Source of the DNA: Octopus vulgaris | Taxonomy: Eukaryota | Assembly: GCA_951406725.2 (NCBI GenBank) | Contig: OX597824.1 | Coordinates: forward strand, 50,282,001-50,346,000 | DNA: 64,000 bases | Reading direction: 5' to 3' | Shown: in pieces, positions 1 to 64,000 of the stretch | Position numbering within the stretch: position 1 is the first letter of the stretch | How the letters are laid out: every line of letters starts with the position of its first letter | Notes under the pieces: model-generated | The model's input: the letters and a program-made list of their open reading frames with translations, nothing else | Databases searched by the model: none | What the model was told of the DNA's origin: nothing | Made by a program: the position numbers and the translations under genes

Positions 1-1338
1 TGAAGTTTATTGCCCGGGGTGTCGGATATGCAAAGATTTAGTTGCTATTTGACACCCCGAATGCGAGCCAGCCCCTGGAGGGCAATAAAATTTTGTTTCC
101 TCCCACCTATTGATGGAGGAAACTGATGCGGGCTTGGGTTTGCAGGTTCCCACCGAATTTAAAACCAGGCTGGATAGAGGACACTATCCGCCGGGGTTTG
201 GGTGGTAGCGGCGCCAAGCTCCTTAATGTTAAATTATTACCAGTGGCTGATTGGTTTGGGTCAAAAGTTACTTTGACCCTGTGGACCCAATCAGGAAAGG
301 AGTTAGTCTTTCCGGACTTTTAAACTGTGGCTGGGAGTAGGTGCCCGGTGATTCTTAAGGGTCGCCCTCCAAGTGTCGCCGGTTTCTGGAACCTGGCCAT
401 TTAAAAAAGAACTGCCCCAGAACCAAAGTTGGTTGAGACCTCTGTAGAAGAGGGAACGGAGGCAGTTGAGGAGGTGGAGGACTCCTCAAAGAAAGGCCGC
501 AAGAGGAAGAAGGTGAGCAACAATGGGTGCTCAACGAAGGATCCGAGGGAGGAGAGGCGGATCTCCCAGTCACAGAGGAAACCCACCCTTCTTAGTTAAG
601 AGAAAAAAGAGGAAGAAAAGTGAAACGGGACATTATCGGCAGTTGGTAACACAATACCGAAATGTCCCGGAACTTCGTCGGTGGGAATCGTGCAACCGAC
701 AGGTGAAGAGCAATCGTCGGTGGGAATTGTGCCACCGACGGTGGAAGTGACTACCTCATCCTTTGAAGAAGAAGAATTACTTGTCTTCTTCTACAGGGGC
801 AGAGAGGTGGAAGTGTTGGAGAAGCACCACGAGGGAGCAATTATGACCTGCACAGGGGGATCCCGAATGGCCTCCGTAGATAGCCGTGGAGGTCATAACG
901 TTGCCCGTGTTGCAAAGGCTGAAGAAACTCAATGAAGAATATCGCTTGTAGCCGGGCGGCCCCAACACGTCACCCGCTTTGTGCTTGAGTGAGGCATGGG
1001 AAATGGCGGGGTATGGGGTCACAAGCGATACTGAAGACGACTATGGGTAAGCGGTTGGAAAGCCTCGATATTGTGAACTGATAAGAGGTTTGAAAACTCA
1101 TTCTGTTTTTAACCAAGGTACGGGCCATAGTGCCTCATTTTTGTGTTTTAATGAACAATTATGAACAATTGTAAGAGGTATGATAAATAAGAGAATAATG
1201 TTTTCGGGAAACAACAATCGGCTGGCGTTGTCTATCATTTTTCTCTTTTCATCTCATATAACATTATGTCTGTGTCCAGCTCGCAGCTTCCTTCTTTCTC
1301 TATGTAAGGCCATCATAGCCAATTTAATAAAATAAAAA
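1..1338 (+). mobile_element. ORF1-only non-LTR retroelement, copy 1 (5' end lies outside the window; ORF degraded)
   Basis: Homologous to 54325-56565: RAWVCRFPP...LWTQS vs KAWICGLPP...LWTQS gives 37/55 aa identical. Degenerate knuckle KCRRFLEPGHLKKNCP at ~371-418. 3' UTR ends AATAAAATAAAAA and joins AGCTTGCTTAC of a SINE at 1339. Confidence 0.85.
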
Positions 1339-1722
1339 AGCTTGCTTACTAATCACATGATTCCTGGTTCAGTCCCATTGTGTGGCACCTTGAGCAAGTG
1401 TCTTCTACTATAGCCTGAGGCTGACCAAAGCCTTGTGAGTGGATTTGGTAGACGGAAACTGAAAGAAGCCTGACGTGTATATATATATATATGTGTGTGT
1501 GTGTGTATGTGTGTCTATGGTTATCCCCTCCCACCTCCGCTTTGACAACTGCTGTTGGTGTGTTTATATCCCCGTAACCTAGCGGTTCTACAAAGAGATC
1601 GATAGAATAAATACCAGGCTCTAAAAAACAAAAAAAGAACTGGGGGCGATTCACTCGACTAAAATTCTTCAAGGCAGTGCCCCAACATGGCCGCAGTTTA
1701 ATGACTGAAGCAAATAAAAGAT
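1339..1722 (+). mobile_element. tRNA-derived SINE family A, 3' part downstream of the ORF1-element insertion
   Basis: Contains B-box-like GGTTCAGTCCC, ACCTTGAGCAAGTGTCTTC and tail GGCAGTGCCCCAACATGGCCGCAG...GAAGCAAATAAAAGA. Matches copies at 56566, 59440 and 38130. Confidence 0.85.
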
Positions 1723-1894
1723 GATATAAATCATGATCGATATATTGGTTATTGATCCTTTGGTCTTCGTATAACATTGCTATACAGGGAACAAAATTTG
1801 GATTTAAAAAAAATAAAAAGGAATTAAAATGAGAATGGAAACCGCGTTGAAATCTCAGTTTGCCTGCGTAGCAATTGTGTGAGACAAACATAAA

Positions 1895-2170
1895 CATGGC
1901 TGTGTGGGTGAGAAGTTCGATTCGTAACCACTTGGTTCTAGGTTCGGTCCTACTGCGTGACATCTTGGGCAAGCATTGTCACTATAGCCACAAGCCGACC
2001 AATGCCCTGTAAGTGGATATGGTAGACGGAAACTGTATGGAAGCCCAATGTGCGTGTGTGGGAGACTTTTTGTTTTTGTTCGACCCCTCCTCTCACCACT
2101 CCACAACCTGTGTCGATATATTTATGTCCCTTATTTACTAACTTAGCGGTTCAACAAATAAAATACATAG
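1895..2170 (+). mobile_element. SINE family A, degenerate copy
   Basis: TGGCTGTGTGG head, CTTGGGCAAG and GGTAGACGGAAACTG are shared with the other copies. Confidence 0.7.
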
Positions 2171-2189
2171 TAGACTTATACATATTGAT

Positions 2190-2390
2190 TTCAAGTTTTG
2201 GCACATGGCTAGCAATTTCGGGAAAAGGGTAGTCGATTACATCGACCCCAGTACTCAACTGGTACTTTTTTTATCGACTCTGAAAGGGTAAAAGGCAAAG
2301 TCGACCTCGGCGGAATTTGAACTCAGAACGTAGCGGCAGACGAAATGCCGCTAAACATTTTACCCGGTGTGCTATGCCAGCTCATCGCTT
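2190..2390 (-). mobile_element. tRNA-derived SINE family B
   Basis: Reverse of GAGTTCAAATTCCGCCGAGGTCGACTTTGCCTTT...AAGTACCAGT. About 10 copies occur in the window. Confidence 0.8.
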
Positions 2391-2758
2391 TAGACTTATA
2401 ATACATATTGGTGATCGATTTGTTCCCTTGATTCCTCCAAGGCGGTACTCCAACTTGGGCTGTGAGTAGAAGGCTACATATAATCTATTAAAATAATAAT
2501 CAATAATCAATCAGAACATGTGATTTCTCCTACTTTATACTCTGGTTATCAATTGTTTTTCCCATTGGCGTCACGTGTGAACTTTAGTGGAGCTGGAACA
2601 TTCAGTCAATGGAACTATTTGCGTATTTTATCGTTGTTACACCTTCACCACTCAGCTCTATCACCCAGCATCCACTCGAGCTCCCATACAACACATACCA
2701 CCACCAGCATCACTGGTCAAGGTGGGTTAAACGACAACTTATGAGAAGTTAGCAATGA

Positions 2759-3247
2759 TGTTTCCGAGGAACAAGCAACCATAATACTGTTCTGAGTAGC
2801 CAGCACCCATAATGTTTCTGAGAAGGCAGTATTCGTAATAATGTCCCTAGGTAACCAATACCGGTAATGCAGTTTCTGAGCAGCTAGCATCCATAATAAT
2901 ATGTCTGAGTAGCTAGTACCCGTTATGCTGTTTCTGAGTTGCCAACATCTTTAATACTGTTTGTAACCAGTACCAAGAATAATATTTCAGAGTATCCAAC
3001 ACTCGTAATGCTATTACTGTGCAGTCAGCACCCGTAATAAGTTTTCTGAATACCCAGTACCCTTAATGCTATTTCTTAGTAACATCCGTAATGTTATATC
3101 TGTATAGCTAGCACCTATAGTAATTTTTCTGAATAGATAACACACTTAATGAGGTTTCTGAATAGCCAGCACTCGTAAGGATGTCTCCGAGTAGTCGACA
3201 TCTGAAATAATGCTTCTGGGTAACCAGCATCCGTAATAAGGTTTCCA
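2759..3247. repeat. Degenerate 29-bp minisatellite, ~17 units (consensus ~TGTTTCTGAGTAGCCAGCACCCGTAATAA)
   Basis: TTCTGAG...CAGCAC...TAAT recurs with a 29-nt period and no unique spacers. Confidence 0.85.
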
Positions 3248-3550
3248 TGAAATTATGGGCCGAAATATATATGAAGAGTGGTAATAATATTATCTGTTAT
3301 ACCTATTAAACTATTACTTTCCATCTTTTCAGGAAATTTACTAGAATTAAAGTATGTAATGGTATATTCTAAGGATTATGGTGCTATACGCAGTAATGAA
3401 TCGTAGGGGATGCAATTGGAGGCAATGAAAAGTATTGAATATAATCTGTGCATGGAATATCTAGGAAAGGAAACACACCGACGTTATGTATGACTAGAGA
3501 TCAGTGGGTGTATTAATTGGTAGTATTATTAGGGCAGTGGATAGATAATT

Positions 3551-3967
3551 CCTATTTCTTTACTGCCCACAAGGGGCTAAACACAGAGGAGACAAACAAG
3601 GACAGACAAACGGATTAAGTCGATTATATCTACCCCAGTGCGTAACTGGTACTTAATTTATCGACCCCGAAAGGATGAAAGGCAAAGTCGACCTCGGCGG
3701 AATTTGAACTCGGAACGTAGCGGTAGACGAAATACCTATTTCTTTACTACCCACAAGGGGCTAAACACAGAGGAGACAAACAAGGACAGACAAACGGATT
3801 AAGTCGATTATATCTACCCCAGTGCGTAACTGGTACTTAATTTATCGACCCCGAAAGGATGAAAGGCAAAGTCGATCTCAGCGGAATTTGAACTCAGAAC
3901 GTAACGGCAGACGAAATACGGCTACGCATTTCGCCCAGCGTGTTAACGTTTCTGCCAGCTCGCTTCC
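3551..3967 (-). mobile_element. SINE family B head-to-tail dimer (184-bp duplicated unit)
   Basis: 3551-3734 is nearly identical to 3735-3918. Only the right-hand copy continues into the head (GCGAGCTGGCAGAAACG). Confidence 0.9.
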
Positions 3968-4702
3968 CTTTCACGCAGTTTCTCTCAACTCAATTTCATT
4001 CACAACACGAGGGTTACCTCAAGGCTATAGAAAATGACATTTGATCAAGAGGATACGCTGTGGGATCGAACCCAGATCACGTGGTTGTGAAGAGAACAAA
4101 AACATCTGCAATTACAACTAAACAAGGCGAACAAGAACAGCGTGACAGCAGCCGTGACAACAACAGCAACAGCGATAACACCACCACCACCACCACCACC
4201 AACAATTACTACTGGCATAATGGATTTTTTTTTATCGACATACAAGTGTCTACTTTTGTTAGGACAGAATATGTTCGGTTGAATGACTTCAAATAGACTG
4301 TTGCAATTGATTTCGTCGATTTTGGAGTGACGAATATCAACACTGACTCTGCAAGGTTGTGAACGTAACACTGCGTAGATGGTCATTCAGTGTCCCAAAG
4401 CCATCAAGGGATTTAAGTATTTTGTGTATGGAAGTTTTTCTGTTAATATGCTAATAGTGTGCCACGGTACAGTTGATAAGAGTCCTTTTCAGCAGAATAG
4501 ACTGGAACAACATGAAATGATTCTTGCTCAAGGATACTAAGTGCCAACCGGCCAAGGAATCGAACCGGTGACCTAATGGATGGACTCAGTCAACCACAAG
4601 GTCACGCAACATCACAGTATGTTGACGAACGAATTTATGTACTGTAATTCGTTTTGGTCAGCGCTCCAGAATGTTTTAATAAGTAGACAACTGAAATAGA
4701 AG
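3968..4702 (+). repeat. Local duplication, copy A (copy B at 30597-31966)
   Basis: Collinear near-identity from CTTTCACGCAGTTTCT to AAGTAGACAACTGAAATAGAAG. Confidence 0.9.
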
Positions 4703-5189
4703 TTCAAATCTTAGCAAGATAAACTTTGTTTATTTTCCCTGAATATATATAAATAAAATAAGGAAGGGTCGACTTGGGACAATTTTTCTCTTCTTTCCTA
4801 TTTTTTTTCACACTCCCAGAATCTGCTTCACTGCATTCTGAAAGCTACTGTGATAGTGCCGTGACCCCTACAGTTTTGCCTCGAAGACTAGTGTCACAAA
4901 AATCGTTACAAGAAGAGAGGGTTACAAGAAGTGACAGAATAATGTCTTTTATTGGTTGTGTTTATGGCTGTGTAGTTAATTCTTTTGGTTCGCGTTGGAT
5001 CGTGGGAACTGACTGTTGTGCGTATAAATTAGGTTGTGCTCGTGCTTGTTATAGTAATGTCTTTAACAATGATGATGGTGGTCATTGGAATGATAGTGCT
5101 GATAGTACTGGGTTTTCGTTGCTCGAAAGCATTTCCACCTGCTAGTTTTGTTTTTGTTTGTATTGGTATTGATTTTCTTTTTCTTTTCT

Positions 5190-6230
5190 TTACATTGGTA
5201 ACATTTTACTATTTATGCTCCTCGCCGTCACATTCGACACATCACATATCTGAGTGGTCCCAAGTGAGGATAGGTGTATCTTGGGTGGCGGGGGTGATTA
5301 TCTTTTTATATTTTGTTCTTGTTCAGAGTTTTTCAGTTGCCGTTGTTGGCGACATGGTAGCTCTTGAGGGTGGTATTTCTTTTGTTGTTTTTGTTGCTGT
5401 TGTTACCACTCTTGGCGTTGTAGTGTTGTTACTGTAGGTGCTGCTTCTTGTCTTGTAGCTGGTGTTGCAGTCACTGTTGCTAAAGTTGCAAGCCATTGTT
5501 CTAGCTGCTGAAGTTGTAATTTGTTTGTGTAGTTGTTGCTGGTTTTGAATCTGTGTTTTGTCATTGGGGAGGTTTTCTTTTGGCTGTAATTTTATTATTG
5601 TTGTTGGAGGGAAATAGCTTTGACGTGATAAGTTTTTCGGTAGTCGTTGAATCAATGTCCTCTATTTTCCACTCCCACCTGCCGCTCTCGTGGGATCTCT
5701 ATTATCCCCAATTTCATCCAAGCTTTCTTTTCGAAATCTTCTTTCTAGTAACGTACTAAAGTCTTCCAAAACCACATATTTAACCAAAAGCCTAGTTCTT
5801 GAGGTATGTTTAAGTTTTCATTTGGATCATTCTCCGCCCTAGGAAACTGGCATCAATAAGAAATCTACAGTTATATCTTGGACGGTGGAATGCGTCTGGG
5901 CTAGGATTTCCAAGTGTAAAAATAACTCGGACATATCCGAAATTATGGGCATATCATGCAGAATTAATGACTTGTCATACGTTTCTTAAAAAGAATTCAA
6001 CTTTTTCTGAAAGTATACACTCTAATTTGCTTCTGTCCATTGATAAGCATCTACACAGAATTATTTTCCTTTCTGTTTGGTCTAAAATCGTGTTGTGGTA
6101 TATTGAGCACAACCTTTCTCTTTTCTAGTCTCTTGGTATATTTCTCTCCTTCTTCGAAATATTCATGCCTTATTACCTAGGGATATGAGATCGAAAACGT
6201 TAGTGTTCTTGGCAAGAGAAATATTTTAGC
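5190..6230 (-). pseudogene. Highly degraded gag/ORF1-like relic, distantly related to the 54943 ORF
   Basis: Manual minus-strand translation across stops and frameshifts gives VVLNIPQ..DQTERKIILCRCLSMDRSKL, FLLMP.FLGRRMIQMK, and a degenerate knuckle CVECDGEEHK at ~5205-5240. Confidence 0.5.
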
Positions 6231-6894
6231 TATGTTTTAACCGCTGCCAGTGTTGTTAGAATCATTGTTGTCGATGCTGTTACTGCTTCTCATTGGAGTG
6301 ATGGTTGTCGTTGTGTTGCTACTGTTTGATGCCATAGCGTTGGCATTGCACGACGTTTTAATGCTGGTGATTTTGTGAGCTTCGTTGACGTGTCAGTGTT
6401 CATTCTGCTGCCACCGTTGTTATTGTTATAGTTGTTGCTATTATTGTTGTTGTTACTATTGTAGTTGCTACTGCTACGACTTTTAAATACGACTACGACT
6501 GATGTATTTTGTAGTCGGGGGTAACTGAGAAATATGGTTTTACCTTTGAAATCACTTCCCATCTTCATCTCTTGCTGGCTGATCGACATAGACGACACCA
6601 ACTTGAAAATTTTTCACACTTAGAAAATTTTCTCGTCTTCATAATTTTATTTCGTATGGTAAGTAAAAAAGACGAGACCTTTATGGTTCCGGCCAACTAA
6701 GAAACAATTTAGAATAAAAACAGCAAAAACTGAATTCTATAAAGGAAAACAATGCACAAACGCACATAGTTGACAAAACACCTTCAGCTTCGGCGATAAT
6801 CAACATAATGACCACCTCCACCACCACCACCAACATCATCATCATCATCATCACCACCACCACCACTATCATCATCATGAACAACAACAAAGCC

Positions 6895-7100
6895 TTCAAT
6901 TTCAACACAAGGCCAGTAATTTCAAAGGAAGGATAGGTCGATTAGATCGAGCCCATTGTTCGACTTGTACCTATTTTATCGACCTAGAAAAGATGAACGA
7001 CGAAATCGACCCCATCGGAATTTGAACTCAGAAAGTGCAAATGGACGAAATACCACTGCAAATATTTTTCGGCGTGCAAAGAATTCTACCAACTCGAAAC
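6895..7100 (-). mobile_element. SINE family B, degenerate
   Basis: GGAATTTGAACTCAGAA and GAAATACC motifs are present. Confidence 0.7.
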
Positions 7101-7349
7101 ATTGAATAATAATAAGAACAACAACAATAATCCTGATACATACATTCATAAACATACACGTGCACATATAGGTGCATATATGATGGAGCTCTTCCGGTAA
7201 TTCGAGGCATAGGGGTCCAACCGTTCAGTCGAATGCCCTGTATTGATGTCTAAAGGAAGGCATCAGAAAAGTTTTCGATTTACAAAAATAAAAATAAAAA
7301 TAAAAAACTCTTTCTTCTATCATCAAGCGTTCTTTTGCTTTTTCCACAT

Positions 7350-7740
<391 letters not shown>

Positions 7741-9319
7741 TGTTTGTCCGTCCCCCTGTCCGTCCGTCTGTCCGCCTGCTTGTCTGCCTGCCTGTCTGTC
7801 TGTCTATACGGACACACACGTAAACAAGCGCGCGCGTGCGCGTGAACATGATTTGGTGTTAAAGTGCATCTTTGTAGTGAATGCATATTTTGTTTACAGG
7901 GAGCTCGGCGGGATGGGTGTGTGTGTGTTTTTCTCGTGTACAGATGGGTCAATATGTTTATGTGTGCGAACGCAATCTTGTGTCTGTGTATGTGTTTGTG
8001 TGCGTGAGTGTTTTTGTTTGTGTGTGTGTATGTGTGTATGTGCGTGTGTGTGTACGCGTACATTTATAATATACGCTACGTGAATACGAACGCAGGTCGT
8101 CTTCTGCGACCACAAAAGCCGTAGACAAATCCAATTGTTTACACCATTATATTAACAAGGCATGTAATTAATTTCATCAATAACAACCTTGGCTCGTGTT
8201 TTTAAAATATGTTGCGCCTTGCCTCGTTCTGCATTGCATTGCTTGCACGAACCCCCAAACCGTTGTGTGTTGGTTAGCAATCAGTAATGAATGGGACCCA
8301 AACGGTTTGGGGGATAGGAGCGGTGAGGGAAGAATGACTTTTAATCTGTTGACTGATTAACTCCCTGGCCGATATTCTGTCTAACTGACTGACTGACTGT
8401 GACTGACTGTGAGTGACTTAATAACCCATCCCGTACCTTTCGCCACCATTTGTTCGGTTTCCACACATGAACACCGCACAAAACACGCTGCGTCAAAGGC
8501 TACCACCACCACCACCACCACCACCACCACCACCACCACCACCACTACCACCACCGCCATCGCCACTGCCACCTGCGCCGCCACCACCACCGCCATCACT
8601 GCAATTCAAAAGCCATAATTCTCCCCACTCATACATATACTCAAATATGCAGGTACACGCATGCGTACGTACATACATACATGTGTACATGCAAACATAT
8701 GCATACACATATATAGACTCACACATACATCAAACATACACATACGCATATACATACACATACACATTCATATATAGATAAACAAATATATATATACACA
8801 CACATACATACATGCATATACACATACATACACACATACATTACACATATGCACACATATACATGCATACACATGCACATACACATACACACATGCATAC
8901 ACGCATACATACAAACACACACACACACACATACACCGATACATACACACACATGCATGCATCCCTCCATCCATTCATCCATTGGTTCAGCCATCCCTCC
9001 ATCCACACATCCAACGCCACCGAAAATTTAGTGAGGCAGAAGAAATGGCGCACTACATGTGAACAAGTCTGTAGGGCATTTGTTAATATTTCCGGGAGCC
9101 TAGGCAATAGACTACACTATGTAAGCCTTGTGTCAACTGGACCCGCCTTTGTGATGTAAGGGGTCAGACATTGTTCAACAGCTCGAGGCAATCGGCTGCG
9201 TGTTGCTGCTGCCGCTGTTGTTGGTGTTGTTGTTGTTGATAGCTTTATTTATCCTGCCCCCTCTCCTCCACCGCATACATCTTTGTCATTACAGCAGCGT
9301 TAGAGGTATTTAAAAAAAA

Positions 9320-9324
9320 GAGAA

Positions 9325-9392
<68 letters not shown>

Positions 9393-10180
9393 GAAAGAGA
9401 AAAGGGGGGAGAAGCGGAGTGAGAGACGGGGAGAGACAGAAGAGGAAAGGCGGAGAAAGAGAAAAGGGGAGAGAGAGAAGGAAAGAAGGAGGAGAGAGAG
9501 GAGGGAGAGAGAAGAGGAGAGAGGAGAGGATAGAGTGAGAAGCGAGGAGAGAAAGAGAAGGGGAGAAAAAAAGAGACGAGAGAGGAGGAGAGAAGGAGGA
9601 GAGAGAGAGGAGGGAGAGAGAAGAGGAGAGAGGAGAGGAGAGAAAAGGGGGAGAGAAGAGGAGTGGAGACAGAAGGGGTGAGAGTAGACGTCATTAAGGT
9701 ATATAAAACATAGGACACTTCATTTATGAAGGAGAGAAGGGAATGAAGAGAAAGGAAGAGGGAGAGAGGGTGAGAGCGAGGAGAGAGGAGGGAGGATGGG
9801 AGAGGGAAGTGGAAGAGAGAGTGAAGAAAAGGAAAGAGAGAGAGGAGACTGAAAAAAAAGCGGAGTGGAGGGGAGAGAAAATAAAGGAGGATAGACATAG
9901 ACGGATGGAAGATAAAGAAAGAAGGAAGAGGGTTATAATGGTTAGATGGCGGGTGGTGAACGGTAAGAGGCAGGAAGCGGAGGCTGGGTGTGAAGATGGG
10001 GTGGAGAGGTTGGATTGGTCGAATAGGGTAACAAAACGGAAGAGTAAGGAAGAAATTTTAAAGAGAAAGTTATGTTATTGATACGGCATTATGGGAATAT
10101 TCAGAAAAATGGAGTTACAAAGAAAGTAATAAAAGGAAGGAAGGGCGAAGAGAAAGGAAGAAGGAGGAGGAAAAGAATAG
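9320..10180 (+). repeat. Purine-rich (GA/GGA) low-complexity tract
   Basis: Mostly A/G on the + strand, beginning with (GATA)n(GA)n. Confidence 0.85.
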
Positions 10181-10967
10181 ATTGTGTGTGTGAATGGCGG
10201 GGGTGGTAACGGTGGAGTGGTGTGGTGGTGATGGTGGTGATGGTGGTGGTGGTAGCGGTGGTTGTGGTGGTTGTGGTGGTGGTGGTGTTGGTGGTGACTA
10301 ATGTCTGTTATTGGGGAGGAGGTGATCAGAAAGGTGCATGGAGGTCAGAACTGGTGTGAAAGTTAACGGTTGTTAATGATGGGAAAATAATGAGATTATT
10401 AGCAACAACAACTACAACGACGACGAAGATTCTGGAATTGGGAAGCAAAACTCAATAAAAAAGAAGAAGGTAAAAAGAAAATCATAAGGGGAACAACAGC
10501 AGCGGTAGTAGCTGCATCAGCAGCAATAATAACAACAGTGACAAGAACAAGGACATAATCGATGAGAGCAGCAGCAAAGCAGCAGTAATAACATAAACAG
10601 CGACAACAACAATATGAACAACTCGAGACAAGAGCAACTATCACCTCCACCACCACCACCACCACCACCATCACCATCACCTTCACCATCACCGCCGTCA
10701 CAACAACAACAACAACGATAACAACAGTAAAAATAGCAACAACGAGTCAACGAATATGCCTTTATCTGGCTGCTCGATTTGCAAGTAATCGCAACCAAAT
10801 CTCCCTCAAATCTCACGCCATACCGTCTTAGAAAACGCCATATGTATTCAGCGATCCTGTGTTTCTATGCATAAGAACGGGATAGTCACAGTGGAATGCC
10901 TTTGATCATAAATTTTGCTCAGTTTTGGTAGACGTAGGGATAGACACCAATAACAACAACAGCAACA

Positions 10968-11178
10968 ATCCTTCTAATAAAGGCACAAAGCCTGAAATTT
11001 TGGGTGAGGAGACTAGTCGATTACATCGACCCCCAGTGTTTCACTGATACTTAATTTATCGACCCCCGAGAGGATGAAGGGCAAAGTAGACCTCAGCGGA
11101 ATTTGAACTCAGAGCGTGGCGACGTGCGAAATACCGCTAATCATTTCGCCTAGCGTGCTAATTCTGCCAGCTCACCCC
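10968..11178 (-). mobile_element. SINE family B
   Basis: Family motifs plus the tail CCAAAATTTCAGGCTTTGTGCC (sense). Confidence 0.8.
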
Positions 11179-11211
11179 TTTGTAATCAGCAATAATAATA
11201 ATAACAACAAT

Positions 11212-11585
11212 GCTCGTTTGCTTGCTTCATGCTCGATGGGGCTGGGGTCATCCCAGGTTAGTGGTCGGAGAGGTGTTATCCGTAGAGCCGATTAGGTTCA
11301 CCAGTGCCCTCCATCGTTGCCTTCTGCATCCTTCAATTTGACGTCGAGCTTCTGGAGATTTTCCTAATCACGGCCAGCCATCTGGTGCAGGGCCTGTCAC
11401 GAGGCCTCTTCCAGCCTACAGCTGCTGCGTCGAATGAGTGTAAAACTCTGGTAGGTTGATCTAGCCGGAGATTGAGGACATGTCCATACCTGCGCATGCG
11501 ATGGATAGCTACAAAGTAGGAGGTTGATGCGTGCGATTATCAAAATCCACATGCTCAACAATAAGCACAGAGCGTTCTGTCGCGA
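11212..11585 (-). mobile_element. 3' end of an RTE-like LINE
   Basis: Encodes the RYGHVL...AAAVGWKRPR.RP.TRW C-terminal motif. Same family as 21495-21790. Confidence 0.7.
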
Positions 11586-11885
11586 GTCTGATCCTGTTGC
11601 TACTATTTTAGCAGATGTTGTTGTTGATGATGATTCAGGTGTTGTTGCTACAGCTATTGTTGTTGAATTTCAATTGTTCCAAGTTAATCCTGAGTGGGCA
11701 CATCTATTTTCAAAGACGTTCCAGTCGAGAGCATCTTGTCTTTTATTGAAACATGATATATCTAGAACTTCATGATCTAATATGTCCCTATTTTATTCAG
11801 ATGTCAGGGTGTGATTCAAGGATGAAATGACTGCTATTTTTAGCAAGTCGAACTATCACACAGTTGCCTAGTTTAAAATATAGAT

Positions 11886-12113
11886 CAGTGGTTCCCAAAT
11901 TATAGGCCGCCACCCAAATGAAGTTGCAGTGTAATTCTGAAAGAACGATGACAATAAAATCTTTTAGTGTTGAAAAAATATATATAAGCATATGGAATAA
12001 TACAACAAATACTGCAAACAAAGACGGAGGAATAATTTCCCCCTAAAAATATGGAATGTTATGAGTTCAAAGGAGTGGAGAAGGATGCAATGTTAAACGA
12101 TTGGGAACCGATC
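11886..12113. mobile_element. Putative hAT-type MITE
   Basis: Terminal CAGTGGTTCCCAA and degenerate inverted TTGGGAACC. Confidence 0.45.
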
Positions 12114-12574
12114 ACATAGAAGTTGGGAACATAGAAATATGCCTTCTCTATAGTAAATTCGACTCCGAGGGTAGCCATCTTATTCTAAACCGTCAGATAC
12201 TTTGATAAATGGAATATGATATTGACGGTAAAGATTCATTTTGCAGAGACACAAATATTTTAGTTATTTCCTCATTTCCTCAATGTTTCGTGAGAGCAGG
12301 TGACGTGTTATATAAAGTATTGACTTCTAGAAGTGGGGCTTGTTTGGTCCGTTATGATGTTGCATTTCATAGAGAGTATTGTATTGAGCAAATGTAAAAA
12401 AACGTTCTGCCAATAATCGAAGTGAATTCTAAAATCGCATGATTCATATTATTAACGCTACAGCACTCACAGAGAAAGAACATAAAACGGATAAATACAA
12501 GGACGAAAAGAGAAACAAACTCGTACACACATACACACATATGCATGTATGTATGTGGCTTTACTTGGGTGCAC

Positions 12575-12612
<38 letters not shown>

Positions 12613-12620
<8 letters not shown>

Positions 12621-12920
12621 ATCACGTGACCGACCAGGCAATCAGATGTTGTTACACATCGCTGGTCACAATGCGTTCGCATTGTTTTAGCCTTCGAATG
12701 ACGCCACCCCGCTGGCTAAGCGAGCAGGCCAACAGAAGAAAGAGTGGGCGAAAGAGTGGTGAAAGAGTACAACAGGGATCACCCCCCCCCCCTTGCCGGA
12801 GCCTCGTGGAGCTTTTTAGGTGTTTTCGCTCAATAAACACTCACAACGCCCGGTCTGGGAATCGAAACCGCGATCCTGCGACCGCGAGTCCGCTGCCCTA
12901 ACCACTAGGCCATTGCGCCT

Positions 12921-12923
<3 letters not shown>
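12613..12923 (-). mobile_element. tRNA-Arg(TCG)-like SINE, family D, tail type 1
   Basis: Head TGGAGGCGCAATGGCCTAGTGGTTAGGGCAGCGGACTCGCGG...GTTTCGATTCCC carries A/B boxes. Ends in CACGTGATCACGTGAT. Confidence 0.85.
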
Positions 12924-12967
<44 letters not shown>

Positions 12968-13002
12968 CATACATATATATATACATATATGTCATATATA
13001 CA

Positions 13003-13068
<66 letters not shown>

Positions 13069-13129
13069 CATATATGTCATATATACACTCACACACACAC
13101 ATAAAACCGTTTAATATTAATTATCAGAA

Positions 13130-13267
13130 AAAAGAGTACCCAATACGTTGGTAGAGATGAATAATATTTTATTTTGCTACTCTGAGTTTTGCCTGTAGGT
13201 GAGATCCTGCGCACTTACAGGTGAAACTCGGAGTTGCAGGAGACTGACGGGTCCCAAATAATATATA

Positions 13268-13332
<65 letters not shown>

Positions 13333-14060
13333 TTTATATATACATATAAATTTATAGCAACAGCTCTTTGTAATACTTCCAATAAAGCTAAATAAAATTA
13401 ACTTACGAGAAATTATATAATACATCTTGAAGGCAAATATCACATGTAAAAGTACCAATGTAGTACGTTGGTGCTTAACTAGTAATGGATCACTGAAAAT
13501 CATACTTAATGTTCCTATCTCTTAAATCCCAAATGCATTTACTAGGATTTGTTGAATTACTTTTTCTTCTTTACTTAAATGCATGAGAATGATTATGAAA
13601 TCTAGATTTTCAAATTGAGCCAATGTAATAATACTTACGATCGTCTGTTAATACCTTACACTGATAGACTATATTTTCCCTTAAACACTGATTTTCTAAA
13701 CGGCAAACAATTTTGTTTTTACAGTTACGCAGGCATTTATTCACTTGTATTTGGTACTCATGGTTATGTATGTATAAAATTATAAATAGCAAAAGAAATA
13801 TACTATGATAAAATTTATGTTACCATTGGAAATTTAAATTTAACAACAATTGTTTCGCAGCTTGATATACACGTGTATATAATTAATTATATTTCTAATA
13901 AATGATAAATTACTTACATGTCTGTATTAATATAAACTATCTTTAAATTAATGCAGATATTAAGCTATCTCTTCAGGTTAAAAGAAATCTATGCTAAAGA
14001 TAATCCCTCAACATGACATTTTCAAAAACTCCCGTTATGTTGAGGGATTATTTTCAATGG
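13130..14060 (-). mobile_element. Penelope-like element fragment (GIY-YIG endonuclease) with pLTR remnant
   Basis: ORF 13610-13792 reads CRLENQCLRENIVYQCKV...YYYIGS. A 22-bp imperfect inverted repeat with GAAACTCGGAGT lies at 13180-13233. Confidence 0.7.
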
Positions 14061-14756
14061 TAAATGAAATTTTATCATAGTATATTTTTTTGTTATTTAT
14101 ACTTTTATGCACTCCATATATTTTTCTTTTGTATGGTACGATATATTCTGTATGGTTTATATATTTTAAGGAGGTTTTTTTTATTAGTAGAATCAAGATA
14201 TTGTGACTTAAATTTATATATATATACATTTATATATATATATATATATGTATATGTTTATATATATACATGTATATGTGTATATATATATATTAATATA
14301 TATATACAAAGACACGTACACAACACTCACATACATATATATATGCATGGAATGCATTGTGCAGTGGGACCCTGGTTCCATGTTTTTGGGTTGTAAGGAA
14401 CGTTGAATACCTCTTAGCTATTATTGCTCCCAAAGTTTACTCTGAGCTGGGGTAGTAGCACTTGGCATACTCCAAGCTATAAGTTAATTAGCATCCAAAT
14501 TAAAACTCACAGGGAGTGAGGGAACTTGTAGCCTTTATCACCGTATTCTTCTCGGATGATAAACTTGTCGTTAAAAGTGATTATTGGTCATCTCGCTTCG
14601 GCCAGTCACTAGGTAGTAATCGTAGAGACTCAGAGTGACACTCATTTTGTGCACTTTAATCCATTGGCGTGCAAATGTCTGTTTACGGTGATTTAATTTG
14701 TCATTCCAAGTACTAAAAGACAATCCATAATGTTTTATTGATATGTCTCTCTCTCA

Positions 14757-14800
<44 letters not shown>

Positions 14801-14942
14801 ACATATATATATATAGGTATGTATGCACATATATATACGTGTGTGCGCGCGCGTTTGTGTGTGTGGGTGTGTGTGTGTGAGTGTGAATGTGTGTTTGTGT
14901 GTGCGTGCAAAGTTCAGGTTAGTTAGGGCTTGATATTACGGT

Positions 14943-15008
<66 letters not shown>

Positions 15009-15030
15009 TCTACATCAAGAATAGTATTGG

Positions 15031-15073
15031 CAGTGACTTCGAAGTTTCGGCCTGCTAAACCATCATCGGGCTG
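15031..15073 (-). ncRNA. Minimal type I hammerhead ribozyme (Penelope-type), core variant CCGAUGA
   Basis: Minus strand: cagc CCGATGA t ggttt agc aggcc GAAA C TTCGAA GTC actg. Palindromic stem III and GUC cleavage triplet. Confidence 0.7.
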
Positions 15074-15074
15074 T

Positions 15075-16335
15075 GATGCATTAATCTAATCTAGCCCTTA
15101 TATCGTCTTTCTGGAGCTAAAATTTTCCCGAGGTTTGTGTTGTTCAGTTGAATAGTAATGAGATTGCAAAGTGGGTTGTGATGGAGGCGTTGTGGAGAAA
15201 TTTTATTGATTAAATTTTGGGATACGTTTTTATTAAAATTTTATTCATGCGTATAGAAGTATAAACAGGTGTGTATATTTAGGTGTGTCAGCTTCAGATT
15301 ATGGAATTGGGTTTTAGTGGTTCACAAAAAGGAAGTAGGTAGGTTGAGGACGCTTTTGGACAGTGGATGTATAATTTGTTTTTGTTATTTTTTTGTTTTG
15401 TAGGATTTAATCCTTCGCTTTTGCAATGCAATGTTCCAAGTTTATCCAACTTTTGAAAACTTAGTAATTGGGTGCATCAGCTTCTTTTAATGGTATTTCT
15501 AAATGTTCACGAAAAACCTTTGTAGCTGATAAGTTTTATCTGGCCAGTATTTTTTTTTTACTTGCTGTTGATGTTATATATGCTATTTCCTCTTTTTATT
15601 TGGAAGGTGGAGGTTATTAGTCGAGCGTGCCACGGTGTTGTAAGCATAGAAATTAATTACTTTTCGCTTTGCTGTTCCCAAGATATAAAGGTAGATATAA
15701 AGGCTGTTGGCCTGTATATTTCTCCCTAGTGTTCTTTATTCTATAAGCAATTTGATTACTATGTAGAAATTTTAATTATTGAATTTTATAGAGGAAGGAT
15801 CTGTGGGCTGTGTGTTTATAAATATTTCTTCAATTCTCTTTCAAATGTGGGTATTTTGTAATATATTATTTTAGACCTATAGATATACGTGAAAGTGAGG
15901 CATTATAAAAATATGTGTATATACTAATGTATAAAACCTGGGAAAAAAATTATTTCAAAAATTGATTTAAATATTTAAAACTTCAAAAAATAAAACAAAA
16001 ATATCTATTAAGAAATTAAATCAAAAATAGTGGAAAGGGTCTTTTAACTTACATTAGAGGGAGGATAGTTTATGCGAAGGTGGAAGAAAATGTGTAATTA
16101 ACGATATAGTTTTGGATGTATCGAAACCGCTCTAGGCTTTTCAAACTACTTCAAGGTTTATTCCTTTAGTGTATTCCGTAGCATTCTCTTTTAGAGTAAA
16201 AGAGTACTTTCTTTCGAGTACAGCTTGTTTGAATTCCTGGAGTTTTTGATTCTGAATTTTTGGATTGGAGACAACTGTTCTGATTAATCTAGCTAGGTTA
16301 AACGAAATATTTGTTTTGACATGCATTATGTGAAA
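15075..16335 (-). mobile_element. Degraded Penelope-like element(s)
   Basis: ORF 16141-16326 (HVKTNISFNLARLIRTVVS...ERKY) resembles the PLE RT C-terminal region. A hammerhead lies at the 3' end. Confidence 0.6.
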
Positions 16336-16359
16336 TGATGTAAATAGTAGCTATTTTAC

Positions 16360-16444
<85 letters not shown>

Positions 16445-16507
16445 GGGTAGAAATTAAAACCAGTGGCTTAGCATGTTTAAAAGTCCGAAGATTAAAAATT
16501 GTGTTAC

Positions 16508-16619
16508 ATACAAAATTAAGAGGAATAACTACTAAAGTGGACACCCTATATGCTAAACACGCTAGGGTGTTTAGCATATAGGGTGTTCACTTTAGAGGTC
16601 ATTCTTCTTAATTTTGTAT
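16508..16619. repeat. ~112-bp imperfect palindrome in a pLTR-like segment
   Basis: ACACCCTATATGCTAAACAC gctagg GTGTTTAGCATATAGGGTGT, with arms extending to ATACAAAATTAAGA/TCTTAATTTTGTAT. Confidence 0.85.
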
Positions 16620-16639
16620 CTATCTATCTACCTACTTAC

Positions 16640-16712
<73 letters not shown>

Positions 16713-16743
16713 CATCTATTTATTTATCTATCTATCTATCTAA

Positions 16744-16779
<36 letters not shown>

Positions 16780-17353
16780 ATGTGTGTATATATCTATCTA
16801 TATATGTATATATGTACATACACACACATATGCATACAGGCGCATATCACAGTGGGAATGTAAGTGTAATAACATATTTAATTCCTCATTTCATTCTGAA
16901 GTTTAAATCTCAAAGGATTGAAACAGTTTAGTGTATATATATATATATAAAAGTGTGTGTGTATTTGTGTGAGTGTGTATGTGTATGTGTGTGTGTGTGC
17001 GCGCGCATGCATGAGTCCGTGTGTTGATAAACAGATAATAAAAAGCGTGAGAAATGAAATTAAGTGAACAGATTTCAAATGAGGAGAAAGAAACAGTTAA
17101 GTTTACTTATGATGGCTAGGGATATATTAATTAGAAAGACGGTCCAATTAATTAATTAATTGCCAATGTTATTAAGAAATGAAAAAAGTTAAAGTTCATT
17201 ACTGAGTATTTGACACTTTTGTATGCATTTTCACACTTATATGAACAATATACACACATATACACATAAGCCCATGGCAAAATACATACGTGTAAATGTG
17301 CACACATACATACATATACATACACACAAAAACATACAAATAACATACACATG

Positions 17354-17413
<60 letters not shown>

Positions 17414-17462
17414 TATATATACACATATATTTATAAATGTAGAGGCAGTTATAAATACAATC

Positions 17463-17540
<78 letters not shown>

Positions 17541-17962
17541 GCATGCATACATATATGCATACATACATACCCCTATCTACACGCATGCACACACATATAC
17601 ACCCACAAATTGTTTAGTCATTTCCCTTGATTCCATGTCTTGTGTTCTTCATCCTCTCACCGTTTTCTTGTTTTCTGCCAACCTCCATCAACTGATCATC
17701 AGTTATTCTGCTTTCTTATTCCCGTCTTCATCGACATATTTCCTTACTTACTGCGTCTGTAGGAAGGGTTAGTGACCATGTTTCTTACACGCCTTCCTAG
17801 ACTGGTGAGTTCATGGCGTTAATGTTTCTCTTGATCAGTTGTAAATCACATATGTGTATGTGTGTCAGCACAATCATACATGTGTACATACATACATACA
17901 TATATCTATGTATATGTATGTATAAATATATATAAATACATATATGAATATATATGCACATA

Positions 17963-20100
<2,138 letters not shown>

Positions 20101-20101
20101 C

Positions 20102-20200
20102 TTTATTAATAAAGCTTCAAAGACGTCAGGATTTTTATGGTGTCTTTGCAGCTTTATTAATAAAGCATATTACTCTACCTCCGGTATTCGAGTACTATTT
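20102..20200. repeat. Short foldback plus Penelope pLTR-like terminus
   Basis: TTATTAATAAAGCT..CAAAGAC / GTCTTTG..AGCTTTATTAATAA, followed by TACTCTACC..GTATTCGAGTAC, similar to termini at 13135 and 38510. Confidence 0.5.
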
Positions 20201-20294
20201 ATGTGCTTACTCTGGTATATATATGCATACACTACATCTATGTATATATATGTATATATAGAGAAATATAAATAGACACACACAGGCACACACG

Positions 20295-20355
<61 letters not shown>

Positions 20356-20749
20356 TATAATTAATTAAGCAGGGACTCCATGTTTTGCTTACCTGCTTCT
20401 TAACCGAGTGTTTTCATTTAATGCTTAAATTCTTATATAGAGAAAAAATTTAAATATTCATTTTTAGAGAATCGTATTATTGTGGCAATATGAAATTTTA
20501 AAAAGAATAAAAATTTCATTGATAAAAATTCAACCAAGAGAGCAATTTCAATTATATACAGAATGAGTAGATAAAAATACTACCAACATTTTCATCGATA
20601 ACTGTAGAATCTTTTGCAGAATCTTCTGTGCCGTTACTGACGTCAAGAGGTTCGTACATTATCCACAAAATATTGTTACAAATAGTGTTAATTTTTGAAA
20701 CAGTGAATCTTGAAGCAGATAAAGCTATAAATATAGCTTGTAAATATTG

Positions 20750-20960
20750 ATTTCAAATTTTGGCAGACGAGCAGCAATTTCCAAGAAGATAAATTGCTTA
20801 CGTCGAGCGCAATGTTCAACTGGTACTTATTTTATCGACTCTGAAAGGATGAAAAGCAAAGTCGACCGCGGCGGAATTTGAACTCAGAACGTAAAGACAG
20901 ATGAAATGCTGCTAAACATTTTGCCCGTCGTGCTCACGATTCTGCCAGCTCACCGCCTTA
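20750..20960 (-). mobile_element. SINE family B
   Basis: Family motifs present, head ends GGCGGTGAGCTGGCAGAATCG. Confidence 0.8.
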
Positions 20961-21494
20961 TAGCTTGTAAATATTCGGTTAAAAAACCCACAGGTCACGA
21001 ACCTTCATCTCCTGTAAACATGACAAGCGCTCTATATCTAGACCATAGCAGTCTTTTGAATTTCTAAATCCCTTTTAGAACTTTATTCATATCAGCGAGA
21101 CTTGTATGATGTTGACGTCATAAGAATTTAGAAACTTCGAGAATGTAAATTAATTCCTTGTTGGAACGGTAAATCTCGAAGCGAATAAAACTAAAAATAA
21201 TAACTTGCAAATATTGGGTTACCACTCTCGCCGCGGGATAGAAAAAGTCGAAGGCTGCCCCAAATGGCCTCAATACGATGGCCTAAGGCTTGTTATATTT
21301 TACAAACAATTGAATATTACCATGGTCGTTGAGTATTACCATGGTCATGAAACGACAGTGACTAGATTTGTCAAACTGGAAAATGTGTCATTTGTTTTTA
21401 TCTTAAATTGTTCCCGAGTGGTAATGAGAATTGACGTATGATAATGTATTAAGAAACAATATATTTATTTATTACTTCATAAGTATTCACCTCA

Positions 21495-21790
21495 TGCATT
21501 GTTACGGACATGTTCTCTGCCTCCCGCCAGTTCATACTACCGGGGATCTACTCTCATTTAACGCAGCAGCTGCGGGCTGGAAGAGGCGCCGTGGCAGGCC
21601 TCGTACCAGATGGTTGCACATAATTAAGAAAGATCTCCAGAGGCTCGACGTCACTCTGGAGGATGCAAGGGACTGCAAGTGATGAGGAGCACTGGTGGAC
21701 CTGGTCGGCTCTCTGCATGATTACGCCTCTGGGACCTCTAGCCAGGGATGACACCCAACCCCATCATGCACGAGCATGACGCAAGGAAAC
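21495..21790 (+). mobile_element. 3' end of an RTE-like LINE
   Basis: Encodes YGHVLCL...GWKRRRGRPRTRW..IKKDL. Paralogous to 11212-11585. Confidence 0.75.
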
Positions 21791-22988
21791 CAGCAGTGTT
21801 AAGTACTTTTGTCAGTACCTGAGATCGCACTATGTATATCTGTCGGCGTTCAGTGGATATCTTTATTTCTTAAATAAAATTGTTTTCACCTCCCTGTTCT
21901 TATTTATTACGTTGACTTATCACTGTATTTAAAAAATTTATGTATTTTTATGAGTTGAAAAGATCATTTTCAATGTTAGTATTTAATTTCCGTTCTGTCC
22001 TCAATGAAATTCTTATAAAGGAAATATACTTTATATCCATTCCACAATTGAAAATTATCCCACGAACACACTTTTTCTTAAAATGAAGCTTTCCTTTCAT
22101 TCCTCTAAATACATATTAAAAAAGAAACTTCCACCACCGGTTGAACAAGCTGCTAGGCGAACGCGAACCCCCTGTCAAAATTTCATTTTGTAATACATTT
22201 TTCTATGCTTTAGATATCAAGCCCAATATAAGTAACATTAAAAGACAGCACAAAATTATTGACACACACTCACGCTCATATTTTATCATGGTATCTCGAG
22301 TTTATCCCACTGCATGAAATCTTGGAAGAGTGTTTTAACATTAAATTAACTCAACAGGAAATGTATGAAAGTACATCAGGTGTACTAGAGTTATAATTCA
22401 AAAGATTAGCCACGTTGTTTATTGTACCACGATGAGTGTGTCAGAAAATGTATGTCTCCGTGGAATAACTAGAATATGAAATATTCAAGTAAGTAGTTCA
22501 ATTGATACAAATTCTGGAAAATACATTGTCTGAGTTTCGATAAACTATTTTCAATATATATACGGTTTTAATTTATGCGTGTCTCTCGCGTGTGTATCAA
22601 TGCGCGCGCGTCTGTGTATGTGAGTGCGCGCGCGTGTGTATGTGTGTATGTGTGTGTGTTGTGTATGGGTGTATAAAGATAGATATACACATACATATAT
22701 TTATGCATACATACATGCATACATACATATATATTTCTGTGTGTTCGTGTGCATGTATACACAAAGATGCTCACATATCTATAAAATATAAGTATATATA
22801 TATATATATATATACATATTTTAAAATGTTTCCCATTAGCAAATTTAATAGATATATATAGGGCTGAAACATAAAAGAATACATGCATACATATATACAT
22901 GCATACTTACATACATACATACATGCATACATACATACATACATACATACATACATACATACATACATACATACATACATACATACAC

Positions 22989-23040
<52 letters not shown>

Positions 23041-23065
23041 TTATATTTTATTCCAATAGAAATTG

Positions 23066-23801
23066 GAAATGCACTGAGAGTAGTTAAAATATTTTCTCTT
23101 ATTATATTTAAAAATTTAACCGGTTACAATCTTTGGACTGATTTTCAAAATGTTGAAATAGACAAAATGTTGAAATAGACGTAAGGAATTTAATATACGC
23201 TACCAAGTGTCAAGGATGTTATGAAGATTACATAGGTCAAACAAAGCATACTGCAACAAATAGACAGACCATTCACCAACAACAAATACTAGACTACAGT
23301 ATGTGTCCACTGAGTAGACACAGACATATGTGCAAAAAATAGATCCCCAAAATTCCAGATCTTACCACTCTACCTATGTTCAGCGGATGTCACAGTTCAA
23401 ACACGGATAAACAAAGAAGATACTTTCTTACAAACCTTAAAAGAGTACATACACAAATAACTGTTTTAGGTGCAAAATATACCAACGCACGGACGTAGCA
23501 GGAAACGTACCAAAGGTTCTAAACTTAATCGCATGTTCATTCTCTACAAATACTTGAGAGCCTGGATTGTCTGGTACCATGTCAGCCTTAAATTACGATG
23601 TCAAACATTGTTACTTGATACTAACACTAATTTGAGCCATGAACTCCCTATAAAAATATGACAAGTTTCAAACGCTAGTCAGAAGCAAGACAGCTGCGAC
23701 ATAAGCCACGTCCTTCTATTTTAGAAATCAGTGTAAACTGTGAAACCGGTTAAATCTTTGGATATAATAATAAAAATATTTTAACTATCTCAATGTATTT
23801 T

Positions 23802-23802
<1 letters not shown>
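23066..23802 (+). mobile_element. Penelope-like fragment: GIY-YIG segment between inverted pLTRs
   Basis: NLIYATKCQGCYEDYIGQT at ~23187-23243. 23066-23145 is an imperfect reverse complement of 23724-23802. Confidence 0.75.
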
Positions 23803-23869
<67 letters not shown>

Positions 23870-23921
23870 TAGGGGTTAGCCATATTCAAATGGCAAATAT
23901 GCGTCACTATATATATATATA

Positions 23922-24040
<119 letters not shown>

Positions 24041-24392
24041 ATATATATATCCAAAGTATCCTCCCTGGCCTGAAGAGTAGTCGGCGGTATACACCTCACC
24101 TCAGTTTTACCACGTCTGAGATTCCACTCGCTATAAAACATATGTAGTTCGGATTTCCAATACTCCATTCTGTAACTCTTGTTTTCTTTTTCGCACACTC
24201 GACAACCCTGGTTGCCTACTAAGGAATATAAAAAGAGCTTTTTTTTTCAGCTCATCGTTCTTCGATAAAAAGAAAAAAACATCCGCAACCTTCCGTCTCA
24301 ATGAACCGCTATTGGTCCTGAAAGTTCTTTTTTTATATTCACTACGGATTGCTCGAAGCTAACTTTCTTCCTACACCTCGATCCTTGGATCT

Positions 24393-24448
<56 letters not shown>

Positions 24449-24470
24449 TATGTATACATACATACATACA

Positions 24471-24535
<65 letters not shown>

Positions 24536-25118
24536 ATATATATATATATGTATATATATGTATATATATATATATATACGTACACATGTGACGTGATATG
24601 TCTAGTGCACAAATGCTGCAACTATCTTTCTTTCAGCTCGCTGCTGTTGGCTTGCCCATGTGATACAGCAGGAAGCAACGCAGTTTGCGGAATCGTCTCT
24701 GACAGTAAACAGTCAAGGCCTCAAAATATAATCCAATCAATATCTAAGAACATCCCAGAAGAACCACAGTGCCGCTTCCGCATGACCGAGACACAGCCTA
24801 TATAATATTCGTTACAAGATAACTTTAGGAGAAATCCAGGAAGTAACATCCGTAATGCGAGACACGGTGAAACTCATCAGCAGACGCATTAAGTTAGTGC
24901 AGGCCTCTAACATCTAAACGCTTCAAAAGATCCATCCAGCTACCTGACTCGATAGGATCCCGCGCATAGCGTTCTTTGTCAACTCAACCTTAACACAGCG
25001 TCGAACCATTCACACCGTCACAGATGCGTGCACGTACACACATACACACACACATACATAACATACGTGTACACACAAATCTATCTATCTATCCATCCAT
25101 CCATCTATCCATCCATCC

Positions 25119-25170
<52 letters not shown>

Positions 25171-25562
25171 CTCTGTCTATCTATTTGCCTATCTGTCTGT
25201 CTATCTATCTGTCTGTATGTCTGTATGTCAGTCTGTATATATATATATATATACCTATACACATAAATACATATAAACGTACATATAAACGTACATATAT
25301 ATATATATACATACACACATATATATATATACACACATACATACATATATATATAGTGTATATCTGTATACGTAGATACATAGGTATATCCACCAATAGA
25401 ATTACATCATGGAGCATTTGCAATGTACCACTAACGCACAACAAAACTCAATAAGAAACAGTGGTAGACAACGGTGAACTGTACAAAACTTCGCGCAAAA
25501 ATAGACAATTAATGACAGAAACATTACTCGTAGCACAATGTTAAAATATATACACAAGCTGT

Positions 25563-25658
<96 letters not shown>

Positions 25659-25821
25659 CGACAACAACAACCATGTCAATCGATCTATCCATCTATTTCT
25701 TTCTCTCCTCTCTGTGTGTGAGTATATGTATATAATGCGCTTCAATATAATGTATATATGTATATGAAATATGTATTTATGTATATACCACATACACACA
25801 TGAATATATATATATTCATAC

Positions 25822-25913
<92 letters not shown>

Positions 25914-26267
25914 TCATACATACAAAGAAAGAGAGAGAGAGAGGGAGACAGAGAGAAGGAGAAAGAGACGTAAAAAAAAGAGAGTCATAGAGGGTGGAGA
26001 TGGAATGGAAAAAGTGAAGTTATTTTTTTTTTTCTTGTGCAATTAATTATATCTTGAGGATATGAAATAAATGAGAGTGACAGCGGTGTTTCAAGTCTGA
26101 GAAATACAGCAGTGTCTTGCGTGTTGGCAAGAAGTCAGCTGATGAACAAAAGACAATAATAACTAGATGCGGTGTGATGGTAGTGGTGGTAGTGATGGTG
26201 GTGTGTAAAATGATGGCCACAAAGCAAACAACAACAATAAGAATAACAATATTAATAATAACAATAA

Positions 26268-26453
26268 TCCTTTGTACTATAGGCACAAGGCTTGAAATTT
26301 ATTGGGAGGGTGTCAGTCGATTACATCGACCCCACTACCAACTGGTACGTAATTTATCGACCTCGTGGAATTTGAACTCAGAACGTAAAGACCGACTAAA
26401 TGCCGTTAAGCATTTTGTCCGTCGTGCTAACAATTCTGCCAGCTCGCCGCCTT
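26268..26453 (-). mobile_element. SINE family B (internal deletion)
   Basis: Head GGCGGCGAGCTGGCAGAA and family tail are present. Confidence 0.8.
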
Positions 26454-26556
26454 AACAACAACAAAAACAACAACAGCAACAACAATAATAATAATATTAA
26501 TAATGGGTGAGACTTGGAGCCAAATTGTACAAATGTAACGCATAAGTCAAACATAA

Positions 26557-26668
<112 letters not shown>

Positions 26669-26852
26669 GCAAAAAAAAAAAGAGGAGTGCCATTGTTATC
26701 AAGTGAACGATATTTCGGCATCTAGCGTGCCTTCCACAGGTTCAAAAATTAAACTTGTCAATCTACAGAGAAACAGAAGCAAAAAATTTGCTTCTGTATA
26801 TCTACTGGAGGAGTTAACTCAATCCTATAAAATATTACTACTGATAATAATA

Positions 26853-27209
26853 ATCCTTTCTACTATAAGCACAAGGCCTGAAATTTGGGGTAGGGGGATA
26901 GGATGAAAGGCAAAGTCGACTTCGGCGGAATTTGAATTTGAACTCAGAAGGTAGGGACAAACGAAATACCTATTTCTATTTCTTTACTGCCCACAAGGGG
27001 CTAAACACAGAAGGGACAAACAAGGACAGACAAACGGATTAAGTCGATTATATCGACCCCAGTACGTAACTGGTACTTATTTAATCGACCCCGAAATGAT
27101 GAAAGGCAAAGTTGACCTCGGCGGAATTTGAACTCAGAAGGTAGCGACAGACGAAATACAGCTAAGCATTTCACCCGGTGTTTTAACGACTCTGCCAGCT
27201 CGCCGTCTT
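26853..27209 (-). mobile_element. SINE family B chimera or dimer with two different tails
   Basis: A full copy (26971-27209) is fused to the 3' part of another subfamily at GAAATACC|TATTTC. Confidence 0.8.
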
Positions 27210-27820
<611 letters not shown>

Positions 27821-27990
27821 GCCTGGTAGGGCTCCTATAGAAATTTTTCTCTTAGGGACAGCAAGGATTACCAGGAGGGTTCTTGAAAGACTGCCGAAAA
27901 CCTATGGTTACCTAAGGTTACAGATAGTAACCCGCTACCCACATAAATCTTATCAGGAATAAGAGCAAACCTGAGGCTAACTAAAAATAA
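27821..27990 (+). mobile_element. 3' tip of an R4/Dong-like non-LTR element adjoining (TAA)n
   Basis: Encodes LLGTARITRRVLE, which resembles the R4-clade C-terminus. Flanked by AAT repeats. Confidence 0.55.
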
Positions 27991-28819
27991 TGACAGTAAT
28001 AATAGTAACGATTAAAATTATTTGAGGGGAAGTGGCAGTCGACTACATTGACCCTAGTACTTAACCGGTACTTATAAAATAGGTTAATCTTGGCTAGATT
28101 TGAAGTCGGAATGTAACGAGTCGAAAGAAATAACGCGAGGTATTTTGCCGATGTTGTAACGATTCTGCTTGCTCGCCGCCTTTAGAGATGCATCAGCAAC
28201 CAACCAATGCTCGTTACAGCTGAGCAGATGGGGAAAAAAACCCCCACAAAAATGAAGTGTCTTGCTCGACGGTACAAAGTGCTGCTCAGTCCAGTAACGA
28301 TCGAGCTCATGATTATATCATGATCCGAGTACTCTAACCACTTCATCACACGCCTTCATATCAATCAAATGCATGGTATATATGCGTGGTATTTATTTCT
28401 TCAATATGTGGGATACGAACATTTGAATCGATCTTGGTTGGAGTTGAATGCAGAATATATATAATACATATCAGTGAAGTCTTTGCCGCATGTCTGAAGT
28501 TTTATAGGGAAGGCTATAAGCGTCTCTCTAACACATGCCAGATCCTTATTTTGACGACCGCCGAGATATGTTTAGTGAAATCGTAACCTCAGTATATGAA
28601 TTCTCTGCGGAATTCTGATTTAAGCACCCTATATAACCACCCATAACTTTCTTTTTTATCACACAGACGAAACAAAATGTTCATTTTCTTTAATAATCGT
28701 ATAAATTCGCAAAAATTTTCTGAAAATTCCAAACGACAAAAAAGTTATGAGTGGTTGAAAATTCCGCCGAATTCTCAATGTTGAAACGTTTTTCTATTTA
28801 GTACAAAGTGTTCTATACT

Positions 28820-29100
28820 ACTGGCACTCCGTCGGTTATGACGAAAAGGATTCTTGTTGATCGTGAAATTAACGTGCAAGTAGCTGAGCACTCCACGGAC
28901 ACGTGTAACCATTAAAGTAGGTCTCGGGGAGATTCAGCGTGACAAGGCTGGCCCTTTGAAATACTGGTACTACTCATTTTTGCTAGTTAAGTGTACTGGA
29001 GCAACGTGAAATAAAGTGTCTTGCTCAACGACACAATGCGTCACCGGGAATTGAACTCATGACCTTACGGTCATGAGCCGAATATCCTAATTATTAAGGC
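28820..29100 (-). mobile_element. CORE-like tRNA SINE, family C (partial copies also at ~4490-4615, 28215-28360, 31720-31845)
   Basis: Sense strand carries TTGAGCAAGACACTTTATTTCACGTTGCTCCAG, a CORE-like domain. Confidence 0.7.
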
Positions 29101-30596
29101 ATTATAACAATAGCAGTGTTGTTAATGTTGTTTTAAATAATTTCTGAAATGCAGTGGCCATTATAGTAGCGTTAGAAAAGCGAGTGCCACAAAAATACCT
29201 CACGGAGTGACGACAATACCTTGCATAGTTACGGGTTGTTCTTTAAGGTGGTATAGCACCCGTTTGCCACACTAACACGGATATAGCGAAGTCATGAAAC
29301 TGCAGCTTGGCGAATTGTGAAGAGGTAGCGGAAGAGTTCAACTGAGCCAGCAGTGCTTCTTATATTGATGCTGAGCGGAGGAATCCTTGAAGACCAACGG
29401 GCATGATCACCAAACTCTATCAGGAGTTTGGCATCTATAAAGGTGGCGTCCATGGTTGTGTAACCAGCCAATGAAAGATTCACTATAACTCAAGCTCCCA
29501 ATTAAAATTCATAATAATGGAACTGTATAACGACAGTCATGGGAATCCGCGAAAGGAGCGTGACCGAAGAAAAAAAAAGCGAAGAAAGGAGACAGCTCGT
29601 GTATGGGGAAAAAACTGGAACGTATTTGTGATTGACTTTATGCCAATAAGTTGAATGGCCTTACTCCGGATGTGGCTTAAGATCTCTTTGTGAATTGAAA
29701 TACCCTGCTGAGCTTTGTAGAGTTTCAGTAATTGTCAGGTGCTGAAATTTTGTCTTTCAGATAATTTCTAGCTATCTTAAGGAAGCATTTTCGCTAGGGT
29801 AGGAATGAATTGTGGTGAGAGTAAAGCCTAAAAATTTCGGGCGTCAGCTAAAGTTTAAGAGGTTCAGATGCAATGATATTATTTTTTATAAAAGTAATGT
29901 TTGTTTTTGCCGTTAAAAGAAATAGGACTGATATGTCTCTATTGGAGGGGATTTCCGAGTCATCTGCTGCTGCTACTACTATTAGTAGGGAAATTTAGGA
30001 AAGGGGTAGGCATGGTTGTGTGGTTAAGAAGTTCGCTTTGCAACCACATGATTTCGATTTCATTCTCACTCGGTCGTGATGAATAAAAAATTGTTGTGAA
30101 CTCGGTTAAATATCTCCATGCATGATAACGTGTACACATGTGTATTCTTGCGTGTGCATACATGAGTAAGTGTGTCTTGTGTGTGTGTTGTATGTGTGTT
30201 ATGTGTGTGTGTGCTTGTGGATGTGTGCTTACATGTGTGTGTTTGTGTGTATGTGTGTGTATGAATTGAGACGCTAGTTTTAGTTAATCAGGATCTGCAA
30301 TTAGTAATACTGCCGCTAAAGGTGGACGATGGCATGTTCCAGAAAAGAAGAATATTAGCATCTGTAAATACTAAGCAGTTCTCACACAGAAATAACAGTA
30401 GATCATAATGGTTGATCACCGACAATGAGGTTTTGATGGATCGATCAATTGAATTACCTTCTCTTGAATTAATGTGCAAGTGGCTGAGTATTCCACAGAC
30501 ACATATACCCTGAAAGTAATTCCGAAGCAGAATCGATATAACATAGTGTCTCCCAAGATTGTGACTTTTGAATTGCATGTACGGTCTACTTGACAG

Positions 30597-31966
30597 CTTT
30601 CACGCAGTTTCTATCAATTCAATTTCATTCACAACACGAGGGTTATCTCAGGGCTATAGAAAATGACATTTGATCACGGGGCTACGTTGTGGGATCGAAC
30701 CCAGATCACATGGTTGTGAAGAGAACAAAAGCATCTGCAATTACAACTAAACAAGGCGAACAAGAACAGCGTGACAGCAGCCGGGGCAACAACAGCAACA
30801 GCAGTGGAGGCGCAATGGCCCAGTGGTCAGGGCAGCGGACTCGCGGTTGGAGGATCGCGGTTTCGATTCCCAGACCGGGCGTTGTGTGTGTTTATTGAGC
30901 GAAAACACCTAAAGCTCCACGAGGCTCCTGCAGGGAGTGGCGAAGACCCCCGTTGTACTCTTTCGCTCCAACTTTCTCTCACTCTTTCTTCCTGTTTCTT
31001 GTCCCCGACTTCCTACGCAACCGCCGAGCATGGATACGCATTCATCCATCCGTCTATGCTCTCGGTGTCGGGGGTTGACCTGCTTTCTCTTCTGCGGGTC
31101 TTACGAATAGCAAAGGACCACGTTTCGGACTTCTCCCACTAATGGGACGAAGACCGCTTCGCTCAACAAACAAACAAACGAACAGCAACAGCAACAGCGA
31201 CACCACCACCACCAACAGCCGTTCTAGAATTTGGACCTGGAGATCTCCATTTCCAGCAACTTCGAGGGCCACCTCCCAGTGGTGTCGGGCGTCAACGAAG
31301 AGCCCTCGACTACAACAAGACCACCAAAGTGTTTTTTCCAAGGTCTGGGGTCTCCCGCCCCTAAGCCCTAGACCATCACCTAATCACCCTTACCCGTCTT
31401 GTTGCTTAACAACATCAACAACAACCAACAACAGCAATTACTACTAGCATAATGGATTTTTTTTTATCGACATACAAGACTCTACTTTTGTTAGGACAGA
31501 ATATGTTCGGTTGAATGATTTCAATGAAGACTGTTTCAATTGAGTTCGTCGATTTTGGAGTGACGAATATCAACACTGACCCTGCTAGGTTGTGAACGTA
31601 ACACTGCGTAGATGGTCATTCAGTACCCCAAAGCCATCAAGGGATTTAAGTATTTTGTGTATGGAAGTTTTTCTGCTAATATGCTTATAGTGTTCCACGG
31701 TACAGTTGATAAGAGTCCTTTTCAGCAGAATGGACTGGAACAACATGAAATGATTCTTGCTCAAGGATACTAGGTACCAACCGGTCAAGGAATCGAACCG
31801 TGACCTAATGGATGGACTCAGCTAACCACAAGGTCACGCAACATCACAGTATGTTGACGAGCGAATTTATGTACTGTAATTCGTTTTGGTCAGCGCTCCA
31901 GAGTGTATGAACTTCCCTGATATTGGAGAGAAAATTTTAATAAGAAGTAGACAACTGAAATAGAAG
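30597..31966 (+). repeat. Local duplication, copy B, with two nested insertions
   Basis: Matches 3968-4702 apart from extra segments at 30804-31193, ~31219-31410 and ~31902-31933. Confidence 0.9.
30804..31180 (+). mobile_element. tRNA-Arg(TCG)-like SINE, family D, tail type 2, with 13-bp TSD
   Basis: Same head as 12613-12923, (AAAC)n tail, TSD AACAGCAACAGCA at 30791-30803 and 31181-31193. The empty site is visible at ~4160. Confidence 0.9.
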
Positions 31967-32194
31967 AAATGCTTAAAGAGAAAGAGAGAGGCATATACAC
32001 GTAGAAATAAAGAGAGAGTCAAACATACAGAGAGAGATGTGAGGGAGAGGGAGAGAAGGGGGAGGGGCGAGAGAGAGAGGAGGAGAAAGAGGGTGAAAGA
32101 AGGGGAGAGAGAGTGAGGTACGTACACATACCGAGATAAAGAGCGAAGCCCACAGACTTACAGAGATAAAGGTAACGAGAGATGAATAATAATG

Positions 32195-32266
<72 letters not shown>

Positions 32267-32713
32267 GAAGAAAGAAAACGCACAAACATGCGACCAGGTT
32301 AAGAATGAGTAAGAAAGAAGGGGGAAGCATAATGCAAGTCAACAATCACTTGTCTTCTGTTGTACAACCATGGTTGTTTGGTTTGGCGAATATGTTTGAA
32401 TGAATGAATGAATGAATGAATGAACAAATGAATGAATGAGTGGTTGGTGTACGATGGAGATTGAAGATTCTGAGGTTGGCTCAATGGATGGCTAGCTGTC
32501 TTCAGTACTTGGAAATATGGATATATAATCGGATTTATGGATGGGTGGATGATCAACTTGGTAGGGAATATACCAGCAGAGATGGTTCAATAAATGCATG
32601 AATTGAACTGTGGTATATATATATATATACAAGAATTTGAGATAGTTTTATAAATGGTTGTTCAGCGATATGGTACAACGTCCTATTGGCTGACTGGATC
32701 GAAAGATAAGAGG

Positions 32714-32756
<43 letters not shown>

Positions 32757-33707
32757 TAGTGATGAACGGATGGATGATGGCATTGGTCAATGGTTGGTTA
32801 GCTAACTGGATGAATAGGTAGTAAGATCGACTGCGCCTTTGCGTTGTGAAACAGCTGCTTTCGTTTCACGTGAATGAAATAAATTAAGGCATTATTCACC
32901 GATATACGACTGGTTCTGAGGTAATTGACGATAAATGGGTGATTGGATTTATTTTCATGTAGTGTGTCAAGATCTCCTAGTTCAACTCAAGGTAACCAAG
33001 CTCTGTTTAAGCTATTGAATATACTTGCAGTTTGAAGGAGTAAATGATATATAATAGCACAACAAGATTCCGTTTGCCGGGAGCAAATGACCCATTTATG
33101 AAGATCTCAATAATTAAGTATACCCCCGCCCTAGTATAATTGACCTTGCTCGCAGTCAAATGATATCGTTACATTTGCTCGCTTTATTATTATTATTATT
33201 TTTTGCCTAATATTTTATGTCTTAAATTTGAAAACACTTTGCTCTAAATGTTACTTTCAAGCAAAGCTTAAATGTAAATAACATTTATCTACAGGATATA
33301 AAAAACGAAAACTTTATGTCTGTATGCATAATTTACGACCAGTTCACCACCTAATCCTTCTCCTTTGCCTGTTCTATTACACTTCTTGCTATATTTTATT
33401 CTATTTCAAACATACATTATATTCATTCTCCCCCTCTCATGCTGTCTGACTGTCTGCCTCTCTCTGCCTTTCATTCATTCTCACACACGCGCACACGCAT
33501 ACATGCAACTTTTCATTTCATCTGATTTCGCGCTCACCCTCGAAAACACTAAACAATATTCGCTTTATGTGGTATGTGTGTATGCGTGTATGTATGTGTT
33601 CATGTGTGTGTCAAACAATATTCTCAACAATATGTAACTTTCATCGTTTAGGACATACGAAATTCGATCGTCTGCTTGGCTTTCTTTCTTTCCCTATCTC
33701 TTCTCAA

Positions 33708-33793
<86 letters not shown>

Positions 33794-34061
33794 CTTTGTT
33801 ACTCACTATCTATCTATTCTACTCTCTCTTTATTTGAGAGTGATGGTGTGCGTGTGTGTGTGGTGTGGTGGTGTGCGTATGTGTGTGTTTGTGTGCTTGT
33901 GTATGTGTGTGCACCTTTAACCTCTAGCATGAATTCGGAGTGCAAGAACGAAGAAAGGTATGCCAAATACCGTACAAAATAAATTTACGAGTTACAAATA
34001 TTACACATGTATACATATATATGTAAACACACACACACACACACACACACTCACATTCACA

Positions 34062-34153
<92 letters not shown>

Positions 34154-34269
34154 AATACGAAACACAGAAGACATAATTCGTGTTTGATTTTTATAAAATA
34201 TACAGTTGTTTCAGTAAATCGATTCGAAAGATTTCACAATTCTTTGGCGAAATGACATAATCTTATCAA

Positions 34270-34930
34270 ATTACCGGTGGATGTCGTTGTCGTCCGTCTC
34301 ACCTTCTTTGCTATGGACAGAAAACCTTGAGATGATTTGTGTCACCACAGAAGTGAATTCTTGGCTTTTTACTCTCAAGGCGACATACAGTTTTGTGTCT
34401 GGAAAATTAATCAGGTGCGGGATGAATTCTATACTTCCTTCATTTGTTTGGATCCATCTTTCCATTCCATGACTCGACCAATTTTTGCTAAAGCCTCAGG
34501 AGCCGTACGATATTAGTTTTGTCCTCTAAGTGGAAGAGGACTGCTGCTTCCAACCAGTAGATGTTTACTTTTGGGGTAACACATCGACTTTTCATTCTTA
34601 ATACCCTACGCTCACGATAGATTGGAATGAGAGCCAGTAAGTCACTCTTTAGTGATTTTGTGAAGTGATCCCTCAACTCATTTCTCTGTTAGGGATCTCG
34701 CCTCTGCTGCGCTGTATTTTCCCCTAGCAATGTACGGTTGGTCTGAGGCACATTTCCATTACCTGATGTGTAGTAGCCTACTCTGTTTTCCATCAATTTA
34801 GTCCTATGGATTTATAAGCTACAGTTATGAAATTCGTTTCTCGTGCGATGAATTGTGGTATATTTAATTTCACTTTCCACGCAGAACTTGTTAGGATGCT
34901 TTTCTCTTTTTTAAAATCTCGAGGTGATGA
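34270..34930 (-). pseudogene. Degraded gag/ORF1-like relic with CCHC knuckle
   Basis: Manual translation gives KVKLNIPQF, YIARGKY, LALIPIYRERRVLRMK..YWLEAAV, and after a frameshift KKPR(I)HFCGDTNHLKVFCP. Motif order matches the 54943 ORF. Confidence 0.6.
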
Positions 34931-36381
34931 TTATAATACTTCTACCTGGCGTACGGTACCGAAGACCCGCCGACGCTATAATTGCTGGTCTCGGTGTAAT
35001 TGTTTCGTTTTATTTTGGTGTAGTGGCGGTGGCAGTGGAGGTGGAATTTTCAGGTGTGTTGAATGGACAGTTTGAATTTCATCCTTTCTGTTTCTCATGC
35101 TCATTGTTGTTGATATAATTGATTTGTTTTGGTCGGTACTACTGGTGGTGGTGAGAGTAGTGGTGGTAGAGGTAGTGGTGCTTTCACATGTCTTTTCATG
35201 TGTTATATTCGCCAACGTTGCTGTTCTTGTTACTGTTGAAATTGCTATTGTTATTCCTGTTGTAGCGTTAACAGGTTGTAGTGGGAAAATTGTGTTGTTT
35301 TGGCTATTGGAAAGCTAACTGTTCTCGAGATTTGTGAACCCGTATTGTTGGTTTTTAAATTTGAAAAGCCGCTATTTTTCAAATTTTTACACACGTAAGT
35401 CCGCCATATTTTCGAAATTTTACGAAGCCAACTAGATTCAGAGAATGCTGGTGAGTTTAATAACACAATAGTACAACGAAAAGCCAAAGTACTATCAAAC
35501 AAGCAAAATCAGTAATAGCTGACGAGTTCCAAAACGACGTCATTCACCTGCAAACAGCAACTACAGAATCAACAACAGCAACAAAAGAAATTATAAGTAA
35601 AGCTGCTTCAAATAAATAAATAAAAACAAAAATAAAAGTAAAGCTGTGAGAAATTTTGAACAGCATCTCTATGAATTCTGATACTTGCCGGCATCCAAAA
35701 ATATTGGCACAAACACTACACACTTTTAAAATCACCAAACCGAGACGTTGGAAAATAAATTTACAAACATCCCCATGAACTTCCGCGTCGACCTATGCCA
35801 ACGACAGCCGTTGCGACGACACTGATGAACGAGAATAAAAATTCGATACACCGAACTGTTAAGGAGGTTGTTAAGGACCATCTATTATGGGTAGCCGGAG
35901 GGGCCAGATATAGAGAAGCAGAGGTATTCGAAGTGACCCTTTGGGCTTTTTCAGAGCATGTTTCTCGCGAAACCTTTCAATATTTGCGTGTCATGCAGAA
36001 AGTTTTGTGCACCTAAACATTTTCATATTTATGTATACGTGTTTCTTTTACATGTATATCTAAATCTGTCTGTCTGTCTGTTTGTCTGTCTTTCTGTTCA
36101 TCTATCTATGTATTCATCTGTCTATTTACCTTTATGTAAAAAACGTGTGTATATATGTGTTTGTGTTCTTGTACATACATACATATATATGTACGCACAC
36201 ACACACGCATACATTCACACATACTCGCGCTCATACACACACATACACACACACAGACACACACACATATATATATATAAATACATACATACATACGTAG
36301 GGGGAGAATTCACGAAAAAAAACAAAAGACGAAGACAGGTGGTGTAGAAAACAAACAGATGTATTACTATAACGCTCAAGA

Positions 36382-36435
<54 letters not shown>

Positions 36436-36903
36436 TGTGTGTGTGTACATAATCTCATTCACACGCACACGCATATACAGGCAAACATATAGCCAGATGT
36501 ACGCGTATGCCTAAGTCTTAAACTCTCTATATATCTGCACGCATGTGTACGTATATGCATGCATATGTTACATATAATGAAAGCATGAAGGATAGGAAGA
36601 TTTTTGCATAGATGGTTAGCGGTGATAGCGATGGTAGTGGTGCTAGACGCTATTCATGCTGGTGGAGTTACTGAGATCTTAAAGATTGCGGCTAATTTCT
36701 GATCAAGTGTTATATTTATGACAAACATATGACTTATTTCCCCTTAAACCGAAAAATGTCCGCTAGACCACCAGATATATTGATTGGTGTTGTGGAGTGT
36801 TAGTTTTATCTACATGTCCATTGCCTTCCGGTCTGTATATATATTATTTTTTTTTATTTCCCATACCTGACACACACTCACACACACACACACATACACA
36901 TAC

Positions 36904-36937
<34 letters not shown>

Positions 36938-37169
36938 GCACACACACACATACGCACGCACACACACACGCATACGCACGCACGCATACACAGACACGCA
37001 CACATACACCGAGACACACACACACAGATATAAATGCGTGTGTGTATGTAAAGATGTATATTTATATATCTACGTATATAGGCATGTATGTGTAAGTATA
37101 TGTAAATTTATATATATATGAGTTTGTATATATATACACATATATATGCATATATATACACACATATAA

Positions 37170-37206
<37 letters not shown>

Positions 37207-37344
37207 AATTTATATATATATATATATTCATATATATATATATATATGTATATGTACATATATATATATACACATATATACATATGTATACATAAACATA
37301 TATAGATATATATATATGTATATATGTATATATATACATATACA

Positions 37345-37436
<92 letters not shown>

Positions 37437-37508
37437 CACATCTATGCGTGTATTTGTAAATGTATATATGACTGTATACCTGTGTGTGTGTATGTGTGTA
37501 TGTGTGTA

Positions 37509-37557
<49 letters not shown>

Positions 37558-38012
37558 AGTTATCTATTATTTGTTTCTCTACTTGTTTTTCAGACCCATC
37601 CCTATCGATAAGTTCTTAATAGCGAAGGTATTAAAAATTGTCTTCCTTTGTTTTTTTTTTTTTATATATCTATAACTTCAAACAGCTGTTATTTATCAAT
37701 CGAGTATGGAACAGACCTCTCCATACATGCCCAGACCGACCGAATCGCGAGAAACGTCATTGCCACTTTCACCCCTCTAACACCCATTTCTCAACATCCC
37801 CAAACTACAGCACAGTTTCATGTGTAGAAAGAAAACAAAACAATATGTAAATATATATTGTGACACCGGCTTACAGCTTGGAGGAGTAAGTTAGATACAC
37901 TTCTACACTAGTTTCTTTTTATCAAGTCTCACACCTACGTACTCACAGATGTATAGGCATATGAACATAACTACACACATACACAAGCATATATATATAT
38001 GTATATGTATGT

Positions 38013-38069
<57 letters not shown>

Positions 38070-38100
38070 AGTGTGTGTGTGTGTAAGTATGTGTGTGTTG

Positions 38101-38129
<29 letters not shown>

Positions 38130-38132
<3 letters not shown>

Positions 38133-38285
38133 GCAAAAGTGGCTGTATGAATAGTAGCTTGCTTACCAACCTCATGGTTTCATGTTCTGTCCCACTGCTT
38201 GGCACCTTAGGCAGGTTTCTTCTGCTATAGCCTCGGACCGATCAAAGCCTTGTGAGTGGATACACGAATAAAAGAATAAAAGAAT
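38130..38285 (+). mobile_element. SINE family A, internally deleted, with an uninterrupted target site
   Basis: GTGGCTGTATGAATAGTAGCTTGCTTACCAACCTCATGG. Confidence 0.75.
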
Positions 38286-38417
38286 ATATATATATCGTGA
38301 CGTATATTTGCCATTTGAATATGGCTAACCCCTAAGGGTGGATGCTACTGTAGTTTGTAGCCCCAGGAGGACACATGTGTTGCTGCTACTGTTTATAACT
38401 CGCTCTGAGATTTATCA

Positions 38418-38475
<58 letters not shown>

Positions 38476-38541
38476 GGTCCCGGGTTGATTCGGGGTTAAC
38501 CACAGTAAATAAGGTACTCAATACATAGCAGAGTAAAATTA

Positions 38542-38672
38542 ATTTATTATATAGAAGGAGCTTCATCAGGACTAGAACTGTTTCATTCAAGAGAAATCTT
38601 CAGGAAGCTCCTGAAGATTTCTCTTGAATGAAACAGTTCTAGTCCTGTAGAAGCTCCTTCTATATAATAAAT
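38542..38672. ncRNA. 131-bp palindrome formed by two head-to-head hammerhead ribozyme motifs
   Basis: 64-bp arms with 2 mismatches and an AGC loop. Each strand reads CTGAAGA tttctcttgaat GAAA CAG ttctagtc CTG TA/AT gaagctc. Confidence 0.8.
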
Positions 38673-39293
38673 ATATATATATATATATATATATAGATAT
38701 ATATAGATATATAGTTAATCTACCTACGTGTAATGTTTGTATATATGTATGTGTGTGTATGTATGTATATGTGCGTGTGTTTGTGTGTATTCGTATATTT
38801 CACTGTATGAAATCTTTAATTTCTGTCCTGCAAATGCTGTATGGCTGAATGGTTAAGAACTTTACTACGTAAACACCTGAGTCTGGATTCGGATTCGTGC
38901 GTGGCCTCTTGGGCAAATGTCATTACCTACAGATAGACCATCTTATGAGTGGAAGTGAGTCGATGAGAACAATATAGAAACTCGTGGGTGGATTGGATTG
39001 TACTTGAAATAGAAAAGGTATGGTCTAAGTTTTTGTGGAATACTTGGGCGCTATACAATTACTTCACGTGCTGACAATTTAGCTTATTGGATAACTAAAT
39101 CCTCATCGTAGAACGATGGAGATAAACTTCCTACTTTTATAGAAATGTCCGCAGTTTTGATGATAGGTTTATGCTAGTATGTATATATATATATATATAT
39201 AGGGTAATTTCAAATATTAGAAATTTCAATTACCAGTGGCCTAGCGTGTAAAAAATTTAGTCAATAGTCTATATATTATTCATATAATATATA

Positions 39294-39363
39294 CCTGTTG
39301 AAGAAGACTTCGCGTAGCAAATTATTTTATTTGCTAAAAAATGTCTGAAACCATTGGTCCAGG
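39294..39363 (+). ncRNA. Type I hammerhead ribozyme with extended stem II (U3 variant)
   Basis: cctg TTGAAGA agac..tagcaaat/atttgcta..gtct GAAA CCATTG GTC cagg. Confidence 0.7.
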
Positions 39364-39488
39364 AGTTAGATTGTAAATGTTTTTACTTTTGAATCCATTC
39401 GAAATTTCATCCCCAATAGTGGTTTGGAATTTAACTGTCCTCTCTAGCGTGCAGGTAGATGGATACCTCTTTTGTGTTTAAATGTACA

Positions 39489-39524
<36 letters not shown>

Positions 39525-39534
39525 TAAAGACTCC

Positions 39535-39780
39535 CCCATTGGTTACGAATGACCATTGGGCAATGGCCCATGCATGTCAATCTCCTTTGTTCTAGGGAAA
39601 GGCAAGGCTGACGACGCAACTTGGTACCAGTGAGAACACAACTCATTTCTAAAGCTGAGTGAACTGGAGCAACGTGAAATATAGTAACTTGCTCAAGGTT
39701 GCAACACACAACCCAGTGTGGAATTTCCCAGGCTCATGATTGTAGGCCCAGCGCCCTAACCACTGAGCCATGTGGCTTTC
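39535..39780 (-). mobile_element. CORE-like tRNA SINE, family C
   Basis: Related to 46668-47000; sense head CACATGGCTCAGTGGTTAGGGCG. Confidence 0.75.
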
Positions 39781-40006
39781 ACTTTCTATTTATGAGCCAT
39801 TTAACACGCTTTTCTAGGCATGTGTTCTCATACATGTAAAGGTTATGAAAACCCCTTTCGCTTACACACACAAACACACACACACACACACGTATGAATT
39901 AAAGATAAGGGTAAGTATGACAGATACAGAAAGAGAGAGAAACAGAGAGAGACAGACAGAATGAGAGAGATAAAGATAGAGAATAGATAGATAAATAGAT
40001 AGATAA

Positions 40007-40142
<136 letters not shown>

Positions 40143-40213
40143 AGAGAGAGAATGAGAGAGAGATAAAGACAGAGACAGATAAAGATATAGACAGACAGAT
40201 AGATAAAGAGAGG

Positions 40214-40288
<75 letters not shown>

Positions 40289-40848
40289 AAGTGAGTGAAA
40301 CACTGAGGGACAGATAATGTATGCAGAACAGGCCATTTGAGGCAACCCAGTGAACTAGTTATCCGTAACTTACTATTTTAAAATACAATCTCTAAGCTGA
40401 AAACACAATGTTGGTGCATGATTTGTCTTTCGATTTTTTGTGTTAAACGGTCCATATTTAAATTGTCTTAAATTACGTTTTTTGGTTTGTTTGTTATTTC
40501 CCTCCAACGATTTCATAATTATATGTTATTACCACCAAGACGACTGTGTTGTTGTCTTTCCTTCCAGGAGAAATTACTCTTCAATCATGTTGTTTTCTTT
40601 CCGTTTTGTTATTCAGTTTTTCAGGCATCCAATCACATTTCAAAGTTATACTGTTCGTATATTTAAGAAGCGAGTAGAAACAACGTTGACCCATTTCTGT
40701 ATTGGTACATGTATGTATATGCTTATGTGTGTGTATGTATATATATATCTATATCTTTATATATATATATATATATATATGAGTGTATATACATATATAT
40801 GCATGTATGTATATAAGTACACATGCATGCATACATACATACATACAT

Positions 40849-40951
<103 letters not shown>

Positions 40952-41312
40952 ACCACACCTCATTTTGGGATTTGTTTTGCAAGATTCTTTATGTGGTGTG
41001 GATTCGTGTGTTGAAACATATTTTGTTGTGTCTGGCGAGTACACGCTCATTCACTTATTGTTTTCCTAAAATTTTCGTTGCATCTTGCAACCTTTTCAAT
41101 AGTCGTTGACTCCGTCCGTTATCCTAGTTGCGTTCTTCTTGTTTGTTTGTGCGCATGTGGGTCAGTGTGTGTACGCATACACATGTATGTATGTATGTAT
41201 GTATGTATGTATGTATGTATGTATGTATGTATGTATGTATGTATGTATGTATGCATGTGTGTGTATGCATGCATGTGTGTGTGTGCATGTATGTGTGTGT
41301 GTGCGTATGTAT

Positions 41313-42900
41313 ATATGTATGGATGTGTGTCTCCATATGTGTCCTTGTGTGAAGTGAAGTGTGTGTGTATATGGTCATTTGTTTCAGTCTTCATTTGCGT
41401 ATGTATGTGTGTATGTGTGCTTGTCTGTTCACATTACCTATGTACCTATCCGTCTGTATGTCTATCTGTTTACATTCATATCCATTTACCTACATACATG
41501 TGCATGTACATATATGTGTACATATACATACACACACACATACCTGCACTTACATAACAGCCCCAAAACTAGTCTACCTGTATATAAATATAAACAGTAA
41601 TGTAGAAATTGAGAGGAACATATGGAGAGCATACAGCGAGTAGCTAACTCCATCCACCAAAAAATCAAGGTAACTATAGATTACCCCACTTGACACCTCA
41701 ACAATAGACTCCCCGTCCTTGATACTGAACTTTGGTTAGAGACTTCACTTTTATTACATGAAACCAATAGCTTCGAAATATATTGTTCACAAGATCTCAG
41801 TTTTGTCACACAACAGGAAAATTAACATACTGATAGCAGACTTAGTTAGAATAATGAACAACGTGCCCTCACTATGTAAACCCTATGACACGAAAAAACA
41901 TGTACAGAACTTCTTGCACCGCATGCAATTCTCTGGATATAATGAGAAAGATAGGGTTCGGGTATACAGGGGTGCTAGAAAAAAGTTTGATAACATTATA
42001 TGCAATGAAACCAGTGGTACCTGCCCTTATAAAAGTAAAAACTGGAATAGAATACAAAGAGCTTGCAACAAAGCAAACTGGGTGAACACGTGATACAAAA
42101 CCGACAAATATCAAGGAGTGATGTTTGTAGAGGCCACAGCCGATGGAGAACTAGCCAGTAGATTTAGGAAAGCTCTGAAGACGGGCAAACTCAATATTAA
42201 GATCGTTGAAAAGCCAGGGAACTCTATCAGATCACCGCTATGTAGGACTTACTCCTTTGAGAATACCATATGCAGCAATGATAACTGCATGGTATGTAGG
42301 ATTAACCCTGGCATTAAATGTAAAACTAGAAATGTAATCTACAGCATAAGGCTCATAGAAGGTGCTTGTAAAGACATAACCATGACATACATATGAGAGA
42401 TATCTAGGAGCATTGGGGAAGGACGAAATGAACATTTGAGACAATATGACGACAGAAAACAGTCATCCATACTCTACCAGCATGCCAAGGACCAATATGG
42501 AGGCAGCCTGGGTTAACTTGACATCCTGCATTTTATCTAAGCACCCAAAGGACCCAACGCTCAGACAAATACAGGAGTAAGTCCTCATAAATGAAACATC
42601 CCCAGTATTAAATAGGAAATATACATAATAGATAACATACCCCCATACCCACAGTTTACACAGGTAGAGTAGAATAGTTAGTGGGCTGTTATGTAGATAG
42701 ATGTATGTATTTGTGTGTATGTGGGTGTGTATATATATATATGTATATGCACATGTATGTAGATAAATGAATATGAATGTAAACAGATAGACTCACAGAC
42801 GGATAGGTACATATGGAGACTCACATCCATACATACAGACACAGTACATAGTCACAAACTGGAGTTGAACTAGGGACAGCTGATGAAGGGGATTTTTCCT
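41313..42900 (+). mobile_element. 5'-truncated Penelope-like element (RT C-terminus plus GIY-YIG) with inverted pLTR
   Basis: Encodes LPVLDT, YMKP, MQFSGY, KIVEKPG, CSNDNCMVC and RNVIYSI...YI.E. Segment 41313-41570 is the reverse complement of 42675-42836. Confidence 0.85.
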
Positions 42901-43069
42901 TGTGTAGTTTGTCTAGTACTCTGTTTTTTCTTTGTAAAAAAAAGGTTCGTTCCATGCTTGTTTTTACGTTTTCGTTCTCGTTGAGTTCTACGTCTATTTG
43001 TGGTGTCCTGTACTCACGTATATATGGTTATATATGCATGTATATATACATGTAGATGTAGGTACGTAC

Positions 43070-43102
<33 letters not shown>

Positions 43103-43164
43103 TGTATGTATGTATGCATATATTTTATTTATTACATACATACATACATGCACACACAAAAGAG

Positions 43165-44780
43165 TGATAAGGAGCAAATTGAGTAGCATAGCATTCACTT
43201 CCAAAAAGGTATCTTTCAGGGTGATAGGCTATCAGTATTGTTCATCGTCGTGGCATTAAACCCATCTATTATACCTGCTTACAAAACACAGTGGCCATAG
43301 AAAGTATCTCCCATCTTTTCTTTGTCAATGTCCTGAAACAGTATAGGCAAAATATGAACCAAATAAAAACCACTGGACCCCATTCCCCAATTTTATACAA
43401 ACATAGGAATAAAATTTGGAGAGTCCTAATGTATCTCTTTGTCGATAAAACGTGGAAAAGTTGTACCCTCCCTTGAAAAATCTAAAAACTAGCGGCTTGA
43501 CGGGGCACCCTCTACAGCCAGGTGACAATTATAGTTGGAGATTGACAATTGTAGCTATCTTGGACAGGATGAAAGTATCAAATATGATGGGCCCACAAAT
43601 AAGAAGAGGCCTAGGAATGAATATCTCAGGAGAGTAAGGAAAATATGGTCGTCTCAACTCCCAGTATGCAACAAGCATATTGCTCATAACACCTTTGCTG
43701 TGTCCTTCCTCACGTCTACGATTGGCTTTTTGGAAATGGCCACTACAAGAATACAATAAGATGAATGTCCAAACTTGCAAGCTACTCATAGTTACAGAAA
43801 ACTTCAACATCAATGGAGATGAAGACTTGCTATACTTCCCTCGCAAGGATGTTGGCCGTGGTCTCAAGTCGATATTAATGTCATATTAAGCACCTATTGT
43901 AACACTGAAACCACACCTTCAGTAGAGGAAAGAGACTAGTAGTTATCTCGCCTAAGTTTGTGACCATGAAATCAACGACATAATTAGGATAGCTAATGAA
44001 CTTGCGGAGAGGCATGAAATAAGAGCTGATACAGTTGTCTCCCCAAGGATCATTGGTAAAATATTTGCTAAAAGAAAAAATAAGAAATGGACCGGATCTC
44101 GAAAAACAAACCATAGAAGGAATTGATCATGTTCAAAGCTTGGCATGGAGTACCGACAAGTTTATGACATCCCACTTCGAAGGACCCTGTCATGCAGTTA
44201 AAAAACAAAAGATCCCCACCAATTACCTGCAGCATAAAAGATAGAAAAAAGTTGACAAATGTAGACTGAAGACATCAACGACATTATTGCCAACTGCAAG
44301 AGAATGTCATCCAGATAATATTTTCCCATGAAGTATGATACAGAGGGCAGAACAGTCTGGAATAGGATAGCACAACAGGAAACAGCTACAGACTATGTTG
44401 ACTATATTGAAACCGATGGGTCAAAATGATATTGGTGGAACTTAAAAATTAAAACAACCATCAAGTTAAAACACATGTCAAATGCTGTGTGTGGGACCGC
44501 AAGAAAAGATACGGTTTGTCCTAGAAATCAGCTGCCCTCTGAGCACCAATGTAATTAGAAAATTACAAGAGAAAGAGAACATCTATGCATCATTGATCAG
44601 GTGTATGAAAATGCAGTGATAATGATACACTTCCAGCTTCATACCTATTGTTACTGGTCTCGAACAAAATATGGCTGAATTTAGGGTCTTGGGGAGAGAA
44701 CGCAACTCTTTAATTCGCACACTACAAATGACCACACTATCTAGGATTGTAAAAATCTGGAAGAACTTCTTAAGATTTAA
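43165..44780 (+). mobile_element. Degraded R4-clade (restriction-like endonuclease) non-LTR retrotransposon
   Basis: Motifs KGIFQGD.LS, SHLFFV, YLG, EYLRRVRKIWSS..NK, LYFPRKDVGRGL and a downstream WWN/LEISCP region occur across frames. Confidence 0.75.
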
Positions 44781-46214
44781 AGGATGATGAACAAAACAAG
44801 ATGCTTTCCTTCGCAACCTGCTGATACTAATTTTGCTTTTTTTTCTGATAGGATTACGAAAAATTGTACCGATCCAAGGCGGTGGACTGGCGTAAATGTA
44901 AGAAAATCGGACTAGATGTTCTGCTGTATTTGTTACTGCATTCTGCGTTCCGAGTTCAAATTCCACGATGGCTTACACGGATTTAAAATTATCACCTGGC
45001 AATCCTTTATCGGAGTCTGCTTTGTAGCAAGCATTCGGGTTAGGCTTCAGGTTTTAGAGCATTAACTCACCCTTAACTAAAAAAGATAAAAGCAGGAGGT
45101 CCAACAAATGTACAATGACATCTATATATTGATATAAATGCAAACACACATGTGTTTGTATTTGAGAATACACACACACACACACACACAGTTACACAGA
45201 ATCGTGCATGAAACAAAAAGCAGCTAATGCTTATCTTAGCATACACATACATATCTAGATGAATAAAATATATATATTGAGCATCACGTATACATTAGAA
45301 ACGTAGATATATCATACGCACACATATTATACATACATACACACACACACACACATACACACACACACACACATATATATTAGAGAGAGAGAGAGAGAGA
45401 GAGAAAGAGAAAGAGAGAGAAAGACAGAGAGAGGGAGCGGGGGGATTCAGAGAGAGGGGCAGGAGAGGGACAGAGAAAAATATACTACAGACACACTGAT
45501 TGTGCGTGCAGCTACATGTACGAAAAGCCAGCTAAGTGAGAAAGGAAAATTTAAGAAGTTAACTCTGCCCTATGTCTTCCCCAAAACGTTTGATTACGAT
45601 AGGCTTCATCTTTAGGTGAATGCCACCGTTTTCTTTTCTTTTTTTTCTTTTTGTATTTTGGCTTTCTACTGAAATGTCTTCCACCAGTTCTTTATACATT
45701 GGTTGAAGGCTTCATATTTGTTTTTCTTTTTTGTTTCTTGATGCCTTCATCAAATTGTAGTGGGTTTCGTTAGAATTATTGTTGTTGTTAGTCTTGATAT
45801 CATTGTTATTGTCATTGGCTAATATTGAGTTGTTTTGTTAACACAGTTGCTTGTATACATTCTCTAATTGAATGTTGTTCATTATCATTGTTATTGTCAC
45901 CATTGAGCCTCGTGTTACTTCTCAGAAGGCATACGATATCTACCCCATCTTTTATTCAGATTTAGTCTATGCAGAACTACATTATATTAATATATAACAT
46001 AGTTAATATCGTTGTTTAAATCCTAAGTCAACCTTCATGGAACAGACAAGCAAAATGTCAAAGGCTATTGCTGCGATGACCGGACTATTATTTTTTCTTG
46101 AGGTCAACATTGTTCAATGTGCCGCTTCATAAGTGAGGAGGCAGAAATTTGGTTGCTATTTTTAGCATTTTCAACAGCACACAGAATATCTGCCATTATT
46201 ACTAGTGACTTTTC

Positions 46215-46565
46215 CACCGAGGTCGACTTCGTCTTTCATCCTTTCGGGGTAGATAAATGAAGTACCAGAGAAACACTGGGGTCGATGTAATCGACTAGTC
46301 CCCTTCCCTTAAAATTTCAAAGCCGTGTGCCTTCAGTTGAAAGGATTATTACTAGTGGCTTTAAGGCGGCGAGTTGGCAGAATCATTAGCAGACCGGACG
46401 AAATGCTTAGCGCCATTTCGTCTGTCTTTACGTTCTGAGTTCAAATCCCGCTGTGGTCGACTTTGCCTTTTATCATTTCGAGGTCAATAAACTAAGTACT
46501 ATTTGAATACTGGGGTCGGTGTAATCGACTTAAACCTTTCACTGAAATTGCTGGCCTTGTGCCAA
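46215..46565 (+). mobile_element. Two adjacent SINE family B copies (partial plus near full)
   Basis: GGCGGCGAGTTGGCAGAATC head at ~46365, with family core motifs. Confidence 0.8.
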
Positions 46566-46667
46566 GCACCGAGTCAGACCTAGTCTTGTAGGCACATGAA
46601 AGATGAAAAGGTCGCAATTTGATCGTCAAAAACGGTCAAGTTGTGACCAACTGATCTTTTATTCAAG

Positions 46668-47000
46668 AAAGCACATGGTTCAGTAGTAAGAGCGTCGGGA
46701 TCGCAATCAAGAGGTAGTGAGTTCGGTCCCTGGACCAGGCTGTGTGATGTGTTCTTGAGCAAGACACTTCATTTCACGTTGCCCCAGTTCACTCAGCTGT
46801 AGAAATGAGTTGTGACGTCACTGCTGCCAAATTGTATCATTCATTGCCTTTCCCCTGGTTAACACCGATGGCGTTAAGAGGGGAGGCTGGTATGCACGGA
46901 CGACTGCTGATCTTCCATAAACAACCTTGACCGGACTTGTGCCTAGGAGGGGAACTTTCTAGGTGCAATCCCATGATCATTCATGACCGAAGGGGGGTTT
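46668..47000 (+). mobile_element. tRNA-Arg-like CORE SINE, family C (possibly octopus OR2-related)
   Basis: Head with GGATCGCAATC and GAGTTCGGTCC, then GTGTTCTTGAGCAAGACACTTCATTTCAC. The family name is recalled, not verified. Confidence 0.75.
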
Positions 47001-47422
47001 TAATGTTTCCACAGCTGTGTCATCACCGAGTCATTCCTTTTTAGTAGACAGTAAAATGCAATTTCAAAGAGATTTGTTGCTATTTTTAAAAAGTTCGAAC
47101 TACAACATAGAGGTGTACTTTTAGCTCGTTGATATTCTATGATATATCTATGATTTAAAGAATGCTGTTTGTCGTTGTTTATGCAGAAATAATGTACAAC
47201 GTTAAACAAATAGCTTGTTGTTATATGGTGGTTGTTACTGTTAGAAACGTTGTGAGACCGGTCATCCCTAAAAGTGTTGACATACTCTTTATCGGAGATA
47301 TTCTGATCTTGGTCAACCAGTTCGTGTTTTCATATACAGAGGATTGCATTAGGCACCGTAGCCTTCAATCATCATCTTCCTCCTCCTCCTCTCCTCCTCC
47401 TCCTCATCATCATCATCGTAAT

Positions 47423-47455
<33 letters not shown>

Positions 47456-47617
47456 CATTTTCTTCTTATCATCATATATGTGTATATGTGCGTGTGTATA
47501 CGCACACGATAAGCTTATACATATTCACACACATAATTATATGTATGTATCCAGCTTAATCAATTTGGCTCAACACGCGCACACACATACAAATTTGCTT
47601 ATGTGTATATGTATATA

Positions 47618-47690
<73 letters not shown>

Positions 47691-47856
47691 TTGTATATAT
47701 ATATGCATGCATATATATATATATAAATATATACAAATATATAGATATGTATATATATATATATATATATACGCACACACATAGATGAATAGATCGATTG
47801 ATAGATATTATTTTCAATCTGTAGAAGTTAAAAAATACCACACACACACGTCTATA

Positions 47857-47894
<38 letters not shown>

Positions 47895-47901
47895 CATGCA
47901 T

Positions 47902-47940
<39 letters not shown>

Positions 47941-48625
47941 TAGATATATTTACATGTATATTTTATACATATATACACACGCGTCATTACATAAATACGT
48001 GTATATTTAAATATATGTATGCACGCGTGTGTTTGTGCGTGTGTGTTTGTGTGTGTGTATGTGCGTGTGCGCACGTATGTATGTATAAGTGCTTGTATGT
48101 ATATACATGCAGAAACACTGAGACAGACCGACAGACATGGAGATTCCCGCCTTCCAAAATTTTGGTGTGAGATTTTTTTCTTTGGGACACTTTATACATA
48201 CTATTTTTTTCCCTTTCTCTATAACCTAAGGTATTGAACACCACCCATCTTTCTACACTGGGACACCCTACTTTTTCCCCCTACACTAACTGTCACTTTT
48301 CCCTATTTTTTCGCATCTATTGGTTTTTGTATGTAGTTCTGTTTCTTTCTCACCACCGACTACATGTTTCGAATCTTTGCGTGTTATTTTTTGTTTACTT
48401 TTTCACTGCTATTTATTTATTTATCTATTTATTTATATAACTTTTTCATTGCCCGCCATTTTCGTTTTTTTTCTTTATGTTTTGTAATTTTTTGTCTTCT
48501 TGTTTTCTCTTTATCCATTTAATAACAGGATATCTATGATTGGCCTAGCAAAGCGCCTTTTAACATATCTTAAAGATCTTTTTGACATCTTTTTGCCGTC
48601 ATTTGACGTTACTTTGTGATATATA

Positions 48626-48670
<45 letters not shown>

Positions 48671-48689
48671 ATATATGTATGTATATAAA

Positions 48690-48825
<136 letters not shown>

Positions 48826-48999
48826 TATGTATATATATATATATATGTGTGTGTGTGTATACATACATATATATATATAGTGTATATATACATGTATATG
48901 TGTGTGTGTGTAGGTATAGTTGAAAATATGGTCGCATTTGCTTTTGGTAAAGCTGTGTGTTGGTTGTGTTGCATTACTACTGTTATTAATTTACCTTTG

Positions 49000-49090
<91 letters not shown>

Positions 49091-50003
49091 TATTATTATT
49101 AATAGTTTCATCATTATTGATATTTTCTTTTTGTAGTATTTTTTACTTTAAATCGTTTCTTTGTATCACATTCTTTGTTACTATTATATTATTTGTTTAT
49201 TTCATTTTGTTTTAAAATTTGTTATTTTGTTATAAATTTTCGTACAATCACATACTTCCTATCGAACACGGGCTCATATATAAACACACTCATAAATACA
49301 CGCACGCTCCCCTCCCCCCCACACACACACTCACGTGAGTGTGTGTGGACGTATATTGGTTTATATATACTTATATACAAACACACAAGCCCACACACAT
49401 ATCTGTATAATAATGCATATATATGTTTTATATGTATATATATATATGAACATGTGTCCACATGATTATGTATATATTTATACTCATGTATATATAGTAT
49501 ATATATATATATACACGCACACACACGCATATGTACACACAGACACAGACACACGCACACACAGACACACACACACATATATATATATACACACACACAT
49601 ACAAACATATGTGTATGTGTGTGAGTGAGTTTTCGTATGTGTGTGTTGGAGTTTGTGTGTGTCTGGCCGTGTGTGTTTGAGCGTATATGTATGCATATGA
49701 GTTGGTCTGTGTGAGCTCATGTGTGCGTTTGGGTTTGAGTGCTTGTGCGTGTGTGTTTAAGTATACGTATGGAGGTATACTTTCCGAACATTGCTAACAA
49801 AGACTCATCTCCTTCCACATCCAGCATCACTACAATCATTCTCATACTCAACACTGAAATTGAGTCCTCGACACTTTTTTGTTTCTCACCATCTTTTTGC
49901 GCACACCTATACTCTGAACACATACAGTATGTAACTACATTCATATATATACACACAAGTATATATACATATATGTGTGTGCACGTGTGTGTGTGAGTGT
50001 GTT

Positions 50004-50049
<46 letters not shown>

Positions 50050-50228
50050 CATACATACATACATACATACATACATACATACATACATACATGCATGCAT
50101 ACATACATACATAATACAAATCTGCTTGTGCAGTCACAATTGCACAGGCACTCACGGACACATATATATGCATGTATATATATATGTGTGTGTGTGTGTA
50201 TATATATATACATATGTACATGTGTTTA

Positions 50229-50310
<82 letters not shown>

Positions 50311-50841
50311 ATACACTCACATATAATTATGTATCTGCGTGTGTGTGTTGGTGTAATTTCTTTTTCTGATAGAATGCTGAAACATTATCAAGATACCGGC
50401 AAGTTATAGAAGAAGGTACGGGTGTGTAAAAGAGAACGAAAATCGAGGGTGAGAAGTTGGGCAGGCGCTAGCATTTTGGTGTTTGGTGAGTTTGTTCAAG
50501 TTGGCGCAACTACAAATACCTTGCTAAGGGCTCCGACGATCGACCAATAAAACGGTGACACTGAATGTTAATGTATCTAATAAGAGTAATTACACTTACT
50601 GTCTCACCTTGTTTTTATACCTCTGAGCAGATCACCACTTCACTCGGCTTAATACATACACTAACGTTCAGTTACAAATATATATACATGGGCACTTGCA
50701 CACGAACGTACGCTGCACACGCATAGACGCTTTCACAGACGTGCATGCGTGCATGTATATGTAAATGTATATGTATATGTATACACACAGGCACACAAAC
50801 ATACGCACGCTTGCGTGCACGCGCACACACACACATATGTT

Positions 50842-50891
<50 letters not shown>

Positions 50892-51164
50892 TGTGTGTGT
50901 ATGTGTGTGCATGCGAGTGGGCGCGCACGTGTGTGTGTGTTGTGTGAGTGTTTGCGTACAGAAAAGGAAATAGACAGAGCATGCCTGGGAATGAGCGGGA
51001 GAGAAATTGTAGGTACATAAATACATACAAGTAACGTTTGTGTGTGCATGTACTATATATATATATATATATACATGTATACATATATATATGTATGTAT
51101 AGATGTATACACACAAGCACACATATATATGCATGTATGTATATATATATATACATACATACAT

Positions 51165-51245
<81 letters not shown>

Positions 51246-51439
51246 AGAACAGTTGTATTTTTTGTTATGTATAAAAACAATTGGCCATTAAACTTGAGGA
51301 TTCTTCAATACTTTTTGTTAACTTGTGAAAAGAAAAGTTTGACAGTTCGAAGTTTTGGTTTCCGTCTTCTGACTCTCTTCATGATGACCACCACGTCAAA
51401 ACTTAGACGTGACTGTCAATCTTTTTTTTGTAAATGTTC

Positions 51440-51489
<50 letters not shown>

Positions 51490-51518
51490 TTATATACCGG
51501 AGTAAACACATAACGAAA

Positions 51519-51556
51519 CTGTCCGACGAACAGGAACGTGAAACTCCGAGTAACAG
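51519..51556 (+). ncRNA. Minimal type I hammerhead, core CCGACGA
   Basis: ctgt CCGACGA ac aggaac gt GAAA CTCCGAG TA acag. Stems I and III pair; GUA cleavage triplet. Confidence 0.7.
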
Positions 51557-51604
51557 CTTTTGTTAAATTTCTGCTGCTTTTAAATAAAGTATATATATAT
51601 ATTT

Positions 51605-52040
51605 TTTTTTTATTTAGTTTCAGCTCACAAGCTGTGGCCATGCTGGGGTACCGCCATTTGGTGTTACTACATGATTTTACTTCACGAATGCTTTTTAGCG
51701 AATGCCATCTGGTGCATGAGAGAGTTCGATGCAGCTGCCCTCATCTGCACCTCCTGCCGTGAAGTTGGTTCATCTGGGACACCTGACAAGAAGAGATCCA
51801 GTTTCATTTTAAAGACATCTGCATCCACCCCATGCAGGTCTCTTAGGTTCTTCGGTAGGATATTAAAGAGCTGTAGGCCTCTGAAGCCCAGGCTATCACA
51901 GTATCTTGTCCTACAACTTGATAGCAAGTCTGGGTCCTTGGCACTATGCAGTGGCGTCCAGTTCTGGCATTTGTGTAACTCTCGGTGCCAAAGTTTGGGA
52001 CAAGTCCTTCTAGGATCTTCCAGATGTATATTATGGCATA
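51605..52040 (-). mobile_element. 3' end of a CR1/L2-group LINE
   Basis: Encodes IIYIWKILEGLVPN and GLQLFNILPKNLR...FKMKLDLFLSGVPDEP, followed by a short 3' UTR and A-rich end. Confidence 0.8.
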
Positions 52041-52641
52041 TATATATATTTCAATCATAAATATCTGTATTAAATCAAACAATCTCTTAAATCAATGCAG
52101 AAATGAAGCTACTTCATCAAGAGAGAGAAAGATCTCCGTTACATATTAAAGTCTTCACGTAATGTTCAAAGAACGCAATGTCAATATTTAAACAGAACGT
52201 TATTGTATATGGAAGACAATAATAATAAATTAATGTAAAATAATAAAACAATTTCCTAAGAAAGGGAGAGGAAGGTTATAAATAACTTTATACAGTCCTT
52301 CTAGTTTTCCCTTGTATCGTACTTTACATTCTATATTTTTGTAGAATGAGTACAGCCGGATTAGCTGAAACCATATATTGTGACGTACATTTACATACAT
52401 ATATATTTGTGTGTGTATGTGCTGTGTGTGTGTGTTCTATGTATGTATATATAAATTTGACTGGTGATACAGTATGGGCAGATTTTCGAAATCCAATGAA
52501 TCTTTATACATTTTTACAGTTACGAAATTTTACAAATACACTTTCTCAGGGAGATATGATATACCTATTACAATGGGTAATACTACATGTACTTCTCATA
52601 TTTTTTATAGTGTGATGTAACGCTTTGGAATAACAATGTTT

Positions 52642-52732
52642 GCGGCCGAAGAGAGCTTTAAACCATCTTTTATATCAATTATACACTGATATAAGAACGG
52701 GTAGTTTATAAAGCTTGAGAGACGTGTACCGC
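52642..52732 (+). ncRNA. Degenerate hammerhead (CCGAAGA core, long stem II, GAAAC mutated)
   Basis: gcgg CCGAAGA gagcttta...taaagctt GAGAG ACGT GTA ccgc. Confidence 0.5.
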
Positions 52733-52766
52733 GATATCCATTGTGCTCAGTTTTTGATTTTATTTG

Positions 52767-52835
<69 letters not shown>

Positions 52836-53264
52836 AATAGAAGTTTTCTTAATTACAGCTACCAAGGGTTTCGTGGCCGAAACATTATTTCGCTATTTTT
52901 CAAGTTGCGAACAAGAGGATTTGAACTTAAGAAACTCCAACGGCTATGTAAATTCCAGGCACGGGATTTTTTCATTTTGTCCGCGGTTTAACAAATACAT
53001 CTTAGCAAATACATTAAAACACAGGTCAGCGGAAACACCGAAAATATCTTTGTTTATGAACATCATCTGTTGTAACGTTGGTTATCTCCCCTGTGCTTTT
53101 CTCTCTGTCTTTTCTTACGAGCGTTCTTTGGTAAACGTCTTAAGTGTTTCAGCTACTAAAATCTCGGCTGCTACACTTCTGTTTTCTATCACAACATTAT
53201 ATTTACTCTATCAGCTGATCGATTATTATTCTAGATGCCGAAGCCTTAATACAAGCCTTACTGC

Positions 53265-53421
<157 letters not shown>

Positions 53422-53429
53422 TATATCTA

Positions 53430-53468
<39 letters not shown>

Positions 53469-53851
53469 ATATATATATATATAGATATATATATACATAT
53501 ACATACCAGATAGACCACTCCTTTAGTTGATCTACCATCAGGGAACCGTACGTTATATAAATATATATATATAAATATATATACATACATACATACCTAT
53601 ATATGTATATATATACATATATATACACACACATACATGCATACATCTATGTGCACACATATCTATGAATGGTGTATATATATGTATATATATATACATA
53701 CATATATATACGTATACATACATACATGCATACACACATTATTATTATTATTATTATCATTTTTTATTATTATTGTTATTATTATTATTATTATCATCAT
53801 TATTATTATTTGTAAGTCTCTCTAAAGGAGACTATAGCAGCGGTACTGGAT

Positions 53852-54230
53852 ATTAATAGTTATCGCCAAGCTAATATGGCAGTCTATAAATATAGGATGA
53901 GTGCTGGCGTTGATTAGCTCCAAGAGGCCATCGCCTCTAGCTAGTTATGTGACAAACGAACTTGTGTCTGTTATCACCTTCGAACAAGGGAGGTCAGCCG
54001 CTTCCCCTTGCTGGTCAGGCATCTGCAGACTAGTTTCAGGGTATTTCCCCTTTATGAATGCAGAGTAGCTGAACCCAGATGCCTGAACAGCAAGGGGAAG
54101 CGGCTGACCTCCCCTGTTCAAAGGTAATAATGCACACAGCTAGCTAGAGGAGATGGTCTCTTGGAGCTAATCAACGGCAGCACTCGTCCTATATTTATGG
54201 ACTGTCATATTAGCTAGGCGATAACTATTA

Positions 54231-54232
<2 letters not shown>
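53852..54232. mobile_element. ~380-bp foldback (inverted pLTR-like pair) with a hammerhead remnant in the spacer
   Basis: Arms at 53852-54025 and 54076-54232. Minus strand 54023-54063 reads ctgca TTCATAA agggg aaata ccct GAAAC TA GTC tgcag. Confidence 0.8.
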
Positions 54233-54268
<36 letters not shown>

Positions 54269-54287
54269 ATATATATATATATATATA

Positions 54288-54324
54288 GGCGCAGAAGTGG
54301 CTGTGTGATAAGTAGCTTGCTTAC
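54288..54324 (+). mobile_element. SINE family A 5' head up to the insertion site (includes left TSD 54310-54324)
   Basis: GGCGCAGAAGTGGCTGTGTGATAAGTAGCTTGCTTAC, continuing at 56581. Confidence 0.9.
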
Positions 54325-54348
54325 AGGTTGCTTCTGCGCATGTGCGAG

Positions 54349-54385
54349 TCAGTGTTGTGTTTGGCACTGAAGCGGTGAAGACGTG
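54349..54385 (+). promoter_or_regulatory. Putative internal Pol II promoter (Inr TCAGT plus DPE-like AGACGTG)
   Basis: TCAGT at 54349-54353 and AGACG at +29 relative to the A. A TGCGCATGTGC motif lies just upstream. Confidence 0.45.
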
Positions 54386-54942
54386 CTTTTGAAGCCGTCT
54401 TGAATTGAACATTTTTGAAGCCCCATTGTAAGGTAAGATTCTGTTTTCTGGGTCCAGTGGGAGTTTTTGTTGAAAATTGTTTTTTACAGGCAGGAAGTCC
54501 TACTGGATTCAGAATTCTGATTCTGCCGACATCGGGCAAATATATTTTTCTCGCTGAATTGTGAGAATTTTTTGGGGGCGTATTCGTCTTCGATAATTGA
54601 GTGAATATCTTTCTCACCTAATTATGAGAATTGTATTGTGCTGTGAAGAACTTTAAGAATTGTGAGAACTGTTATATAGGGAGTGTTTTGCCTCCGAAGT
54701 TTGAACAATTTTTACCAATTTTACACCAATTTTTGTGGAAGTTGTGTTCCAGTTGCGGCGTTCCGGGTTCAATTTAGGCCGGGAGTACCGAATGGCCAGA
54801 AGGTTTTTGCTGTGTTATTGACTTTCTTTTTAACTTTATTTGACTTTCTCCTTTTTTGTTCATTGTGACTTTCTTCTGATTTCTTTTTCTTCTCGCTTTT
54901 TAAGTTTTATTTTGAATATATTTAAAAAAAGAAAAAAAAAAC

Positions 54943-56220
54943 ATGGCAATGAAAAATGACAAAGTTTTGGAATGGGAGATCATACCGCCTAAAAAGTGGT
55001 TAAAAGACCGTGAAGATAGGACGGTGGTGTTGAGAACCTACTCCAAGGCACTCGACACCATCGCCCTGTTCGAAAAGACGGCAATTGAAAAGGAGTTGGC
55101 AGAGTATTTGCCAACAATTAAATTCATTTCCAGAGGTGTCAAATATGCAACGGTGTGGTTGCTATTTGACACCCCTGAAGAGGCTTGCAAATTTGCTAGT
55201 AAACCACTGGAGGGTAAGGACATTTTATTCCTGTCCACGTACCAAAAAAAGAGACTGACGAAAGCTTGGATTTGTGGGCTGCCACCCGGGATAGAACCCG
55301 AGTGGATAGAGGAGACTATCCGCCGGGGTCTGGGTAGCAGCGAAACTAAGCTCCTTAATGTAAAAGTTCTTCCTGCGGCTGCTTGGGTTGGGTCAAAAGC
55401 AATTTTGACCCTTTGGACCCAATCAGCCAATCTGGTTCTTCCAGATTTTTTGAAAATGGCCGGGTGCAGGTACCCGGTGATGCTTGAGGGTCGCCCCCCC
55501 TAAGTGTCATCGGTGCTTGGAGTCCGGCCATATAAAGAAGAACTGTCCCCGGGAACAAAATAGGATCCCGGAACAGTTAAGTGAAACCCCTGTAGAAGAG
55601 GGAATGATAACGGCCGAGGAAGCAGAGGACTCCTCAAACAGAGGCCGAAAGAGGAAGGTGAGCAACAATGGGTGCTCACCAAAGGATACTAGGGATGAGG
55701 AGGGAAAGGCGAATCTTCCGGCCACGGAGGAACGCACCCTCCCTCAGTTGAAAAGAAAAAAAAGAAAAAGAGGAAGAGAAACGGGACATTACCGGCTGTC
55801 GGTGACATAGCACCGGAATGTCCCGGAACTACGTCGGTTGGGGTTGTGCCACCAACAGGAGAATAAATACCGTTGGCGGGAACTGTGCCGCCAACGAAAG
55901 AATTGAATATCCCGCACCCGAGCAAAAACGAGGTATTGATCCTCTTCTATAGAGGCGGAGAGATTGAAAAGGTGATGGAAAAGCACCACAAGGGAGCACC
56001 TTTAGCCTTCACACAGGACCCCGAATGGCCTCCGCAGGTAGCTGTGGAGGCCGTGGCGTTCGACGTGACACTTGGGCTGAAGGAGCTCAATGAGGATTAT
56101 AGCTTGGTCCCGGGCGACGCTAACTCGGAACTCGATTACGTTCTGAGGGAGGCGTGGTGGATGGTGGAGGGCGCGGGCACAAGTTATTTCGAGGACGAGT
56201 CAAATTGTGATACGACTTGA
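54943..56220 (+). pseudogene. gag/ORF1-like nucleic-acid-binding protein (~425 codons) with CX2CX4HX4C knuckle; two frame breaks and one stop
   Basis: Starts AAACATGG; contains KCHRCLESGHIKKNC and basic GRKRK/KRKKRKR motifs. Breaks at the C7 run (55494-55500), near the A run (~55756-55763) and TAA 55864. The C-terminal LFYRG.E.E.EKHH.GA block is conserved in copy 1. Confidence 0.85.
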
Positions 56221-56565
56221 GGGGCCCCGACCTAGAGCTGGCGCATTCCTAAGGGAAGTGTAAGCCAGGTCTGGGAGGAGGGGCTTTGTGTATTGTATTT
56301 ATATATGTAATTATTGAACTATGTTGTTATTAGTAATGGACTGCTAAGTCCAAAAATTGAAAAAATTGTAAGAGGTTTAATACCTTGTTTTGTGTTTGTT
56401 TTTAAAAGAACAATGTTTTAGAGAAGCAGAAGTCGGCGGGCGCTTTTTGTCTTCTCCCATCCCCATCATCTTTCTTTCATTATCATTCACTTCATTAATG
56501 TCCTCGTCCAGCCCGCAAAGCTAACTTACTCTATGTACTGCCTTTATGGCAAATGTTATGAAATA

Positions 56566-56905
56566 AAGTAGCTTGCTTACCAACCACATGGTTTCGGGTT
56601 GAGTCCCGCTGCGTGGCACCTTGGGCAAGTGTCTTCTACTCTAGCCTCGGGTTGACCAAAGCCTTGTGAGTAGATTTGGTAGACGGAAACTGAAAGAAGC
56701 CCGTCGTATATACGTATATGTATATATACGTGTTTGTGTGTCGATTGACAACCGATGCTGGTGTGTTTACGTCTCCGTAGCTTAGCGGTTCGGCAAAAGA
56801 CACCGATAGAATAAGTACGAGGCTTACAAAGAATAAGTCCTGGGGTCGATTTGTTCGACGAAAAGCTGTGCTCCAGCACAACCGCAGTCAAATGATTGAA
56901 ACAAG
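56566..56905 (+). mobile_element. SINE family A 3' part (begins with the right TSD)
   Basis: CAACCACATGGTTTCGGGTTGAGTCCC...GTGCTCCAGCAC..GCAGTCAAATGATTGAAAC. Confidence 0.9.
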
Positions 56906-56944
56906 GAAGGAGTATATATGTATATATATATATATATATATATT

Positions 56945-57149
56945 ACAGCTCTATATTTAAGAGATAAGGAATTATTTTCATTATATACATTATTTATATT
57001 TTACGGGATATTTCTCCTTATCTTGTTTTTTGTTAACGCAACGTTGCCGCTGATACATCCTCCAGCCTTATCAGGTGTCTCGGGGAAATTTCGAACCTGG
57101 GTTCTCATTCCTAGAGTATTTTTCGATGTCATTATTGTTGTTGCTGTTG

Positions 57150-57216
<67 letters not shown>

Positions 57217-57333
57217 CATTATTATTATTATTATCATCATCATTATTATTATTATTATTCAGGTCATTGCCAAGAATCGAACTGGGAATCTTGAGATTAC
57301 TACCCCGCGCTCTTAACCACTACGCCATATGCC
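56945..57333 (-). mobile_element. tRNA-headed SINE-like element with internal (TAA)n and a hammerhead remnant
   Basis: Head GGCATATGGCGTAGTGGTTAAGAGCG...AGTTCGATTC. At 57035-57078 the minus strand reads acac CTGATAA ggctg..cagcg GCAAC GTT gcgt. Confidence 0.65.
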
Positions 57334-57339
57334 ATTGGG

Positions 57340-58131
57340 CATCACACCGTTTGGTCCAAAAATCTGAGGCCATTACCTTCCTTGCAGATGAAATGGCCTA
57401 AGCCTTTTTTCGGAGTAGATGAGGAGGAATGTTTTCAGTGTATGATTTGTGTCTTTGTCTCACGCTCAAAGTGACGAAACCAACACTCATCCTGGGGTAG
57501 GAACCGTTTAAGGAAACCAGCTGGACCAGCCTGAAACAATGTCAGATTTTCCTGTGATGTGATAAGCCAGGTGCGCTTTTGATCAGGTGACTGACCCCGA
57601 GTAGAAACCTTCAACATATCAAGTTCATTGTGCATAATATTCTCAACTCTCTCACAGAATATGTTAATAATATTGGTTATTTGATTTGTAGTCAATCACC
57701 TGTCATCCATCACCATGTGGTGAACACGATCAATGTTTTCCTCGGCGGTGGAAGCTGCAGGACGTCCAGACCTTGAGTCTTCTTGAAGACTCTTCATTCC
57801 CCTTCCAAATTCAGTCACCCTCTTTTGTAGCTCTTGATTAAGTTGGAGCGTCATCCCTCAATGTAGATACCATGTCAGCACGAATGACCTCGGAGGTTAA
57901 ACTATTGTTATATAGGTACTTGATAACACCACGATGCCAATTTTTGTCCATTTTCTAGAGAAGTCGCTAATAGTGACTTTTGAAGTCTTCTTTGATTAGC
58001 GTAACGTCAGTTTACCTAAAAAGAAACAATACAGTTATTAATTAGATGTGTTGAAATTAATGCATGCAAGATTTCACAGCTCTAACATCACTCCTTCATA
58101 GTCAGCCTATGAACTTTTCAGCCTACCCTCG
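57340..58131 (-). mobile_element. Mariner-family DNA transposon, 5' portion, degraded
   Basis: TIR-like CGAGGGTAGGCTGAAAAGTTCATAGG at 58131; encodes RSGRP, IMHNELDMLKVS and RFLPQDECWFRHFERETK (first D motif). Confidence 0.8.
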
Positions 58132-58145
58132 CATTCTTAAGCGAA

Positions 58146-58184
<39 letters not shown>

Positions 58185-58188
58185 TAAT

Positions 58189-58227
<39 letters not shown>

Positions 58228-58274
58228 AATAATAATAATAATAAAAAAAAAATAATAATAATAACAACAACAAC

Positions 58275-58354
<80 letters not shown>

Positions 58355-58367
58355 CAACAACCACAAC

Positions 58368-58419
<52 letters not shown>

Positions 58420-58423
58420 TAAA

Positions 58424-58457
<34 letters not shown>

Positions 58458-58475
58458 AATAAAAATAAAAAATAA

Positions 58476-58527
<52 letters not shown>

Positions 58528-59439
58528 TATGTGAATACGCGTTTGTGCATGCATAATTGTTTGTGTATGTATGTATATATATGTGAATGTATGTGTATGT
58601 ATATATGTATGTGCGTATATGTAGATATAATGAAATGTCTCAGTGCCGCTATCACTGCAATTGAGTATCACAATAATAACATCAAGCGGAACAGTCTTCG
58701 AAGCCTACTAAATTTCAGTGCAATTACTAACCACCTACATCATTCATCATTATCATTAACTTTGTTTGTACCGATTCTGTAGCTAGTGGCTACATTATAG
58801 TGGCGCTATTTGGCTACAGCCATGCCAGACAGAAAGCTATGTACACTGACGTTTCATTTTTAAGAATTTCGTTCGTAGAAATGGTATGTATGCGTTGTGT
58901 TTCCGTATTTTACTTCTGTGTGTTCTATTTAATTGTTGTGTTGCATTAGTATTAAGCGCTATCGACCGAAGATACCTGGTGCTTCTTTTACTATTGTTTC
59001 TTGCTGTCTGTCTTACGCTTTTCTTCTAACTCACTCTCCGCTTTGTTTATTTTAAGTGGTTTATAGTAATTTCACAATAACATTCGTTATTCATTGTCTT
59101 TTATTTTTAATTGTTTTCTTGCTGTTGTTTTCTCTGCCGTTGCTACTGCCGCTGTTATTATAGTCGATTGTTGATGTAAACAGTTTTTCATGAAATAATG
59201 TCCTCTAAAATATAGCATGACGGATTTCAGGAACTGCAGTGAAGATTATTGGTTTGATACAATTTGGTATAAAATGTTTGTATAGCTTGAGGGAATGTAT
59301 TTTATTCTTTTACTATTATAGTGCAGCGTCATGTAGTATATTGTACCGGATTTGTTCGATTAAAACCCATCAAATCGGTGCTCCAGCTTGGCTGAAGTCT
59401 TATGATTGAGACAGGTAAGAGAGAATATATATATTCTTA

Positions 59440-59836
59440 TTCTTTTATTCTTTTACTTCAGTCATTTCACTGCGGCCATACTGGAGCACCGCCTTTTAGT
59501 TAAGCAAATCGACCCCAGGACTTATTCATTGTAAGCCTAGTACTTATTCTATAAGTCTATTTTGCCGAACTGCTATGTTACGGAGAGGTAAACACACCGA
59601 AATCGGTTGTCAAGCGATGTCGAGGAGACAAACACAGACACACAATCACACTCACACACATACATATAAACATATATATATACGACGTGTTCTTTCAGTT
59701 TCCGTCCAGCAAATTTACTCACAAGGCTTTGGTCGGCCCGAGGCTATAGTAGAAGACACGTGCCCAAGATGTCACACAGTGGGACTGAACCCGGAACCAT
59801 GTGGTTGGTAAGCAAGCTAATTATCACACAGCCACT

Positions 59837-59840
<4 letters not shown>
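59440..59840 (-). mobile_element. SINE family A, full-length and uninterrupted (empty-site control)
   Basis: GGAGTGGCTGTGTGATAATTAGCTTGCTTACCAACCACATGG...GGCGGTGCTCCAGTATGGCCGCAG...(GAATAAAA) tail. Confidence 0.9.
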
Positions 59841-59930
<90 letters not shown>

Positions 59931-60249
59931 GTGTGTGTGTGTGTGTGTGTGTATGCATGTATGTATGCATGTATGCATGTGTATGTGTGTATATGCATTT
60001 TTTATTTGTTTTTATTTTTTATTTGTTTCAGTTATTAGGTAGCAGCCATGCTGGGGCACCACCTTCAAAAGTTTTATCGAACAATTCGATCCCGGTATTT
60101 ATTCTAAGACTATCTAATTACACGATATTATTTATCGCTTTATCTACTTCGAGTTGCACTGTTAAAAGTGAATTATATTTATATATATGTTTGTATATTT
60201 ATTTATCTATATGTGTGTGTATACATACATATATATATATATATGTATG

Positions 60250-60280
<31 letters not shown>

Positions 60281-60352
60281 ATATTCTTTCATTCGTTTCA
60301 GTCATTTGAACGTAGCCATATATATATGTATGTATATATGTATGCATTTATG

Positions 60353-60406
<54 letters not shown>

Positions 60407-60554
60407 ATATGTATGTATGTACGTATGTATATACATATACACATACATACATATATCAAAATGATAAAAAACTGAGAGTTAGTAATATATGGCATCAAAT
60501 CATTTATAAAGATGTTACATAAACACAAATATAATTAAAAATAAAGATGACTCT

Positions 60555-61000
60555 ACTGTCGACGTTTAACCGGGTGTTTGACTTTTAGACTGACTGACTT
60601 TTAGGCTCACAATTTGGTGTTTAGGTTGGCATTGGCACCTTTATTCCTTCGACGCTTTACAGACTGTTGCCGTTTGCATTAACTGGCGTGTAGTTTACCG
60701 TGTGGCGTTTAGCGTGACATGAGTTTCACTGTTGTTGCTTGACTGTCTGCTGGCGTTTAGATTGTCCGACGTTTGTCATTGGCGTCTACATTACGATACC
60801 ATACAAATTGCCGTTTATGTAAGGTTGACAGCTGTTTAAAGTAATTCAGCTAATTAAGTTTCATGGATACCATATATAATGGACATTATTTTTATGCTAA
60901 TATTGATGTTGATATTAATTATTACCATTCAAAATGGCGTCTATACTGCGTTCATATGTCATTCGTATTGCGTTCACAGTGCCGTTAACTGTAACGTTGA
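60555..61000. repeat. Ancient degenerate short-period repeat (TGGCGTTTA-like motif)
   Basis: GCGTTTA/ACGTTTA/GCCGTTT recur at irregular spacing of roughly 15-35 nt. Confidence 0.45.
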
Positions 61001-61635
61001 AATATATCTTGTTCTTGACGAATGAGCTACAAATATTTAAATGTTTAGATGAAAGTTAATAATTTGGTGGATGATGATGCTTAGATATTAAGCTGACGCT
61101 GAGGTATAAGCTATTTTGGTATTTCAATTGGCGTTTAGGTTGTTTAAGTTTAAGGTCAATATAAATGTTTATGGGGCTAAGTGACATTTAAGGCCTGCAG
61201 CAAGAAATAGGTTGTCATTAAGGCTAATGTGTCGACGGCAACGTCCTTGCAGAAGTTGGGGAGTAGATAGAGGAAGAAGAAAACGAGAGCAAATAAAGAA
61301 TTAGGAATAAAGCAAGGAGAAAAAGATGAATTAAAACGATCGAGGGTTGAGGAGATAACTAAAAGGATGTTCAAGAAGAAGCAAAAAAAAAGAAGGAAGC
61401 TGGAGTTGAAGAAGACAAACAAGGATGAGTAGGAGGAGGTCGAAGAGGAGGAGCAGGAGAGTGAAGAAAATGAGGAAGAAAGGAATGAGAAATAAGAATG
61501 GGAAAGAAGAGGAACGAGGAAGGAGAACGAAGAAATGAGAACAAGGGAAAAGAATGAAGGAAAATGTGGAAGAAGAAGAAGAAGAAGAAGAAGAAGAAGA
61601 AGAAGAAGAAGAAGAAGAAGAAGAAGAAGAAGAAG

Positions 61636-61667
<32 letters not shown>

Positions 61668-62223
61668 GAATGAAGAAGAACAAGGAGGAGAACGAGGAAT
61701 GAAAAAATAGCGACAGCCACAAGACAGCCCAGAGAACAGCTTCAACTTCACCAACTTTAATAATGACGATGTGAACGATAATGACGGTGACGACGACGAC
61801 AACGACGATGATGATGAAGACGACGGCAATGACGACGACGATGAAACGGCTGTCATTGTGTTGGCTTTCGCCTGCTGTCTAACAATTTGAATAGCGCAGC
61901 ATTTTTCAATGGCTTCCTTCTATTGAAGACGTTAGCGATTGGTCGTCAGTGACAGACTAGATCGCCTCAATGTAAAATGGCAGCGAACTGCGAAAAGTGT
62001 ATTTCTCGGAGAATGGTTGTCATTGTTAATAGTGTTTGATGCGTGTGAGTGTGTGGTGTGTGCGCGTGGTGTGTATGTGTATGTGTGTGTGTACGTGTGC
62101 ACGTGATTATTTGTGTGTATTTATACGTTATGTATGTATGTATGTATATATATATATATAAATATACACATACATAGTATATATGCCTGTATGTGCATAT
62201 ATATTTAGATGCATGTATGTATG

Positions 62224-62316
<93 letters not shown>

Positions 62317-62356
62317 GCACACATATATATATATGCTTACGCATGTGTGCTTCTGC

Positions 62357-62428
<72 letters not shown>

Positions 62429-62860
62429 TGTGTGTGTGTGTGTGTGTGTGTACGAGTGAAAGTTGTGTTGCATATGCTAGAGTTGGTGTCTACGCCGTGT
62501 TTATATGAAGCGTTTTAAGGTGTGCAGTGTAGTATGTATTCTAAGATATGATGGAGTATGGCATGTTTTTCATGGTGTAGTATGTTTAATGTGTGTACTG
62601 TGATGTAGCTTTAATGCGTCATGCGATGAATAAGGTATAATGCTGGCGGTGGTCGTCATGGTGGTGGTGGTGGGAGTGGTGGTGGAGGTGGTGGTAGGGT
62701 ATGCCTTGTGTGCAATTTTACATGTTATATGGCGTATTTAGAGAATTTGGTCTGGAGATGTGATTTCCTAAAGACTTTTTGTAGTTGTACGTGGCCTTTA
62801 GAGCTGTTCTGTGTGACTATGTCATCGTTCGTTTTATGTGATAGGCCATGAACGTGTGCG

Positions 62861-62927
<67 letters not shown>

Positions 62928-63087
62928 TGGGTCTTAGAGCATTGGTGGTAGTAACATGATGTCGGGTTTGTGCGTCGTGTAATCAATGTAGTGTGCTGTA
63001 CATGTCTATGTGTGCGTGTGTGTATGTATCTGGATATGTGGTGATCAAATGTGGTGATGTATGTTGTGATGTGCTTGTAAGTTGTAC

Positions 63088-63137
<50 letters not shown>

Positions 63138-63644
63138 AATATACCAGTGTGTGTGTTGTATTTATGTCCATCTGTGTGTGCTTGCGTGAGTGTGTGTGTG
63201 CATATGTGTATGCCTGTGTATGTGTGTGCATGTGTGCTTCTGAGTTTCTCTATTTGTGCGTTTGTACGAGGATTACAGTTAAACTGCCTGTTGCACATTT
63301 CGGATAAAGTAATGAATGCGAAGAAGTGAGATTATTTGTGGAGAAGGAAGGCGCGAAAGAGAGAACAGGGACAGAGTGGCAAAGCGGATGGAAGGAACTG
63401 AGTTAAAAAGGGGACGAAGGGTTTGGGAATAAGTGCGTGCGCGCGCATGTTTTTTCTGTGAGGAGATTATTGAAAGAGTCTGAAAAATAACGAAAGCTTA
63501 TCTGTGTAGAATGCGTCTTTACGCGAGAAATAAACGGGAAAATGAAGCAAAAGTCATGAAATTAGAGACATGCACATATAGAGATATGTGCAGGTAGGCA
63601 TAGTTGTGTGCATATGTATAATATATATATACACACACACATAC

Positions 63645-63675
<31 letters not shown>

Positions 63676-64000
63676 CATACATACATACATACGTACATAC
63701 AGACAGACAAACAGACAGACATACAGACACACACATATACATATAATATATATATAAACACATACGCTGTATATATATTCAGACATACGCATTTACGTAT
63801 GTAAATGTTTGTGTGCGTGTGTATACAGCGACAGAGAGAAAGAGCGAGAGAGGGAACAAATGTAGAGAGGAAATAGAGAGACGGTCGTAAAGGAAGAGAA
63901 AGGGGAGTCAGAAGCAAACTATTCGAGAAAAAAATGAAACTATTCGAGACGAATGAAGGAATGCGTACAAATGTGAAAGAGAAAGAAATAATAATTCGTG

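Follow-up and report, generated by a model that had tools for sequence, protein, structure and literature searches.

Introduction

Several LINEs of the Tx1 clade are described as target-specific, among them Xenopus Tx1 in Tx1D, Keno in U2, and Kibi and Koshi in microsatellites; a Tx1-type family is counted as target-specific when more than 20% of its copies are flanked by one repeat (PMC4494074). The same paper describes the crocodilian element Tx1-Mar, which inserts in Mariner-N4, and SINEU-3, a non-autonomous passenger. Here we describe elements of Octopus vulgaris that were encountered in a 64-kb window (the whole stretch of DNA that was analysed) at C11:50282001-50346000 of the 2.8-Gb genome, where 2 ORF1-only retrotransposons, referred to below as copy 1 and copy 2 and, with their relatives, as half-elements, are inserted in SINEs. 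With Tx1-type elements they share an APE-RT element that uses one defined position within multicopy DNA, in many cases another transposon, and with SINEU-3 a non-autonomous passenger at the same target, with tandems that sandwich the TSD (PMC4494074). However, the octopus target is a SINE head, which is not among the targets that we found described there, and the octopus passengers encode a conserved ORF1, whereas SINEU is described there as non-coding.

Three other systems are similar in different respects. HAL1 (half-L1) of mammals is a non-autonomous L1-group derivative that encodes ORF1p only and had multiple independent origins (PMC5753468); the octopus half-elements differ from it in their RRM-RRM-CCHC ORF1, sequence-specific target and tandem arrays. 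TRE5-A.2 of Dictyostelium kept ORF1, lost ORF2 by deletion and is moved in trans via its 3' terminus, with targeting tied to Pol III units; yet TFIIIC/TFIIIB place TRE5-A about 50 bp upstream of the target, in contrast to a fixed base inside the SINE head, and A.2 arose from A.1 by deletion and is still close to it, whereas the octopus half-element ORF1 is only 25% identical to its partner's (PMC3159450). HeT-A of Drosophila, with TART and TAHRE, is likewise ORF1-only, dependent on a partner RT and found in mixed head-to-tail arrays, but it joins chromosome ends without endonuclease, whereas the octopus copies are dispersed, with TSDs, in SINEs (PMC4700185). By these comparisons, the octopus system appears to work like HAL1, TRE5-A.2 or HeT-A with Tx1-type targeting added. 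Each part is already known; what we did not find described is a SINE-head target together with several selected ORF1-only lineages and with junctions that follow SINE turnover. Among titles and abstract openings we found no report of SINE-targeting Tx1/L1 elements or of octopus ORF1-only elements, and Repbase or Dfam may already hold the families. The published O. vulgaris repeat annotation lists L1-Tx1 families; the words "target" and "nested" are absent from its text, and its supplements may hold these families (PMC13282606).

Results and discussion

Two ORF1-only elements at one SINE position

Copy 1 enters the window on the + strand as an ORF1 remnant with stops and frameshifts (1..1050; 2 RRM-like domains, a CCHC knuckle and a disordered basic tail), followed, with no ORF2 between, by a 285-nt 3' UTR (1051..1335) that closes with a small hairpin of the GCC/GGC type and an A-rich terminus, AATAAA. 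Its 3' TSD (1336..1349) and the 3' part of its host SINE (1350..1720; B-box-like motif, microsatellite and SINE 3' end) complete this side, all on the + strand. The first-pass annotation had advised reading the kilobase upstream of the window, and that sequence contains both the SINE head, which lies about 805 nt upstream of position 1 (locus L031, ~4195-4230), and the TSD: after the head come a 9-bp core that repeats positions 1339-1347 exactly and a 5' UTR of about 610 nt. The element begins about 770 nt upstream of the window and its ATG lies about 160 nt upstream, for a total length of 2107 bp.

Copy 2 is also on the + strand and is a young ORF1-only element (54325..56566) with a 5' UTR to 54942, a frameshifted ORF1 at 54943-56220 and a 3' UTR. 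It is preceded by the 5' head of its host SINE with the A-box-like motif (54288..54310) and a 14-bp TSD (54311..54324), and is followed by the second TSD (56567..56580) and the 3' part of the SINE (56581..56913). An uninterrupted SINE on the - strand (59676..59839) served as the empty-target control.

The comparisons of the 2 copies made in the first-pass annotation were reproduced. The junctions at 1336-1349 and 56567-56580 match in SINE site and orientation; recounting gave exactly 15 differences in 132 nt of the downstream SINE halves (from 1339 and 56570, respectively) and exactly 37 identities in 55 aa of the ORF block RAWVC...WTQS; and pairwise alignment joined the 3' UTRs in patches only. 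Also as stated there, copy 1 has no ORF2, since only 285 bp separate its ORF1 stop from the target and tblastn with ORF2 gave no match; the same search found no ORF2 remnants in any of 9 half-elements or elsewhere in the 64-kb window. Copies 1 and 2 are 71% identical across 1076 alignment columns, and the alignment ends where the SINE ends (1713 and ~56903, respectively). Outside the SINE, including the sequence upstream of the copy 1 SINE head, there was no flank similarity between them. A repeat search of the whole 64-kb window was dominated by microsatellites.

The target site and its host SINE

The SINE is very abundant, and the insertion point lies about 23 nt in from its start, between A-box-like and B-box-like motifs, which we assigned by eye from the consensus of the boxes, and is flanked by TSDs of about 12-16 bp. 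Rfam returned no tRNA in the SINE-bearing loci, only microsatellite noise, and ARAGORN found 0 tRNA genes over the window. Linked diagnostic sites split the host SINEs into subfamilies A, B and C; the tail of copy 1 is type A, and most of its relatives are in type C SINEs.

Our first searches contained SINE sequence and were hence biased, so sites were counted from insert-only queries without SINE, on top-ranked copies. In the young family, 35 of 40 copies met the SINE tail at one and the same base, 2 adjoined a TSD plus a sibling element, and 3 adjoined neither. In the old family, that of copy 1, 37 of 40 copies were examined (3 were not fetched), and 31 lay directly at the SINE tail; of the exceptions, 2 had part of the TSD and then another element, 1 was displaced within a SINE head and 3 had neither. 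With 6 SINE copies within the 64-kb window, such counts at one SINE position make chance negligible as an explanation. Together with the autonomous family described below (26 of 30), both families stand above the 20% of copies used for Tx1-type elements. The young and old families, at least 2 further ORF1-only lineages and the 5.5-kb autonomous family use one common SINE position.

The elements have the hallmarks of target-primed retrotransposons: TSDs, 5' truncation, an A-rich 3' end and no terminal repeats. In place of a long poly(A), the 3' end has a short AATAAAG terminus. Off-target copies (L086, L104, L150 and L254) end at their own 3' terminus without SINE, and the off-target ends, AAAGT in the young family and AAAGA in the old, equal the first TSD bases of the SINE subfamily that each family prefers.

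The ORF1 protein

In a naturally open ORF1 copy (P0001), the sole Pfam domain hit was a weak zf-CCHC match. Its predicted structure was confident over residues ~10-210 and disordered after them, and structure comparison of the predicted fold matched residues 14-103 (Z 9.2, rmsd 2.7, 83 aligned) and residues 101-182 (Z 8.3, rmsd 2.5, 75 aligned) each to an RRM-like domain. Judged by this predicted fold, the half-element protein is a LINE ORF1 with 2 RRM-like domains and a CCHC knuckle, and the label "gag" that it had been given earlier, in the sense of an LTR-type gag, does not apply. We also rejected a gag-only LTR derivative, as the ends of the elements are TSDs and non-repeating SINE halves and the listed fold matches were mostly RRM domains. 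Mammalian L1 ORF1 differs in architecture from RRM-RRM-CCHC. Membership in HAL1 itself was discarded too: the elements are HAL1-like in working and not mammalian L1-derived, the named ORF1 homologues being from Octopus and the sole Pfam hit being zf-CCHC.

With one open young copy as reference, dN/dS in the RRM and knuckle region was 0.26 for copy 1 and 0.11-0.36 across 11 diverged copies; 3 close copies gave 0.52-0.56 in this region, and the C-terminal part of ORF1 gave 0.39-0.68. The half-element ORF1 is under purifying selection. Values of 0.11-0.36 therefore argue that ORF1 is required during propagation, a requirement that would fit an ORF1 protein acting on its own RNA.

A protein search of the genome gave 150 scored copies of 83-100% identity, the best of 11,254 first-look candidates (a number of candidates, not a copy number), and 25 of these best 150 had a stop-free ORF1 match in an open frame of at least 416 aa. 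The named ORF1 homologues were Octopus proteins, annotated as "uncharacterized" gene models, including a protein of Octopus sinensis 74% identical to the half-element ORF1.

A candidate autonomous partner element

In one tandem array (L146), the upstream neighbour codes for the C-terminus of an ORF2 and terminates at the same TSD, which led us to a candidate partner. A search with that neighbour gave at least 40 scored copies of 98-100% identity; among 30 copies viewed, 26 adjoined the SINE tail, 3 were followed by a TSD and a sibling (a half-element in 2 and another autonomous copy in 1), and 1 was off-target (L254, at a bare AAGTAGCTT motif in non-SINE sequence, with a TSD of about 16 bp). 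Six copies fetched in full were each about 5.5 kb, lay behind a SINE head and carried ORF1 and ORF2; both frames were unbroken in none of the 6. ORF2 contains Exo_endo_phos, RVT_1 and zf-RVT domains; among solved structures human L1 ORF2p matches it best (E 5.6e-67), with R2 at 1e-20. By these domains and solved relatives the partner is an element of the L1/Tx1 group, taken here without division into Tx1 and L1; the homologues listed were unnamed or hypothetical and the Atlas names generic, with no named Tx1 reference among them.

The last 39 nt of the partner are 82% identical to the half-elements, including the small hairpin and the ATGAAATAAAG terminus. The partner ORF1 is homologous to the half-element ORF1 (E 9e-23, 25% identity), and in a quick, weakly supported tree the half-element ORF1 was on a long branch and not sister to the partner's. 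From this low identity and placement it follows that the partner family identified here need not be the ancestor of the half-elements. The partner is a plausible mover of the young half-elements. With copies 98-99% identical, it is too recent a family to have mobilized copy 1, and an older partner able to do so was not found among the copies examined.

A further 1.46-kb ORF1-only lineage (L266, 2375-3830) occupies the same SINE site. Its ORF1 is 38% identical to the partner's ORF1 vs 29% to those of copies 1 and 2, and by this comparison the lineage is probably of independent origin.

Separate histories of inserts and host SINEs

We consider it very probable that copies 1 and 2 arose by separate insertion events, one from an old and the other from a young subfamily of a non-autonomous, ORF1-only retrotransposon of the L1/Tx1 group that would be mobilized in trans. 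The first-pass annotation had proposed independent insertions at one target, and had suggested that trees of inserts and of SINE halves be compared for congruence. The comparison came out incongruent. On a tree of 39 young inserts, which was poorly resolved (6 of 36 branches starred), the SINE label (A or B) changed 11 times vs 12.6 for shuffled labels, and 120-130 of 500 shuffles reached as few changes. After omission of 3 inserts with large indels, the mean distance among the remaining 36 of 39 young inserts was 4.6% vs 11.9% for their SINE tails (n=36; Mantel p=0.07). Nearest neighbours among the young inserts were typically 1-3% apart and their tails mostly 7-15%, with one exceptional pair with a closer tail (L146, 1.5%), and the nearest insert neighbour was in the same SINE type for 17 of 36. 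Autonomous copies (n=25) behaved similarly, with inserts at 0.43% vs tails at 7.4%, the tails being 15 of type B, 9 of type A and 1 unclear. In the old family, tail divergence exceeded insert divergence in 14 of 14 copies tested, copy 1 itself having 5.0% in the insert vs 8.8% in the tail. In the 3 families, then, tail divergence was 2-17 times that of the inserts. Decay of CpG sites might exaggerate the distances between SINEs, yet it would not account for linked subfamily sites. The host SINEs predate the elements inserted in them, and their relationships are independent of insert ancestry.

Two other histories would place these elements at the same site. One ancestral insertion could have been spread by segmental duplication, and the copies do share site and orientation on one contig, 54 kb apart. 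Nevertheless, the inserts are about 71% identical vs 89% for the tails, much closer relatives of each copy are found on other chromosomes, and the copies have no common flank past the SINE; as nothing upstream of the copy 1 head resembles the copy 2 flank, segmental duplication is excluded for this pair as nearly as such a history can be. Elsewhere, we noted local duplication rather than retrotransposition, with near-identical 5' flanks, at L041-L046 (C31, C39) and at L040, L047 and L050 (C28). The other history, raised in the first-pass annotation as its alternative, is a composite of SINE head, ORF1 and SINE tail that moves as one piece via the LINE partner of the SINE and the SINE 3' end. 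It draws on the 19 5'-truncated copies that have a SINE tail and no head (4 of 39 young and 15 of 31 on-target old; 2 more young copies were ambiguous), on 3 copies (L124, L148 and L172) that stand beside (TA)n, a frequent setting of the SINE's own insertions, and on an enrichment of the beta 5' type in type-B SINEs.

Against the composite, tails do not track inserts, the tails of head-less young copies are not common to their nearest insert relatives, several lineages are stacked within one SINE in the tandem arrays, and the 4 off-target copies named above end at their own terminus without SINE. No convincing TSD surrounded the head-less composites at the 13 of 20 truncated or head-less loci where a SINE end was found (it was missing in 7), a weak test, since the SINE nested in L156 itself has at most a ~3-bp duplication. 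Other 5'-truncated copies lie directly behind a SINE head (L134, L234, L180 and L193), and in L134 and L234 private bases of the local SINE are repeated on both sides, giving TSDs of 12-16 bp. Head loss is commoner in the old family than in the young, as expected if heads were deleted after insertion, and the frequent internal deletions favour that cause as well. As the main route, the composite is therefore contradicted by the incongruence and we regard it as improbable; occasional read-through composites may nonetheless be present among the head-less truncated copies.

Tandem arrays and 5' junctions

At 8 loci (L135, L140, L141, L146, L152, L154, L182/183 and L184), elements of different lineages form arrays of the order head, element, TSD, element, tail, with the members head-to-tail inside single SINEs and the TSD alone between them. 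Each insertion regenerates the target, and TSD-spaced arrays follow from this. In full-length copies, positions 10-14 of the 5' TSD disagreed with the tail in 10 of 28 pairs (our count), and the mismatches were non-random: 5 share GGTTA and 4 have a type-B junction over a type-A tail. Possibly, the element RNA begins a few bases inside the donor's TSD, so that full-length copies would overwrite positions 10-14 of the inner 5' TSD on integration with a lineage signature. Because such a junction would be RNA-borne, full-length copies can look composite, and can mimic a composite element in annotation.

The otherwise diverged 5' UTRs conserve a splice-donor-like G|GTAAG or GTAGG (54430-54440 in the window), with pyrimidine tracts downstream; its distance from the TSD is ~95-130 nt in most half-element lineages and ~70 nt in the partner. 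Among the matches listed for contigs of 4 of 24 sequencing runs there was no joint at the donor-like site, a result with no bearing on expression or splicing. The 5' ends (54325-54350 in the window, and relatives) also carry GCGCATG(C/T)GC and CTTCCGG motifs, which resemble NRF1 and ETS promoter sites; the motifs suggest internal Pol II promoters that may have been swapped among lineages.

Proposed mechanism and choice of target

From the common 3' terminus and the common target we infer trans-mobilization by the partner ORF2p. The half-element would be transcribed from its own 5' UTR, and its translated ORF1p would bind its own RNA. The partner ORF2p would recognize the common ~40-nt 3' terminus, nick AAG(T/A)AGCTTG and reverse-transcribe in place, that is, by target-primed reverse transcription in trans, the RNA end AAAG(T/A) matching the first TSD bases. 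The site could instead be chosen through RNA-DNA homology or through chromatin, with Pol III factors on the SINE acting as they do for TRE5-A, and not by a sequence-specific endonuclease. The target-like end bases do track the SINE subfamily (AAAGA old, AAAGT young) and the site is between the A-box-like and B-box-like motifs, but the position is fixed to the nucleotide and the autonomous off-target copy lies at its bare motif outside any SINE, so that we consider selection by homology or chromatin unlikely, though less so than either of the histories weighed above. It would alter target choice only and leaves the independence of the insertions as it is.

If the separate-insertion reading holds, the list of sites used by sequence-specific L1/Tx1-group elements gains a SINE head. 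ORF1-only LINEs would then have radiated a second time, outside mammals and with ORF1 kept under selection, and this would make testable the standing question of why long non-autonomous LINE RNAs keep ORF1 in cis and borrow ORF2. The young partner, with its nearly identical copies, would be a natural source of an APE endonuclease with a short defined target. Such elements are prone to mis-annotation as genes ("uncharacterized" gene models) or as SINE or unknown repeats.

A broader reading, which taken jointly we hold tentatively and at rather less than an even chance, is that the SINE is a renewable landing pad for a site-specific LINE on which several long-lived ORF1-only lineages ride. RNA ends would then be refreshed from the resident SINE, so that the terminal bases track subfamily turnover (AAGA to AAGT); insertion would split the promoter boxes and should disable that SINE copy; and the half-element strategy, repeated at other targets, would amount to a major unrecognized class of octopus TE.

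Other lineages and features of the window

Distant relatives of ORF1, with 25-31% identity to the half-element, are repeated every ~1.8-2 kb at C7:100.09-100.11 Mb, C4:70.04-70.05 Mb, C11:53.68 Mb, C1:64.25 Mb and C5:1.15 Mb (loci L207, L209, L213 and L215), and appear to form tandem arrays of ORF1-only elements at another target. Remnants of ORF2 were seen beside L207, L212 and L229. In L216-L229 a further ORF1 lineage terminates in ...CCTATAATAAA and is followed by a recurring GAGA(A/T)A... sequence, which is probably a third target repeat. At 20 of 28 loci of the distant ORF1 lineages, Rfam gave no known RNA target. Locus L187 contains a minisatellite (4050-5900) with a 54-bp unit that produces long open frames. 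In the window, positions 17835-19932 hold a fragmented RT-coding LINE of another clade, without a match to L1/Tx1-type ORF2 at E 1e-3, and positions 3500-3960 hold a tandem duplicate of a second SINE-like family, with more copies near 2230-2380 and 27116.

Follow-up and report, generated by a model that had tools for sequence, protein, structure and literature searches.

ORF1-only retrotransposons of Octopus vulgaris inserted at one site of an abundant SINE and probably mobilized by an L1/Tx1-group partner

The 64,000-nucleotide stretch of Octopus vulgaris DNA analysed here (contig OX597824.1; hereafter the window) contains an element that is very probably an ORF1-only non-LTR retrotransposon, a 'half-Tx1', which moves by target-primed reverse transcription with an ORF2 borrowed from a 5.45-kb partner of the L1/Tx1 group. 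The two kinds of element have a common target, within a SINE, and a common 3' end; their insertions are independent; and the ORF1-only copies lack ORF2 and have an ORF1 under purifying selection. The common end, the common target and anomalies at the insertion junctions suggest that the partner's ORF2p mobilizes the ORF1-only elements in trans.

At the locus itself, the 15-bp repeat AAGTAGCTTGCTTAC occurs exactly at 54310–54324 and 56566–56580 of the forward strand, with 2,241 bp between the two copies, and the insertion splits a SINE, the head of which (54288–54309) lies before the first repeat and the body of which (56581–56900) lies after the second; both points agree with the preliminary description, which had been made from the window alone. 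We take 54298–54308 in the head and 56597–56607 in the body, read by eye, to be A-box-like and B-box-like motifs, respectively; ARAGORN gave no tRNA in the window, and an empty SINE copy had no Rfam tRNA match at E up to 10. The 15-mer has five matches in the window at up to two mismatches (0.12 expected by chance), and those beyond the element's own repeats lie in SINE copies at 1335, 38152 and 59808. Empty sites, with one mismatch each and the same head, are seen, as had been claimed, in the uninterrupted copies at 38130–38261 (+, 5' part; site at 38152) and 59457–59838 (−; site at 59808–59822). The match at 1335 opens the target repeat and SINE body (1335–1713, +) behind a second ORF1-only member, older, decayed and cut by the window start (1–1334, +), which had been missed; it measures about 2.1 kb overall (window 1–1334 plus L151:1702-3835), with a SINE head and 5' repeat upstream in L151. 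Just 5' of the interrupted SINE, a MITE-like long imperfect inverted repeat was recognized by eye (window 53860–54225; about 53860–54030 against 54060–54225).

The element is composed of a 5' UTR (54325–54942), ORF1 (54943–56220) and a 3' UTR (56221–56565), all on the + strand. ORF1 is broken here: frameshifts near 55495–55500 and 55760–55780 and an in-frame stop at 55864–55866 leave it in four pieces, and the copy at locus L019 has the same ORF as a single open frame of 427 aa. Of the single CCHC ORF described earlier, the zinc knuckle stands (zf-CCHC, E 0.0013, just under the Pfam cut-off; the Pfam search gave no other domain) and the single frame does not. The reported absence of RT and endonuclease was confirmed, in that tblastn with the partner's ORF2 gave no ORF2 similarity within the element (sole hit E 4.6, opposite strand). 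The last bases are ...GAAATA, with no poly(A) tail, so the A-rich 3' end previously proposed has to be dropped; the AATAAA reported there is present (56562–56567) but spans the junction, its final two A being supplied by the target repeat. A small hairpin (4-bp stem, 5-nt loop; 56539–56551), a putative RT recognition signal, lies within the 3' end that the element shares with its partner.

In a DNA search for the family, 40 of 3,335 candidates were scored, and the 30 loci taken (window included; three on C28 and four on C31 are near-duplicates of one another) all stop at the same base and continue into the target repeat. When 3' ends were searched with a 23-nt query that contained no target sequence, 48 of 52 lay at the same SINE site, a count in which 'at target' means a continuation with at most two mismatches in 12 nt and from which some random sites are missing because the last letter of the pattern excludes C; the flanking sequence at the other four begins AAGT. 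Partner 3' ends, again searched without target sequence, are at the target in 99 of 100 cases among the matches listed (of 107). The junction 22-mer has 894 exact occurrences and its reversed control none, and the 3' junctions of an ORF1-only family and the partner are exact and tail-less in 151 of 152 ends among the matches listed. No poly(A) tail was found in the listed ORF1-only or partner copies, the ends of which join the target directly. Site specificity for the SINE, as claimed earlier, is thus borne out, and a majority at random sites did not emerge.

The target SINE is short (~400 bp), dispersed and of very high copy number, with 61,686 exact 29-nt empty-site matches; set against the 894 filled sites, these give a filled fraction of 1–2%, which is only rough because the filled and empty patterns differ in length. 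The effect of insertions on the SINE is probably small, and the SINE may act as the 'safe harbour' that had been suggested. Two target variants are common, CTAAC (~53) and CTTAC (~47), as counted by hand in 100 listed empty sites. The family is present in contig runs labelled as three organisms (four runs examined), in which the empty-site joint could come from any SINE copy.

A census of the first 80 of 100 listed junctions (of 894) comprises 42 that are ORF1-only, 19 that are ORF2-bearing and 19 without an ORF; a script had classed them 42/17/21, and L039 and L040 were moved to the ORF2-bearing class by their ORF2 ends. A 5' target copy lies 1.9–2.35 kb upstream of 27 of the 42 ORF1-only junctions, the 3' ends of the census form 39 clusters at 88%, and the hairpin stem occurs in 48 of 75 scored junctions (five of the 80 are unscored), with a two-sided variant in four. 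The main ORF2-bearing family is the 5.45-kb partner, which encodes ORF1 and an endonuclease/RT; six copies are 98–99% alike, and the family is young. It is the kind of longer element, with a shared 3' end and an APE and RT, that the preliminary description had proposed to look for: it has the same target and the same last ~38 nt, to which its likeness to the window element is confined (82%). Several ORF2 frames are open (1,133–1,150 aa), with Exo_endo_phos, RVT_1 and zf-RVT domains and human L1 ORF2p as the best PDB relative (E 3e-48), and a CCHC is present in ORF1. By its APE endonuclease, RT, C-terminal zinc finger and nearest relative, L1 ORF2p, the partner belongs to the L1 group. A place in the Tx1 clade is suggested by its type I ORF1p and by sequence-specific insertion into a multicopy target (the trees hold no named Tx1 sequences); three protein searches returned no named Tx1 sequence among the homologs.

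Sister families of the partner are represented by 20 ends. Four, with RT 81–93% alike, are all at the SINE site; the 16 with RT at 72–75% are divided among (TC)n (four), other sequences (ten) and copies with no visible end (two). At 72–75% the tail-less ends read AATAAAGAA(A/T)T.., with AATAAA 6 nt before the tail-less end. One sister autonomous family (RT 74–75% to the partner; L186, L187, L188, L190, L203) sits in (TC)n microsatellites, and more sister families, tail-less after AATAAAGAA (L189, L191-L196, L198, L199, L201, L207 and G000:C9:59206858-59228873), include some in tandem at ~5.3-kb spacing. No tRNA or Rfam family was found next to sister elements. Tandem arrays at L042, L069, L025, L054, L059, L101, L182 and L209 hold different families, ORF1-only and autonomous, at one SINE site, the stacked members being separated by a single target repeat each.

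Since the target has sequence variants, the junctions tell the bases of the donor RNA from those of the recipient. Partner 5' junctions read CTAAC in 80 of 85 cases against CTAA in 60 of 83 partner 3' junctions, and among 54 partner copies paired by position all 11 with a CTTAC recipient carry CTAAC at the 5' end. The 5' repeat is therefore partly donor-derived and not a pure target duplication; the exact 15-bp pair that had been described as bounding the element stands; in the 11 informative partner copies the 5' repeat is not recipient sequence throughout. An extra base at the 5' junction is found in 7 of 11 mismatched against 7 of 43 matched partner copies (p 0.004). One ORF1-only family has CTAAC in 35 of 35 5' junctions, 6 of which also show this extra base, and the 3' ends of that group read CTAA in 81 and CTTA in 19 of 100 among the matches listed (of 155). 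Across the relatives, the last ~6 bases of the 5' repeat are often donor-derived; within the subfamily of the window element that repeat is variable or mixed, often the same as the 3' repeat, and the carry-over is less clear. Full-length and unpaired partner copies differ in recipient variant only at p 0.07, and a preference of the enzyme or the age of SINE subfamilies, instead of RNA pairing, could account for the surplus of CTAA recipients. Another AATAAA or ATTAAA lies within 250 nt upstream in 14 of 80 junction loci.

A partly donor-derived 5' repeat implies that the RNA carries target sequence. We infer that the RNA may start inside the upstream repeat and anneal to the recipient at second-strand priming, as proposed for R2; the tail-less 3' ends, together with the target-completed poly(A) signal, suggest read-through pairing as for R1Bm. 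In the pathway that we propose, which includes the transcript ends, nick positions and trans-mobilization, Pol II would transcribe from about the middle of the upstream target repeat, so that the RNA begins with a few target bases. The element's ORF1p would package its own RNA, and the partner's ORF2p would bind the 3' hairpin or AU-rich end in trans. The endonuclease would then nick the SINE at GGT|AAGTAG. As the AATAAA needs target bases for its completion, the RNA would end inside the downstream target, pair with the nicked strand and give exact tail-less 3' junctions. A second nick 15–17 nt away would produce the duplication, and full-length cDNA would anneal via its donor-derived target bases, so that the end of the 5' repeat is overwritten by donor bases. 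Finally, the duplication would recreate the target site, and hence tandem arrays could form.

The same system could also operate with specificity residing in the endonuclease alone, the RNA having no useful target sequence and the element's 5' end happening to start target-like. The specificity of Tx1L has been ascribed to its endonuclease (PMC4494074, in the part available), the AAGT at the start of the off-target sites is what a preference of the enzyme would produce, and an element end with 6–7 absorbed target bases would yield the same junction table. We nevertheless consider this account rather unlikely, as it leaves aside the exact tail-less 3' junctions (151 of 152 ends among those listed), the AATAAA that sister families too have 6 nt before the tail-less end, and the junction errors that track recipient mismatch.

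The protein retained by the ORF1-only elements was modelled from 28 rows (mean pLDDT 63), giving two RRM-like domains, a CCHC knuckle, a disordered basic linker and a small C-terminal alpha/beta domain of ~85 aa. Fold searches with the model returned tandem-RRM proteins (E 6e-5; Z 8.4, rmsd 2.4, 75 aligned), and the Atlas gave CCHC and ZCCHC3-type RNA-binding clusters at 0.91–0.93, a lead only. Type I ORF1p, with RRM(s) and a CCHC, has been tied to Tx1 elements in non-mammalian animals (PMC5203782, in the part available). On the modelled fold, the ORF1-only protein is a type I ORF1p of predicted order RRM-RRM-CCHC, and the partner's ORF1 qualifies as the same type by its own CCHC and by an RRM fold modelled on the homologous ORF1-only protein. 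The C-terminal domain is conserved across the ORF1-only families; it had no Pfam, PDB-sequence or Atlas match, no clear match in fold searches (best Z 5.0, rmsd 3.4, 75 aligned; another search gave none at E 0.001) and no alignment with the partner's C-terminus. Named protein relatives are octopod (Octopus sinensis, O. vulgaris, O. bimaculoides and Argonauta hians). The O. sinensis gene model P0003, in which ~45 residues of ORF1 are fused to an integrase-like protein, is probably an annotation chimera.

Within this protein lineage, the ORF1-only and partner proteins are 31% identical over residues 14–207, and in a tree of 35 rows 13 ORF1-only proteins and O. sinensis P0002 are set apart from the other rows by a branch of length 1.42 with 100/100 support (midpoint root). 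Between families, ten pairs compared over the N-terminal part (dS 0.47–2.2) give a dN/dS of 0.10–0.26, and for close pairs it is 0.27–0.64, in a sample for which open frames were chosen; these ratios show ORF1 to have evolved under purifying selection in the ORF1-only families. None of 94 ORF1-only-type ORFs is followed by ORF2, against eight of nine partner-type ORF1s, in a sample that is not de-duplicated and was partly chosen by likeness to the element. The ORF2-lacking copies are hence no individual deletion, and the proposal of a non-autonomous ORF1-only family needs changing in one respect, namely that there is a radiation of many families and not one. 5' UTRs have been exchanged among these families or subfamilies (L019, L047, L068, L119, L137, L145), and L137 and L145 look chimeric, with the N-terminal part of one family and the 3' part of another.

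These data also bear on the idea that ORF1-only elements arise time and again from autonomous elements by internal deletion and do not last, their ORF being dispensable. Most copies are indeed broken (a full open ORF1 frame was found in 2 of 30 family loci), and the genome's autonomous families have been seen in part. We judge this idea improbable, given the lack of any ORF2 remnant, the separate clade formed with the O. sinensis protein, the dN/dS of 0.10–0.26 at dS 0.5–2.2, and the conserved C-terminal domain that does not align with the partner's. ORF1 was moreover recovered from seven of nine sister 5' stretches, and all seven are nearer the partner type. A single deletion is rejected on the missing ORF2 remnant and the distinct ORF1 clade.

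A different possibility is that one ancient SINE insertion was amplified as a composite of SINE plus insert, so that apparent targeting is inheritance. The 5' repeat variant is fixed within families, SINE bodies that follow an element are somewhat closer to each other (0.125) than uninterrupted SINEs are (0.172), and L089 has three tandem SINE heads 5' of a full-length element, for which 5' carry-over or local duplication is possible. However, many of the 40 loci fetched are 5'-truncated at differing points, from 26 bp upward, each joined to the SINE head; three off-target copies (L071, L072, L074), situated outside any SINE, are each flanked by a separate 16–17-bp duplication; and L079, L104 and L107 have private variants common to both flanking repeats. 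No clear duplication was found at L073 or at the off-target L075 (a partner 3' fragment). Target-site duplications are variable in length and locus-specific, and because truncated and off-target copies have their own, the insertions are independent. Furthermore, divergence among 23 near-full-length copies is 4.2% and that among the SINE bodies following them 12.5% (9.6% if only the closest tenth of element pairs is taken, against 17.2% among 34 uninterrupted SINEs); the threefold greater divergence of the bodies and the weak correlation of element and SINE-body distances (Mantel rho 0.21, p 0.12) make a self-copying composite unlikely. The recipient variant also differs inside one family, and dozens of unlike families occupy one site. 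We therefore reject the composite, to which we assign very little probability, on its truncations, separate duplications and divergent SINE bodies. Very short non-coding copies (50–130 bp) at the target (L036, L045, L114, L138, L143, L147), in one of which (L045) the 5' end is joined to the 3' end, could be a miniature family.

A gag element of LTR or DIRS type, or an element integrated by a recombinase at a 15-bp core, would accommodate the CCHC knuckle and the partly donor-derived direct repeats, but is rejected as having next to no likelihood in view of the 5' truncations, the variable repeat length, an ORF homologous to the ORF1 of an APE-RT element and the absence of an LTR or recombinase.

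Returning to an ORF1-only element that borrows its partner's ORF2, we put forward tentatively a wider reading, which is possible without being the likelier outcome. A Tx1-like lineage would have switched to the SINE head, and an ORF1-only clade would have tracked it across octopus species in a long-lived three-tier system; in that clade, selection would have preserved a separate RNP protein, 5' UTRs would have been swapped and the final ~38 nt would have been copied from the partner. Target sequence would be present at both ends of both RNAs, so that transcripts that are well formed and prime well would come from correctly targeted copies alone, and targeting would be self-reinforcing and partly RNA-templated. 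If so, the bases of donor and recipient can be read from natural SINE variants at hundreds of junctions.

Precedents were compared from sources available in part. The Tx1-clade targets listed in PMC4494074 are Tx1D, U2 snRNA, microsatellites, Mariner, Harbinger and LTR elements: Tx1L of Xenopus inserts into Tx1D, crocodilian Tx1-Mar into Mariner-N4_AMi, Tx1-9_AMi into Harbinger and Tx1-8_Crp into LTR elements. Like these, the octopus partner would be an APE-RT L1-group LINE with an RRM and CCHC ORF1 that inserts at one defined position of a multicopy selfish element, and, as in Kibi of the same clade, its sister families are also found on (TC)n. Unlike them, the octopus elements target a SINE head, none being named in the available part of PMC4494074, with a specificity of ~92–99% and a coding ORF1-only radiation. 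Mammalian HAL1 (half-L1) is non-autonomous and encodes ORF1p only (PMC5753468), as do the octopus elements; these differ in a type I ORF1p (RRMs and CCHC), in site specificity, in having no poly(A) tail and in a protein just 31% like the present partner's ORF1. HAL1 proper, mammalian, L1-derived and with a type II ORF1p, is ruled out by the RRM-RRM-CCHC protein and its octopod close relatives. SINEU-3, 90% of the copies of which share the Tx1-Mar target (PMC4494074), is likewise a non-autonomous element using a Tx1 partner's target, but is non-coding and snRNA-derived, whereas the octopus elements are 2 kb long and coding. For R2, annealing of upstream target bases on the RNA has been put forward as the source of uniform 5' junctions (PMC3774820), and downstream target is needed for accurate priming by R1Bm (PMC7265360). 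Target-carrying transcripts are proposed in all these cases; R2 and R1Bm are in rDNA and co-transcribed, whereas the octopus variants among dispersed SINEs expose donor bases directly. HeT-A of Drosophila, an ORF1/gag-only non-LTR element that uses a partner's RT and forms tandem arrays, resembles the octopus elements in these three respects; it belongs to the Jockey group, sits at chromosome ends and has a host function, of which the octopus elements show no sign. Overall, the octopus system appears to resemble Tx1L and Tx1-Mar in targeting and HAL1 in dependence.

Each ingredient thus has a precedent (Tx1 into transposons, HAL1, R2), and the literature searched contained no case in which an ORF1-only element and its partner are combined with a SINE target; Repbase, Dfam, Repbase Reports, subscription papers or bioRxiv supplements may hold a description. 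In O. vulgaris, 13 recently active L1-Tx1 families are listed in PMC13282606, and the words 'target', 'nested' and 'non-autonomous' do not occur in the available part of its text and supplement, so the sequences may well sit in that library with their target unnoted. Background on the octopus OR2 CORE-SINE and on stringent 3' recognition is given in PMC4758252, PMC3747384, PMC8869645 and PMC9115989, as far as these were available.

With these elements, a SINE joins the list of targets of sequence-specific LINEs, and a coding ORF1-only parasite lineage is described outside mammals with its probable partner identified, in a three-tier arrangement of ORF1-only parasite, full-length partner element and common SINE target. 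Why non-autonomous elements such as HAL1 and HeT-A keep ORF1 becomes testable with many divergent families and a young partner, and the junctions offer a natural read-out of the second-strand step in LINE integration, which is poorly understood.
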